A stretch of DNA of 64,000 nucleotides from Pirellulales bacterium (GTDB lineage: Bacteria > Planctomycetota > Planctomycetia > Pirellulales > PALSA-1355), in contig CAVTBU010000006.1 of NCBI GenBank assembly GCA_963733035.1, positions 64,001 to 128,000 of the forward strand, given 5' to 3'. The notes under the pieces were generated by a model. That model was not told where the DNA came from, did not search any database, and saw only the letters and a program-made list of their open reading frames with translations. The translations under genes and the position numbers were made by a program. Below, piece by piece: positions 1-64,000 of the stretch; position 1 is the first letter of the stretch; every line of letters starts with the position of its first letter.

Positions 1-448
1 GCGTGAGCTGTTCCGGTGCGGCATCGACCGCCGGACTGGCTTGGGCTTGCGTCTGCACATCGCTAGCGTCGGTGACGCTGCGATTGTCGGATTCGGTCAA
101 GTTTGACGCAGCTGGTCCTTTGGGATCTTTCGGCTGATCGCGCATGTGCGCCGGCTGGCCGGGCACTTCGCGACCGCCTGGATCGATGGGTTGTTGCTGC
201 GCAGCATCGGTTCCCAATGGAGTCGCCGGATCGGGACTCTTGGTCGTCCCTTCGACCTGCTCCATGCCGCTGGCAGCTAGTGCTTGCGCGAGTGCCAGCG
301 CGGCACCGGCGGATAACACGCGACGCTCTTCCAGAGGGCGCAACTCAAGCTGCGCGGCCAAGTCTTCTCGCGTAAGCAATGCGGGCCTGACGCACCAGTG
401 GCGGCTCAGGGCGGCGCGGAGTTCGGCCAGCTGCCTTCGCGTTCGCAT
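1..448 (-). CDS. 5' part of a putative secreted protein with a Planctomycete extracellular / LEPR-XLL-type N-terminal motif (runs off the window)
   Basis: Hand translation from ATG at 448: MRTRRQLAELRAALSRHWCVRPALLTREDLAAQLELRPLEERRVLSAGAALALAQ..., open to position 1. GGAAGAGGA RBS-like sequence upstream. LEERRVLS matches the LExRxLL motif. Not in the supplied ORF track. Confidence 0.75.
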   Translation of the reverse strand, partial: MRTRRQLAELRAALSRHWCVRPALLTREDLAAQLELRPLEERRVLSAGAALALAQALAASGMEQVEGTTKSPDPATPLGTDAAQQQPIDPGGREVPGQPAHMRDQPKDPKGPAASNLTESDNRSVTDASDVQTQAQASPAVDAAPEQLT

Positions 449-718
449 GTAACCGAATCCTCTTCCTTCCGCCAAGCGTGGTCGGAAATTGGCGTGGTTT
501 GCCCAAAGAACTCCATTATTTCTAGCCGCCCAAGCGGGCGTCAAACTTTCCGGGCCCACGTGGGGGTGGCGAGTTTGGGCAAAAGCCGTCGGCCTGAATG
601 TTTTCGCGTTTTGGCCTGAGTTTATTGCGTCGGGAGGCTGTGCCGGTTGCTCGGAGATTACTGTAGATGCCGGTTAGCGGGCGTCGAATGGGAATGTAGT
701 CGAGGGGGGATTCATCCG

Positions 719-1588
719 ATGCGATTTCGTTGCTCGTACCTGATCCTGGCCGTGGCCTTGACCGCGACGGGCTGCGCGGGCCAGTTAGCTGGGCCGATGG
801 CGGCCGGCAACAGCCTGCGCATGCTGACAGCACATGTCCCGGCCGCGCCGCCTTTGCCGCCGGCGGGCGACATCCCACGTCCACCCGAGGAGCCAGAGGG
901 GGCCCTTGTAACGGTCGGCGATACCGGTACGAACAGGTCAATCCGTGACGTAGCCACGACGGTCTCTCCAGCCGGTTTCCAGCGTCAGCCATTGTCGGCA
1001 AAGGAGCGAGCGTCGACTGTGGAGGTCGTTGCCCAGTCGGGCATTGTTCCGCCCGAGTTGGAACCCGTCGAAGAGATCGTCACTCCGATTCCAGGGCCGG
1101 AGTCTCGATTCAAATCGCAGCCGGCCGAGGACGACTTTGATCGATTTAGTCGTCAAATCGTCGATGTGCCGGTTGACATTCGTCCCAGCGAGGGCGCTAT
1201 GCCCGAAGACCGGGGTGCGGACAAGTTTGCCGCGGAGCCGATCGTGGATGAGACGCTGCCTAGCGACCGGCCGGCTGACATCTTCTGTTCGTACACGCCC
1301 TGGACGATTTGTTATCGACCGTTGTACTTCGAAGACATTGCTTTGGAGCGCTACGGCAAGAATGTCGGCTACCTGCAGACGGGGCTCTCGGGCGTCCGCT
1401 TCTTTGGCTCCGTCGCCGCTCTTCCGTATAAGATGACCCGTCGGCCGCCGCGGTCGTGTCAGTGCTCGAATGGCTTCAGCCGCCCCGGGGACTGTCCGCT
1501 ACCGGGCTATGGCAATCGTCGCTTCCAATGGGACGCGGCACTGGTCGAGGCGGCGGTCGTCACTGCGTTCGTATACATCATCCCCTAG
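719..1588 (+). CDS. Conserved planctomycete hypothetical lipoprotein
   Basis: ATG 719 after a GAGGGGG RBS. Signal peptide ends in a lipobox-like ATGC. Pro-rich linker, then the C-terminal block YRPLYFEDIALERYG...ALPYKM...RPGDC and a hydrophobic tail. Confidence 0.75.
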   Translation: MRFRCSYLILAVALTATGCAGQLAGPMAAGNSLRMLTAHVPAAPPLPPAGDIPRPPEEPEGALVTVGDTGTNRSIRDVATTVSPAGFQRQPLSAKERASTVEVVAQSGIVPPELEPVEEIVTPIPGPESRFKSQPAEDDFDRFSRQIVDVPVDIRPSEGAMPEDRGADKFAAEPIVDETLPSDRPADIFCSYTPWTICYRPLYFEDIALERYGKNVGYLQTGLSGVRFFGSVAALPYKMTRRPPRSCQCSNGFSRPGDCPLPGYGNRRFQWDAALVEAAVVTAFVYIIP

Positions 1589-1624
1589 GGGAAGGTAGAT
1601 GTTTCCGGCGACGCGGACGTCCGC

Positions 1625-3839
1625 TTAGTGCGAGAACGTCTGCTTGAGAAAGCGCACCAGTCGATCACCAAGTGTGCGCGAGGCGACTTCAATACGCGCG
1701 CGACCATGCATGCGGCCGATAAGATTCGGCGGGGCATCATCAATTTGCACGCGGGCCTGATACCAGGTGTCGAGCGGCCGTGCCGCTCCGCGGCCATCCG
1801 CTTCGGCCGGCATGTCACCGGCCGTGGCAAGTTCGCGAGGCATCACGTCCAAATCGAGTTTGGAGATCTCAATGACCTTGCCGCTGAACGATTCGCCCGG
1901 CAAGTGATCGAGCCTCAGCTGCACGCGCTGGCCGCTCTGCACGAGTTCGATGTCATTCTCGTCGACGTGCAAGATCGCTTCGAATTGATCGGGGTCGCCA
2001 ATCAGACAAAACAGCGTGCCGGTTTCCAGCGTGGTGCCGAGGTTCCGTTCGTCCAACGGTGTACCAGACCAGCTCGGCAGCGCATGTTCTTCCGGTGGTT
2101 CACGGGGCACATTCGGCGGCGGCAGAACCGTGCCGTCGATCGGGGCTTTTAGCGCGAGTCTTTTCGCGTCGTGCGCCGACTTGTTCGAGTCGTCGCTGGA
2201 GATCGACGAGGGTAGCTTTGGCCGCCGGTAATTCCGCGCCGATGGTTCCACCATGTAATCGCCGCGCTTCGAGACTCTCCACCAACAGCTTTTGTCGATC
2301 GCGGTCGGAAGTTAACTGTGCGACTTCTCGTTGGACGTCTCCGTTTTTGAGGTGCGCAATTGTGTCACCAGCTCGGACCCGCTTGCCCACCTCGGAAGTG
2401 CTAGTGATCATCCCTGTTGCCGTGACATACACATGTTGGGCGTCGCGGTACTCTAGTACGACAGGCGCGGTAACGTGCATTGGCAATGGTACGCAGGCCA
2501 GGGCAACGAGCCCGCCAGATACCAGGAACACGACCAGCGCGAAACGGGCGGGAGCCACGTTTCGGCGCGACGGATTGCGAGTCCAGTGTACGGTGCCGTC
2601 GACGATCGGCCAAAGAAGTCCGCCGATGGCCACCCCGGCTACCAGCACGACCAAAACTTCCAGGTGCAACGGACGCAAAATGCGGTCGAGCATCCACAAC
2701 ACCAGGACTACCACGAAAACGCGATAGGCCGCTGCGGCAATAGCGTAGAAAATGAGCAACGTTTGACGGCCCGCCGGCGCCAGACGCTCGGCAGGCAGGT
2801 CCAACCCCAAGCAGTACCGCGCCAGGAATCGCCGCAGGGCAGCCGACGATTGCGATTTTAGATTGGGCACTTCCACCAGGTCGGCCAGGATGTAGTAGCC
2901 GTCGTAGCGGAGCAGGGGATTTGCATTCAACAGGACCGTGCCCAGCGAACAAATCAGCACCGTGTTCAAGCACAGCGAATGAAACAACCCGGGCTGGCTG
3001 TACCACCACAAGAACGTGCATAGGGATGCGAGAATAAGTTCGACATAGATGCCCGCGGCCGAAATTGCGATGCGCTGCCACTTACTTGGCAGCATCCAGG
3101 AGTCAGATACGTTGCAGTAAAGCGTGGGCGTGAATACCAGGAGCATGATGCCCATCTCGTGACATTCACCGCCAAAATTTCGGCAGGCCAGCGCATGGCC
3201 GAGTTCATGCAGAACTTTCACTACCGCGAGGGTGATGAAGAGCCATGGTAGATTCGATGCACCGACAACGGCATCGAACTGCGGCAAACGCGCTTCCACG
3301 GCATGAAATTCAACTGTCACTAGCACGGTAGCGGCCAAGGCCAGCGCGCACGCCACACTTACGCCGATCGGTGAAAAGATCCAGCGACCAATCGGATCCA
3401 AAAAATTGAGCAGCGACCGCGGACTGATGCCAGGCAAACGAATCGCGAGCACGCTCAACAGGCTTTCGAACCGTTGACGCCGGTGCCGCTCGATTCGTCG
3501 TTCAAGCAACTTCTCGCCTTGACCGCCCGTGTCGGATTGCAGCAACCCAAATCGATGCAGCGTTGCCAAGAATCCTTGGATTTGTTCGAGTGTCAACCGC
3601 CGCGGAGCAAACGCCGTATCGCACCGACGTTTGAGTTCCTCCAGACTTGTACGACCATCGAGCATCCGAAGCAATTCGTACTCCTCGTCGCCCAAGTGAA
3701 AATACTTGAGCGCGACTGGGTCCTTCACGGCCCAATAACGCCGCTTGCCGAACTGCTGCGCGCGGAATTGAAGGTCTCTCCGCATCCGCAGGCTCAGCGG
3801 CCGGGCGGCCGCGGTTTCAGGCAGGGTCGCGGTGCTCAT
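1625..3839 (-). CDS. PqqD-like domain + M50 (site-2) metallopeptidase + HlyD/membrane-fusion domain; frameshift near 2178
   Basis: HELGH zinc motif, NANPLLRYDGYY (NPDG-type) motif, several TM segments. The C-terminal adaptor part (LKAPIDG...) continues in ORF 1625..2254 after an apparent single extra base. Confidence 0.85.
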
Positions 3840-3843
3840 GGGC

Positions 3844-4722
3844 TCACTGCTCGGCAGGTTTGGATGCAGCAATTACCATCGAGCCGTGCAGGCCGGGACG
3901 CAGCGTCAAATTGGTATTGTCGATCTCGGCCCAGATTCGGACCTGGCCATTCACCGGGTCGACTTCGGGACTGACGAACACGACCTTACCCGAATACTCA
4001 TGTGCGGCGTTGCCCTGGCGAACCACGAGCGTAACCGGTTGACCGACCAGATCATCGTTGACGGACTGCGCGTCGACGAGTCCTTCGGCTCGCAAACGGT
4101 CGAGCCGCAACATGCGCAGAACGGTTTGGCCTGGTTCGACCCATTCGCCAGGATGCCGATGGACCTGTGCGACGAATCCGGACAGCGGGGCGGCGATCCG
4201 CCGCCGGGCGACGTCGTGTTCGGCGGTCTGTACATCGTTTTCCTTGAGTTCACGAGCTGTCTTGGCGACTTCCCACTCGAGCTGCGCTTGTTCAATCTCG
4301 AGGACCGCTTTTTCCGCGGCGAGGCGGAGTTGATCGAGTTCCGATGCCGATACGCTCTCGGCCAATCGCTCTTGCGATTCGAGGGCGCGCTGCAATTCCG
4401 CAGCGGCAACTTCCGCGGATTTCCGCGCAAAACGGACTTTCACATCGCTGTCCGCCAACTTTTGAGCTCCGGCAAGTTCGAGTTCCGCCTTGCGCTTGGC
4501 GAATTTCGTGGCCGCGTCGTCGATTTGCGCGAGCATGTCCCCGGCAGCCACCATTTGACCCTCGTGTACCGAGAGTCGTTCCAGCACGCCGGCTTCGCGT
4601 GCGGGCACTTCAACCTGCTCGATCAGCTTGACGAGAACCGAGGGTACTTCGATTTCAGCCGCCCTTGCGGAGGCCCAGACCAGCGTCGAGCTGATCGCGA
4701 TCGTCAACAGTGCGCGCGCCAT
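3844..4722 (-). CDS. HlyD/RND-type periplasmic adaptor (membrane fusion protein)
   Basis: Signal peptide, lipoyl-like half motifs (VPAREAGVL...VHEGQMV; IAAPLSGFV...PGEWV), coiled coil, beta-barrel ending in LRPGLHG. Confidence 0.9.
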   Translation of the reverse strand: MARALLTIAISSTLVWASARAAEIEVPSVLVKLIEQVEVPAREAGVLERLSVHEGQMVAAGDMLAQIDDAATKFAKRKAELELAGAQKLADSDVKVRFARKSAEVAAAELQRALESQERLAESVSASELDQLRLAAEKAVLEIEQAQLEWEVAKTARELKENDVQTAEHDVARRRIAAPLSGFVAQVHRHPGEWVEPGQTVLRMLRLDRLRAEGLVDAQSVNDDLVGQPVTLVVRQGNAAHEYSGKVVFVSPEVDPVNGQVRIWAEIDNTNLTLRPGLHGSMVIAASKPAEQ

Positions 4723-4726
4723 CGTG

Positions 4727-6725
4727 TCACCACCATAAGGACTGGACGTACTCGAACAAGTCATGCAGCCACACATATCCTAGCGAACGCCGTCCACAAT
4801 GAATCTTGGCGATTGCCGTAGTCCCTGGTCGCAACGCCGGTACAGACTTTTTGTCAAAGGAAACCATCACGAGTACCGATGGCTCTTGTTGGGCATTCAT
4901 CTCGGTCGAAGGCGCCACGTCTGTTACGCGCCCGCGGTACTCGTGTCTGGGGTCCGAGGCGAGTTTGAAGACGACGTCCAGGTCGGGCTGCAGCGAATCG
5001 CGCGCGGCGAGCACGTGTCCTGCCCGATCGTCCGCGACGTGAAGTTCCAAAACCCAGGGGCCGTCGAGATCGGCAACCGAGAGCAGTGCCTGTCCACGCT
5101 GCACGGGTCGCGAGGCCAATAGTTGCTCGATGTTCCAAGTTAGCGCCTGTCCGTCGATTGGACTTCGGATGGTCAAGTCGCGTTGCTGTTCTTCGAGGAT
5201 CGCCTGCTGGGCGACAAGCCCGGCAAGGGTGGCTTTAGTTTCTTCTTCCTCGGCTGCCAGCTCGTGGGGATCGCGACGATGTTCGTTTCCGACTGGCCGG
5301 TCTTGCAGTCGTTCGGCACGAATCGAAGCCAGTTTCTTCTCCGCCGTTTGCAGCTCTCCCAGAACGCGGTGAGCTTCGAGATCGAGTTCCGCTTTTCGCA
5401 AGATCACCAGCGGTTGTCCCGCTTGCACGGCGCGATCCGAGTTGACGAACAACTCGCTTACTACGCCGTCATCGCTGGCGAACACGTCACGCCGCAAGAG
5501 CGGTTGCAGTTCGCCTCGGGCCTCAATGTCGAAACTCGCAGGAACCAGAACCAGCGCCAACCCTGCCGCCGACAGTGCGCAAGAATAGTGACCGTCTTCG
5601 GCAGCTGTCGGGCTTCAGCGAACCAGCGGATTCTGGACAGCACCCGCCCGACGCGCGCGAGGGGCAGGCGTGAATGCCTCGTGGCGTTGTCGAGTGCGGT
5701 GGCGGCATGTCCGGTCACGGCTGCCACTTGTTGACGAAGCGCATCTCCCGCAGGGATAGCCTGGAAGCACTCGGCGAGCAAAACACCGATCACGCGCGGC
5801 GATGAGGCGCTTGTTTCGTCGAGGGGCTGGCAAAGCGGCACAATCGCGAGGGCGCGCGAGTGACTTTCTTCGAGGTAGGCATCAAGTGGCTGGGCAATTT
5901 CGTCGGGTAGATCGGCGACGCCGTCATGGTACCAAACCGGCTCTCCGCAGGCGGCAACGCGCGCGGCCAGCTGCTCGAGGGCGCGCACGAGCTTGGATCG
6001 CCGTTCCACGGTATCGACGCCGCTGATCGCCGCCGTCCGTACGCGGCGTCCGCGCGCGACCAACACGCTGACTCGGTCGGCGCCGACGAGTTGCGCGCTT
6101 CGTTCGCGATTGCATAGGCAGTTGCTTCGACGTTGAGACTGCGATGCACTCGCTGTGCGAACTGGTCATACCGCCGCCATTGACCGGCTGCCGCGCGAAG
6201 TTCGCGCAGCTCACGATGGCGATGAAAGTCTTCCGCGAGTTCCGCCATGGCGCCCAAAACGCGAACGTACGACCGCACTCGCTCGGGCGAGAACTCGCGC
6301 CTTAAGACAATTTCGAGAATGCCCGCGGTGTGGTCTCCGATCTGAAAGGGCTGAAGCACAGCGGTGCACTTTGACTCGGCGTCCGAAGGATCGGCGGCCA
6401 GCATTGCGACGCGCGGTTGGCCGCTGTCGAAGACCTGCGTGACCGGCAGCCGATGGGGTGCTAGCTGTTCGGCGTTGGAAGCTCTAGCACCCTGCGCAAG
6501 ATGGAACTGATATTCCAAGCGAATGCGATCGTCCGGGCCGCGCTGCCAGACCGCGCCGCCCAAAGCTCCAAGGGCCTGAACGAGGCGATCTAGCAGCTGG
6601 CGATAGAACTCGCCAGCTAGCAGACCCGAGCGCGATCGCGACCCAATGTCGTCGAGCAGGTCTTCGATCTGCTGCCAGTCGTCGTTGGTCAGGTCGGAGT
6701 CGACCGGGAATGGATGAGAGCTCAT
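4727..6725 (-). CDS. GAF-domain + HlyD adaptor fusion; two frameshifts (~6093, ~5578)
   Basis: ORFs 5790..6725, 5461..6066 and 4727..5560 join into GAF-like regions (IANEARQLVGADRVSVL...AISGVD), a TM helix and an adaptor (IRSPIDG, LRPGTT...IHCGRRSLGYVWLH). Each junction is repaired by adding one base. Confidence 0.8.
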
Positions 6726-6887
6726 TGAGATTCAGTATAGTCGGCAAGTTGCGGAAAATGGTGTGCTTGAGAGGACGTCTTGCCGGGCCGGTTGGCGCGA
6801 AATCTGGATAAAGTTTGCCGGTTATGTCGAGATTTATAGCAGTGCGGGCGGGCGGATGGCCGATTGATGGATTTCGTGTAAGGGGGG

Positions 6888-9335
6888 TTGCGCGGGCAAT
6901 GCGCCTGCGTGGACGTTCGCGAAGGGTTCCCTTGTCTCAGGCCTGAGTTCGTTTCGAGTCAGAACGTGCCTGCTCCCCGAACAAGCTGTTCCGCATTCGT
7001 TGGGCCTGTTATTGCAAGCCGCATCGACCGGTTCGTTTGCGCGCTGCGGGCGACGGCCGCCTTTTTCGTGATGCTATCGGCGTCGGTCCTGCTGTCGGGT
7101 TGTCTGGTACTGCGACCCCCTTGCGAATTGCCGGCGGAGGACGTGTTCTTTCGCACCGTGGCCGAGGCGCCGCTGGAGGTCAAACGGGAGAATCCCGAAG
7201 GCTTCCTGCCGCTGTCGACGGCACCTCCGCTCGTGGTGGACGAGAAAGCACCTCCCCCCGCGTGGGAACTGACTCTGGCTGAGGCGGTCCGGGTGGGGCT
7301 TGAGAATTCCAAGGTGCTGCGCGATTTGGGAGGCAACGTACTGCGCCGGCCGGATTTGGCCCAGACGATTCACGATGCGGCCGTGCAAGCCACGGATCCG
7401 CGATTCGGCATGGAAGGGGCGCTGGCGGCGTTCGATGCCCAGCTTGCCACGCGTCTCTTTGCATACAAAAACGACCGTGCCTTCAACAACCTGTTTGCCG
7501 GCGGCGGTACGTTTTTCTTCAAACAGGACCTAGACAACTTCACGACAGAGCTCAGTAAGACCACCGCCACCGGTGCATCGTTCGCCGTTCGGCACAACAT
7601 CGATTACGATTCGAACAATGCTCCGGCCAACTTATTTCCCAGCTATTTCAACGCCAACTTTGAGGGCGAGTTTCGCCAGCCCCTGTTGCAGGGTGGTGGA
7701 GTCACCTTCAATCGAATTGCCGGGCCAAAGGCGAAACCCGGTCTGGTCAACGGCGTTGTCATCGCGCGCATCAACAATGACGTCAGCACGGCCACGTTTG
7801 AACTTGGCTTGCGGGACTTGATCAGCAACCTCGAAAATGGCTATTGGGATTTGTACTACGCCTATCGAGATTTGGATGCCAAAATCGCTGCTCGCGATGC
7901 CAGCCTGAAAACCTGGCGGATCATTCACGCCAACGTCGAGCAGGGGCGCGGCTACAGCAAGCTTCAGGAGGTCCAGGCGCTCGAACAGTACTACCGCTTC
8001 CAGGAAGAGGTGATCGATGCCCTGGGTGGCCGTGTTGTTGATCGCACGCGCACATTCAACGGCTCCAGCGGTGGCACCTTCCGCGGTGTCGGCGGGGTGC
8101 AAGCCGCCGAACGAAAACTCCGACTGTGGATGGGCGTGCCGATCAACGACGGTCGGCTGATACGTCCGACCGATGCGCCCCCGGAAGCGCACATCGTGTT
8201 CGACTGGAGTGTGATCATGGAAGAATCGCTGGCCACCCGTCCAGACTTGCGACGCCAGCAAGCCAAGGTGCAACGCTATCAGGCCGAATTGATTGCCAAT
8301 CGCAATTTCCTCCTGCCGCAGTTGGACATCATCGGACGGTATCGCTGGCGCGGCTACGGCCACGGTCTCATAGGCCCCCGCGACAGTCTCGATCCGATCA
8401 ATAACGCCTATGCGAACCTGGCGACCGGCATGTTCCAGGAATGGGAGCTTGGCTTCGAATACTCGATGCCGCTCGGCTTTCGACAGGGGTATGCAGCCGT
8501 CCGCAATGCCCAGGTGCAAATTGCCCGCGAGCGAGCCATTCTGGAAGAACAAGAGCGGCAGGCGATACATGATCTCACTTCGGCCTACTCCGACGCCGAG
8601 CGAGCCTACGTCCTCATGCAGGCGGCGTACAACCGACTCGCGGCCGCGGAAGAGCAGTACGAGCGGGCCGACAACGCGTTTTTCAATCTGGGGGGCAAGG
8701 TGTCGTTGGAGCTCGTCCTCGACTCTCGCATTCGTCTGGCCGAGGCAGAAACGAGTTACCACCGCAGTCGGATCGAGTATGCAATCGCCGTGAAGAACGT
8801 GCACTTCGAGAAAGGCTCGCTGCTGGATTACAACGGCGCGGCCCTGACGGATGAGGCCTTCTGCAAGGGAGCGCGCGATACGATCGTGCACCGCATTGCG
8901 TCCGCGCCAAACGAGGCACAGATCAACTACGTCATCGAAAGCCCGCTTCCCGGCACAGCGGCGCCAGAAGGTCAAACGTACGAGTCCACCGATCCAACGT
9001 CTCCGTGGCAGTCTCACGAGGCAGCATCGTACGACGAGCCGGTTGGTAGCGAAGAGGTACTAGCGTCTGCGTCGACTGCGAAAGCCGAGAGCGCGCCTGC
9101 GACTGAGTCCTCCGACACGCCGGGCGAAGTTTCGCCTTCTTCGACTTCCAAGACGACCGCGAGTTCCACGTCGCTCGTCCCCGTTGCTGTCCGGCCGGAA
9201 GCCGCGCGGACGGGACCCAAAACCGAGCGATTGCCAATTATTAAAACGCAGAAGTCGCCGGCGTCCTTCCATCAGGAGTCACTCCCACTCGATCCGTCGC
9301 AAGCGGAAGCAATCCTTGCACCGCTCGACGGGTAA
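6888..9335 (+). CDS. TolC-family outer membrane channel (planctomycete type) with a long low-complexity C-terminal tail; start uncertain
   Basis: LTLAEAVRVGLENS, YWDLYYA, RPDLRRQ, NFLLPQLD, and SRIRLAEAE helical repeats. Lipobox-like LLSGC near 7090-7105. Confidence 0.85.
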   Translation: MRGQCACVDVREGFPCLRPEFVSSQNVPAPRTSCSAFVGPVIASRIDRFVCALRATAAFFVMLSASVLLSGCLVLRPPCELPAEDVFFRTVAEAPLEVKRENPEGFLPLSTAPPLVVDEKAPPPAWELTLAEAVRVGLENSKVLRDLGGNVLRRPDLAQTIHDAAVQATDPRFGMEGALAAFDAQLATRLFAYKNDRAFNNLFAGGGTFFFKQDLDNFTTELSKTTATGASFAVRHNIDYDSNNAPANLFPSYFNANFEGEFRQPLLQGGGVTFNRIAGPKAKPGLVNGVVIARINNDVSTATFELGLRDLISNLENGYWDLYYAYRDLDAKIAARDASLKTWRIIHANVEQGRGYSKLQEVQALEQYYRFQEEVIDALGGRVVDRTRTFNGSSGGTFRGVGGVQAAERKLRLWMGVPINDGRLIRPTDAPPEAHIVFDWSVIMEESLATRPDLRRQQAKVQRYQAELIANRNFLLPQLDIIGRYRWRGYGHGLIGPRDSLDPINNAYANLATGMFQEWELGFEYSMPLGFRQGYAAVRNAQVQIARERAILEEQERQAIHDLTSAYSDAERAYVLMQAAYNRLAAAEEQYERADNAFFNLGGKVSLELVLDSRIRLAEAETSYHRSRIEYAIAVKNVHFEKGSLLDYNGAALTDEAFCKGARDTIVHRIASAPNEAQINYVIESPLPGTAAPEGQTYESTDPTSPWQSHEAASYDEPVGSEEVLASASTAKAESAPATESSDTPGEVSPSSTSKTTASSTSLVPVAVRPEAARTGPKTERLPIIKTQKSPASFHQESLPLDPSQAEAILAPLDG

Positions 9336-9339
9336 TCGG

Positions 9340-10272
9340 TCAGCAGAACGTTTTTCTCCTTTGTCTGCTGCGCTTGAGTTTACCGAGCCCTATGAGCCCG
9401 GCACCCAAGCCGAGCATCACCACGCCGGCCGGTTCCGGTACGACCGACAGTTGTAGGGTGTAATCACCGGCCGCAACATGTGCGCCAGTGAAGTTCGTAT
9501 CTACAGCGCCCGTCACGCCAATCTTGACACGACCAAGGAAATCGGCGGTGCCGACCAAGGTCGGAATCGGATCAAACAGGCTACTAGTCGCAATTCGCGT
9601 ATTCGTGGCATCATATAAACCGATCAAGGCCGCAAAGTCCGCCGTCAAGGTTGCGGTGAACGGTTCGAATGGCTGCAGGCCCGTGAAGTAAAAGAAGTCC
9701 AACGAGTCGCCGCTCCCAGGGCCGACGATGTTATTAATCGTCATGTCCACGGTATATCCGGTCCAATTTGGATTCAGTGGATCAGGTGACGTCGATGGAT
9801 CCAACCAGATGCTGTCCTTGCTAAAGGGCGATATCTCATCATTCTGCCATTGCGACAGACTCGGCACGAGTTGGCCATTCGGATCGCGCACGTCGAGGTA
9901 CCACGCGTACTTTCCTTCCTGGGTATGGTTGCCGATGAACGTGGAGTCGGGTGCGCCCGTGACTTCAAAGTAAATTGATCCATCAGGACGGATCGGCACA
10001 CCCGCGAGTTGGCTGGCGTAGTTGTTTCCAAGTGGACTGCTATTGTCGTCGCTATCGAGCAACGTGGAAAAGGACGGATCGAACAGGCCCACGATCGTAT
10101 CTGGGCGTCCGGCGGTACCGTCCAGACTATCGGAGACGATTAACTGCCCGCTCGGCAGCACGGTGGCTGTTGCCGGTGTATTGTTCGGTTCGCTGGCCAA
10201 CACCGCTGGCGCACCGACAAGCGCGGCGACCCAAAGCAAGGGCAAGAATCGTGAGAATCGTATCAAATACAT
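9340..10272 (-). CDS. PEP-CTERM sorting-domain surface protein
   Basis: N-terminal signal peptide. C-terminal VPEP + TM helix + basic KLKRSRQRRK. Confidence 0.85.
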   Translation of the reverse strand: MYLIRFSRFLPLLWVAALVGAPAVLASEPNNTPATATVLPSGQLIVSDSLDGTAGRPDTIVGLFDPSFSTLLDSDDNSSPLGNNYASQLAGVPIRPDGSIYFEVTGAPDSTFIGNHTQEGKYAWYLDVRDPNGQLVPSLSQWQNDEISPFSKDSIWLDPSTSPDPLNPNWTGYTVDMTINNIVGPGSGDSLDFFYFTGLQPFEPFTATLTADFAALIGLYDATNTRIATSSLFDPIPTLVGTADFLGRVKIGVTGAVDTNFTGAHVAAGDYTLQLSVVPEPAGVVMLGLGAGLIGLGKLKRSRQRRKTFC

Positions 10273-10670
10273 GACTGTATCTGTGTCAAATGGCCACACT
10301 TGAGGGGTCAAGTCATCGTTCGCCATGTTGAAGCGCTCAGCCTAGCGGCGCGCGATCAGCGCAGCAACTTCCCAGGCTAGGCAACAATGCAAGGCGATGA
10401 GAGTTCCCGAGAATCACGCAATCAACAGCGGCAGTGGACACGACCGCGGGGCGTGTAAGGCTCTCAGCAAAGAAGCATTGGCATTCCGAAGATTGAACAT
10501 CGACAGCTGCCACAGGCAGCATCGGACACCGATAACGGATTCAAATCTAGTCACGCCCCAGCAAGGTGTCAAGCAAGATTTATAGGAATTGAAATACTTC
10601 TAAACTGTTACGGGCATGAACTTTCGACGGCTTTGTTCGATCGCTATCAGGGGGGGCCGCGGGTCGGCGA

Positions 10671-12554
10671 TCAATCCAGATAGAGGCTTCTAAATCGCAG
10701 AAGCAGCCGCTCGGCAGGTTCGAGGTTCCGTCGCTCGCGAAGAACCTCTATTAGCCGAGATGGGTTGTTGGTGATGATGTTGTCCACTCCGCGATCGATC
10801 ATCGTCGTCATGCCGGATTGATCGTCAATCGTCCAGACGTAGATTTGTTTTCCCTGAGCGTGAGCGGCGGCAATAAAGGTATTCGTAGCCTGCGACCGTG
10901 AAACGGCCAGAAAATCGACGTCCAGCTTCGAAAGGTCGCCCAGCGTGGCCGACGTAACGAAGCCGACTGGCAGCCGCGGCTCGCGGCGCATCGTCTCCAG
11001 GGCCTCGTTGTACTCGAGTGACATTACGACGGCCTGCCCTAGCATGTCCTGGGTGCGGAGCTTTTGGATCACGGCGTCGATCAACGGCACTGGGTCGCTA
11101 CCATAGGTCTTCAGCTCGACGATCAGCTTGGCCTTGCCGCGGGTCAGCTTGATGACCTCGTCCAATGTCGGCACCTGTTCGCCAGAAAAGCTGAGTGCGC
11201 GGACTTCGTCGTACGTCGAGCGATTGACGACAAGTGGCGAACGGGCCAGGCGCATCATGTCGGCATCGTGAACGACGACCACCTGTCCGTCGCGGGTAAG
11301 CTGAACGTCGATTTCGACGTAGGTAGCGCCGTCTTCAATAGCTTGGCGCACGGCGCTGACTGTGTTCTCCGGCTTGGCGTAGGATGCCCCCCGGTGGGCG
11401 CTTATTTCGACGTGGTCGTCCCACTGGACCGGCTTGAGCAATGCGTAGACGACCATTGTCGCGAGAATCATTGCCAGTAGAGAGACCGCCAAGGGAGCTT
11501 TGCGCGGCACGGACCAGCGGGGTTTGGATTCGAGCATGGGTAGGGAGCTGAGCATCGACGGGGCAATAGACTGTCGACGACAAACTCGTAAATACAACTG
11601 CGCGAGCAATGCACCTCCGCTGGCAACGGCCAGTAGCGCGATCGCGAAATTGAGAACAAAATTCGCCGCCATGACGATGCCCAAGGTCGTGAGCAGCAGT
11701 GCCAGATGATCTCCGGCGGCGCGTACGAGTGTGCGTCCCAGCAGGTACAAACCGCCGTTCACCAGTAGCGACGTGAGTTCCCAGGCGAGCAGCCAACCGA
11801 TGAGCAAGATGAGAATCCGCCAGCGATTGCGCCTTGCGAGACGAAAACTTCGCAGCGCCGTCGAACGCAACGGATCGCCACCGAGCATCGCCTCGGGGAG
11901 CAGGAAGATCAGCGATCCGGCGACGAACGCGACGGCGACCGCGGCCAGGGCACCCAGTATGCATCCGGCAATGATGGCCTTCTTAAACTCGGGAGGGTGC
12001 TCCGCTAGGTAGTAGTTAATGTCGTGCTCGGTCAGCAGCTTCCAGGCGACGAATCCCGCGGCCGCTACAAATGGCAGTGCGGTTGCGGCCAGTAGCAAGA
12101 GCGTGAGAAAACTGGCGGCAAGCAACCGCCCACTGCGAATCGCGACGAAGCGCAAGGCTTCGAAATACGTCACACGACGGTCCAGTCCAGCACCGTAAGC
12201 GATGTAAAATAAACCTGCTGAATTGGCCGACCCCAACGCGATCGAGAGCGTCAGGATGGCCAATCCCAGTAGTAGCCCCATCGGAGTAAGCAGGAATCGC
12301 ACAATATCGAAGTTGCCCACAGCGGATTTGCCGCTGGTGGCAACGAAGCGAGCAAAAAGCCAGGCCGCAAGAGGCGAAAGGATTAGAAACGCCAGGGCCT
12401 GGAAAACCAGTTCGAATAGCACAATGTCGGGGAGGGCGCGCCCTAGGTCGTGGCAGGCGCGACGGCAAATCGCGGCGAATGAGATCGCAGAGTCCTGATC
12501 GGACGACGCACCCGCGCCTATTTGTCGCGGGCGGTCTCGAAAACCTCGATCCAT
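10671..12554 (-). CDS. Glycerophosphodiester phosphodiesterase with N-terminal membrane domain (start uncertain)
   Basis: SAHRG, PENT, EIDVQLTRDG, VVHD, ELK and WTID motifs, preceded by about 7-8 TM helices. Confidence 0.9.
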   Translation of the reverse strand: MDRGFRDRPRQIGAGASSDQDSAISFAAICRRACHDLGRALPDIVLFELVFQALAFLILSPLAAWLFARFVATSGKSAVGNFDIVRFLLTPMGLLLGLAILTLSIALGSANSAGLFYIAYGAGLDRRVTYFEALRFVAIRSGRLLAASFLTLLLLAATALPFVAAAGFVAWKLLTEHDINYYLAEHPPEFKKAIIAGCILGALAAVAVAFVAGSLIFLLPEAMLGGDPLRSTALRSFRLARRNRWRILILLIGWLLAWELTSLLVNGGLYLLGRTLVRAAGDHLALLLTTLGIVMAANFVLNFAIALLAVASGGALLAQLYLRVCRRQSIAPSMLSSLPMLESKPRWSVPRKAPLAVSLLAMILATMVVYALLKPVQWDDHVEISAHRGASYAKPENTVSAVRQAIEDGATYVEIDVQLTRDGQVVVVHDADMMRLARSPLVVNRSTYDEVRALSFSGEQVPTLDEVIKLTRGKAKLIVELKTYGSDPVPLIDAVIQKLRTQDMLGQAVVMSLEYNEALETMRREPRLPVGFVTSATLGDLSKLDVDFLAVSRSQATNTFIAAAHAQGKQIYVWTIDDQSGMTTMIDRGVDNIITNNPSRLIEVLRERRNLEPAERLLLRFRSLYLD

Positions 12555-13429
12555 TTCAAGAAGCGGGCGGCGATTTGTTTCGCCGCGGCGTCCTTTTCAA
12601 TTTTACCGGCGCACAGGTCGACGATAGTTTGCAGGAAAGTCGAACGACCCACGGCGAAGCCAATGAATCCAGGCACATTCGCTGCCGTCTGCAGCCATTC
12701 GACGACCTTCTGCTCGGATTCGCCCCGACCAAGCACAATACAGCCTACCCGATCACGGCCGCCTCGGCGCGCGGCCGCGACAACTCTGACGCAATCCTCG
12801 CGGCGGTCGAGCCCCTCGATCTTCCAAACATCCGGCTCCACGCCCGCATCTTGAATCTCCTCGATCGAGCGAACCATGAGTTGCGGGCGGATTTGCGTGT
12901 CGTAAGTCTGCTTATCGCCGGCTTCTTTGAGTTGGATCTTTTCGGGAGGCACCAGCATTTCGAACATGTAAGTACGATTGCGCTCGTGCAGCCAGTCGGA
13001 TAGGCGTTTGAGGCGACCGAGTTGCCGATCGTTTTCCGTGCGGTCGCTCTCTGGATTGTATCGCACCAGTACCTTGGTAAATGTCGGATCGAACTCTTCG
13101 ATGTGCCTACCGAAATCATCGCCATATTCGAAATCGAATTCGTGTTGTCCGCTCTTCTCGACCGGCATGCACGTAATGTAGCCGTTTGCTCGGGCATCGC
13201 GCAACACGGCAGCGCCGAACTCTTCGTCGACAAGAATGCCGCTCTTGTCCTTCGGTGCCCCTTGGGCCACGGCCAGTTTGTAGCCTTCGTAAATAACTTG
13301 CTTGCTGGAGGCCACGACAGCGATCTGAGCCTTGCTCATCGGTTCGGTGAACCCAAACACGTCGGCGCCGTATGAATGGCGGTGGTCGAACGGCAACACA
13401 TATAGCGGTTTCTCGTAGCCCAAGTTCAT
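12518..13429 (-). CDS. DUF2090-family aldolase-like TIM-barrel protein (IolC C-terminal-like)
   Basis: [45 protein letters not shown] overlap with pgi. Confidence 0.8.
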
Positions 13430-15078
13430 CGCGTGGTCTCCTTCGCGGCGCGGTAGCGCTGGATTAGTGTATTTGTTGAACTGTCGTGCTGGAGGTCGGG
13501 CTGTGTGGTGTTTTCCAGTTCTGGCACGATTCGATTCGCCAGGACCTTGCCCAGTTCGACACCCCATTGGTCGAAGGAGTTGATTTGCCAGACGGTTCCC
13601 TGCACGAACACTTTGTGCTCGTACATTGCCACCAGCTTGCCGAGGGCTGCCGGCGTCAGCTTGTCGAGCAGGATCGTGTTGGTCGGATGATTTCCGGTAA
13701 ATGTGCGGTGGGGAATTTGAAACTCCGGCACGCCGTCGGCGCGAACTTCGTCGGCCGTCTTGCCCATCGCCAGGGCCTCGGTCTGAGCAAAGAAATTGGC
13801 CATCAGCAAATCGTGATGGTCATCCAGCGGGTTGAGCGTGTGGCAGAAGCCGATAAAGTCGCAGGGAATCAGCTTTGTCCCCTGGTGGATCAGTTGATAA
13901 TAAGCATGCTGGCCGTTGGTGCCGGGAGTTCCCCACACGATCGGACCAGTTTGATAGTTCACGGTCTCACCGTCGAGCGTGACGTGCTTGCCGTCGCTCT
14001 CCATGTCCAGCTGTTGCAAGTAGGAACTGAAGCGGCTCAAGTAGTGATCGTACGGCAGGATGGCCACGGTTTGCGTGCCGAAGAAATTGTTGTACCAGAT
14101 GCCCAGCAGAGCGAGCAGCACGGGCAAATTGCGTTCGAAGGGCGTCGTACGAAAATGCACATCCATGGCATGGAAGCCAGCCAACATTTCGCGGAAATGA
14201 TCGGGCCCGATGGCGACCATCAGCGACAGCCCGATCGCCGAGTCGTACGAGTAACGACCGCCGACCCAGTCCCAAAACTCGAACATGTTGGCCGTGTCGA
14301 TTCCGAACTTCGCCACCTCAGAGGCGTTGGTCGAAACGGCGACAAAGTGCTTGGCCACGGCCTTTTCGTCTCCCAGCGTGTCGAGCAGCCACTTGCGAGC
14401 CGAGTGGGCGTTGGTCAGTGTCTCGAGCGTGGTGAATGTCTTCGACGCGACGATAAACAACGTTTCGTGTGGGTCTAAGTCGCGCGTTGCCTCGACGATG
14501 TCGGTTCCGTCGACATTGGATACGTAGCGAAACGTCATGTCGCGCTGGCTGTAGAAGCGGAGTGTCTCATGAGCCATCACCGGACCTAGATCCGAGCCTC
14601 CGATGCCGATGTTGATGACATTCTTAATCCGCTTGCCCGAATGACCCTTCCATTGCCCACTACGAACGCGGTCGGAAAACGCGGCCATTTTGTCGAGGAC
14701 GGCGTGTACTTCGGGCACGACGTCCTGGTCATCGACCAGGATCGATTCGTCGCGTGGGGCACGCAACGCCACGTGCAACACGGCCCGCTTTTCGGTAACG
14801 TTAATCTTTCGCCCAGTGAACATGGCCTCAATTCGTTCGGCCAGCCCCGATTCATTGGCCAATTGCAACAGTAGCTGGAGCGTTGCGGGCGTTACGCGGT
14901 TTTTTGAATAATCAAGGTAGACGCCTTCGGCCTCGGCCGTGAGCTTCGTGCCGCGCTGGGGATCGTCGGCGAAAAGTTGCCTCAAATGCAGCGATTGGAT
15001 GTCGCGAAAATGTTTCTCTAATGCTTTCCAGGCCGGCCGATCCGTGAGCGGAGCAACCGCGGTGGTCATATTGGTCAT
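13426..15078 (-). CDS. pgi: Glucose-6-phosphate isomerase
   Basis: [33 protein letters not shown]. Confidence 0.97.
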
Positions 15079-15106
15079 CAATCCATCCTTTCCAATACGT
15101 TGAGTT

Positions 15107-15790
15107 CTATCCGGTCGCTTGGACGTCGGGGCCTGTCGCCGCTGCGTCTTTCCAGAGGCGGAATCCACCCTGAAAGGCATTCGAATTGTCTCCCAACCGA
15201 CACTTCGGCGGAAGTTTTTTCAGATATTCTGCATTGCCGCCACCGAGGACGATGTCGTCCGGTAACAGCGCTGCGGTTAGTCGCTCGACGACATCGGCCA
15301 CGAAATGCCGCCATTTCTTTTTGCCAAATTTCTTTAGGCCGCGCAGTCCTACATAATCTTCGTAGGTTTTTTTGCGATAAGGCAGATGCCCGAGTTCCAT
15401 CGCTTCGACGATTCCGTCGACGATCATCGTGGTGCCTAGCCCGGTGCCAAGGCCCAGAAACAGCATTTTTCCGCCTTGGTAACTGCCGAGAGCCTGCATC
15501 GCGGCATCGTTGATTATCTTGACCGGACACCCAAGCGCTGCCGAGTAGTCGAAGCCGACCCAACCGTCTCCCAGATTTTGTGGTTCGCCGACGGGCTTTC
15601 CGTCGAGCACCGGCCCTGGATAGCCGATGCTCGCGGCTTCGAACGGCCAATCAGCGGTGCGAGACTTGACGCCGGCAATCATTTCTGCCGCCGACATCGA
15701 CGTTCCCGAGTCGAATTTGCGCGGCTCAGACTGGCCAGTGGCCAGAATCTTGATGTGCGTCCCGCCGACATCAATGACAAGCACGTTCAT
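15107..15790 (-). CDS. ppgK: ROK-family (polyphosphate) glucokinase
   Basis: [36 protein letters not shown] overlap with the upstream gene. Confidence 0.8.
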
Positions 15791-16425
15791 TTTGCTAGCC
15801 TCATCCTGCGATGGGTGGTGGATGGGGTCTCGATGGTCACGTGACGATCGTCGTTCCACAATCGAATGACCGGTTCGTCGAGAGTGTGCTCGTAGCCCAC
15901 GATGCTGAGCGTGGCCGTGCACATAAGAAAGTACTGGCCGGCGATCGGCTCCAGCCCTAACCACCGGGCGGCAAACACACGAAAGAAATGACCACTAGAG
16001 AAGAGCAACACATTTCCCTCGAGTTGCCGCACACGAGCAATCACACGGTCGGCACGGCATGCCACGTCATCTGGCGACTCGCCGCCGGGACAGCCGTCGC
16101 GGAAGAGTTGCCAGTTTGGCCGATCTCGGCGAATGTCGACGGTTTTGCGGCCTTCATATTCGCCATAGTTCCATTCCAACAGGTCGTCGTCGATTTCGGC
16201 GCGGTCTCCAAAGCCCGCCAATTCACATGTCTGCTGCGTTCGCTGTAGCGGACTGACTAAAACATGTGTAAACGGATCGTCGCCGATTAACTCCCCCAGT
16301 CGCCGCGCATTCTCACGGCCGCGCTCGGTCAATGGCAAGTCGGTCCGCCCGGTATGCTGCCCGGTAATTGTCCAGGCGGTTTCGCCGTGTCGTGCCAGAT
16401 AGGTTGCGGGCAAGTGGTTGTTCAC
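15787..16425 (-). CDS. Histidine phosphatase family protein (Shb17-like)
   Basis: RHGETAW, HTGRTDLPLT, EWNYGEYEG, RDGCPGGES. Confidence 0.9.
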   Translation of the reverse strand: MNNHLPATYLARHGETAWTITGQHTGRTDLPLTERGRENARRLGELIGDDPFTHVLVSPLQRTQQTCELAGFGDRAEIDDDLLEWNYGEYEGRKTVDIRRDRPNWQLFRDGCPGGESPDDVACRADRVIARVRQLEGNVLLFSSGHFFRVFAARWLGLEPIAGQYFLMCTATLSIVGYEHTLDEPVIRLWNDDRHVTIETPSTTHRRMRLAK

Positions 16426-16471
16426 GGGGTGTGCTCCTGCACGGAGTGGCGATTGGCTGACTGGCGTTCCG

Positions 16472-17155
16472 TCACGTCGCGTTGCGGATTTCGACGCGAT
16501 CGGCGTGCCCTATTAGTACCGTCGGATTCATGTTCAGGAACAACCCTGTGCCGACGACTCCCGGGATCGCCCGCAGGGCTGCATCGAGTTTGACTGGTTG
16601 GTTGAGCGGTCCGGTTCCACAATCCAGGATAAAGTTGCCGTTGTCAGTCAGGTGGGGTTGGTTTTGGTCGCGGCGCAATTGGGGCGTGAGCCCCAATGCC
16701 TCGATGGCCCGTGAACAAGGCTTGCTCGCAAACGGGATGACTTCCACCGGAAGCTTGCCCCGCGTCCCCAATTGGGGGACGATTTTTTCCGGTCCTACCA
16801 GAATTACGATCTGGCGGGACGCCGTGGCTACGATTTTTTCGCGGACTAGTGCTCCGCCGTAGCCCTTAATCAGGTTGCCAGCAGGATCGACTTCGTCAGC
16901 TCCGTCGAAGTCGACGTCGAGTGCGGGCGACACATCGAGCGTCGTCAGCGGGATTCCCAGCTCGGTGGCAAGCTGGGCGGACGCTTGTGAGGTCGGGACG
17001 CCGCGGACCTGCAATCCGGCACGAATCTTCGCGGCCAGTGCGTGCAGAAACGCGGTCGCAGCGTGGCCGGTTCCCAAACCGATCGAACCGCTGGCAGGAA
17101 GGAACTGTAGCGCACTTTCGGCGATTTGGCGAAGTTGGCTTTGAGCGAACGTCAT
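16472..17155 (-). CDS. rpiA: Ribose-5-phosphate isomerase A
   Basis: GLGTG, DGADEVD, KGYGGALVREK, LPVEV, TDNGNFILD, GVVGTGLF. Confidence 0.95.
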   Translation of the reverse strand: MTFAQSQLRQIAESALQFLPASGSIGLGTGHAATAFLHALAAKIRAGLQVRGVPTSQASAQLATELGIPLTTLDVSPALDVDFDGADEVDPAGNLIKGYGGALVREKIVATASRQIVILVGPEKIVPQLGTRGKLPVEVIPFASKPCSRAIEALGLTPQLRRDQNQPHLTDNGNFILDCGTGPLNQPVKLDAALRAIPGVVGTGLFLNMNPTVLIGHADRVEIRNAT

Positions 17156-17193
17156 GGGAATCGCTTTATTGAAGGTGTAGCACGGCACCTGGC

Positions 17194-18567
17194 CTAGCTG
17201 ATGACGACTGGATCGTGCCAGCCGCCAGGTGGCACAATGCGGCGCATCGCCTCGGCAGGGCCCCAAGTATTCGGATCATAGGGCTCTACCGGTACGACGT
17301 CTCCTAGTACCGGATCGACGATTCGCCAGGCGGCCTCAACCGAATCCTCGCGGGCAAACAATGCTGGATCTCCACGCAGCGCATCGCCCAGCAAACGTTC
17401 GTAGGCATCCATTTCGGCGCCGTCGGATTGGTGGCTGAGCACCAGCTCCCGTGAAGCGCCGCTCATCCGCTCGCCTGGCTTTTTGGTCATCGTGCCCAAG
17501 GCAATGGTCATGTCGGGATTGACGCGGAATCGCCAATGATTCGCCTCGGGCGGCGGACCAAAGACCGTCGGAGGCGTGTCCAATTCGACATACACTTCCG
17601 TACACGTGACGGGCAGGCACTTCCCAGCGCGAATGAAGACCGGCACGTCTTTCCAGCGCCAGGAGTTGATTTGTAACTTGAGCGCCACGAAGGTTTCGAC
17701 TTCGGAATTGGGTGCCACGCCCTTTTCCTCACGATAACCCCGAAACTGTCCCCGGACGACGTCGGCGAGCGATAGTGGTGGAATGGCCTTGAAGATTTTC
17801 ACCTTCTCGTCGCGAATCGCTTCGCTATCCGTGCCGGCCGGTGGCTCCATGGTCAACACGGCAAGTACTTGCAGCAGGTGGTTTTGAACGACGTCGCGTA
17901 TCGTGCCTGCTTCGTCGTAGAAGGCGCCACGCCCCTGCACGCCAAACGACTCGGCCATGGTGATCTGGATCGACCGTACGAAGTGTCGACTCCAAATCGG
18001 CTCCAATATGGTGTTGAGGAACCGGAAATAGAGCAAGTTTTGCACGGGCTCCTTGCCCAGGAAGTGATCGATTCGGTAGATGGACGACTCATCGAAGTTG
18101 CTCAGCAGCACGTTGTTGAGTGCCTGAGCGCTGGCCAAGTCTCGGCCGAACGGTTTTTCGACAATCACACGCGCCCCGGTGGCGCAGCCACTCTTGCCGA
18201 GTTGTTCGACAACCACCGGAAACATGACGGGCGGAATTGCCAGGTAGTGTGCCGGATGCTTAGCGTCGCCGAGCAATGAGCGGAGCGTTTGAAATGTCGC
18301 CGGATCTTTGTAGTCGCCGTCAACGTACTTGAGCAGCGTGCAAAGTTTGTCGAAAGCGCCCTCTTCGAAGCAGCCGTGATGCTGCAGGCTGTCACGAGCA
18401 CGATTTTTCAGATCGTCGAGCGTCCAATCGCTTTTGGCGACACCGATCACTGGCACGTCCAAGTGCCCGCGTTTGATCATCGCCTGGAGTGCCGGGAAAA
18501 TTTTCTTATATGCCAGGTCGCCCGTGGCTCCAAAGAAGACCAGCGCATCCGATTGCGTCATGCCCAT
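17194..18567 (-). CDS. zwf: Glucose-6-phosphate 1-dehydrogenase
   Basis: FGATGDLA, VEKPFG, RIDHFLGKE, RDVVQNH, AYERL. Confidence 0.97.
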   Translation of the reverse strand: MGMTQSDALVFFGATGDLAYKKIFPALQAMIKRGHLDVPVIGVAKSDWTLDDLKNRARDSLQHHGCFEEGAFDKLCTLLKYVDGDYKDPATFQTLRSLLGDAKHPAHYLAIPPVMFPVVVEQLGKSGCATGARVIVEKPFGRDLASAQALNNVLLSNFDESSIYRIDHFLGKEPVQNLLYFRFLNTILEPIWSRHFVRSIQITMAESFGVQGRGAFYDEAGTIRDVVQNHLLQVLAVLTMEPPAGTDSEAIRDEKVKIFKAIPPLSLADVVRGQFRGYREEKGVAPNSEVETFVALKLQINSWRWKDVPVFIRAGKCLPVTCTEVYVELDTPPTVFGPPPEANHWRFRVNPDMTIALGTMTKKPGERMSGASRELVLSHQSDGAEMDAYERLLGDALRGDPALFAREDSVEAAWRIVDPVLGDVVPVEPYDPNTWGPAEAMRRIVPPGGWHDPVVIS

Positions 18568-18681
18568 CGATTCTCCTCTCGTTGTTGTGCTTCCGTTGCT
18601 TGCGGGCTGTTCCCGGGGTCAGTCATCCCAGGAAGTTCCATGGAAACCGAGCGGCTGCCACGCTCCTTATGCTGCTTGGCA

Positions 18682-19698
18682 TCAGGCCTTCTTTTCCAAG
18701 TGACCGCCGAATTCGAATCGCATGGCCGAGAGCAGCTTGTCGGCAAAGTCGAATTCGCCGCGCGAGGCGAAACGCTCGTAAAGCGCTGTCGACAGCACGG
18801 GCACGGGCACCGCTTCGTCGATCGCGGCCTTGATCGTCCAGCGACCTTCGCCCGAGTCGGAAACACGACCGGCAAAATTGGAAAGGGCGGGGTCGGCGGT
18901 CAGCGCGGCCGCGGTGAGATCCAACAGCCAGGAGCCAATCACGCTGCCGCGGCGCCAGACCTCGGCCACGTCGCGCAGGTTGATGTCGAATTGATATTGT
19001 TCTGGATTGCGTAACGGAGTTGTCTCGGCATCGATCGATTCGGTCCGCTTTCCAATATTCGCTTCACGCAGCACGGCGAGGCCTTCGGCATACGCGGCCA
19101 TCACGCCGTACTCGATGCCGTTGTGAACCATCTTCACGAAATGGCCGGCGCCGTTCGGTCCGCAGTGCAGGTAGCCGTGCTCGGCGGTACCTCCGAGTTT
19201 TTCGCGACCCGGCGTGCGCGGCGCGGAATCGACCGCGGGTGCCAACGCGGCAAAAATCGGATCGAGTCGTTTCACGACTTCATCTTCGCCGCCGATCATT
19301 TGGCAGTAGCCGCGTTCAAGTCCCCAGACGCCGCCGCTCACGCCAACGTCGACGTAGTGGATCTTTCTTTCGCGCAAGTGGGCGGCCCGGCGAAGATCAT
19401 CGATGTAGTAAGAGTTCCCGCCATCGATGAGCGTGTCGCCGGCATCAAGGCGGTCTTCAAATTCGGCAATCGTTTTGTCGACCACGCCGGCTGGCACCAT
19501 CAACCAGACGGCCCTGGGGCCGGTGAGCTTGGCCAGGAAATCATCGACGGAGGTCGAACCGGTGGCTCCTTCCTTGGCGATCTCGTCCACGGCCGCAGGA
19601 TGGATATCGTAAACGACGCACTGGTGGCCCGCCTTCATCAGGCGTCTAACCATATTGGCTCCCATGCGGCCAAGGCCGACCATGCCGAGTTGCATCAT
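18682..19698 (-). CDS. gnd: 6-phosphogluconate dehydrogenase (decarboxylating, short form)
   Basis: GLGRMG, IDGGNS, VSGGVWG, GHFVKMVHNGIEYG, DSGEGRW. AAGGAG RBS. Confidence 0.95.
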   Translation of the reverse strand: MMQLGMVGLGRMGANMVRRLMKAGHQCVVYDIHPAAVDEIAKEGATGSTSVDDFLAKLTGPRAVWLMVPAGVVDKTIAEFEDRLDAGDTLIDGGNSYYIDDLRRAAHLRERKIHYVDVGVSGGVWGLERGYCQMIGGEDEVVKRLDPIFAALAPAVDSAPRTPGREKLGGTAEHGYLHCGPNGAGHFVKMVHNGIEYGVMAAYAEGLAVLREANIGKRTESIDAETTPLRNPEQYQFDINLRDVAEVWRRGSVIGSWLLDLTAAALTADPALSNFAGRVSDSGEGRWTIKAAIDEAVPVPVLSTALYERFASRGEFDFADKLLSAMRFEFGGHLEKKA

Positions 19699-19816
19699 GT
19701 TTCTCCTTAGGTAGTTCGGATCACTCCGGAAAAGTCCATGCGGGCCTTTCATAACATAACGCGCAATTGCGGCAGGTCGAATTACCCAGTTTCGCAGAGA
19801 ATGGCATGATTTGGCG

Positions 19817-19861
19817 CAAAAAACGGGACAATCCGACGCGGAATGCGACGAATTGTCCCGT
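19817..19861 (-). terminator. Probable intrinsic terminator of the redoxin-fusion gene
   Basis: Perfect inverted repeat ACGGGACAAT (19823-19832) / ATTGTCCCGT (19852-19861), followed on the minus strand by a T run, about 22 nt after the stop at 19884. Confidence 0.65.
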
Positions 19862-19883
19862 AGGTTAGGTGCGCGTGCCGGAT

Positions 19884-21947
19884 TTAACGCTGTCCGCGAC
19901 GGCCTCCGAAAAGCTTCAAGATGGTCGTCAATTCTTCCTCGGTGATCCCACCATCGCCATTGGCATCGATCAGCGCGAACCGCTCGGCAAATTGGCCGGG
20001 CAATTCATCCTGAACGAGTTTGCCGTCTTTGTTGGCATCGAGCTTGGCAAAGATCTGCTTTGGATCAGGCATGTCTGGCACTCCGCCGCTTGGAGGACCG
20101 GGGTCCTCACCCTTCGGGAATATTTCGACATAAAAGCCGATCATCATCTCTTCGAAGGTTTGATCTCCCCAAGTGACCGTTTTGGTGGGGTCAGGATTCG
20201 AAAGATTATCCTCCGAATTATCCCAATGAGCCGTGCAGACGAGCCGTGTCCCCTTGGGGATCCGCTTTGGCTCCTTGAGGTGATACGTCGTCTGCCAATT
20301 GAAGTCGTACGCCGGCACGTCGAGCAGAATCTCTTGCTCGCCATTTGGATAAAACGCTTCGTAGCGGAAGGCTTTGCCGCGCGTATGCATGTGCGGCGTC
20401 ATGTTCACGATGGTCGCATCATGCTTGAATGTCGTCTCCGCTGAATCGGAGTAGTCGTGAGCTCCCGGGGGGATCGAGAAGAATGTATCCACGACTGCCG
20501 TGCTGCGGGCTTCAAACTTGACCTTCTCCGGATCCGTAAACTTAAAGCCTACGTAGCTTAGATCCTTTTGCGGCGTGCCGTTGGGAGTGTAGTGCAGCTG
20601 AAATACGAGCTTGCTTCCGGCCTTTACATGAACGGCCGTATTGTTGCCTTCACGAAATAGCACGTTGGCGCCCGGCGCATACGCCGCCACCAGGTTGCCG
20701 CTGGTCAACGCGCCCCCGCCGCCCCCACCGCCTTCGCCACGTCGACGGTTTCCAGTTCTTCGGCGCTTCGGTTCGCCGTCGCGGTCTCCGCGACCGACAT
20801 CGCCGGGCTTCAAATCGCTAGGGGCCACAAAGACCAAGATATGGTGCACCGTTTCCAGGCTACCCGGCTTGGCCTCGGCCGCCACAATCCACTTGTCTTC
20901 CTTCCAGCCCGGATCGACGACGAAGTGATAATAGTCGACGACGCCCTCCGCAGGCACGGTCACCGGCTTGTCTTTCATGTAGATGATTTGGTCCGGCTCG
21001 CCGATCGACCAGCCCTCGACGAACTGTCGTGGTTCGGGCAATTGCGACCGATCGCCTTCGGGGCAGCCGTTATCGACCCACTTGGCAATCATCTGCTTCT
21101 CTTCGTCGGTCAAGCGGGCTTCATTTGCGAACTCGCCATGGCTCGGATCGGCATGCCAGGGGGGCATGCGACCCTGATCGACCACTTCGCGAATCATTTC
21201 TCCCCAACCAACGACCTCGTCGTAGCTGGTCATCACGAATGGACCGATGCGTCCTGCGCGGTGACATTCCACGCAATTTTTCTGGAAGATTCGCGAGATT
21301 TGATTGCTATAGGTCACGTCGGAATCATTGTTCGGCTGTTTCACGCGGCCGATATGACAACCAAGCGCTGTGGTGGTGGGAACAGTGACTTCCTTGCCTG
21401 CGAGCAGTTCCTTGACCGCTTCGACCATGTCTCGCCGCGAGGGTTCCGGACGTTGGTAACCGAGTCCGTCCGCGAAACCATATTGATCGTCGATGCGGCC
21501 CCAGTAGCGGACCACGCGGTCTTTATCCAACACGAATACTTCGGGAGTGCGAATGGCACCAAAGTGATCGGCCACTTGGTTCCGCACGTCTCTAAGCATG
21601 GGAAACTCGATGTCGTGCCGCTCGGCGTACGCTTCGATCTCCTGGAGCGAATCCTGCTGATTCGAGTCAATGCCCATGAACGCGACGCGCGACGGCTTGA
21701 ACTCCTTTTGCAAGGCGGCCAGCTTCGGAGCATAGAGTTTGGCCATGGGGCATTCAGTACCCAGGAAAACAACGACAACAACATCTTGTTTCAGATCGCG
21801 CAGAGAGTAATTCTTGCCGAACTGATTCTTGAGCGTAAAGGCGCTGATTTTCCTGCCTACGCGTGGAGCATCGTCCGCGGCTCGCACGGTCGGCATGGCG
21901 ACGGCGGCCGCTAGCAGCAGGATCGACGCGACAAACAAACGACGCAT
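19884..21947 (-). CDS. Secreted redoxin + cytochrome c + copper type II monooxygenase-like + EF-hand fusion protein
   Basis: Signal peptide. AhpC-like redoxin (GTECPMA, TPEVF, YWGRIDDQ), CVECH heme motif, HH / QLHY / PHMH / EEMM, and two C-terminal EF-hand loops. Confidence 0.85.
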   Translation of the reverse strand: MRRLFVASILLLAAAVAMPTVRAADDAPRVGRKISAFTLKNQFGKNYSLRDLKQDVVVVVFLGTECPMAKLYAPKLAALQKEFKPSRVAFMGIDSNQQDSLQEIEAYAERHDIEFPMLRDVRNQVADHFGAIRTPEVFVLDKDRVVRYWGRIDDQYGFADGLGYQRPEPSRRDMVEAVKELLAGKEVTVPTTTALGCHIGRVKQPNNDSDVTYSNQISRIFQKNCVECHRAGRIGPFVMTSYDEVVGWGEMIREVVDQGRMPPWHADPSHGEFANEARLTDEEKQMIAKWVDNGCPEGDRSQLPEPRQFVEGWSIGEPDQIIYMKDKPVTVPAEGVVDYYHFVVDPGWKEDKWIVAAEAKPGSLETVHHILVFVAPSDLKPGDVGRGDRDGEPKRRRTGNRRRGEGGGGGGGALTSGNLVAAYAPGANVLFREGNNTAVHVKAGSKLVFQLHYTPNGTPQKDLSYVGFKFTDPEKVKFEARSTAVVDTFFSIPPGAHDYSDSAETTFKHDATIVNMTPHMHTRGKAFRYEAFYPNGEQEILLDVPAYDFNWQTTYHLKEPKRIPKGTRLVCTAHWDNSEDNLSNPDPTKTVTWGDQTFEEMMIGFYVEIFPKGEDPGPPSGGVPDMPDPKQIFAKLDANKDGKLVQDELPGQFAERFALIDANGDGGITEEELTTILKLFGGRRGQR

Positions 21948-22132
21948 GGCATTCTCCTCAGAAGTCGAAACCGACTCAGTTGGGGATGGGGCCGCTGGGG
22001 GGATTCGCAGACCGAAGCGAACGCGGCGACTCGCCATTATAGTCGCAGTCAGCGATATTCTCAAAGAAGAATCGAGCCAGAACGGCGCGGTTCATGGTTG
22101 TGGTTCGCCGATCGCGGTGGGTCAATCAGTGT

Positions 22133-22939
22133 TCACTTGAGCACCTGTCCGCGAACAATGGCCATAAACCATCGAACGGGCAGCAACCGGCGGGCTGTTA
22201 GAATTGCGTGAGAGTTGACCGGATAGCGGAGCCGCGCGGTGCGGTCGGTCGCGGCCCGAAAAATCGTGCGTGCCACGACTTCCGGTCCCGGGGCGTCGTG
22301 GCCGGCTTGTTGCATTCGCGGCATGGCCTTCTCGACGAAGGCATCGTACGCCGTTAGACCTGTTTTCGTCATTAGCTCAAGCGAACGGTCGTAGAAGTCG
22401 GTCTTGATGGGACCGGGCTCGATAATCTTGACCTGGATTCCCAGCGGCTCCAATTCGTAGACCAGCGACTCGGAAAAACCTTCCACGGCCCATTTCGTTG
22501 CGTGGTATACGCTGTATAGAGGGAACGTAACACGCCCCCCCATCGAACTGACATTGATCAATCTGCCGCTTTTTTGCTGGCGAAAGTGGGGAATGATCTC
22601 GCGAGTTACGTTCATCAAGCCCGCCACGTTGGTTTGCAATTGTCGCTCGACTTGTTCGGGCGTTGATGCTTCGAAGGGGCCAACGAGTCCATAGCCGGCG
22701 TTGTTCACCACCACGTTGATCGTGCCGAAGCGCTCCGTGGCCTGGCCGATCGCCGCCTGAATACTTTGGGGCTCTGTCACGTCTAGTTGCAGGGCGACCG
22801 CTTGGGATGCCGTTAGCCAGGTCGCTTCCTCGGGGCGACGCATCGTGGCCGCAACGTTCCAGCCCTGTTGGGCAAAAAGCTGCGCGGTCGCCCGGCCGAT
22901 CCCGCTCGATGCGCCGGTGATTAGGACGGTTTTGCTCAT
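22133..22939 (-). CDS. Short-chain dehydrogenase/reductase
   Basis: TGASSGIG, NNAGYG, YHATK. Confidence 0.95.
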   Translation of the reverse strand: MSKTVLITGASSGIGRATAQLFAQQGWNVAATMRRPEEATWLTASQAVALQLDVTEPQSIQAAIGQATERFGTINVVVNNAGYGLVGPFEASTPEQVERQLQTNVAGLMNVTREIIPHFRQQKSGRLINVSSMGGRVTFPLYSVYHATKWAVEGFSESLVYELEPLGIQVKIIEPGPIKTDFYDRSLELMTKTGLTAYDAFVEKAMPRMQQAGHDAPGPEVVARTIFRAATDRTARLRYPVNSHAILTARRLLPVRWFMAIVRGQVLK

Positions 22940-23174
22940 GTCGGTCTCCAGGGAATACGAAAGTCGCTGCGTGTAGGGTACCCTGCGGCCACGCACGATG
23001 TCATGCGAGAATCCTTGTCGAGCGAACGGGCTTTCTCACCCAAGTCGCCTCATTCGCAGTTGCTTCAGGCACGGGGAAAAACTTGAACTGCCGCCAGGCC
23101 CAAGTGCAAGCCAAGCAAGAATCTAGGGCGGGCCATCCTGTACGGTTGATTTCGGCCTCCAACGGTTCCTGCTG

Positions 23175-23208
23175 CTTCATCTTCACTTCAGGTTCCCGTC
23201 CCTATAGT
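23175..23208 (+). promoter_or_regulatory. Putative OmpR/PhoB-type operator (direct repeat at 11-bp period) with a -10 box
   Basis: CTTCATCTT (23175-23183) and CTTCAGGTT (23186-23194), then TATAGT (23203-23208), upstream of the EF-hand/response regulator/kinase genes. Confidence 0.5.
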
Positions 23209-23283
23209 TCACATCGCAATCGCGGTTGATCCGCGTGGCAAGTCCGGATGAGGGGGCGAATTCTTTTCAGCGAAAGGGCTCGA

Positions 23284-23940
23284 ATGATGAAGACGATTTT
23301 GGCTAGCTTCGTACTCCTAGGCTTGGGAATGCTCGCTGCAGTGACGCTCGCGCAGCCGCCCGATGGACCGCCATCGGGACGCGGAGGAGGACCGCGTGGT
23401 GAGGGACCTCCGCCTCCGCCGCCGGTAATGGAGGCACTTGACGCCGACCACGACGGCACGATTTCGGCTGAAGAAATCGCGGGCGCCAGCGAGGCACTCA
23501 AGTCTCTCGACAAAAACGACGACGGCGAACTGTCGGGCGATGAGATCCGCCCACCTCGTCCTCGCCATTTCGGAGAGGGTCGTGGTCGTGGAGCCGGCGA
23601 TCGCGGTGAATTCGGTCCGCCGCAGGACGGTCCACGCGGGCGTCGCGGTGGCCCCGATGCACTCGATCGTGGTGCTCGCGGTCGGGGTCGCCAGGATCGT
23701 GGCCAGCGGAGTGGCGGCCCACGAGGTGACGGTCCTCCCCCCGGTGGTCCGGGTGCGGGCGGTCCACCACCATTCATGCCGCCGCATCTGCGAGACGAGT
23801 TGGACCTGAGCGAGGACCAGATGCAACAACTCTCGGATTTGCACAAAGAAATGCGAGAGAAGTTTGAGAAGATTTTGACGGAAGAACAGCGCGAGAAGCT
23901 CAAGGAACTCGGGCCTCCGCCAAGACCTCCCCGAGACTAG
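23284..23940 (+). CDS. Secreted EF-hand protein, Gly/Pro/Arg-rich, with a Spy/CpxP-like (LTxxQ) C-terminus
   Basis: Signal peptide, [12 protein letters not shown] and [12 protein letters not shown] loops, LDLSEDQ and [10 protein letters not shown]. Confidence 0.8.
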
Positions 23941-24164
23941 CGGCCGCGAGCGTTCTTGCTGGAAGGCGACCGTTTCAGTCGGGCGCCGGGGCCGCATGTT
24001 TCAGGCTCGCGGGTTAGGTGGATGGTGAATTTAGCGACCACCAGACACCTGGCCCGCGAGCCGCTTGGTTTGGGGGCCACGCCAACCGCGGCGGCGACCT
24101 CCAGCTATGATACGAGTAGTGACTCGGGCGCCGGTTCTGGCGAGGTTTGTTGCGGGTTCCCATC

Positions 24165-24818
24165 ATGCGAGTATTGGTAATTGAAGATGAGCCTGAGCTG
24201 CTGGGCGTCGTGACACAGGCGCTGCGGGAGGAAGGCTATGCCGTGGATGCGGCGGGCGACGGCGAGGAGGGGTTGTTTCGCGCCCAAAGCTGGGACTACG
24301 ACGCGGTGGTGCTGGACCTGATGCTGCCGAAGCTGGATGGTTGGGAGGTCCTTTCTAGATTGCGCCGCGAGAAGAAGACGCCTGTGTTGATTCTGACGGC
24401 ACGCGACACCGTGCCAGACCGCGTGCGAGGGCTCGACGGCGGCGCCGACGACTACCTCGTCAAGCCGTTTGAGCTCACGGAATTGTTCGCGCGGCTGCGG
24501 GCTTTGATTCGCCGCGCCAATGGCCAGGCGAAATCCGATATCGAGATTGCGGACGTGGTAATCGATATCCGCGGACGGCGAGTGACACAGCACGGAGAGG
24601 CGGTCGCGCTGACGGCCAGAGAGTACGCCCTGGTCGAATTGCTAGCATTGCATCGCGGCGAAGTTGTCACCCGCACGCAGATGTACGAGCATCTATTCGA
24701 CGAGAGCGAGGACACGTTGTCGAACTTGCTCGATGTGCACGTTTCGAACGTCCGCCGCAAGTTAGGCAAGGATTTTATTGTCACGCGGCGGGGTCAGGGG
24801 TACGCGATCGATGTTTAA
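24165..24818 (+). CDS. OmpR/PhoB-family response regulator
   Basis: VIEDE, LDLMLP, LTARD, GADDYLVKPF, and a winged helix ending in TRRGQGY. Confidence 0.96.
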   Translation: MRVLVIEDEPELLGVVTQALREEGYAVDAAGDGEEGLFRAQSWDYDAVVLDLMLPKLDGWEVLSRLRREKKTPVLILTARDTVPDRVRGLDGGADDYLVKPFELTELFARLRALIRRANGQAKSDIEIADVVIDIRGRRVTQHGEAVALTAREYALVELLALHRGEVVTRTQMYEHLFDESEDTLSNLLDVHVSNVRRKLGKDFIVTRRGQGYAIDV

Positions 24819-26466
24819 TTCCATTCGCCTTCGTCTGCAGATCTGGTACGCGATTGTGCTGATCGCGGTGATCGGAGGATTTGCCGGTGCGCTCTATTTT
24901 CAGGTCCGTATCAATCACATGCGGACACTCGATGCCAGGCTCGAGTCGGCGGCGAACTACTTGCAGGCTGCATTGCACAGTCTGCCGCCCCACGAAATCG
25001 AACCGGGCGGGCGCGGACCACGTTTTCCGCGCAGGGGCGAGCGACCACACGGTCCACCCGCCGCGATGCGTGAGCCGCATCACGATGGACATCCACCGGT
25101 GGGACCACCCCCCGAGGCCGAACCTCTGCGTGGACCGGGTGACCGTCGTCCAGAGCGTTTTCCGGCCGATCGGCCGCAGTCAAACATCGCCTTGCCGAGT
25201 TCGCTGTTGGATGCCCCCGATGGAACAAGCGAGGATTGGCCGTATTTCACAATTTGGCGCGGCGACGGCACAGTTTTGACCGAATCTGATACTTCCCAAT
25301 CGCCGTCCGCGAACGGACGAGTAGTACCGCGCACCGAATTCGCGTTGCGTTCGGGGTTTCCTCCCGGATTTCGTTGGACGACTGGCGAGCTGCGCGAGAT
25401 TGTGATCGCTGGTCCGCACGGCACGACGATCCTCGTGGGAAAGCCAGCCGGTCGCGAGTTGGCCGAAATGCGCTGGTTCGCGTGGCGACTGTTGGGCAGC
25501 GGCGGAGTCTTGTTGGTGGTTGGGCTGGCTGGCGGCTGGCTGATCTCGCGTAGCATCACACGACCCATCGATGCCATTGCCGCCACGGCTTCGGAAATCT
25601 CGGCCCGCAACTTGGCACGCCGGATTGAACTTGGCGGGCTGGATCAGGAGTTAGTGGGTCTGGCGACGATTCTGAACGAAATGTTCGCACGGCTGGAAGC
25701 GGCATTCGAACGACAATCGCGGTTCACCTCCGATGCCTCGCACGAACTTCGTACGCCGTTGGCTGTGCTCCATGCCCATGCCGAGTTGGCCCTTTCACGA
25801 CCTCGTTCCGGGGACGAATACCGCGAAACGTTGGCGGCTTGTCTGAAGGCGGCGGGGCGAATGGGCACACTCGTTGATGGCTTGTTGGTGTTGGCTCGGG
25901 CGGATGCGGGTTGCCTGGATCCTCAACTTAGAGAACTCGATTGGCGTGGAGTTGTGGAGGAGATCGTTGATCAATATCGACCTCAGGCGGCGGCTATTGG
26001 CATTGAACTATCAACGGCGCTGGATGAGAGCGTGCCCGTGCGCGGAGACGTAACATTGCTGGCGCGCGTATCGAGCAATTTGTTGGCCAATGCGTTGCGG
26101 TATACGCCCCGTGGTGGCCAGGTGCACGTGGCGCTTACGGCACGATCGCACGACGGAGCGATGCTGGCCATCGAAGATACCGGCTGCGGAATTCCGGTCG
26201 AAGATCAAAATAAGGTGTTTGAACGTTTTTTCCGCGCCGACAAGGCCCGTTCGCGAGCGCAGGGAGGCAACGGGTTGGGGCTGGCGATCTGCAAGAGTCT
26301 GGTCGAAGCGCATCACGGCACAATTAGCTTCAAATCAACGCCCGATCGGGGCAGCCGATTCGAAGTGCGACTACCGCTCGCGAAAACGGGTGGGTCGGTT
26401 CCGCGGATACATGGCTCAGCGACAGACGACTCGTCGACCACGCCAAACGTGAAAACAATTGGCTAG
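24811..26466 (+). CDS. Sensor histidine kinase (2 TM, HAMP, HisKA, HATPase)
   Basis: DASHELRTPL, NLLANALRY, DTGCGI, GNGLGLAIC. 8-nt overlap with the regulator gene. Confidence 0.95.
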   Translation: MFNSIRLRLQIWYAIVLIAVIGGFAGALYFQVRINHMRTLDARLESAANYLQAALHSLPPHEIEPGGRGPRFPRRGERPHGPPAAMREPHHDGHPPVGPPPEAEPLRGPGDRRPERFPADRPQSNIALPSSLLDAPDGTSEDWPYFTIWRGDGTVLTESDTSQSPSANGRVVPRTEFALRSGFPPGFRWTTGELREIVIAGPHGTTILVGKPAGRELAEMRWFAWRLLGSGGVLLVVGLAGGWLISRSITRPIDAIAATASEISARNLARRIELGGLDQELVGLATILNEMFARLEAAFERQSRFTSDASHELRTPLAVLHAHAELALSRPRSGDEYRETLAACLKAAGRMGTLVDGLLVLARADAGCLDPQLRELDWRGVVEEIVDQYRPQAAAIGIELSTALDESVPVRGDVTLLARVSSNLLANALRYTPRGGQVHVALTARSHDGAMLAIEDTGCGIPVEDQNKVFERFFRADKARSRAQGGNGLGLAICKSLVEAHHGTISFKSTPDRGSRFEVRLPLAKTGGSVPRIHGSATDDSSTTPNVKTIG

Positions 26467-26479
26467 GTGTTCGGTCGGT

Positions 26480-28903
26480 TTAGCGTAGCGGATTGTCGCG
26501 ATCCGTCGATTCATCGCGGGTTTGACCATCGACAGCGAGCTTGTTGCCGGAGAAGATCAGCACGCTCGCGCCGCTGCTATTGCGGATTCGCATGGCGCCC
26601 AGCCCTGCAGTTGCTCTTTCGCCGACATCCTTCAATGCGATTTCGGGCACGGTCACTTGACGGCGTCCGCTACGTAATCGGGCTGGCTCCGTGGCGTCAC
26701 TGTCGCTGGCCAGTACGGCGTCCACGGTCGGCTGGGTGACGACCTCGGGTGAGTGATCTTCAGTCATTCTGGGCGTTGCCGCCAGCGAGCGCGACATTGG
26801 CTCGGCGATCGATACATCCGGATGCGGGACTGATTCGACTTCGCTCTCCACAATATCCATCGGTATCGGTGGCGGCCGCCGCACAACTTGCTTTTCGACG
26901 GCCGGAACATCATACATCGGGGGTGCAGGCGGAGCGTCATGATGGGCCGGTTCGTGTTTCGAGCCTGGCAGCTTGGTCAATTCGTTGATGGCCCGTAGCG
27001 GCCGGAAGAGTCCGGCCGTCAAATCCTGCAAAGTGAGCTTGCGATAGCCTTTTCTCTTCGCTGGCCGCGCTGCCTGGTGCGTTGCCCCGTGGTGCGGCTG
27101 CTGCACTTGAGGTTTTCGCGCGACCGTGTCGGCGGGATTCTCCTCCCGGACAATTGACGCGTCGAATGAGTCGACGGCGTCTGCTTCGCATTTTTCTGAG
27201 CGAGCGATTTTGCGATGGCTGACGTCGCAGCTGTCCTGCTGGCATTTCTTGCATGTGCACTCGCTGCGCGATACGTATTCAACGGCAGGAGCGTAATACG
27301 ACCGCGCGGAGGCGAGATCGTGCGGCGACGCAATATGGGATTCGGTCGTGACCGACGATGCCGCAATCGGAGCATCTGTCGCATCGGAATCGACGGCAAC
27401 TTGCTTGACGCGTGAGACCATTGCCATCAAGTTTGGCAGGATGGCCTTTTCGTTGGTCATTGCTTTGGGTGTGCTGGCCGGCGCAGGTACTGCGTCCGGC
27501 GTAGACATCTGGGACTGGCCCCCAGATTGGGCAACAGCACTCGTTTCCAATTTTCGCGACCCGCGACCAAAAAGTGCGGGTGAAAGTAGCGCCCGGTGCC
27601 TTGCCTGGCGATCACCTTGGGAAGTCACCGGCGCCGAGGTAACGGGCTTGGTCGGTTCCGACGGACTGATCGCTGCCGATGAGTTCGAGTTTGACGAATT
27701 GCCCCCGCTCGCTGCCTGTTCATCGACCATCACCGGTGTCGTCTCGACCGGCATCACTTTCTTGTCCGGCGACGCCGTCTCGGCGTTGACCAATGTGGCG
27801 CGTGGTGAACCCTTCGCCCGCCACTTCAGGTCTGGCCCCTTTTCGACTCGAGGAGCCGACTTGACTTGTGCCAAGGTTGGGGCCGCCGGCGGCGTTTCGC
27901 CCGCTGCTTCTATCGCGGGCATTTTGTCAGCTATTGAAATGGAACTTGCATCTGCAACGGGCTGAGCAAGCGTGGGGACTGGCGCGACCGGCGTTGTCTC
28001 TGCTGGCTTTCGTCCGAATGCAAACAGGGCTCGCGGCTTGGATCCATCGTTCACTTGTGCGACCGGAGCCGGTGTTGTCTGCGACCTGGCGAACAGCGCC
28101 CGCGGTTGTTGGGAGTTGTCCGCGGCAACGGGGGGGCGTCGGTCCGACGGTGCGAGCAACGCCTTGTATTCCTGAGCAACGGGCTGGGCCGCGCGCTGCG
28201 AGCGTGCAAACAAAGCCTTCGATGAAGACTGCATTTGGACGTTTTGATTCTCCGTGGTGGGCGGCTCGCTGCTCGAACCATCCGTTTCGCTCATGACCGA
28301 CTTAGCGAATTTGGGCCACGTAAACAAGCCGCTGCTCTCGCCACGGCCGAGCGGGTTGCGAGATTGAACCGGCCAGAACTCGCCGGGCACTTCCGGACTG
28401 ATTTCGCGGGGGGCGAAGTTGACCGTACCGGGTTGCACGCCGCCGGGCATCACGATGATTATCGGGGACTGACCCGCCGTGACAGGTAATTGCGTCGCCA
28501 ACAGCTGTGCTTGGGCAACGGTCGACGCCGGCACCGCGGTTTCAATCCGCGAACCGCTTGGAAGTTCGGCGGGCGCAACGCCTGCGACGGGCACGACCGG
28601 CGACTGCCCTAGAACCAGCGACGTAGGCGGTAGTGGAGTGCTCGTTGTCGGGCGCGCCTCTGCCAGCGGCTGACGGTTCAGGATCGAACCGGGTGGAATC
28701 AACGCCCGCTGGGGAGCTTCGTCGACGTGTTGGGGTTGGTCATCCGATTTCTCACCGGGCTTCAAGCGAGACATCAGGCTATCGAGTTGAAGGAGCGCCT
28801 TCCGCGGCTTGGGCGTCGTTTGAGCGTTTAGCGGCGCGCACGCCAAGCCCAACAGGAGGGCCGAACCCACGATGACGCACTGCTTGGTGAAGGAGTGGTG
28901 CAT
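26480..28903 (-). CDS. Large secreted low-complexity (Pro/Ala/Ser/Thr) hypothetical protein
   Basis: ORF of about 800 codons with a signal-peptide-like N-terminus. No recognisable globular domain. Confidence 0.65.
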   Translation of the reverse strand: MHHSFTKQCVIVGSALLLGLACAPLNAQTTPKPRKALLQLDSLMSRLKPGEKSDDQPQHVDEAPQRALIPPGSILNRQPLAEARPTTSTPLPPTSLVLGQSPVVPVAGVAPAELPSGSRIETAVPASTVAQAQLLATQLPVTAGQSPIIIVMPGGVQPGTVNFAPREISPEVPGEFWPVQSRNPLGRGESSGLFTWPKFAKSVMSETDGSSSEPPTTENQNVQMQSSSKALFARSQRAAQPVAQEYKALLAPSDRRPPVAADNSQQPRALFARSQTTPAPVAQVNDGSKPRALFAFGRKPAETTPVAPVPTLAQPVADASSISIADKMPAIEAAGETPPAAPTLAQVKSAPRVEKGPDLKWRAKGSPRATLVNAETASPDKKVMPVETTPVMVDEQAASGGNSSNSNSSAAISPSEPTKPVTSAPVTSQGDRQARHRALLSPALFGRGSRKLETSAVAQSGGQSQMSTPDAVPAPASTPKAMTNEKAILPNLMAMVSRVKQVAVDSDATDAPIAASSVTTESHIASPHDLASARSYYAPAVEYVSRSECTCKKCQQDSCDVSHRKIARSEKCEADAVDSFDASIVREENPADTVARKPQVQQPHHGATHQAARPAKRKGYRKLTLQDLTAGLFRPLRAINELTKLPGSKHEPAHHDAPPAPPMYDVPAVEKQVVRRPPPIPMDIVESEVESVPHPDVSIAEPMSRSLAATPRMTEDHSPEVVTQPTVDAVLASDSDATEPARLRSGRRQVTVPEIALKDVGERATAGLGAMRIRNSSGASVLIFSGNKLAVDGQTRDESTDRDNPLR

Positions 28904-29149
28904 GACCGTCCCACGCGAATGAATTGGCGATTTGTGTCGATTCAGGGTTTCGTATCGCTCGCGGTGTTGTTGCCCGCTACGCAACCCTTCCTAGGCAAGT
29001 ATTCGGGTATTAACGGCTGCAACGCGCGTTTAATCGGCATGCCTGGAACAGTCGCCGAAAGCGGCAGGGATTGCCGGACACGGAAAGTCTACTTGGACTT
29101 CCCAGGTTGACTGTCTGTCTCCGATTTGCCTGCTAGTGTCTTCCGCTAG

Positions 29150-30736
29150 CTAGCTGACCAGACCAAGCACTCCAAGATGCTTGAGGGCCGCGTCGAGCGA
29201 CTCTTGTCGCGAGCGGCCGCCATTGATGGCGTACGTGACAGCAGCTGTCTCGTCGCTGACGGGTTCCCAGGCTCTCGCGGCCGCCTGATAGATCGCCCAA
29301 TCGGCGTCGGAGGCATCATTTTCTCGTTGCGTCAGCCGCTGTTGGATGGTCTGCGAATCGGTCTCGCACCGGAACAAGGCGAGGGGGACCTTCCATCGCT
29401 TGGCCGCGGCCAGAAACGTACAGCGGCGCGCGTCTTCTCGAAAGCTAGCGTCGACGATCACGCGGCGTCCTTCGAACAATAATGTTTCGGCGCGCCGCAG
29501 GCATTCCGCATAGGTCCGCTCGTTCCACGCATCGCTATAGGTCCCGGTGCCAAAGGGATGCGGTTCGTTTGCTGTTTCGTCCTGACCGCTGAGCTGCTTT
29601 CGAACGACGTCGGAGCGAATCAACCCGCAAGATGCCTGCGCGGCAAGCTCGGCCGCCAGCGTCGATTTACCGCTACCGGGGAGACCACTGATCAGAATCA
29701 GGCACGGTCGCCGGTCGGGCGGTTCTAATTCACCTAGCGCCAGTAGCCAATAGCCTCGGGCTCGCTGGCGAGACTCTTCACGATCCTTCGCCGAGACTTC
29801 TGACTCTGCCTGTTTGAGTCCTTCCACCTTGCCACGTACAGCTGCTCGATAGGCGACGTAGAACGACAGCAACTGGCGACCTTCGTTGTCTCCGGCGGCG
29901 TCGAAATAGGCGTTTGTGAACACGTCGGCCAGGTCGCAGGCACCGTCAAACTTGAGATCCATCGCCAGGAACGCGACGTCCGCGACAGGGTCGGCGAAGC
30001 GAAACGCCTCATTGAACTCAATACAATCGATGACCAACGTCTTTGAGTTGTTACCATTGTCTAGAAAGTACACGTGATCGGTGCGCAAGTCGCCATGCGT
30101 ATCGCAGGGTACGTTGCGGGCGGCTCGCGATTCGATTAGGTCTGCATGCCGCGTGAGCGATTGATCTGTTAGCTCGCTCAGTCGATCAAACACTGCGAGA
30201 CTGATCGTTTTTCCAATTTGTGCTTGGGAGTCGACGAAGTTGGCTCGGGCGTTTGAGGCGACTACCTTCAGACGTCCGAATGTGGAGATTCGCTCGTCTC
30301 GCTCGGCGTTCGCATGAAACTGAGCAATTGTGCGGGCTAGCTCCTGCATCTGTGCGGGATGCACGATGCCGCGGCTCAACCGACTTTCGAGCGTGGCATC
30401 GTCGGGTAGCCGACGCATTTGCACGACCCATTCGACCGGATCGCCTACGCCGCCGAACTTCAAGCCGCTGCCTTGTTGAACGATGGGCACAACTCCCTCG
30501 TACACTTCGCGGGCCAGCCGCGCGTTGAGCCGCACCTCTTCTTCGCAGAAGTGTCGCCGCTTCTCGAGCGAGCTGAAGTCAAGAAAGCTCAACTTGACCG
30601 GCTTTTTGATTTTAAAAACCTGTTCGCCAGCCAGGAAGACGACTGAGATATGTGTCTGTCGCACTTCGACCGACGGGACGTGCGTGGGGTACGCGGCCGG
30701 ATCCGAGAGCGCGTCGATCAATCGGCGTAGATTCAT
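29150..30736 (-). CDS. Bifunctional aminoglycoside-phosphotransferase-like / P-loop kinase protein
   Basis: QTHISVVFL, KIKKPV, HGDLR, IDCIEFN, GLPGSGKST, RSDVVRK. Confidence 0.9.
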   Translation of the reverse strand: MNLRRLIDALSDPAAYPTHVPSVEVRQTHISVVFLAGEQVFKIKKPVKLSFLDFSSLEKRRHFCEEEVRLNARLAREVYEGVVPIVQQGSGLKFGGVGDPVEWVVQMRRLPDDATLESRLSRGIVHPAQMQELARTIAQFHANAERDERISTFGRLKVVASNARANFVDSQAQIGKTISLAVFDRLSELTDQSLTRHADLIESRAARNVPCDTHGDLRTDHVYFLDNGNNSKTLVIDCIEFNEAFRFADPVADVAFLAMDLKFDGACDLADVFTNAYFDAAGDNEGRQLLSFYVAYRAAVRGKVEGLKQAESEVSAKDREESRQRARGYWLLALGELEPPDRRPCLILISGLPGSGKSTLAAELAAQASCGLIRSDVVRKQLSGQDETANEPHPFGTGTYSDAWNERTYAECLRRAETLLFEGRRVIVDASFREDARRCTFLAAAKRWKVPLALFRCETDSQTIQQRLTQRENDASDADWAIYQAAARAWEPVSDETAAVTYAINGGRSRQESLDAALKHLGVLGLVS

Positions 30737-30813
30737 GGGAGAGTCCTTGCGTGCGAACTCTCATCTAAACAGATATTGCCCGAGCGATGAAGAGTCTAAA
30801 GCGAGCTCAATCG

Positions 30814-31848
30814 CTATTGACCGGTCGGCGGCGGGGGCAGGGCGAGTGTTGGGCTGGCCGGTGGAACCTGCTGTTCAATGTAGTCGCGGAGCAACGCGTA
30901 TGTGTTTCTGAACTCGGGACGCGAGACGAGCGCCTCGTAGCTGGATGATTGCATGACGCGATCGTAACGAGCGAGCGACTCCTGCAACGACGCCAGCGCG
31001 GGCGGTTTGTCGCCACCGAAGATTTCTGGCGGCAGAGCCAAGTACTCGCGCCATTGTTGGCTGACAATTCCATACAGCTGTTTGGCATTGGCCGCCAATT
31101 GATCACGAACGTTCGCTACGACCGGCATGGGCGTGGTCGTTGTGTCGGCCACGACGGTCGGCTGGAGACTCGGGGGCTGCAGTCTTGCCGTGTCGGTCAG
31201 TGCGACGAGGTCCTGCACGAGCTTCATGGCCGACTCTGGAATCCGTGCGGGTTGTTGTCCAATCGGCGCTCCGTAATACATTTCCTGGGCGACGGGATCC
31301 ATTTCGATGGCCGAACCGTCGAGTGATACGCCGGCAAACAACCCACGGCTGCGCGAGTAGGAAAGTATCTCGGCCTTGAGTCGCGCGTCGGTCGCGGCCG
31401 CCGCGTTTCGCCCGACGGGTCCGGCCGCTGCCGAGGCATCCGCGCCGATCGTAAATTTGCCGTTCAGTAGCCCCTCGACGCTCTTCTTTGTGCTGAATAC
31501 CAAGACGACGTCGGTGCCCTGTATGCCGGCTTGCCACCCCACGCTGCCACCGGTGAGCGTGACGAACTGCGGCAGGGTCCAGGCCCCGTTGGCATCGCGC
31601 ACCAGCACGACACCGTGGCCTCGTCGTACCGCGGCCACGAACCCGATTTTGATCACGTCGGGGATGATCGCCACGCCCTGCGCGTTGGCCAGCAGCGCCT
31701 CGGGAATTCGCTTGCCAGGGATCGTCGTTTGTTCGCGAAGGATTTCGTCGGCCGTAAGGACCGTGGCCTCAGGGTCCAGGGCACCGGCTATGGCAGGCAG
31801 GATGAGCAGCGACCCGGCCGCAACTGAAAACAAGACGAACCATCGCAT
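30814..31848 (-). CDS. Ysc84/SYLF lipid-binding domain protein, secreted
   Basis: GGSVGWQAG, ASAAAGPVGR, YSRSRGLFAGVSLDG, signal peptide. Confidence 0.9.
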   Translation of the reverse strand: MRWFVLFSVAAGSLLILPAIAGALDPEATVLTADEILREQTTIPGKRIPEALLANAQGVAIIPDVIKIGFVAAVRRGHGVVLVRDANGAWTLPQFVTLTGGSVGWQAGIQGTDVVLVFSTKKSVEGLLNGKFTIGADASAAAGPVGRNAAAATDARLKAEILSYSRSRGLFAGVSLDGSAIEMDPVAQEMYYGAPIGQQPARIPESAMKLVQDLVALTDTARLQPPSLQPTVVADTTTTPMPVVANVRDQLAANAKQLYGIVSQQWREYLALPPEIFGGDKPPALASLQESLARYDRVMQSSSYEALVSRPEFRNTYALLRDYIEQQVPPASPTLALPPPPTGQ

Positions 31849-32060
31849 GCGTGACGCTCCTAGGGTGGGAAAACCGGCAGGCTCGATGCTGTTCTAGCCG
31901 CAACGGCGACTTGCGAGCAATCTCGATTTCACGCGGTAGTTCCAATTCCACCACTTTGCCAGTATTGCTAGCTAGCCGAACTGGGCGGTGACGCGTTACA
32001 CTACGGTCCGTGTCGTTTTTCAGCCGCCATTCTCTCGTTTCCGGCTGGAGTCTATATCTC

Positions 32061-33686
32061 ATGGTCGCCGAACTCGAACCTGCTCCAGAAACTCCGCCTC
32101 GTCGAAATTTGCCCCGGCGAACGTGGATGCCCATTGGTGCGCTCGTGGTAGCAGCCATTGCGTTGGTGGGCGTGCAGTTCATTTCCGAAAGCCTGCTTGA
32201 CCTCGGGTCGAGGCGGATCGTGAGCTTTGTCATCGCCGTGGTGACAGCGATCGTCGTGGCGGCCTGGTTTTTTCTTGCTTCGGGGATCTCCTGGAGGTAT
32301 CGAGCGGTTGGCGGCGTGTTGTTGATCGGCGCGATCTCGCTGCTCGTGGTCAGCATTCGCCGTGTTGAGTTTTCCGGCGACATGGTCCCCACGTTTGACT
32401 TTCGTTGGATGCAGGACCGCATGGCGGCGCTCGAGGAGCATCGCACCCGCAGCGAAACGACGCTGAAGTTACCAGATCTGACGCAAGTCGAGATTAGCGG
32501 CGAGGACATCCTCGAATACCGAGGGCCGCATCGCGATGGGATCGAACCGGGCCCGGCGCTGGCACGCGACTGGACAAAAGTGCCGCCCAAGCTGCTTTGG
32601 AAGCAACCAGTAGGTGGCGGCTATGCGTCTTTCCTGGCAGTCGGACCGGTCTTGGTGACGATCGAACAGCGTCGCGACAAGGAGGCAGTTGTCGCCTACG
32701 ACGCCGATACCGGAGCCGAGCGGTGGGTCTATGAATATCCGGCACTGTTCAGCGAGACGCTTGGCGGCGATGGACCACGCGGGACCCCCACCTTTCACGA
32801 TGGAAAGATCTATGCTCTGGGGGCAACCGGACAGTTGACGGCAATTGACTTTGCCAGCGGCAAGGAAATCTGGCAGGTCAACATTCTGAGTGAAAACGAG
32901 TGCGGCAACCTCGACTGGGGCATGAGCGGTTCGCCGCTGATCTACGACGGCGTGGTGGTCGTAAATCCGGGCGATCAGAAAGGCACCGAGGCCAGCCGCG
33001 CGATCGTGGCTTACGACCTCGTCGATGGGAAACGGCGCTGGGCCGCGGGCCGCGCCAAGTCGAGTTATGCTTCACCGATGCTGGTAACGCTGGGTGGCGC
33101 ACAGCAAGTATTGATCTTCGACGGCGTGGGCGTGGCCGGCTGTGACCCGACGGACGGACGCGAATGGTGGCGTTTTCCGTGGAAGAGCGACTTTGATATC
33201 AACGCCGCTCAGCCGGTGGTGCTTGATGAAGAAAGAGTGTTGATCACTTCGGCTACCGGCACGGCACTGTTGCGCGTTACCGCGGATGGCGACAAGTGGG
33301 CGGTCGACCAGGTCTGGCAGAGTCGGCGGATGAAGGGGGGCTATGCCAGCCCCATCGCTCGTGAGGGTTATCTCTACGGGCTGGACGGAAGCATCCTGGC
33401 CTGTCTCGACTTGGCAAATGGCAAATTGAAATGGAAGGACCGTAGCGGCCAGTTTGGCCACGGCCAAATACTGCTGCGCGACGATTTGCTCTTGGTGCTC
33501 GGTGAAGCCGGTGAATTAGCCCTGGTCGAAGCGAGCTCGGAAAAGTTCAATGAGTTGGGACGCATTCAGGCAGTCGAAGGCAAGACCTGGAACGTACCGG
33601 TGTTGGTCGGAAATCGGATCTATGTCCGCAATCACTTGGAGATGGCCGCATATGAATTGCCGCTCGCGGGCGCGCAGGTGCCGTGA
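32061..33686 (+). CDS. Membrane-anchored PQQ-like (BamB-like) beta-propeller protein
   Basis: Three N-terminal TM helices, YRGPHRDG, GPRGTP, repeated A.D..G...W blades, TWNVPV...IYVRN. Confidence 0.85.
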   Translation: MVAELEPAPETPPRRNLPRRTWMPIGALVVAAIALVGVQFISESLLDLGSRRIVSFVIAVVTAIVVAAWFFLASGISWRYRAVGGVLLIGAISLLVVSIRRVEFSGDMVPTFDFRWMQDRMAALEEHRTRSETTLKLPDLTQVEISGEDILEYRGPHRDGIEPGPALARDWTKVPPKLLWKQPVGGGYASFLAVGPVLVTIEQRRDKEAVVAYDADTGAERWVYEYPALFSETLGGDGPRGTPTFHDGKIYALGATGQLTAIDFASGKEIWQVNILSENECGNLDWGMSGSPLIYDGVVVVNPGDQKGTEASRAIVAYDLVDGKRRWAAGRAKSSYASPMLVTLGGAQQVLIFDGVGVAGCDPTDGREWWRFPWKSDFDINAAQPVVLDEERVLITSATGTALLRVTADGDKWAVDQVWQSRRMKGGYASPIAREGYLYGLDGSILACLDLANGKLKWKDRSGQFGHGQILLRDDLLLVLGEAGELALVEASSEKFNELGRIQAVEGKTWNVPVLVGNRIYVRNHLEMAAYELPLAGAQVP

Positions 33687-33799
33687 GCGGTTGTTCCACC
33701 GAGAAGGTCTTTTCGGGGCCTTCACCGAGCCTACCGCTGCCGTTTCGCGCTTTCATCCGCATTGGAATCTTCATCACAAATAATCCATAACGATCTGCC

Positions 33800-34234
33800 A
33801 TGCCTCCCGTTTTTCGTCGACTCGATCACATTTCCATTGGTGTCAGGGATTTTGAAGCGGCACGTCGATTGTTCGTTGACGTGCTCGGGGGCGAGCCGCT
33901 CCGCGACGTCGGCAAGAACGAGGCCGAGAATTTTCAGTGGACGACGTTCCTGCTAGGTGGCAAGAAGATGGAACTGGTGGCCGCTATCACGCCTGGTGAA
34001 GGAGGCGTAGGTCGCTACGTCGAGAAACACGGCGAAGGCTACCACCACATTTCAATTAGCGTCGAGAGTCTGGAAAAGGCGATCACGTACTTCGAGTCGC
34101 AAGGGCTTCGCGTGCTTGCGCCAAATACCCAGGACCCGAATTGGAAGCACTGCTACTTGCACCCACAAGATACCCATGGCGCACTGATCCAGGTCTTCGA
34201 AGAGAACGAAAAGACCCTTGGGCATGCGCAGTGA
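33800..34234 (+). CDS. VOC-family protein, methylmalonyl-CoA epimerase-like
   Basis: LDHISIGV, MELV, GEGYHHISI, YLHPQDTHGALIQ. Confidence 0.85.
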   Translation: MPPVFRRLDHISIGVRDFEAARRLFVDVLGGEPLRDVGKNEAENFQWTTFLLGGKKMELVAAITPGEGGVGRYVEKHGEGYHHISISVESLEKAITYFESQGLRVLAPNTQDPNWKHCYLHPQDTHGALIQVFEENEKTLGHAQ

Positions 34235-34319
34235 GCGCACGATAAAAGACGACGCGTAGATGTTCCCAGCAACGCCGTTAACTGGACTTTTGATTTCGGG
34301 TCCGTGCGGCTCGCGGTTG

Positions 34320-35690
34320 CTATTGTTTCGTCGCGACGCTGGTGGGGGCGATACAGTAGATTCGAGCGCTGGTGCGAATGAGGAGTTTGTCGCCCACGAC
34401 GACTGGCGTGGCCATGCCCATATCGTCCGGTGCGAGCGGGTTCTTGTGTAGCACTTCAAATTCCTGGCCGCCTTTGATGACGAATGTGACGCCGTCTTCG
34501 TTCAGGCAGAACAGCTTGCCGCCGTATGCCAAGGGGGAACTCGTGAAGGCCCGGCCGTTGGGAATGCGTTTGCGAGGATAGACTTCTTCGCCCGTCTTGG
34601 GATCATAGGCTGTCATGAAGCCGCGATCGTAGAGGATATTCATCACGCCTTTATAAATGATGGGCGTGGGATGGTAGGGCCCCATTTTGGCCGAGGACCA
34701 AACGACGTAGTCGTTGGTCGTAGCTGGCTCGACGGGTGAAATGTCGCCGCTGGCGCCCGGACGTATCGCATACACGGGATTCTCACCCCACAGGACGTGT
34801 CCGGCGATCAGGTAGAGCAGGCCGTCGTACGCAAACGGCGTGGGAATGGCCAAGATGGATTTGCCCTTGATCTTCCAAAGCAGATTGCCGTCGAGATCGT
34901 AGGAACGCGCCCAGCCGACACCGGATGTAACGATTTCGGTGCGCAGGTCGTTTTTCCAAATGAACGGCGTCGCGTAGTTTGTCTTTTCATCTTCGCGATC
35001 GACGCGCAGCTTTTCCTCGCCGGTCTTCTTGTCGAGTGCCAGCAAATACGACTGCTGTTCGTTGTCATTGACGAGGTAGATGCGATCTTTGTGCAGTACC
35101 GGGGAGATGGACGTGCCCCAACCATATTGCGTTTCCTGGGGTGGCAATAGTTTGTTCCAAAGGGGCTTGCCGTCCATATCGTAGACAAATAGCCCGATGT
35201 TGCCGAAGTAGGCATACACGCGCTCGCCGTCGGTAGTGGGCGTTTCAGAAGCCAACGTGTTCTTGAGATGATGAGGCTTGGGCGGAATTGCCGTATGCGC
35301 GGTCTGCTCCCAAAGCTTCTTGCCGGTGTTTAAGTCCAGGCAAAGGACCTTCCACTCATGCGGATCCTTCGGCTTGGGATACTTGTTGGCATCGACGTCC
35401 TCGATGTACAGACCTTTGCGAGGTTCGGTCGTCTTGCCGGTGTTGACACAAGTCGTCAAGTAGACGCGACCATCCCACACGATCGGCGACGACCAGGCCA
35501 ACCCCGGCACGTCAGTCTTCCAGAGGACATTTTCCGTGGCCGTCCAATGGTCGGGCGGAAGCGGGCCACTTTCGTCCGGCATGCGCCCGGCCAGGAACTG
35601 AGGCACGTTGATTTCCGCCCCCAGCGCTGACTCAATGAGCAATCCGGCTCCCACTGCGGCCATAACTGCCAGCGATACGATGCGCGTCAT
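34320..35690 (-). CDS. Secreted PQQ-like beta-propeller protein
   Basis: ENVLWKTDVPGLAWSSPIVW, ASETPTTDG, FTSSPL, MATPVV...LLIRT. Confidence 0.85.
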   Translation of the reverse strand: MTRIVSLAVMAAVGAGLLIESALGAEINVPQFLAGRMPDESGPLPPDHWTATENVLWKTDVPGLAWSSPIVWDGRVYLTTCVNTGKTTEPRKGLYIEDVDANKYPKPKDPHEWKVLCLDLNTGKKLWEQTAHTAIPPKPHHLKNTLASETPTTDGERVYAYFGNIGLFVYDMDGKPLWNKLLPPQETQYGWGTSISPVLHKDRIYLVNDNEQQSYLLALDKKTGEEKLRVDREDEKTNYATPFIWKNDLRTEIVTSGVGWARSYDLDGNLLWKIKGKSILAIPTPFAYDGLLYLIAGHVLWGENPVYAIRPGASGDISPVEPATTNDYVVWSSAKMGPYHPTPIIYKGVMNILYDRGFMTAYDPKTGEEVYPRKRIPNGRAFTSSPLAYGGKLFCLNEDGVTFVIKGGQEFEVLHKNPLAPDDMGMATPVVVGDKLLIRTSARIYCIAPTSVATKQ

Positions 35691-35889
35691 CGGCTCGACT
35701 CCCACGAAGTGAAAAATGCGTGAAATGGATCGCCTCGCCTCGGTTGTGCTCCGTGCCGGGGTACCGTGCGGACGTGGTTGATGCTAACCGCCCATTTCGA
35801 CGAGCGTCAAGCATTTGTCGCAGAATCTCATCAGGGGCGTGCGCCTCGACGCTCGGGCGTGGTCGTGAATTGTCGGAAAAACGTCGCGG

Positions 35890-38800
35890 TCAGGGTGCCT
35901 CGATCGTTACTGCCATCACCACGGGGGCCGTGGCATCCGGACCTTTGACCAGTTCGATTCGATCGATTGGGTCTGTGCGTTTGGGTCGGATGGAAAGGTA
36001 ACGCAATTGACGCCCCTCCAGATCAAAAGCGAACTTCGACGCGGGCACGTCGACGCGTCGAATATAGTCTGCCAGATGGATGCCGTTGCAGAGCTCGTGA
36101 TCTTCGGTCGTGCCGTCTGCATAGTGCAAACGCACAATCAGGCTTACCGATCCTTTCTTACCGAGTGGATGGCCCCAACCGCTAATGCCGCCAAGGAGGT
36201 GGATCGCTTTGGCCGGCGCGTGGCAGGGCAGGCCGACCGACTTGGGCATTTCGGCGGTTAGCGAGCCGTTTGGACTAAACAGTAGGACGGCATTGGGTAC
36301 CCTTTCACCTTGCGGATCAACCAGTTGGAAGGGAACCCCGGCAAACGATTTCGGTTTCCAGTCGTCAAATACGAGTCGCTCGACCGGAGCATCAAGGTTT
36401 TGGAACATGCCGCGCGTGCTGACGGACGTGGCGACCTTGTCCAGCGGCAGCGGCAGGTACTTGCCGCGCTGGGTGAGAAACTCGAGTAGATCCACTAGCG
36501 CCTGCGGTTCAATCTGCTTTTCGAAGCCCTCGGGCATTAGCGACTTGGGAGACGCGACCAACTGATCGATGTTCTCGCGAAGCACGGCATGCTTTTTTCC
36601 TTCAGCATCAAAAAGCTCCACCGCCGCCTTGGATTCGGCCGCAAGCAGGCCCGTCAGAACCTGGCCGTCGGCCGTGGCCAGCGTATAAACACGGAAGTTG
36701 CCTTCAACACTTCGGCTGGGGTCAAGAATGTTTTCCAGGAGCTCACCCTTTGAATGCACCGCCATGCCAGTAAGGTCGGGACCGATGCGCGTACCGTCGC
36801 TGCCATGCACGTGGCACTTGGAGCATTGCTTGAGAAAGACTTCCTTGCCGCGCACGGCGTCGCCAGTTTGCGATGCTAGAGGCAAGAGCTCGGTAAACAC
36901 CTTCCTCCGGTCGGGGCTGGGCAGTACGCCGCCCCGCGACAACAACTCCTTGGCCTGCTTGCGAATTGCCGAATTGGGGTTCTCGGAGAGAGCCCGCTGT
37001 TGATCGAGTGAGAGATCGCTCCAGCGCAGCTTGCCGTCGGACAGGGCGTTGAGCAGCGTGCTGGTCCAACTTGGCCTCGCGAGCAGCACGCTCACTCCGG
37101 TCGCTCGAACCGCAGGCGTCAGCGCCGGCAATCGCTCCGCCATCCGTCGGCCAACGTCAGCCGATTGGCTTGCGGCCAGAGAGTTTAACAGGCCTTTCGC
37201 CAGTTCCGGGTCCATTCGCGGCGTAATCACCGCCAGCAGCGAATCGACGGTTTCGACATCGTCGCCGCGCAAGGCCATCAGATTTCGCGCCGCGTCGACT
37301 CTCTGTTTCGAGCCAACGGAATCGTCGTCGATGCGCGAAATGAAGGTGGCGACCAATTCCGCGGCCAATCTGTCGAAGTGGTGGCTTCCCCAGCGCTCGA
37401 CCAACTGAACCATGAGCGCTCGACCTTCCAGGCTAAGGCGGGGCACGATACCGTCAAGCGCTCCCTTCACGCGGTCCAATGCGGGAGGTTGTTCGATTGG
37501 CCAACCTGCGGCTGTCCCGCGGACCACAACTTCGGCCATGGCGGGCGGCATCTTGGCGAGCGGCGCGACGAGCCAGACGACCGAATCGTGGGGTCCGCTC
37601 CGCGCCCGGTGCTCCGTGACGATTTGGGAGATCCGCAACAGATTCTCGTGCGGAGGGTCAACGTTGGCGGCCGCGGACAAGAACGTTTCACTGTTGGTCG
37701 CCGCCGCACAGATCACGGCATCCTCGATCCAACGATCCCTAGCAGTCGACTCATCCTGCGCGAGATCGACCAGGATCGGGCCGAGTTCGCTGCGCGGAGG
37801 GCCATCGGCCATGGCCAAAAGGGCTGCAAGCCGAACTTGCGGATCGCTGTCGGCCAACAGCCCACCTTCAATCATCGCCGCGAGGGAACCCTCATTGGCC
37901 GGCAACACTTGAATCGCGTTACGCCGTACGCCGGCGGACGGATGCTTCAACGCCAGGAAAGCAGCCGACATTGCCTCGGGTTGCGAGCCATCGAGTGCAC
38001 TCAGTCCGTGCATCGTCCACAGCGCATGAATGGCACCGACGTTCAATCCGATTGCATCGACCGTATGATCGCTCGCCAACTCGATGAGCGCCGGTAGCAC
38101 ATCGAGTTGATTGCGCTCGACCAGCAGTCGTTGGGCGTGCCGCCGCCAGAAGAGGTTGGAATGGGCGAGCGCTTTGACGAGATTTTCGGGCGCGGTCTCA
38201 GACAGGTTGAACCGAGTGGGGGGCTCGCGGTCTGGTGCGTCATACACTACCCGATAGATTCTCGCGTGCCGCTTGTCGCGCAGATCGGTCTCGTAGGCGC
38301 GTCCCTTACCGGTGCTGAAACCAAGAGGCGTGGGATTGTGTTGCACGATGAAGTTGTACCAATCGACGACCCACATATTGCCATCCGGGCCCACGTCGGC
38401 CATTGTCGGCGCGCACCATTCATCGTCGCTCGACAGTAAATTGAAGGGACTCGTCGAACGAAATCCGGCGCCCGCCGGCGCGAGAACGAACGTACCGACC
38501 AGGTGGCCCGTCGGGCCGCAGACGAACGCGGTACGGTTCCAGTACTCGCGCGGATAGCGGCGGGCCGTATACAGAGCATGGCCGGCGGCGGCAGTGTAGC
38601 CGCCGAAGTGGTCCATTTGCCGAACTTTCACGGTGCTTGGCTTGAATAAGTGCGTGTCGGCGATCGATTCGAGCACTAGCGATGGAGTCCAGCCTCGCAC
38701 ACGTTCGTAGTAGCGATTCGGAATTGGCATGAAGACGCTGGGATTGCGATTCGCCGTGGAGGCGAAGATCAATCCGTCCTCGCTGATTCCCAGGCCCCAG

Positions 38801-39621
38801 GTGTTATTGTCGGTGGAGCGGACGAATTCGAGTTCCGAGCCGTCGGGGCGAAATCGAAGAATGCCCTGACGAAAGCGATGTTCATGATCGCCCACGACGA
38901 GTCGCGAGTCGTTGTAGCCCTGAGTAGCCCAAATCCAATTGTCCAGGCCATATCGCATGTTGCTGGGGCCGGCGTGCGTATCGCGCTGGTTCCAGGTGCC
39001 AAAGAGCACGCGCCTCTCATCAGCCACGTCGTCGCCATTGGTGTCTTTCAGAAACACGGTCTGCGGACCGTCGAAGACGATCACACCGCCATTGGCGAAC
39101 GTCAGGCTGGTTGGAATGCTCAGTTGTTCGGCGAAAACGGTGAATTTGTCGGCCCGGCCGTCGAGGTCGGTGTCCTCGCAAATACGAATTCGATCGCGCC
39201 CCTCGCCGGCCGGCTGTTGCTCGTTCGGGTAGTCGTACGTCTCACAGAGCCATAAACGCCCACGCTCATCCCAATTGACGGCAATCGGTTTGCCGCCCAA
39301 GTCGGGTTCGGCGGCGAACAGTTCAACATGAAATCCTTCGGGCACGATGAAGTGTTTGAGCGACTCCTCGGGCGGCAACGGATCCTGCATCTGACTGCGT
39401 GCCTCGCCTTGCACGCCCCACTTTTCGCCTGGCGTGTAGTTAGGAATTTTTTTGCCAACGTCGGTGTAGGTGAACGGAGCCACATCCGTCCGGCGCGGCG
39501 TCATCCTGGGGATCGGAAAATCGACCGTGGTCGTCGTCTTTTCGCTGGTTTCCGCAGCTGACGAACAATTGGTCGCGAAAAACAATCCCGCGCAGATTGT
39601 CGACAGAATCAAGCGACGCAT
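35890..39621 (-). CDS. PVC-type membrane-bound dehydrogenase-domain / HEAT repeat / cytochrome c (CxxCH) protein
   Basis: GFHVELFAAEP, WDERGRLW, GPDGNMWVVDWY, CSKCH, IGPDLTG, ILDPS, SLMPEG. Confidence 0.9.
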   Translation of the reverse strand: MRRLILSTICAGLFFATNCSSAAETSEKTTTTVDFPIPRMTPRRTDVAPFTYTDVGKKIPNYTPGEKWGVQGEARSQMQDPLPPEESLKHFIVPEGFHVELFAAEPDLGGKPIAVNWDERGRLWLCETYDYPNEQQPAGEGRDRIRICEDTDLDGRADKFTVFAEQLSIPTSLTFANGGVIVFDGPQTVFLKDTNGDDVADERRVLFGTWNQRDTHAGPSNMRYGLDNWIWATQGYNDSRLVVGDHEHRFRQGILRFRPDGSELEFVRSTDNNTWGLGISEDGLIFASTANRNPSVFMPIPNRYYERVRGWTPSLVLESIADTHLFKPSTVKVRQMDHFGGYTAAAGHALYTARRYPREYWNRTAFVCGPTGHLVGTFVLAPAGAGFRSTSPFNLLSSDDEWCAPTMADVGPDGNMWVVDWYNFIVQHNPTPLGFSTGKGRAYETDLRDKRHARIYRVVYDAPDREPPTRFNLSETAPENLVKALAHSNLFWRRHAQRLLVERNQLDVLPALIELASDHTVDAIGLNVGAIHALWTMHGLSALDGSQPEAMSAAFLALKHPSAGVRRNAIQVLPANEGSLAAMIEGGLLADSDPQVRLAALLAMADGPPRSELGPILVDLAQDESTARDRWIEDAVICAAATNSETFLSAAANVDPPHENLLRISQIVTEHRARSGPHDSVVWLVAPLAKMPPAMAEVVVRGTAAGWPIEQPPALDRVKGALDGIVPRLSLEGRALMVQLVERWGSHHFDRLAAELVATFISRIDDDSVGSKQRVDAARNLMALRGDDVETVDSLLAVITPRMDPELAKGLLNSLAASQSADVGRRMAERLPALTPAVRATGVSVLLARPSWTSTLLNALSDGKLRWSDLSLDQQRALSENPNSAIRKQAKELLSRGGVLPSPDRRKVFTELLPLASQTGDAVRGKEVFLKQCSKCHVHGSDGTRIGPDLTGMAVHSKGELLENILDPSRSVEGNFRVYTLATADGQVLTGLLAAESKAAVELFDAEGKKHAVLRENIDQLVASPKSLMPEGFEKQIEPQALVDLLEFLTQRGKYLPLPLDKVATSVSTRGMFQNLDAPVERLVFDDWKPKSFAGVPFQLVDPQGERVPNAVLLFSPNGSLTAEMPKSVGLPCHAPAKAIHLLGGISGWGHPLGKKGSVSLIVRLHYADGTTEDHELCNGIHLADYIRRVDVPASKFAFDLEGRQLRYLSIRPKRTDPIDRIELVKGPDATAPVVMAVTIEAP

Positions 39622-39783
39622 CGCGTTTCAATCCCAGGCTAGTCGAGGTCCGGCTGAGTGTCGAAGGAGGGCGAGATTCATCTTAGTTGAGTCGTTGGCC
39701 TGCCAAAAGCGGGCTCGACAACCTTAGAATTGTACAATTCGATTCGACCCGTCGGTCGTCGCTGGCTATCACGAACGTAATCA

Positions 39784-41013
39784 ATGGCTGAAAACATGCA
39801 ATTATCCCGCGATGGCTGGCTTCTCTTCATCACCCGCAGCCTGCGGATGTTCGCCTATGGTTTTCTGTCGGTGGTACTTGTTTTGTACCTCACGGCCGAA
39901 GGGCTGAGCGAGCGGCAGATCGGCTTCTTGATTACGATGACGCTCCTAGGCGACATGGCGGTGTCGCTCTGGCTGACAACGGCGGCAGACCGGATCGGAC
40001 GCAAACGGATCCTGATGTTGGGTGCCTGCATGATGGCGGCGTCTGGCGCTGTGTTTGCCCTGACGAGCGATTTCCTGTTTCTCATCGTCGCGGCGACTAT
40101 TGGAGTGCTTAGCCCCAGCGACAAGGAGGTCGGGCCGTTTTTGGCAATCGAGCAGGCGGCGCTCGCACAAACGGTTTCGGACGAGCGACGTACCGGAGTG
40201 TTCGCCTGGTATCATCTGGCCGGCTCAGTGGCTGCGGCACTGGGCGCCTTGGTCGGCGGCTTTGCCGCGCAGCGGTTCCTCGATTTGGGAGTCACCGGGG
40301 CGGCCGTTTATCGTCCGCTTGTGGTGGCATATGCCGGGGTGGGAGTCGCTCTTGCGTTTGGTTTTGCGTGGCTAAGTTCAGCCGCCGAAGCGGCACGCTC
40401 GGAAAGGCCATCCGATCGCAAGCTATGGCTCGGCCTTCATCGCTCGCGCGGCGTTGTGTTGCGGCTTTCGGCCCTGTTCGCCCTCGACGCGTTCGGCGGT
40501 GGATTCATCCTGCAAAGCATCATGGCCTATTGGTTCTATGTCCGCTTTCATCTCGAGCCCGCCACGCTGGGAAGTATTTTCTTCGTTGCCAATCTTTTCG
40601 CCGCGGCGTCGGCTTTGGCGGCCGCATCGCTAGCCCGAAAGTTTGGCTTGATTAACACGATGGTTTTCACCCACCTGCCCTCGAATGTGCTGCTCATGCT
40701 CGTGCCGCTGATGCCAACCGTGGAGTTGGCGATCGCGGTACTGTTGGTGCGGTTCAGTATTTCGCAGATGGACGTGCCGACGCGGCAGTCATACACAATG
40801 TCAGTCGTCGATCCGGATGAACGCTCGGCTGCCTCCGGCGTGACGACCGTGGCTCGCAGCATTGGGGCGGCGATTTCTCCGACCCTGGCCGGTTACCTGC
40901 TGGCCGACCCGCGGCTGCTGAACTGGCCGTTTTTTATCGCCGGAGGAGTGAAGATCGTCTACGACCTGTGGCTTTATCGTGCGTTTGTCAGGCACGACGT
41001 GCTGACGCACTAG
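39784..41013 (+). CDS. MFS transporter
   Basis: About 12 TM segments, ADRIGRKR motif A, MDVPTRQSY. Confidence 0.92.
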   Translation: MAENMQLSRDGWLLFITRSLRMFAYGFLSVVLVLYLTAEGLSERQIGFLITMTLLGDMAVSLWLTTAADRIGRKRILMLGACMMAASGAVFALTSDFLFLIVAATIGVLSPSDKEVGPFLAIEQAALAQTVSDERRTGVFAWYHLAGSVAAALGALVGGFAAQRFLDLGVTGAAVYRPLVVAYAGVGVALAFGFAWLSSAAEAARSERPSDRKLWLGLHRSRGVVLRLSALFALDAFGGGFILQSIMAYWFYVRFHLEPATLGSIFFVANLFAAASALAAASLARKFGLINTMVFTHLPSNVLLMLVPLMPTVELAIAVLLVRFSISQMDVPTRQSYTMSVVDPDERSAASGVTTVARSIGAAISPTLAGYLLADPRLLNWPFFIAGGVKIVYDLWLYRAFVRHDVLTH

Positions 41014-41038
41014 ACGGTTTATCGTGGGGTGTCGAAAC

Positions 41039-41833
41039 TCACTTGACCACTTGCACTTGAGGAACGTGCAGATTGAATCGTTCCGCGAGGATGGCAATCA
41101 GTTCCGCGTCATCGCCAATCGTTTTGCAGTATGCGGCACCATCCGGGTGCAACTCCGTGAAGTCGCGTCCCACGAGAAGGTACCGCACGTCCGGTAGCGG
41201 GCGCTGTGCCATCAGTTTCTGCCTGAAGATCGATTCTGGGTGCATCGAAACGAAGAAGTTCGGCGGTTCGAAGTCGATCAGTGGATGGTCGTCACGCGTA
41301 AGCGTGTAAAGGTCGATACAACCATCCGTAATTGGCGCTTGCAAAACCCACCAGCGATCGTTCTCGCGGGCGAGGCGATACTCCCAAGCGCCTTGCCGGC
41401 ACGGACCTTCTTCAAACGGGATTGGTTCCAACAACCCATGTCCGCCAAAACCGACGTCACACAGCCACGACCGCCCATCGGCTTCGACTTCAAGGGCCAT
41501 GTGGGTCAGCGGTAGCATGCGCTCGGCACGAAAGCGGACTCGCGCCAAAAGCCGCTTGAGGCGGAAACCTATTGATTCAAGTGCGCTTGCCAGCAGCATG
41601 TTTTGTTCGAAACAGTAGCCGCCGCGTTTGGCTTGCACGAGTTTGGCCTGCAGACCTTCTGGATCGAGACGAATCGGCAGCCCGGCAAGAACATCGAGGT
41701 TCTCAAAGGGAATGTGCGTTGCATGCGCAAAATGAATCGCTCGCAGAACCTCGGCAGTAGCCTGGCGGGGGCCTGCATATTCAATGCGAGAAAGGTAGGC
41801 GTCGAGTTCAATTGCCGAGTTTTCGGTGGCCAT
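41039..41833 (-). CDS. Arylamine N-acetyltransferase
   Basis: IPFENLD, RGGYCFEQN (Cys), THM (His), DVGFGG (Asp). Confidence 0.93.
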   Translation of the reverse strand: MATENSAIELDAYLSRIEYAGPRQATAEVLRAIHFAHATHIPFENLDVLAGLPIRLDPEGLQAKLVQAKRGGYCFEQNMLLASALESIGFRLKRLLARVRFRAERMLPLTHMALEVEADGRSWLCDVGFGGHGLLEPIPFEEGPCRQGAWEYRLARENDRWWVLQAPITDGCIDLYTLTRDDHPLIDFEPPNFFVSMHPESIFRQKLMAQRPLPDVRYLLVGRDFTELHPDGAAYCKTIGDDAELIAILAERFNLHVPQVQVVK

Positions 41834-42034
41834 GGGGATACCTTCGGTGCCTTTAGTCGGTGGTCGAATGTAGCAGCCACGTTGTCGGTTTCGCGAGCTG
41901 CGGATCGATGGGGACGCACAATGTGGGTCGTGAGGTCTTTGCGAATCGGGTGTTGGACTGGTTTTTGCAATGACACCGCCAGCGGGTTGCTCGGCATCTT
42001 GCCGGTTGCTACTGTCGAGGGCAAGGAGAAACCC

Positions 42035-44029
42035 ATGCCAACTATTCATGCTTATTTGCGATGGTTCTTTACGTGGGCAATTGTCGTCTTGGGAGTCTTT
42101 GGGCCCGCCGGCTTTGTCACGGCTGATGATTTACGTCCGCTTGAATACCACAATCCGGGCCTCGTCGTCGACTTAGGTGTCGGCCTGTGGGCCTGGCCAG
42201 TGCCGTGCGACGCTGACGGCGACGGTGACTACGATCTGATCGTCTCCTGCCCCGACAAGCCGTACAACGGCGTGTGGTTGTTCGAAAACACCACTGGTGA
42301 CACGTCACAGCACAAGTTTCCGGTCTTCGAGTCGCCTAAGCGACTTAGCAAAACGGTGCACTACGTGCTTCCCAGCTACGTCGACGGTCACTTGCGAGTG
42401 CTTTCTCCCGGATTCGGATATCCTGACTTTTTGCGATCGGGCTTGGACCGCAAAAAGCCTCTGCCAGCTCCCAAGATAATCCACAATGCGACCGGCAACG
42501 CTCCAGGCCTCCGCAACAAGATTCGCCACAACGAGTGGCGCTATGCCGATTACGATGGCGACGGAGTGACCGATCTCATCGTGGGTATCGAAGACTGGAG
42601 TCATTATGGCTGGGACGATGCCTGGGACGCGCAGGGACGCTGGACGAACGGGCCCTTGCATGGGTTCGTTTATTGGTTGCGGAATACCGGCAGCGATGAA
42701 CAGCCCGATTACGTCGAACCGGCGCTCGTGATGGCCGGGGAAAAGCCGGTCGATACGTTCGGCTGTCCCACGCCCAATTTCGCCGACTTCGATGGCGATG
42801 GCGATCTGGACTTGTTGTGTGGCGAGTTCCTCGACGGTTTCACGTATTTCGAAAACCTGGGTTCCCGCATTTCGCCGCGCTACGCGGAGGGCCGGCGCGT
42901 ACTCGCCAGCAACGGCGAGCCGCTCGCGATGGACTTGGAAATGATCGTGCCGATTGTGTTCGATTGGGACCGCGACGGTGATCTGGATCTAGTCGTCGGC
43001 GACGAGGACGGTCGCGTGGCGCTCGTCGAGAATACCGGTTCATGGAGCGACAACGGTACACCGCGATTTCTGAGTCCGCGCTACTTCCAACAGCAGGGAG
43101 AACTGCTCAAGTGCGGGGCACTTGCGACGCCGGTCGGTTGCGATTGGGATGGGGATGGCGACACCGATCTCGTTTCCGGCAACACAGCTGGATACATCGA
43201 GTGGTTTGAGAATTTGAGCGGTGCTGGCGTGGCCGTGCCCAAATGGGCGGCACCGGTGCGTTTGCAGGCGGGCGGCGAGACATTTCGCGTGATGGCCGGT
43301 CCCAACGGCAGCATTCAGGGGCCCTGTGAAGCGAAATGGGGATATACGACACATTCGGTCGCCGATTGGGACCTGGACGGTCTGCCGGACATCGTGCTGA
43401 ATTCCATTTGGGGCCGCGTCCAGTGGCTGAAAAACGTTGGTACTCGAGAGAAGCCAAAGCTGGCGACCGCCGCGCCGGTCGAAGTCGACTGGCCGGCCGC
43501 GCCGCCCAAGCCGACCTGGACCTGGTGGACCCCTAAACACAATGAGCTGGTCACCCAGTGGCGCACCACGCCGGTGGTGCATGATTTCACGGGCGATGGT
43601 CTGCCGGACCTGGCGATGCTCGACACGGAAGGCTACCTGGCGCTCTTCGAACGCACCAGGCACGACGGCCAGCTCGTGCTCCTGCCGCCGCGGCGGGTGT
43701 TCGTCGATGAGCAAGGGGAGCCGCTGCGTCTGAATTCCAACGCCGCCGGCCGGAGCGGCCGCCGCAAACTGTGCGTTGTCGACTGGAACCGCGACGGCAA
43801 GTTCGATTTTCTGCTCAACTCCGCCAATGCCGATCTGCTGGAACAAGTTGAACAGCGCGACGGGCAATGGGTATTCCGCGACGCGGGCTCGATCGCCCAG
43901 CGGAATATCGAAGGCCATGATGTTAGCCCGGCCGTCGTCGACTTTGATGCCAACGGCATCCCCGACTTTGTCGGAGGCGCCGAGGATGGGCACTTCTACT
44001 TCTTGAAGAATCCACGCGCTTCTGACTAG
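42035..44029 (+). CDS. Secreted FG-GAP/VCBS-repeat beta-propeller protein
   Basis: About nine DxDGDGxxDL-type repeats, signal peptide, AAGGAG RBS. Confidence 0.88.
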   Translation: MPTIHAYLRWFFTWAIVVLGVFGPAGFVTADDLRPLEYHNPGLVVDLGVGLWAWPVPCDADGDGDYDLIVSCPDKPYNGVWLFENTTGDTSQHKFPVFESPKRLSKTVHYVLPSYVDGHLRVLSPGFGYPDFLRSGLDRKKPLPAPKIIHNATGNAPGLRNKIRHNEWRYADYDGDGVTDLIVGIEDWSHYGWDDAWDAQGRWTNGPLHGFVYWLRNTGSDEQPDYVEPALVMAGEKPVDTFGCPTPNFADFDGDGDLDLLCGEFLDGFTYFENLGSRISPRYAEGRRVLASNGEPLAMDLEMIVPIVFDWDRDGDLDLVVGDEDGRVALVENTGSWSDNGTPRFLSPRYFQQQGELLKCGALATPVGCDWDGDGDTDLVSGNTAGYIEWFENLSGAGVAVPKWAAPVRLQAGGETFRVMAGPNGSIQGPCEAKWGYTTHSVADWDLDGLPDIVLNSIWGRVQWLKNVGTREKPKLATAAPVEVDWPAAPPKPTWTWWTPKHNELVTQWRTTPVVHDFTGDGLPDLAMLDTEGYLALFERTRHDGQLVLLPPRRVFVDEQGEPLRLNSNAAGRSGRRKLCVVDWNRDGKFDFLLNSANADLLEQVEQRDGQWVFRDAGSIAQRNIEGHDVSPAVVDFDANGIPDFVGGAEDGHFYFLKNPRASD

Positions 44030-44059
44030 TCGGACAACACGTGAAGGAGGAACTCTCAC

Positions 44060-45493
44060 ATGCGGACTTGCATTCACTTGGCACTCGTTGCCATTTGCCT
44101 TGGTAGCGCACAAGTTCGCGCCGCCGACACGCCGCGTCTCAACGTCGTGTTGATTCTTGCCGACGACATGGGGTGGGCCGATTTGGGATGCATGGGGTCG
44201 ACGTTTTACGAGACGCCGCGTCTCGATCGTTTGGCCCGCGAGGGAATGCGGTTCACGCAGGCCTATGCGGCTTGTCCGGTTTGCTCGCCCACCCGCGCGG
44301 CTTTGATGACTGGGCGCTGGCCGGCTCGCGTTGGCATCACCGACTACATTCCCGGCTCTCGCGTCGGCAAGTTGCTGCCGGCTCCTTATTTGCACCAGTT
44401 GCCGCATGAGGAGGTGACTGTTGCCGAGGCATTGCGGCCGGCCGGCTATGCCACCGGCATGTACGGCAAGTGGCATTTGGGCGGCGAAGGCTACCTGCCC
44501 GATACCCAGGGCTTTGCCGAGGCCGACAGCGGCAAGGACGGTCGCGGCTTTAGCGGCGTCCACCGGGCCGATCCGCTTACCGAAAAGGCGCTTGCGTTTT
44601 TGGATCGGCACCAGGACGAGCCGTTCTTCCTCTATCTGCCGCACAACTTGGTGCACACGCCGCTTTTGGCCAAGGAGGCTTTGCGGGCGAAGTACGAGCA
44701 GAAGGCGGCCGGACTCAAGCATGCCGAGACGGAGCGCTTTCGGCCTGAGCGCGATCGGCAGGACCGCCGCGTGCAGGATCATCCCGTTTATGCGGCGATG
44801 ATGGAAGACATCGACACACAGGTTGGCCGCGTGCTCGATAAGCTCGCTGAACTGGGCATTGCCGAACGGACCGTCGTCATCTTCACTTCCGACAACGGTG
44901 GGCTGTCGACGAGCGAAGGATCGCCCACCTCGAACGCGCCGCTCCGCGCCGGCAAAGGGTGGCTCTATGAAGGGGGCATCCGCGTGCCGCTCATCGTCCG
45001 CTGGCCCGGCGTTGTCGAACCCGACAGCACTTGCGATGTACCAGTCGTCACGACCGACTACTTTCCCACCGTTCTCGAGATGTGCGGAGTCGCTCGGCAC
45101 CCCGAATGGCACCGCGATGGTGTCAGCATCGTGCCGTTGCTCAAGCAGTCCGATACGCTGGCGGCTCGGCCGCTGTACTGGCACTATCCGCACTACGGAA
45201 ACCAGGGGGGAATTCCGGGCGGAGCCGTGCGCGACGACGATTGGAAACTGATCGAATTCTTCGAGGACGACCACGTCGAACTGTACAATCTGGCCGACGA
45301 TTTGGCCGAACAGCACGATCTGGCCAGTTCCCAGCCTGAGCAGGCCCAGGAGCTTCGCGACCAATTGCACGCCTGGCGAGCGTCGGTCGACGCCAAGATG
45401 CCCTCGCGCAATCCGAATTACACCGGGAAGACCGAGATTCCGGGCCGTGAGCGGCGTCCGGCGGCACAAAATCGTCGGGACCGCGAGAAGTGA
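44060..45493 (+). CDS. Sulfatase (formylglycine-dependent)
   Basis: ADDMG, CSPTRAALMTGR, GKWHLG, SDNGG, YEGGIRVP. Confidence 0.95.
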   Translation: MRTCIHLALVAICLGSAQVRAADTPRLNVVLILADDMGWADLGCMGSTFYETPRLDRLAREGMRFTQAYAACPVCSPTRAALMTGRWPARVGITDYIPGSRVGKLLPAPYLHQLPHEEVTVAEALRPAGYATGMYGKWHLGGEGYLPDTQGFAEADSGKDGRGFSGVHRADPLTEKALAFLDRHQDEPFFLYLPHNLVHTPLLAKEALRAKYEQKAAGLKHAETERFRPERDRQDRRVQDHPVYAAMMEDIDTQVGRVLDKLAELGIAERTVVIFTSDNGGLSTSEGSPTSNAPLRAGKGWLYEGGIRVPLIVRWPGVVEPDSTCDVPVVTTDYFPTVLEMCGVARHPEWHRDGVSIVPLLKQSDTLAARPLYWHYPHYGNQGGIPGGAVRDDDWKLIEFFEDDHVELYNLADDLAEQHDLASSQPEQAQELRDQLHAWRASVDAKMPSRNPNYTGKTEIPGRERRPAAQNRRDREK

Positions 45494-45589
45494 CTTCCGG
45501 GGCGGGGCATGCCAGAATAGTGCAAACCGGCGGCTTCCCATTGCGGGCCGACGTGGTTGCCGGATTGTGCGATCTTCGAGGCGGGCGAG

Positions 45590-46594
45590 ATGACCTTTGC
45601 TGGTACGTCCGAGAATGCCGACCACAGGCGGCGCGGGTTTACCCTCGTCGAGTTGCTGGTGGTGATCGCGATTGTGGGCGTGTTGCTGTCGCTGTTGTTG
45701 CCGGCCGTGCAATCGGCGCGCGAGGCGGCGCGGCGTGCTTCCTGCACCAACAACCTGCGGCAGTTGGGTGTGGCAATGCAGAACTTTCACGATACCAACG
45801 GGTATTTGCCGCCGGGACGCAATGGCCCGCCGCCGCATATTTTCTCGGCGCAGGCTTATCTGTTGCCGTTCGTCGAGGAAGGCTCGCTCCAAGGGCAGAT
45901 CGACTTCGATCAATCGCCCACCACGGTCGTCATCGGGGGCGTGGTCTACAGCGGCGCGGCCAACGCGTGGGCCGGCGCCCAGGCGGTGCCCGTGTTGCAA
46001 TGTCCCAGCGATACCGAACCAGGCCGCGTGTATGGTTCCGATTACGGCGCGACGAACTACGTGGCCAACGTTGGTAGCGGACGGATCGACGTGGGCACGA
46101 TCACCAAATCCGACGGCGTGTTCTTTCGCGAGTCGCACGTCGGCTTCAACCAGATTACCGACGGCACGTCGCACACCGTGGCTTTCAGCGAACGCATGCT
46201 CGGTCCCGGCACGACGTACGCCGCCGGAACGCCGCTGCCTGGACAGTTCGTGGGCCTTTATATCCTCGAACTGTTCAGCGCATCGCCGGTTTCCGATACC
46301 AACTGCGGACAACCGACCAATGGTTCCTGGTACGCAGCTCGCGGGGCGAAGTGGATCTTGGGCAACTATGGCAACACGCTCTACAACCATCACCTCGCTC
46401 CGAATGCGAACACTTGGGACTGCATGAACCTGCCGCAGCAGCAGGGCTACCTGGCGGCTCGCAGTTATCATCGCGAAGGCGTGAACGTGCTGTTTTGCGA
46501 CAGCAGCGTGCGGTTTGTTGACGACACAATCTCGATCAGCTTGTGGCAGGCGATCGCCACCCGCGCTGGCGAGGAGATTGTCGAGGGCTTTTGA
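45590..46594 (+). CDS. DUF1559 / type IV pilin N-terminal methylation domain protein
   Basis: [39 protein letters not shown], and a C-terminal H-X9-D motif. Confidence 0.93.
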
Positions 46595-47159
46595 GCGCGG
46601 TTGCGGCCTGGTCTGTTGCGTGGCCGGCCGCAAGTGCTCATCATCTTGCCAAAGCTGCTGGCCGGAATTCAACGGCCCCCCGCGGCGCGTGCACATTTTT
46701 CCGTGCCTGGCGCCCGTTGGCGGCGTGACTTTCCATCGGCGCCGAAGCGCAAACTGGCCTGCTTCGGATTTTCAAAGATTTCGAGTGGCTCAATTTTGGT
46801 GCACATTGTTCGTGATTCTTTTTCTTTTCCATGGGAGCCCGAAAAATTGTCGAGCGAGTCGGGGTTATTTTTCGCAATTTGCCCCGTGTGAACATCACCT
46901 TCGAACCGTTCACCTCGAATCGAGAATCGGCCGACCGTACGCTACCCTAGGTGCTGGCCCGATTGAAAGCGGTGAAAAGCGCGGAGTGACGCTTGCAAGG
47001 CGGAGTGCCAGAAGAATCGATGCCACGTTGGTCGATCTAGTCCCCGCGGTCATGGCGGCAGCGATGTGTTTCGCGTAAAACGACTCGTCGAGCCGTCGAA
47101 TGCGAAACTCTCATGAGATCGAGCGAGGCGTTGGTTCGCGTGATTGAGATCTCCCACTG

Positions 47160-48364
47160 ATGGATCAAAGCGCCGTGGACATTGCTGTTTTGGGAGCCGG
47201 GGTCGGTGGCGTCACGGCTGCGATTGCGCTGGTTCAGCGCGGCTTTGAGGTCTCGATCTTTGAACGAACGTCGGCACCTGCGCATATCGGCGCGGGAATG
47301 GTTCTGTGGCCCAATGCCAGCTTCGTGCTGCACAAACTGGGGCTGTTGTCTGGCGTGGCTGCTTGTTCGGGTCGCCCCGAAACCATGCGGCGGATCAGTT
47401 CCGAAGGAGAGCGGCTGGGCGAGTTGGATCTCAGGGCGATTGATCGCAGGATGGGGTATCCGAGCTATTCCATCCTGCCGCGGACCTACAGTCGGTGTTG
47501 CTGAGCGAGTTGAATCGCCTGGGCGTTGAGGTCCAGTACGACCATGCGGTTGCCGCGATCGAAGCGGACGGGCAAGGTCGAACAGGCGTTACGTTCGAGA
47601 ACGGACGAAGACTGACACCGCGGATCGCCGTGGGTGCCGATGGCAGAATGAACTCGCGGGCTCGCCAGTACGTGCATGGCGAGAATTCGCCCGTGTATCA
47701 AGGGTTCATCAATTGGATCGGGACCTTCGAATGCGAGGCGGACATCGTAGACGAAATGGCGATTCTCGATGTATGGGGCGTCGGCGAGCGGTTTGGTGTC
47801 GTTCCCGTTTCACTCAAGAAGGTGTACTGGGCAGGCGGGGCAGCCGAACCGACCATCGCGGCCGACAAAACGAAGGACAATCGAGACGAGCTGCAGCGGA
47901 AATTCGCGGGTTGGCCCGCGCCGATTCCGGATTTGATTGCCAGAACGCCGGAAGCGTCCATCCGCAAGATCCACGTTCACGATCATGATCCGATCGAGAT
48001 TTGGCATCGAGATAATGTCGTGCTGCTGGGGGACGCGGCGCACGCGCCACTGCCGACGTCGGGCCAAGGTGCCTGTCAGGCGATGGAAGACGCTTGGCAG
48101 CTGGCAAACTGCCTGGCCGCACATCGCCATTCGCACCCAGCGGCATTCGCCGACTACACAGCGCTGCGGCGCGACAAAACGGCGGGAATCATCCGCGCCG
48201 GCCGGGCATTCGCGGACTCGCTGTTCCGCCGAGACGAGGAGTTCTGTCGCCTGCGCAACCGGCGCAGCAAAGAGGCCGACTACACGGCCACGGCCGAAGG
48301 CATGGCGAAAGCCTGGAGTCAGGGTTTGCCCATCGACGAAAACCGAGGCAGCCCAAGTCGCTGA
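47160..48364 (+). CDS. FAD-dependent monooxygenase; frameshift near 47478
   Basis: GAGVGG in ORF 47160..47504, then GADG and LLGDAAH...SGQGA in 47495..48364. One missing base rejoins ...SIL-x-x-DLQSVLL. Confidence 0.85.
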
Positions 48365-48386
48365 CCTCACTTCCCCGTTGCGTGTT

Positions 48387-49152
48387 TTAAGCCGGATCGA
48401 CCGTGAAGTGGTCACTGGAGGTGGCTACGTCGATTTGGCCGCTTTGGGCGTAGGGGTCGAACTGGCTGAGGAGTTTGGCCAGCGGCAGCTCGTTGAGGTA
48501 GTTGGCGAACAGGAAGCGGAGGATCTTTTGGCGGTTCTCGGTCGAGTCGGGGAAACGGATTGCGTAGGGGGCGGCCGTGCGGCGATACTCGATGCCCTGG
48601 CGAGTGAGAGCAGTGGCGACGTCTTCGGCTGTGTAGTAGGGAACCGGTCGGCCCAAAAGCGCAAAGCCGGCCTTCCACAGACCGAGCAGCATGTTGTCCC
48701 AGGGGGCGATTGCCGTCAGCAGTTTTCCGCCGGGCGCAATTGCGGCGACAAGCTTGTGCAGCGTGTCGTCCAGGTCGTCGACGTAGTACAAGACGTGGTT
48801 GGCCAGGATGAGGTCGAACCGCGGTTCGCCGGCGTCGGGTGGAGTTTCGGCGATCGAAATGGGGCGCCGAGTGAAGCTGGCGAGCCGCTCGGTTGCTTCC
48901 CCGCGGCGCTCGCGCACCGGCTCGACGAGCATCAGCTCCAGCGCTTGTGCACCGCCAGTGCAGGGTCGCGAGGAGCTGCTCGGTGAACGAGCCCGAGCCG
49001 CACCCGAAGTCGAGCATGCGAATCGCCGTGCGGCCATCGGCAAAGCCGGCCAGCTCGCGGGCGTATTCCGCCGCGTCGCTTTCGGCTTCGGTGGCGTGCG
49101 CCATGAAGAACTCGTAGTCCTTATGGATCGGCCCGAAATCCTTGGCTGCGAT
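48387..49152 (-). CDS. Class I SAM-dependent methyltransferase; frameshift near 48953, start codon uncertain
   Basis: MLDFGCGSG in one frame, and FDLILANHVLYY / APGG in the adjacent frame. Confidence 0.75.
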
Positions 49153-49194
49153 GGCTGCGCTCCGGCTTGCGGCGAGGGTAGACGAGGGGAATTA

Positions 49195-49251
49195 AACCAC
49201 AAAGGCACGAAGACACAAAGAAGAGACACGAACCAGGAGTAGGTGAAGAGG
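49195..49251. repeat. Left arm of a palindromic (CACAAAG-type) intergenic repeat
   Basis: AACCACAAAGGCACGAAGACACAAA (49195-49219) and GTGAAGAGG (49243-49251) are complementary to 50730-50754 and 50713-50721. Confidence 0.75.
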
Positions 49252-49383
49252 TCGCTGGTGCAGTTCAAAGGCGATTTCGTCAAGGCGCCAACTGTGGCTA
49301 GTAATGATCGCGGCCAGGTTGACCTTCCCCACGATTCGTGGCGCGCGACAGAACTGGCATAATGCCGGTGAAAGGAGCGTGTC

Positions 49384-49665
49384 ATGGGTCGTCGAGTGTA
49401 TTCGCGTGAGTTCAAGGTGTCGGCGGTCAAGTTGGTGAACCAGCAGGGCTATACGGTCGTGGAGGCGGCCAAGAGCCTGGGCGTGGACGCCGCCTCGATC
49501 CGCAATTGGCTGAAGAAGTTCGGGCCGGAAGTGGGCGTCAGCGCGAGCGGTGACTCGGCTTTGCGGGCGGAACTGCGGCGGCTGCGGGAGGAGAACAAGC
49601 GGCTCCTCATGGAGCGTGAGATTTTAAAAAAAGCGACGGCCTTCTTCGCCAAGCACCAGCCCTGA
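49384..49665 (+). CDS. IS3 transposase OrfA (HTH + leucine zipper)
   Basis: YSREFKVSAV, AAKSLGV...IRNW, ELRRLREENKRLLMEREILKKATAFF. A7G slippery site at 49626-49633. Confidence 0.95.
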   Translation: MGRRVYSREFKVSAVKLVNQQGYTVVEAAKSLGVDAASIRNWLKKFGPEVGVSASGDSALRAELRRLREENKRLLMEREILKKATAFFAKHQP

Positions 49666-49688
49666 GATTCGCGTTCATCAAGGATCAC

Positions 49689-50669
49689 ATGCGGGAGTTT
49701 CCGGTGAACGTGATGTGCCGAGTTTTGCAGGTAACCAGGAGCGGTTACTACGCCTGGTGGAAGCGTGCGCCGAGCGTAACCGCCGAGCGGCGGGCGAAGC
49801 TGACCGACCAGATCCGCCGCGTGCACGAGCGGAGCCGCGCGGTGTACGGCTCGCCGCGCGTGCATCGCGACCTGATCGCAGAAGACGTTCGCTGCTCGAA
49901 GAACACGGTGGCCAAGCTGATGCGTGCCGCCGGTCTGCGTTCGAAAATGCATCGCCGGTTCCGCGTCCGGACGACCGAAAGCCGTCACGCCCATCCGATC
50001 GCTCCGAACCGGCTGAATCGGGCGTTTTGCCAGCCGCAGCCCGATCGGGCCTGGGCGGCCGACATCACGTACGTCCGCACGGCCGAGGGCTGGCTGTACT
50101 TGGCGGTGGTGATCGACTTGTGTTCGCGGAAGATCGTGGGCTGGGCCACCAGCGATTCGCTGGCTGCGGACTTGTGCTTGCGGGCGCTGCGGTTGGCGAT
50201 CGAGCAGCGGCGGCCGCAGAACGAGGTGTTGCATCACAGCGATCGGGGCGTGCAGTACGCCTGCGACGACTACCAGGGCTTGCTCACGCGGTATGGCCTG
50301 CAAGCCAGCATGAGTCGCCGTGGCAACTGCTACGACAATGCCGTCGCGGAAAGCTTCTTCGGCACGCTGAAGACGGAGCTGGTGTATCACGAACAGTACA
50401 CGACTCAAGAGGTCGCTCGACAAAGCCTGTTTGAATACATCGAAGTGTTCTACAATCGTCGTCGGCGTCATTCGTCGCTGGGGCACTTGAGCCCGGTGGA
50501 GTACGAAGAAAGCCTCGCCAGCGGCGCCCCAGCCTTCCGGCGGACTCTGGCAGATACCGCTCTCCAAGCATCATCCGCCCACGAGCACCGCGACCGCGCA
50601 AGACCCGCGAAGGGTCTCGCGGGTCGCCAACCCAATACCCCAAACTCAAACCCAATGTCCAACAAATAA
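49689..50669 (+). CDS. IS3 transposase OrfB (DDE integrase core), expressed as OrfAB by -1 frameshift
   Basis: YGSPR, WAADITY, HHSDRGVQY, CYDNAVAESFF. The -1 frame is open from the slippery site into OrfB. Confidence 0.95.
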   Translation: MREFPVNVMCRVLQVTRSGYYAWWKRAPSVTAERRAKLTDQIRRVHERSRAVYGSPRVHRDLIAEDVRCSKNTVAKLMRAAGLRSKMHRRFRVRTTESRHAHPIAPNRLNRAFCQPQPDRAWAADITYVRTAEGWLYLAVVIDLCSRKIVGWATSDSLAADLCLRALRLAIEQRRPQNEVLHHSDRGVQYACDDYQGLLTRYGLQASMSRRGNCYDNAVAESFFGTLKTELVYHEQYTTQEVARQSLFEYIEVFYNRRRRHSSLGHLSPVEYEESLASGAPAFRRTLADTALQASSAHEHRDRARPAKGLAGRQPNTPNSNPMSNK

Positions 50670-50712
50670 CCCCACAGCGCGCCCACCAAACGTGGGTAGG
50701 TTCAAGGTGGGC

Positions 50713-50754
50713 CCTCTTCACTCTTTAATTTCGTGTCTTTGTGACTTTGTGGTT
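50713..50754. repeat. Right arm of the palindromic intergenic repeat
   Basis: The reverse complement AACCACAAAGTCACAAAGACACGAA matches the left arm at 22/25 positions. Confidence 0.75.
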
Positions 50755-50840
50755 CCCTCCGAATTTTTCCATCCGCCGGCGGAACGAGCTTGGCGAGCGG
50801 TTTTGGGTTTGGCTCTGCCAGATGCGACCGGTGCCGACCG

Positions 50841-51389
50841 TTATTCCGGTTGTTTGATGGCGCCTTCGACGGGGCTTTTGGCGCCTTCGGTGTATTTGGC
50901 GCCGATGAGGTCGTAGGTCTTGGCGGCGCGCTCCTTGAGTTTCTTGAGGCCGACGACAAAGTCTTCTTCCTGAAAACTCTCGTCGCAGAACGAACAGCAG
51001 CTTTCGAACGTCAGGCCGAACCGCTTCCACTGCAGCATGCCGCCGGGCGTAACCTCGTCGGTCACCGGGCACCAGATGGTGCTCATGGCCTGCATGAAGT
51101 TATTCATGAAGCGCTGCTTCTCGGCCGCCTTGGCATATTTGTCGGGATCGGCCAGGAACTTTTCCTTGGCGTCGGGCTTGCTGCCGCGGTAGGTGACGCC
51201 CTTGTACTCCCAGGTTGGCAGGCTGGGGTCGGACGCCTCCAGGTACACGGGGCACAGATCGACGGACTTTTGCTTCTCGGGAATCTTCACCTTGTCGAGC
51301 ATCACGGCGTCGGCCGGTAGTTGGGCCCAGGCCGGAACGGCCAGGAGCAGGGCAATTGCCGCGGCAAACGAAAAACGAGCGAGCGTCAT
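50841..51389 (-). CDS. Secreted protein with two YHS/TRASH-like modules
   Basis: Signal peptide (AWA), CPV...EYKGVTY...KFLADPDKY, and CPVT...CCSFC. Confidence 0.75.
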   Translation of the reverse strand: MTLARFSFAAAIALLLAVPAWAQLPADAVMLDKVKIPEKQKSVDLCPVYLEASDPSLPTWEYKGVTYRGSKPDAKEKFLADPDKYAKAAEKQRFMNNFMQAMSTIWCPVTDEVTPGGMLQWKRFGLTFESCCSFCDESFQEEDFVVGLKKLKERAAKTYDLIGAKYTEGAKSPVEGAIKQPE

Positions 51390-51599
51390 AGTGTTTCTCC
51401 CACGATGGCCGACGATCTGCCGGCGCGATTCTCGATGATTGGCTGGTGCAGGCAAGATTCTGGTGCGGTACCTACCAGCATACCCTATTCGCCTGGTGGG
51501 CGGCAAAGCTCCCCACGGCTCACTATATGCCAACTTGCATCGTCCTTTTGCCATCGCATCCGGGCGCTTGGGCAGGCGGTTGAATTTTTCCCCAGGCTG

Positions 51600-53528
51600 C
51601 TAATCGGGCAAGCTGATCGCGACCAGTTTGCGATCCATGGTGGCCAGCACCACAAACTGTTTGCCGTCGACCATATAGGTCATCGGCGTGCCGCTGGGAG
51701 CGGCCGGCAATTCGACCTCGGCCACGATCTTGCCGTCGCTCTTGTCAAAGGCGCGCAGCACGTTGCTGCCGCCGCCGGAGCGTCCGCCGCGTCCGCCGGC
51801 GCCCTGGCCGATGAACAGCAGGGTCTTGGTGAGCACCGGTCCACCGCCACCGCTGCCGAGCGGGCCAACGTCTTTGCCGACCATTTCGCTGACCTGCTTG
51901 CGGGGGCCGTCGCCGTGCGGAACCATCCAGGCGTGATCGCCGCTATTGAGGTCAATCGCCGTGATGCGTCCCCAAGGCGGCTTGAAGAGCGGCAGGCCCT
52001 TGGGACCCGTGACCGGCTGGCCGAAAGCGCCGCCGCCGCGGATGAACGTCAGGTTGCTGCGGGCGGGATCGGGACGAGTCAGGATGACGGAAATTGGCGA
52101 GGAGATCGAGGGGACGTAGAGCATCGAGCTGTCGGGATCGAATGCCGCGCCCCACCAGTTCGCGCCGCCGGCCCAGCCCGGCAGATTCAGCGTTCCCTTT
52201 TCCGTGGGCGGGGTGAAGATCGGACCGTGATCGTACTTGTCGAGAATCTGCTTCGCTTCGGCGTGCAGCTCGGGAGTAAAGTCGATCAGGTTTTCCTCGG
52301 TCGCACCCTGAGTTTCGTAAGGGGCGGGCTTGGTCGGAAAAGGTTGCGTCGGCGAGAGTTGTTCGCCGGGCACTTTGCTGGGCGGCACCTCGCGCTCTTC
52401 GATGGGCCACACCGGCTTGCCGTTGGTGCGATCGAACACGAAGGTGAAGCCGGTTTTGGTGATCTGGGCCACGGCCTTGATCGGCTTGCCCTCGACGGTG
52501 ATGTCGCACAGGATCGGCGCCGCCGGCAGATCGTAATCCCAGACGCCGTGATGCACGGTCTGGAAATGCCAAATGCGTTTGCCCGTTTCGGCGTCGACGC
52601 ACACCAGCGACTCGGCAAACAGGTTGTCGCCCAGCCGCTGACCGCCGTACCAGTCGTTGGTTGGCGTGCTGAGCGGAAGGTACATGTAGCCGAGTTCTTC
52701 ATCGGCGCTCATCAGCGTCCAGACGTTGGTGTTGCCGGTGTATTCCCACGAGCCGTCCTTCCACGTGTCGTTACCGAACTCGCCTTCGCGCGGAATCGTG
52801 TGGAAGATCCAGGCCGGCTTGCCGGTACGGACGTCGAACGCCTGCACGTCCCCCTTCGGCGCCTCCTTCATTTGCGGTCCGTCGGAGATTAACGCGCCAA
52901 CGGCCACGACGTCGCGACAGACGATGGGGGGCGAGGTGACGGTGTAATTGCGCGGCGCGTCGGCGCGGTCGATGGCCGTCGTAAGATTCACGCGACCGTC
53001 TTCACCGAACTGGCTGATGCCCTTGCCGGACTTGGCATCGATGGCATACAGAAAGCCGTCGTGCGCGGCCAGGAAGATGCGTTCCTCTTTACCGTCGGTC
53101 CAGTATTCCACGCCGCGATGGACGAAGCCCAGGTTCGTGGGCCGGCCGGCCTTGTACGACTCGGGATTAAAGACCCACAGCGTATCGCCGGTGCGGGCAT
53201 CGATGCACGCGACCTGCGCCAGCGAGGTGCTGGTGTAGAGCTTGCCGCCGACCATCAGCGGAGTGTATTCGTGGGCAAAGGAAAACAGTCGCCGGTTTTC
53301 GTCCTGGATCGGAATGTCGGGCGACTCCCAGGTCCAGGCGATGGCCAGCTTGCCGGCATTCTGGGCATTGATCTGATCGAGTGGCGAATACTTGGTGCTG
53401 CCCGAGTCACCGCTGTAGTGACGCCACTCGCCGACGGGGTCAGCGGCCTTGGCGCTTGCGGCTGAGCCTAGGAGCAAACAGAACAAGAGCGGGCCGGATA
53501 GCGCAGGCGTTAAACTTCTGGCAGTCAT
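51600..53528 (-). CDS. PQQ-dependent dehydrogenase (quinoprotein glucose dehydrogenase-like, soluble)
   Basis: [45 protein letters not shown]. Confidence 0.92.
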
Positions 53529-53745
53529 GATTCTTCGAGCCCCTGGTTGGTCGGCGTTTTTCGGGCGAAGCGGCGGAACCGCCGCGAGCAAAAATTATGA
53601 CCTACCGACAAACCGCCATCAATCCACGCAGCAGGCTTTTCGGCCGATCTCGCTGCTGGCTGCGCACGACGGGATCTTGCCCGCGACTGGCGGCAACACA
53701 GGCAAAGTGCCCGACAGAGGGGCATGCGCTGGGTGACGCGGCGTG

Positions 53746-55581
<1,836 letters not shown>

Positions 55582-55892
55582 GCGCTGGACCCCCGCCCGC
55601 AGGAATTCTTGCCCCGACCTTCGTGCCAGCAAAAACCTAGCATACGGCCGGGATTTGAGGGGCGTACCGCCAGCGATCAGCTTGCTGGCCGTTTGACCAG
55701 CATGTCGATCGCGCGGCCCTCGCCCGCCGCGAGGTAGATTTGATAGGTCGCGCCGCAGACGTCCTTGGCTAGGCAACCGGAGCAAGCGAAGCACGCCGCC
55801 ACGCGTTGAATCGGCTTGGCACACGAAGTGCGTCCTTCTACGAACCAGACACTTCGTGATCCATTGACTCCTCATGCAAGGAGACCCGAAAG

Positions 55893-56894
55893 ATGAGACT
55901 CAATTCTCACTCAGGTGGCTCCTGCCTGGTGCTGTTGGCCGTGGGCGGACTGCTGTTGGCGGCGCCACGGCTAGCGAGCGCCAAAGCAGGCGAGCCACCA
56001 CAGGAAGAAATCGACACGCTGACCCAGGCGGAGAATGTCCAAAGCGAAGCGGAGCAGGCGCCGCAAGACAGCGCGACGCTGCCATCGAAAGCGGCGGTCG
56101 AGGAATCTGAAACATCTGCCCTGCGGGGCTTGACTGGCGTCGCAGGTTTGCGCGGCGTCGCCATCACGCCACGTCGCTTGGGCTTGAAGTTCAAACGGGG
56201 CGATCAGGGTTTGCAAATCGAGCAGGTATTCAAAGGCAGCGCCGCTGACAAGCTCGGATTTCGCCAGGGCGATCAGGTTGTTTCCGTCGGAGGACGGCCG
56301 GTTTCAAACGGCCAGCAATTCGCGCTCGCCATGCAACACGCGGTGCACGCCGGGGCTCGTGACGACCGTTTGAGCATACCTGCGGTGGTTCGCCGTGACG
56401 GCGCCGAGCGCACGTTGCATTGGACGAATGGGACCCTGGCCGTGGCCGGCTACGGAACGCTGCTGACGCGATATGGCTATTACCTGCCGCCACAAATCGT
56501 GACGAGCTATCGTGACTCCGGCGACGGCCCGTTCATTCCGGGCAATCCTGACAGCGGTTACCTGGGCGTGGAACTCGATCCACGGTTTCGGACCGCGATT
56601 GTCTTGCGGGTGTTGCCGGGCACGGCAGCCGAACGAGCCGGTTTGCAAGAGGGAGATCATATCTGGGCGATCAACAATCATCGTATCGATTCGACCAACG
56701 AACTGATTTACTGGCTGGGACGGATGATGCCAGGCGACCAGCTGGAAGTGCATTTTGATCGGTCGCACCGCGTGGAGGTCACGCTCGGCAAGCGCGCTCA
56801 GGCAGACACGACGGCGACACCGGAAGCGCGAACGAGCGAATCAGCTCAGCCCGAACGTACGAGTTCGCCCGGCACGCGGAATGGTTCTCCCTGA
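55893..56894 (+). CDS. Secreted tandem-PDZ protein
   Basis: LGL...[15 protein letters not shown] and YLGV...[15 protein letters not shown], with a signal peptide. Confidence 0.85.
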
Positions 56895-57131
56895 ATCGGG
56901 CGAAATGACGACGTCGCGGCGCGCGAAACGAAACCACGCGCGGAATGTCGCGGTATAAGCGGTAAGCACGGGCATCTCGCGGCCAGCACGGGCTTGGTTC
57001 CCGATGCGGGATAGCGCGCATCAAAATGTCAAGTTCGCGCTCGTGATCACGAGTGACGTTGTCGTTAGAATATGCGGCACGGAAAATTCGTCGGCACGCA
57101 ATTTCCCAGGTCGCCCAGCGCGGAGGAACCC

Positions 57132-58118
57132 ATGCGCACGCTGCTGCTCGCTTTGTGGATCACGCTTTCACTTGGAGCGGTTGGCATTGCGGGGAATGAA
57201 GAGACTGATCCGCGCGGGTTGGCCAAGGTCGTGGCGCCGTTCGTGGACAATCAAACCGTGGCGGTGTTTCACGTCGATCTGGCGACGTTTGACGCGCTGG
57301 AGACGGTGGACTTGCTGGCGGAGTTCCTGCACATGGATCCCGCGGACCGAGATCGCCTGCAAGCCGACGTCGCGCCGATCAGCGTGGTGGCGCAGACCCT
57401 GTCGGCCGATGCACACGCCGACGTGTTCGCGGTGGTGAGTGTTTCGGATCTGGCGAGCTTGCCGCTGTTTTTCGTGTCGCCGCTCGACCCGGGCGCTGTC
57501 TCGCCGCCGATCGCAGTGGAACTGCGACGCGCGTTGGCCGGTCAGTTCAGGGCGGAAGTGGCTACCGAAGAGATTGCCGGCGCCCTGGTGACTGGCAGCA
57601 CGCGGACGATCGAGCGGCTCAAGCAGAAGTCCGCCGTCGAACGGCCCGAGATCGCGGCCGCCTTTGCGGCCGCCGGGGAAACGGCAGCGCAGATTCTGAT
57701 CGTGCCGACACCCGATGCGCGGCGGGCGATCGAATTGTTGATGCCCAAACTGCCTGAATCACTGGGGGGCGGCCGAACGAGCCAGATTACCAGGCATCTG
57801 AAGTGGGCGGCCGTGGGCGTGAATCTGCCGCCGGGAGATACATGCGTGCGCGTCGTCGTGGAGGCCGAGAACTCCACATCGGCCGAGTCGCTTGTCGATT
57901 CGTTTTCCGCGCTGATCAAAGGCTTGGAGGATCGGCGTGTCGACGGCAAAGATGCTGTCGAGTTGGACAACCTGACGGCGCGGCTCGCTCCACAAGCCGA
58001 CGGTGCGCGGCTGACGGTCGAAGTGTTTCCCGAGAGCGGTGAGGCGGCAAAGTTCGGGGTGCTATTGTCGCCGTTATTGAAAGTGGCCCGCGGTGCACTG
58101 CCGGTGAAGGGCCCGTAG
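57132..58118 (+). CDS. Secreted hypothetical protein
   Basis: GGAGGA RBS, signal peptide, 328-codon ORF with coding-like composition. Confidence 0.75.
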   Translation: MRTLLLALWITLSLGAVGIAGNEETDPRGLAKVVAPFVDNQTVAVFHVDLATFDALETVDLLAEFLHMDPADRDRLQADVAPISVVAQTLSADAHADVFAVVSVSDLASLPLFFVSPLDPGAVSPPIAVELRRALAGQFRAEVATEEIAGALVTGSTRTIERLKQKSAVERPEIAAAFAAAGETAAQILIVPTPDARRAIELLMPKLPESLGGGRTSQITRHLKWAAVGVNLPPGDTCVRVVVEAENSTSAESLVDSFSALIKGLEDRRVDGKDAVELDNLTARLAPQADGARLTVEVFPESGEAAKFGVLLSPLLKVARGALPVKGP

Positions 58119-58401
58119 TCGGCGTTTCGCGCGATGGTTCACGTGCTCGTCGTGTCAACCTTGCGGTAGTGGTGTTTGCCGCAGGTATCGAGTGGTCGAT
58201 TGCTGCGATCTGGCCTGGCCTAAATAAATCGCCATTGATGCCGAAAACACCGGATAATCACCGGCCGCGAAGTCGCTCGACGTCTTTTTGGGGGTCCCGC
58301 GACGGAAAGTTTGTGACGCGAGCCCCCGCGCGGACTACATATTGACAGTGGCCGTCCGCCGGAGGACGCTGCCGCGACGGAAGGCTGCGGGAATCGTGCG
58401 C

Positions 58402-61400
58402 ATGGAATATCTGTTTGGCGGTTTGTGCCTGCTCGTCGCGGTGACTGTCGTGGGGCACGGGCTGTGGGTACTGTTTTCGCTCCCCTTTCGCGACGCGAGC
58501 ACCGCGTCGCAGGGTGGCTTGTGGCCCAGCACGTTGCCGCGCCGCTGTCCACGGTGCATGCTGCCGCTGGTCGATTCCTGGTGTTACGTATGTCATTGGC
58601 CGGCTCCTGCCGGATCGGAGCCTCCCAACACATTGCAGGCCATCAATGCGCTGACGGCGCAGCTCGAACAACTCGAGCGGTTGGGCGCGCTCGATGTCGA
58701 GACGGGTCAGCAGATGGCCGCCACGTTGGCGGCCGCGCGGTCGCGGCTGCGAGAGGTGGCTGCCGGAAAAGAGACAGCCAGCGAGCCTGCGGTAATGGCC
58801 GAAGCCGCGGACGAACCCCTCGTCGCGGCCTCGGCAAGCGCGCCGCCGCCGGTGATGACAACCTTGTCGAGCAGGGCTGAATCACACGCCGAACCTTCCC
58901 CTGAACGTTCCGCGGCGCAGCGCGTCGCCGACTACGTTTCCCGATCGCAATCGCCCTCGTCGGGTTGTCGAGCCGGTCGTACCACGCCGATCGTGGACCG
59001 ACTGGCTGGCTGCCTTCATGGAAGAACGCAACATTCGCTGGGGCGAACTCGTGGGCGGGTTGTTGATTGTCGGTTGCTCAATCGCATTGGTGATCAGCTT
59101 TTGGGCCCAGATCGAATCGCGTGGGTGGCTCAAGTTTTCGCTGTTCAACGGCGTGACGGCCGCCATCTTTGGCGTGGGCTTCTACAGCGAACATCGCTGG
59201 CGTCTCAAAACCACTAGCCGGGGATTGCTGACGATCGGCTGTCTGCTGGTGCCGCTGAATTTTCTGGCCATTGCCGCGCTGTCGAGCACGCCGGGCAGCG
59301 GCGAGCTGCTGACGATTGTCGGCGAAGTGTTGTCGGCCGGGTTGTTCGCGGGGCTGGTGTACTTTGCCGGACGGGTCCTGATCGAGCGCGACGAAATAGC
59401 ACTCACCGCCGGATTGATAGTGCCGGCGCTCTCGCAATTGCTCGTAAGGCGGTTCGTCCATCCGGGCGCCGAATTACCGATGCTGGTGGCTATCGCGTGC
59501 GTGCCCACGCTCTCTTACCTGGCGGCTACCTTTTGGCACTTGCGATCGTTGAGCGCCGAGTTGATGCCGGACGAGGCGCGGGTGAACGGCCTGTTTCGGT
59601 TTCTCGGCCTGGCGACCTTCGCCGTCATCTTGCCGCTGGCATTGTTGCTGTACAAAACGGGCCAGCCGGTTCAGACGCTACGCCAGATGCCCGCCTTGGC
59701 GGCTCTGTTGGGTTTCGTGCCGCTGTGCGCGGGACTCTTGCTGTGGCAGAAGTTGGCCGGCCGCTCGCTGGTTAGTCTGAGAACGGCGGGCACCAGCGTG
59801 GCGGCCTTAGGGGCGATGGTTACGCTGTCGGGCCTCGTCATTGGCTGGCCCGAGCCAAGCGCGCTATTGCCCGTGGCATTGCTTGAATTCGCGATCTTTA
59901 CGTTTGTCGCCTGGCGATTCGCATTGCCGGCAGCGCACCTGCTGGCGGCACCGTGCCTTGGTTTGGCCTTTCTGCTTGCTGGACATCTGCTGGGCGGTCA
60001 GATCACCTGGACAGGCATGGATTCTCGCACGTTGGCCGCGGCCATCGTGAGCGGTGAGAGCGGCATGCTGCTGGCGCCGCTCGTGTTGGCGTACGCTGGC
60101 GCTACCCTTCTCGCGCTGCGATTCGAGGCTGTCGCGCGGCGCGAACTCGGCGCGGCGACCTGTGGTCTGATGGGCACAAGCGTTGCGCTTGTGAGTTGGT
60201 TCGGGTTTGGCCCGCGCGGTGTGCCGCTGGGAACCGAATGGGTCTATTTGCTGTACGCGGTCGGCTGTCTGGCCGTCAGTTCGCGAGTACGCTACGCCAC
60301 GCCGGCCTGGATCGGATCGGCGCTGTTGTTGGGCAGCGTGGTACAGGCGGTTGCGTTCCGTTTCGGACCATCGCTGGAGATTGCCCATTCGGCCGTGGGA
60401 GCGTTGCTGCTGTATGCCTCGTTCAGCGCGGCGCTGGCCCTGGCGACGGCCATTCGCGGAATGGTCGTTGCGGACAGTTCGCTGGCGGGAGTTGCCTGGC
60501 GGGCGTCGCTGGTCGTGTCGGCGCTGGCTGCGACGGCGCTGGTGTTGCTCATGCCCGAGACCACTGTCGGTTGGCAGGCGGCGTACTGGTTTTGGGTGTC
60601 GGCGTTGTGGGGAAGCGGCGCTTTGGCGCTCGGCTGGGTTCCGCTGGGCGTGATGTTTCAGGCAGCATTGGCCTTGACGGCGATGCTCGCCGCCGTGACG
60701 CCGCTGGCGGACCGTGCGTGGTTCAATCAATCGACGCGACCGTGGCTCGATCCGTGGACGCTGCAAACAGTTGGCCTGGCTTGGGTCGCGCTCAACCTCG
60801 CTTGGACAGCGCTACGAGCCGTGTGTGCGCGACGTGATCGTTTGTTCGCGCCAAATCCGTTGCTGGTGCGCGCTGGCGATTCGCTGGCTTCACCTTGGAT
60901 GGTGGTCGATCGTGTGCTTACGGTGGCGCTGGTGGCCTTGCTCGGCACGCTGGGAGCCTACGCGGCGCTGCCCGGCGTGCTGACCGAGATCATGCCCGTG
61001 AGCAATCCTTCGGCGTTTGACCTCGCTGGCTTGCAGAAGCTTGGTATCTCGCACCAGCACGCGGGCGACTGGGGCAGTTGGGCGCTGCTTGCCGGGTTAC
61101 TGTCGTTGTTGCTGGTGATGCTGCGGTCGCATGCGTCGCACGGATGGATGTACTGCGCGATTCTGGTCACTGCTTGTGGTTGCCCGTTGTTGGCCTCGTG
61201 GTTCGAGGGGCAAAGGGCCGTTGCCAGCGGTTTGGCATGGGGGTCCGGGCTGTGGCTCTTGGCCGGATCGTGGGGAGTTTGGTGCCGCACCGCTGTCGTT
61301 CGATTGGCTGGGCGACTCGGTTGGCCGACGCGGTCGGGCGACGCTCGGGCGCGTCAGGAGTCGACGCTGCTCGTCTTGGTCCTGGGACTGGCAGCGCCAC

Positions 61401-64000
61401 TGGGCCTGGCGCTCATGGTCGCATCAAACGCACTCACCCGCACGCCACACCTGGGGTTGCTCGGTCGTGAAGCGGGGATTTACTGGTTGGGTGCGATTGT
61501 GCTGGTCATGGCGGGCGGTGTCGTGTCGGCGCGCGACCAGGCGGAAGCGCGCGGCAGGGCGGGGGGGAATCGCCCCAATTGGCCCGTCGATAGCGGTGCG
61601 CTGTTGCTGCTATTGGGCGTCATGCCTGTGGTGGCGGTTATGCTCTACCACGTTGCGATGGCCCTCTCGCTAAGTCCGATTGAAGGACCCGGAACGCAGT
61701 CGATTTTCGGCCGACTGGGACTGCCGCTGGCGTATAGCGGTCCTTTACTGTTGATTTCGCTGGCACTGGTGGGCTACGGGCTACGCGAGCGATCGGGCGG
61801 TTTTGCTTTGGCGGGCGGTTTCGCGCTGGGCGGGGCGGCAACGACGGCTTATCTGGTGGCCCATGATTTCGCCCTGATGGAGGTCGGCACTTGGGTTCGC
61901 GTGGCCCAGCTCGATGCCATCGTGGCAGCAGTGTACACCGTCGGTTGGATCGCAATCCCGGCCTGGGACGCGCGGCGCGAGGGACGATATGGTTTGACGG
62001 CGAGCGGGCCGCTGTTCGGGCGCAAGCCCTTGTTGCACCGGTGCTGACGACGCTGCCGCTGGCATGGAGTTGGGCGTCTTTGGTGCGGTATCCGGCGCGC
62101 TATCCCGACGCGGTGGTGCCACCTGAAATCGCCGACGTGTGGGGAGCGATCGGTTTGCTGCTGACGGCGGTGAGCGTTTGGGCCGCGGCCGTTGCGACGG
62201 AGCGGCGGTTAAGCAAGCTAGCCACAAGCACGCTTTTGGTGGCGCTAGCGATCTTTGCCTCGGGCGTTGCCGCGCAGTGGGATGGCGGCACGTGGCTGGC
62301 CTACCACACGCTTTATATCGGCCATGCATCGATTGCCGTAGTGCTGTTAGTTGCAGCGTGGCGCGAGACACGAATGACAATCGAGTCGTCCGACACGCCG
62401 GCAATCGAAGACACGCTGGCACCGACCGGGGCAATGTGGCCGCTGCTGCAAACCGCCATCTTTCTAGGGCTCGCCGTGCGCCAGGCAAGCGACTATCTGT
62501 GGTGGGCGGTCGGTGGGTACGTTCTGAGCGGATTGGTGCTGCTGCCGGCGCTGGCCTGGCTCTACCAACGGCGGCGCTATTTGTATTTCGCCGCGCCGCT
62601 GGTGAACCTGGCGGGCATCGCCACCGTGGCCGAGTGGAACTGGATTGCGGATTTGCCGGAGCTGCTGTACTGGAACATCGTGCTGTTGGCCGTGCCGGCG
62701 CCGGGCTGGCTGTTGGTCGAACAGATGTCGATCCGGTGGCGAACGTTCAAGCCGTGGTACAGTCTGACGCCCATGCATCGTACGGCCACGCGGCTGGCGG
62801 TCGTCATCCTCACGCTTGTGGTTGGTTTCGGATTGCTCGGTGACGCCACGGGCGCCGGCAAGCCTTTGCCGCTGTTTGCGTTAAACTGGATCGCACTGGG
62901 AGCGACATTCGTGGCGGCCTTGGCTTGTCTTTACGACGCTGATGCTCGCGACGCGGTGGCCGTGTTGTATGTGCTGGGGCTCGTGGCTTGCGGCGTGCTG
63001 CTCGATGGCTTCAATCTCTCGCCGCCTTGGTTGCTGTGGACCGGGACGATGGTGCTGGCCGCCTACGCGCTGGCGACGAGTTATCTGTGGAGTCGACGCC
63101 AGGAGCTGCAAGACATTTCCCAGGCCCTCGGTATTCCCCGAGGCAACCGCGGCGAGATGGCCGGTCTGGGGTGGCTGGTGCCGTGTAACACGCTGTTGAT
63201 TGTGGCCGTCGTGGCGATGACGTTCGTCGTCGAGTTGACGAATCTGCGGACGGATCTGCGCGTGCTGGCTTCGCAAGCGACGCTCGTGCAGGTGCTCAGC
63301 TTGGGATTGCTCGCGCGGGGCGAGCGTCGCGGTGTGTTGCAGTTCGCGGCACTCTCGCTGGGGGCAGTCGGAGCCGTGTTCTTTGGTTGGGGATGGCTCG
63401 ACCCGCGGTCGTCGTTCACGCTCTTGCATGCGCTAGTTGTCGTGGCGGCTGCGACCGCCGGCATGGCGGCGTTCTACGGGCTGGGACTGTCGAAGCTGCT
63501 ATCCGAGATGAATGAATGGCTTCTAGCGGCGCAGAAGCTGATGCCCCCGCTGGCCGCAGTGAGCGGCGGGACGGTGGTGGCTACACTGGGCCTCGAAGTC
63601 TATCAGTTCGCCACGTATGGCGCGGTGGCAATGGCCTGGCCGGCGGTGATCGTGGTGGGAGTCACGCTGGCAGGACTTGCCTTGGCGTTGTTGGCCGCGG
63701 CGGTCCTGCCGGGACGCGATCCGCTACAACTCTCGGAGAAAGCCCGCTCGGCGTACGTTTATGCCGCGGAAGTCATTTTGGCCCTGTTGTTCGTGCATAT
63801 CCGCGTGACGTGTCCCTGGCTTTTCTCCGGATTCTTCCAGCAGTTCTGGCCGCTGATCGTGATGGCGATTGCCTATCTTGGCGTGGGAGCCGGCGAGCTG
63901 CTTCGTCGCCGCGAGCAGCACGTGTTGTCCGGGCCGCTGGAGAATACCGGTGCCATGCTGCCTGTGCTTCCGGTGATCGGGTTTTGGGTGGCCGACTCGC
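58402..64000 (+). CDS. Giant polytopic membrane protein (>1800 aa, partial); frameshifts near 58950 and 62019
   Basis: N-terminal TM + CPRC...CYVC, then AFMEERNIRWGELVGGLLIVG and dozens of TM helices. A third hydrophobic frame (AQALVAPVLTTLPLAWSW...) starts at about 62020 and appears to run to the window end. Confidence 0.8.

Follow-up and report, generated by a model that had tools for sequence, protein, structure and literature searches.

How might a gene that joins a peptide-binding head to a membrane protease and an envelope adaptor be used, and on which substrates would its product act? In the 64,000-nt stretch of DNA analysed here (the window), the earlier note had read positions 1625..3839 as a single gene fusing a PqqD/RRE-like module, an M50 protease and a membrane-fusion domain. 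All three modules are there, and the residues quoted in support are present in the sequence, but the gene is not continuous. The 2215 nt from 1625 to 3839 are not divisible by three and do not form one open frame. The frame that starts at ATG 3839 on the minus strand meets a stop at 2100-2102 and encodes 579 aa, and the remaining adaptor domain lies in a second minus-strand frame (1625-2254, stop at 1625-1627). The features of the gene are:

3534..3794, minus strand: RRE (PqqD-like) domain, residues 16-102 of the 579-aa frame (AF2 model, Foldseek, VIA)
3420..3533, minus strand: basic linker helix and conserved LAIR strand, residues 103-140 (orthologue model)
2484..3419, minus strand: M50 (site-2 protease) membrane domain, residues 141-452 (PF02163, hydropathy)
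3195..3209, minus strand: HELGH zinc-binding motif, residues 211-215 (read in the sequence)
2898..2921, minus strand: NPLLRYDG motif, residues 307-314 (read in the sequence)
2178..2483, minus strand: first part of the membrane-fusion domain, residues 453-554, in the protease frame (aligns with relatives up to ...RRLEQV)
2174..2177, minus strand: frameshift site (alignment with relatives)
1625..2173, minus strand: rest of the membrane-fusion domain, in a different frame (HlyD_D23, HlyD_3)

Homologues of this gene encode single proteins of 737-741 aa in one frame. In a translated alignment with a 737-aa orthologue (from locus L003), residues 7-553 match one frame of the window (3818-2181) and residues 552-735 match the other (2185-1634). 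At 2174-2177 on the minus strand, four bases stand where the relatives have one codon, revealing one surplus base. We ruled out a programmed frameshift, because the site has no slippery run and the relatives are read in a single frame. As assembled, the window copy cannot make the full-length protein.

The head of the protein was modelled with AF2 from 37 aligned sequences (pLDDT 89.4). According to DSSP, the model consists of an N-terminal β-sheet of four strands (residues 2-4, 9-15, 18-25 and 30-34) followed by three helices (36-44, 51-61 and 69-81), which is the arrangement of a winged helix-turn-helix. The ten top-ranked Foldseek matches are all RRE-containing (RiPP) proteins, the best with an E-value of 3.4e-3 and a TMt of 0.66, and none reaches E ≤ 0.001. 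VIA returned Z-scores of 10.0 for TbiB1 (5v1v_A, rmsd 3.3, 85 aligned residues), 9.9 for TigE, 9.8 for lasso B1 (6jx3_B), 8.2 for LynD and 7.9 for PqqD (5sxy); a Z-score of 10.0 was also obtained for PKMT2 (5doo_A), an entry of unrelated function. The lasso B1 proteins (TbiB1 5v1v and 6jx3) and PqqD (5sxy and 3g2b) share the winged-helix fold with the window domain over 83-85 aligned residues, but they are only 14-20% identical to it, and the window RRE differs from them in being fused to a membrane protease.

The modelled fold thus supports an RRE-type winged helix at the N-terminus. The PqqD/RRE-like pattern that had been noticed by eye is borne out at the level of the fold, although the Pfam PqqD model (PF05402, gathering cut-off 23.4 bits) finds no match at E ≤ 0.1 in the window copy. 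The same model matches 16 of 28 relatives at E ≤ 0.1 (best 4.8e-4). Two homologues derived from related loci, L055 with 21.5 bits and L036 with 17.4 bits, fall short of the cut-off, and a Methylosinus homologue exceeds it with 28.7 bits. A profile of the RRE alignment searched against PDB sequences gave no significant match, with PqqD entries 3g2b_A (E 0.59) and 5sxy_A (E 0.91) appearing amid unrelated ones. Across the 37 sequences, Lys24, Pro26, Leu29, Tyr31, Leu79 and Leu84 are invariant, and His80 and Gly83 are nearly so. These residues are located on strands 2-3 and at the end of helix 3, the elements with which RREs bind leader peptides. When the RRE domain was co-folded, without controls, with the N-terminal 66 residues of the nearby candidate cargo, the score was 0.00, which counts neither for nor against binding.

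A linker connects the head to the membrane domain; in the orthologue model it comprises a helix (residues 108-131) and a strand (134-138), and its Leu131, Ala132 and Arg134 are invariant in the family alignment. The M50 domain scores 37.1 bits with PF02163 against a gathering cut-off of 27.2 bits. Its HELGH motif lies inside a hydrophobic segment spanning approximately residues 195-218, as is expected for an HExxH motif in the membrane, and NPLLRYDG provides the second, Asp-bearing M50 motif of the NxxPxxxxDG type. In site-2 proteases, the aspartate of NPxxxxDG is a zinc ligand. His211, Glu212 and His215, as well as Asn307, Pro308, Leu309, Arg311, Asp313 and Gly314, are invariant in 28 aligned family members, in agreement with the earlier claim that both sets of zinc ligands are intact. 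Hydropathy analysis predicts seven hydrophobic segments in the M50 domain, with loops that follow the positive-inside rule; an odd number of segments would place the RRE and the adaptor domain on opposite sides of the membrane.

The downstream piece of the gene scores above the cut-offs of two adaptor families, HlyD_D23 (31.3 versus 30 bits) and HlyD_3 (24.7 versus 22.2 bits), and the product of 1625..2173 shares 62.5% identity with the L003 orthologue over residues 552-735 of the latter. A model of the full-length orthologue (pLDDT 81.6) matches MacA, MexA, AcrA and EmrA with E-values of approximately 1e-13 to 1e-11; it contains a hairpin (residues 501-560) and barrel strands, and its match to MacA (3fpp_A) has an E-value of 1.2e-13. 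The Pfam matches on the downstream piece and the orthologue model together reveal the lipoyl, α-hairpin and β-barrel architecture of a membrane-fusion protein, which in the window is split between two frames.

To place the gene in its context, we annotated its surroundings:

2..448, minus strand: candidate cargo, N-terminal part of a 1312-codon ORF with a probable start at ATG 446-448 (motif regex; ORF length from the contig)
647..1588, plus strand: convergent 313-aa ORF whose start resembles that of a lipoprotein, separating operon and cargo gene
3844..4776, minus strand: second operon gene, membrane-fusion protein of 310 aa, intact (HlyD_3 76.6 bits, TIGR01730 108.7 bits)
4727..6725, minus strand: first operon gene, GAF-membrane-fusion protein, in three frames (tblastn with the 672-aa L003 protein)
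6888..9335, plus strand: divergent TolC-like outer-membrane factor of 815 aa, intact (PF02321 OEP 68.7 bits)

The stop codon of the 310-aa adaptor gene lies 4 nt before ATG 3839. The GAF-adaptor gene contains two frameshifts, near 6093-6138 and 5554-5581; its relatives measure approximately 670-700 aa and carry GAF and HlyD domains. The TolC-like gene occupies the same position in six of 80 related loci, all of them closer relatives. No ABC transporter was found with Pfam and NCBIfam among the nine neighbouring ORFs. The candidate cargo has a basic N-terminus and the sequence LELRPLEERRVLS (positions 311-334), the sole match to the motif regex in the window, and its leader is conserved in three orthologues. 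The distance from the end of the operon to this leader-bearing gene is 1.2 kb. The convergent 313-aa ORF, which matches no Pfam or NCBIfam family and has a homologue on the same relative strand in five of the 80 loci, stands between them, and the cargo gene therefore cannot be co-transcribed with the operon. An intact paralogous operon on the same contig (C6:494907-500211), 430 kb from the window operon, could perform the function of the module.

The gene set is already known as a computer-predicted locus, in print since 2015. Kamneva, Poudel and Ward (PLoS One 2015, PMC4452313) computed a conserved 'secondary SecA_DEAD / type I secretion-related' locus, which, in the part of the article consulted, comprises GAF+HlyD, HlyD and Peptidase_M50+HlyD proteins, sometimes an OEP, and a truncated SecA. 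Judged by gene content, the window operon is a member of this locus: the three genes occur together, two of them, unlike in the published locus, interrupted by frameshifts. A PqqD/RRE domain is absent from the article ('PqqD' occurs 0 times), whose description of the locus, in the sections available, includes neither named substrates nor DUF3467 nor leader-bearing giants. In Planctomycetota, the core order is GAF-adaptor, small adaptor and, as the third gene, the RRE-M50-adaptor. A homologue of the small adaptor precedes the M50 gene in 67 of the 80 related loci, and the adaptor and GAF halves of the first gene are found in 61 and 59 loci, respectively. Among small ORFs (30-140 aa) beside the core, DUF3467 is the only conserved family, the next two clusters being its opposite-strand shadows. 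Its members lie no more than 2.5 kb from the core in 22 of the 80 loci; 19 of these ORFs follow the core on its own strand and 3 precede it, and the median gap is 102 bp. For flanking genes of at least 150 aa, the largest cluster covers 11 of the 80 loci, so that nothing general emerged beyond the three-gene core and DUF3467.

Pfam and NCBIfam searches of the neighbouring genes revealed no truncated SecA_DEAD protein. A truncated SecA of 668 aa, in which SecA_DEAD, PP_bind and P-loop domains are recognised, is encoded by the source genome at C7:169949-171955, a different contig; no adaptor genes are nearby. Such separation has a precedent in the locus of Kamneva et al., where the SecA gene lies elsewhere in some genomes, according to the excerpt of PMC4452313 consulted. 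A short SecA is encoded within 3 kb of the M50 gene in 14 or more of the 30 genomes that carry the module in a phylum-wide sample. The truncated SecA encoded elsewhere in the genome is the likely motor of the window module.

Which proteins could such a module serve? An odd, non-hydrophobic signal begins many large planctomycete surface proteins and is shared by giant LEPR-XLL proteins of other phyla. Studholme et al. (2004), as cited in PMC8567305, described the planctomycete export signal RRLxxExLExRxLLA; the portion of PMC8567305 available names no export route for it. In the source genome, approximately 35-40 large proteins begin with a basic stretch followed by ExLExRxLL[S/T/A], and the motif pattern occurs 38 times versus 8 times for a reversed control. 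The LExRxLL leader is not specific to this cluster, being carried by dozens of proteins of the genome and on record since 2004.

To relate leader and module, we sampled 121 genomes of Planctomycetota, counting the motif by a DNA pattern rather than a position-restricted HMM and scoring the module on up to nine candidates per genome. The mean motif excess was 3.9 in genomes with the module (n=30) and -0.14 in those without (n=91), with one-sided Mann-Whitney p-values of 1.2e-4 overall, 2.7e-4 without the source genome and 0.011 on family means, values that overstate the case because the sampled genomes are related to each other. All five genomes with an excess of at least 10 bear the module, and the excess of 5-6 seen in the two module-less genomes proved to be noise; in this sample, over-representation of the motif is essentially confined to genomes that carry the module. 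With the pattern used, 10 of the 30 module-bearing genomes show no excess.

Leader-bearing genes are usually not adjacent to the module in Planctomycetota. In the 80 loci (1.07 Mb), eight regex matches, of which approximately five are true leaders, amount to near the genome-wide density and hence to no enrichment beside the module, and in genomes G068, G090 and G001 over 200 kb separate the M50 genes from the nearest motif genes. LEDRTLL genes of G068 and G090 have a short SecA gene less than 1 kb away, and the sole DUF3467 gene of the source genome is located upstream of a leader-bearing ORF that exceeds 2,300 codons, at a distance of approximately 600 bp.

The arrangement in Proteobacteria is different. 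Of seven annotated loci on proteobacterial plasmids, six have the module immediately behind a giant gene, and none of these six has an ABC transporter annotation. Five of the six giant N-termini are clearly of the LEPR-XLL type and one is a variant. The assignment rests on the RefSeq name in three loci, on the LEPR-XLL model NF012209 in one (the Methylosinus giant, 30.6 versus a cut-off of 17 bits) and on inspection by eye in two (FEALEPRLLLSAD and the variant LALEPRVVYDAS). The motif of NF012209 thus heads the giants that adjoin the module in Proteobacteria. The planctomycete leaders, in contrast, mostly lack the proline, and the model (LEPR-8K) matches neither of the two tested, window positions 2-448 and a giant on contig C5, at E ≤ 1 (17-bit cut-off not reached). 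Support for recognition of the LExRxLL leader by the RRE-M50 protein is indirect, because it comes from the phylum-wide co-occurrence and from the position of the module after giant genes in the proteobacterial plasmid loci. We did not find a link between module and leader in the literature searched.

Taken together, the gene set appears to be a widespread putative export module linked to giant proteins with an LExRxLL start. Whether the window gene is a frameshift-interrupted RRE-M50-adaptor subunit of a conserved envelope module acting on ExLExRxLL-leader proteins is, in our judgement, evenly balanced. By sequence, such a module would comprise the GAF-adaptor, the small adaptor, the RRE-M50-adaptor, the TolC-like channel, a truncated SecA-like ATPase and a DUF3467 protein, the last two encoded elsewhere in the genome. 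Large surface proteins would be bound by the cytoplasmic RRE head through their short N-terminal leader, ExLExRxLL (LEPR-XLL type), which would be handed to the membrane-embedded zinc site and cut off there. The C-terminal adaptor domain and the two other adaptors would form a bridge to the TolC-like channel; the module would export the protein, with truncated SecA instead of an ABC transporter supplying the energy. More specifically, and with confidence clearly short of even, we propose that the RRE-M50-adaptor is the signal receptor and signal peptidase of an ABC-less, TolC-linked, truncated-SecA-driven pathway dedicated to ExLExRxLL/LEPR-XLL proteins. If so, this pathway would serve one giant neighbour gene in Proteobacteria, and in Planctomycetota it would have developed into a general route that sorts dozens of surface proteins encoded at scattered sites. 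It would also account for the 'novel export signal' reported for Rhodopirellula in 2004 and provide the first example of a RiPP-type recognition element reading a protein-secretion signal. A module that reads and removes this leader would constitute a secretion system of a new kind and put the fold by which RiPP leaders are recognised to a new use.

These proposals have to be weighed against other readings. At a probability that falls just below even, the window operon is a decaying pseudo-operon whose domains are relics, and only the paralogue at C6:494907-500211 functions. In favour of this reading, 5.1 kb contain three frameshifts, of which the M50 gene has one and the GAF-adaptor gene the other two, and neighbouring ORFs of 815, 1312 and 1680 codons as well as the whole paralogous operon are open. 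A relative's contig (approximately 96% identical over the piece) has one extra base behind 6091, and the source genome has two modules and one short SecA where G068 and G090 have two of each; the genome is, however, 92% complete, and a second SecA may be unassembled. The pieces themselves show no decay: they contain one unique change at otherwise invariant columns (range 0-6 in the 28 members), and the catalytic motifs are intact. Assembly indels are a real alternative, because the assembly resembles a long-read metagenome bin (10 contigs, the largest of 3 Mb) and similar splits of these genes occur in three other bins of the 80 loci (L047, L049 and L056). Parts of 1600-6800 are present in five soil-metagenome runs, none on record as RNA; the public contigs over this interval, taken from four of these runs, are patchy (depth 2-5), and none spans 2122-2643, which includes the M50 frameshift site.

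Two further readings assign the protein to other tasks. It is highly improbable that the protein is a daptide-like leader peptidase or exporter for small ribosomal peptides of the RiPP or bacteriocin type, unrelated to giant proteins, even though its best family match is the daptide RRE-site-2 metalloprotease NF041824 (residues 54-422, E 7.6e-55), followed by the YydH/LiaK epipeptide protease NF058609 (E 7.2e-12), and RREs are otherwise known from RiPP pathways, as are the fold matches. The NF041824 score of 186.6 bits (173-184 bits for two relatives) remains below the 300-bit cut-off. The nine neighbouring ORFs match only adaptors, OEP, PEP-CTERM and GDPD, with no aminotransferase, oxidoreductase, methyltransferase or ABC transporter among them, and DUF3467 is the one ORF family of peptide size that is conserved beside the core. 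In addition, daptide proteases are described without a membrane-fusion domain in the available part of the report (10.1101/2023.03.08.531785). Also improbable is a signalling device, in which the M50 domain would cleave a membrane-bound regulator by regulated intramembrane proteolysis, with the GAF protein as sensor and the adaptors as periplasmic scaffolds only. The cytoplasmic GAF domains of the first gene would fit such a device, as would the classical role of site-2 proteases in cleaving anti-sigma factors. Regulation or sensing is indeed the role that Kamneva et al. give to the GAF domains in the section of PMC4452313 consulted. Yet no sigma or anti-sigma gene was found among the conserved neighbours, the presence of three adaptors together with a TolC-like channel and a SecA-type ATPase speaks for transport, and signalling leaves the link to the leader-bearing giant genes unexplained.

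Fusions of an RRE to a site-2 protease are already known from daptides: in the excerpted text of Ren et al. (bioRxiv 2023, 10.1101/2023.03.08.531785), the MpaP-type peptidase has an RRE N-terminal to an intramembrane site-2 protease. MpaP and the window protein share this order, are homologous over approximately 370 residues and would share the logic of an RRE guiding leader removal. The window protein adds a C-terminal membrane-fusion domain of approximately 290 aa. Unlike in daptide clusters, no tailoring genes or short precursors lie near the gene, its host is a diderm planctomycete, and the system is TolC-linked; the candidate clients are not peptides but proteins whose lengths range from a thousand to over ten thousand residues.

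A comparison with type I secretion and C39-PCATs (HlyB-HlyD-TolC, LapBCE) is instructive, as these systems combine an adaptor with a TolC-type channel and have giant repetitive surface proteins as clients. The analogy to the C39 domain of peptidase-containing ABC transporters drawn in the earlier note holds for the logic only, because the module has no ABC transporter. What would be shared with C39-PCATs is a cytoplasmic leader-recognising protease module inside an inner-membrane component. The window module departs from classical type I secretion in its SecA-like ATPase and its three different adaptors, and its protease is an intramembrane metalloprotease rather than a C39 cysteine protease. 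The candidate signal is N-terminal, whereas that of RTX-type systems is C-terminal.

The interval 1625–3839, which an earlier note had taken as a single gene combining an RRE, an M50 protease and a membrane-fusion domain, occupies two reading frames; because its length, 2215 nt, is not a multiple of three, it crosses a frameshift. The frames concerned, and those of the rest of the operon and its paralogue, are as follows:

3872 to the stop at 2100–2102, minus strand: open reading frame in which the called gene starts at ATG 3839 and spans 579 aa
1625–2254, minus strand: second open reading frame, in the other frame; downstream piece of the M50 gene
6725–6093, 6138–5581 and 5554–4730, minus strand: first operon gene (GAF-adaptor), three pieces in three frames
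C6:494907–500211, on the same contig as the window: paralogous operon, complete and open (672, 310 and 746 aa)

A database search returned more than 4,780 relatives of the M50-gene protein. Among the best 120, the full-length ones are almost all 735–750 aa long, and the closest has 738 aa and 77% identity. In a 28-sequence alignment, the window protein tracks the family as far as '...RRLEQV' and diverges beyond, and the second frame carries on with '...KRLALKAPIDGTVLPPPNV...', in agreement with the relatives. The 737-aa orthologue at the related locus L003 is split across both frames, its residues 7–553 corresponding to the frame 3818–2181 and its residues 552–735 to the other frame, 2185–1634. 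At 2174–2177, four bases stand in the window where relatives have one codon.

Together with the three frames of the first operon gene, this break makes three frameshifts within 5.1 kb of operon. Frames are uninterrupted in the middle adaptor, in the TolC-like gene and in the two neighbouring ORFs of 1312 and 1680 codons. A relative's contig, ~96% identical across the piece, has one extra base behind 6091, a break site; the M50 break is covered by no public contig. Decay of the M50-gene protein was not seen, with one unique change at otherwise invariant columns (family range 0–6), and similar gene splits occur in three other bins among 80 related loci. We rate recent pseudogenisation of the window copy and local assembly indels about evenly.

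The protein and its module are securely identified. The Pfam M50 model scores 37.1 bits (cut-off 27.2), bearing out the proposed protease domain, and the zinc motifs HELGH (3195–3209) and NPLLRYDG (2898–2921) are intact, as had been claimed, and fall on invariant columns of the 28-sequence alignment. The best NCBIfam match is the daptide intramembrane metalloprotease NF041824 (E 7.6e-55; 186.6 bits, below the 300-bit cut-off). It covers residues 54–422 of the 590-aa frame and model positions 25–367 of 379, and thus takes in the N-terminal module. The daptide class is described in a preprint as discovered via RRE domains (bioRxiv 10.1101/2023.03.08.531785); fusions of an RRE to a site-2 protease are already in print.

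At the sequence level, the PqqD/RRE signal of the N-terminal module is weak. Pfam PqqD does not match the window copy; of 28 relatives, 16 give a match at E≤0.1, the best at 4.8e-4. The scores of two homologues taken from related loci, 21.5 and 17.4 bits, stay under the 23.4-bit cut-off. One proteobacterial homologue exceeds the threshold at 28.7 bits, and RefSeq entries for proteobacterial homologues carry the names 'PqqD family protein' or 'PqqD family peptide modification chaperone'. In the PDB, a profile built from 37 N-terminal domains found PqqD chains at no better than E 0.59–0.91. The predicted fold carries the assignment: an AF2 model of residues 16–122 (pLDDT 89.4) has a four-stranded sheet followed by three helices, and the Foldseek top ten consists throughout of RiPP leader-binding domains (TbiB1, PqqD, LynD, lasso B1, TigE), with CteB, TruD and ThcOx just under it. 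The best Foldseek E is 3.4e-3, with no match below 1e-3. VIA-align gives its best Z, 10.0, for TbiB1 5v1v_A (rmsd 3.3, 85 residues), followed by TigE (9.9), 6jx3_B (9.8), MccB (8.8), LynD (8.2), PqqD (7.9) and the PbtF RRE (7.7); a rickettsial methyltransferase domain also reaches 10.0. Invariant or nearly invariant residues of the 37 sequences lie in strands 2–3 and at the end of helix 3, the leader-clamping elements of known RREs. The modelled fold is a clear match to PqqD/RRE; the earlier assignment is borne out for the fold, though not by Pfam PqqD on this copy.

The suggested membrane-fusion domain was recovered on the downstream piece, which lies above the thresholds of Pfam HlyD_D23 and HlyD_3. 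A full-length model of the 738-aa orthologue (pLDDT 81.6) comprises:

residues 17–102: RRE
residues 108–131: basic helix
following region: helical membrane domain, with a beta-hairpin behind the HExxH helix
from residue 452: adaptor with an alpha-hairpin (501–560) and barrel strands

In the PDB, this model comes closest to MacA, MexA, AcrA, ZneB and EmrA (E 1e-13 to 1e-11). Seven membrane segments with positive-inside loops are predicted from hydropathy, putting the RRE on the cytoplasmic side of the membrane and the adaptor in the periplasm.

Of 600 candidate stretches, 589 were confirmed; the 80 best loci all derive from Planctomycetota bins or isolates, save one record titled only 'bacterium'. 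The conserved core order is GAF-adaptor (~670–700 aa), adaptor (~310–340 aa) and RRE-M50-adaptor. Upstream of the M50 gene, homologues of the GAF half of the first gene, of its adaptor half and of the small adaptor were found in 59, 61 and 67 of the 80 loci, many of which are cut by contig ends. Homologues of the TolC-like protein, the 313-aa ORF and the cargo occur in six, five and four loci, closer relatives only. In 22 loci, a DUF3467 gene is found no more than 2.5 kb from the core, in 19 of them downstream on the same strand (median gap 102 bp); outside the core, no general neighbour of at least 150 aa was found in the 80 loci. The module locus has already been published, as a computer prediction: the core is the locus around the 'secondary SecA_DEAD' proteins of Kamneva, Poudel and Ward 2015 (PMC4452313), who propose the SecA-like protein as ATPase and the M50 protein as membrane component, give the biological role as unknown and do not mention PqqD. 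Three results are new: this copy is frameshifted, it has an intact paralogue, and co-occurrence was tested across the phylum.

The leader peptide quoted in the earlier note lies at 311–334, 38 residues into the 1312-codon ORF that runs off the window. A 313-aa ORF (647–1588, plus strand), convergent to the M50 gene, stands between this cargo gene and the operon, so the two are not co-transcribed. Behind an internal Met, this ORF shows a lipoprotein-like signal (…LAVALTATGC…), and its C-terminal part is rich in Cys. It matches no Pfam or NCBIfam family and has homologues at the equivalent relative position in 5/80 loci. The LExRxLL motif is not special to the window's cluster: 41 ORFs of the genome carry it near the start, ~35 of them with a basic N-region too (by eye), and a degenerate DNA pattern occurs at 38 sites, its reversed control at 8. 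Three large ORFs (C4:307364, C9:206234 and C5:645046, on other contigs of this genome) have almost the same leader and first residues (…FSSLRLEALEQRHLLTATVVEVTTTQDVIDP) and resemble recent paralogues or a repeated element with a leader-bearing gene. The leader itself is already known, curated as NF012209, which gave no score on the two planctomycete leaders tried; a Tuwongella proteome paper cites Studholme et al. 2004 for the planctomycete signal (PMC8567305).

Leader genes are not concentrated beside the module: the 80 Planctomycetota loci (1.07 Mb) hold ~5 true ones, near background density, and in three genomes (G068, G090 and G001) no pattern site lies within 200 kb of the M50 genes. Co-occurrence across the phylum speaks for a link. 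In an even draw of 121 genomes across the phylum, 30 have the module (E≤1e-30). In these 30, motifs exceed the control by 3.9 on average (median 3), compared with −0.14 (median 0) in the 91 without it (one-sided Mann–Whitney p 1.2e-4, 2.7e-4 without the source genome and 0.011 on family means, with kinship among the genomes overstating the significance). The module is present in all five genomes with an excess of at least 10 and in six of seven with at least 7; in the two module-less genomes with an excess of 5–6, the matches are internal or spurious. Five module-less genomes gave no RRE-profile match.

At least 14 of the 30 module-bearing genomes encode a short SecA no more than 3 kb from the M50 gene. 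The source genome has a single short SecA (668 aa; SecA_DEAD, PP_bind and P-loop domains), encoded on another contig with no adaptor genes near it. Adjacency within genomes also speaks for the link between module and leader. The genome's only DUF3467 gene lies ~600 bp upstream of a leader-bearing ORF of >2,300 codons, and a leader gene lies 8.5 kb downstream of the intact paralogous operon. In G068 and G090, LEDRTLL genes are found <1 kb from a short SecA, and the system's parts are scattered in this lineage. These two complete genomes, of the same class as the source, have two short SecA each; one of the two is flanked by two LEDRTLL-type leader genes within 1 and 6 kb (G068:C1:2137694-2145600, G090:C1:1198498-1206395), and the M50 operons are located elsewhere.

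Plasmids of an independent phylum, the Proteobacteria, mostly place the module beside a giant gene. A tblastn search against plasmids gave 80 records; of eight examined, seven are annotated, and in six of these (Methylosinus, Pontibrevibacter, Mesorhizobium, Pseudosulfitobacter, Thalassospira and Burkholderia) a gene of 9.9–38.7 kb immediately precedes the module on the same strand. The seventh, Azospirillum, has an orphan M50-adaptor gene. RefSeq gives three of the giants the name 'LEPR-XLL domain-containing protein'. The Methylosinus giant reaches 30.6 bits with NF012209 (cut-off 17), the Mesorhizobium giant begins with a basic stretch and then FEALEPRLLLSAD, and the Burkholderia giant has the variant LALEPRVVYDAS. 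RefSeq labels the module's truncated SecA-like gene 'prepilin peptidase' on the Methylosinus (L101:16219-18135) and Pseudosulfitobacter (L106:15020-17044) plasmids and 'DEAD/DEAH box helicase' in two other plasmid records; the Methylosinus protein matches SecA_DEAD (347 bits), PP_bind and SecA P-loop in Pfam. A SapC family gene (L106:14206-15027) sits between the M50-adaptor and SecA-like genes of the Pseudosulfitobacter plasmid, and none was seen within the module in the other plasmid loci examined.

The best available explanation is the one proposed in the earlier note, in which the RRE would read the leader and the M50 site would cut or gate the cargo, a putative mechanism with real comparative support. 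A RiPP-type system for small peptides and a signalling protease both fit poorly, since neither suits the conserved neighbours. The proposed analogy between leader reading with cargo cutting or gating and C39-ABC transporters holds for the shared logic; it breaks down in that the system lacks an ABC transporter, its protease is intramembrane, and its motor is likely a truncated SecA. Our literature search found no paper joining the RRE-site-2 protease fusion, the locus and the leader.

Further genes flank the operon. The TolC-like protein (6888–9335, plus strand, 815 aa) has an OEP domain at residues 445–637 only, its N-terminal ~400 residues being without a family match. Directly after the cargo ORF, 8,429 to 3,387 bases before the window's first base (C6, minus strand), a 1680-aa ORF opens with a zinc-ribbon-like CPGC…CPHC start and has weak homologues near the module in 5/80 loci. 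A 328-aa protein (9340–10326, minus strand) ends in a PEP-CTERM sorting signal (TIGR02595, 19 bits, cut-off 16), and 10671–12554 (minus strand) encodes a membrane-anchored glycerophosphodiester phosphodiesterase of 627 aa; both genes are syntenic with the operon in the closest relatives only.
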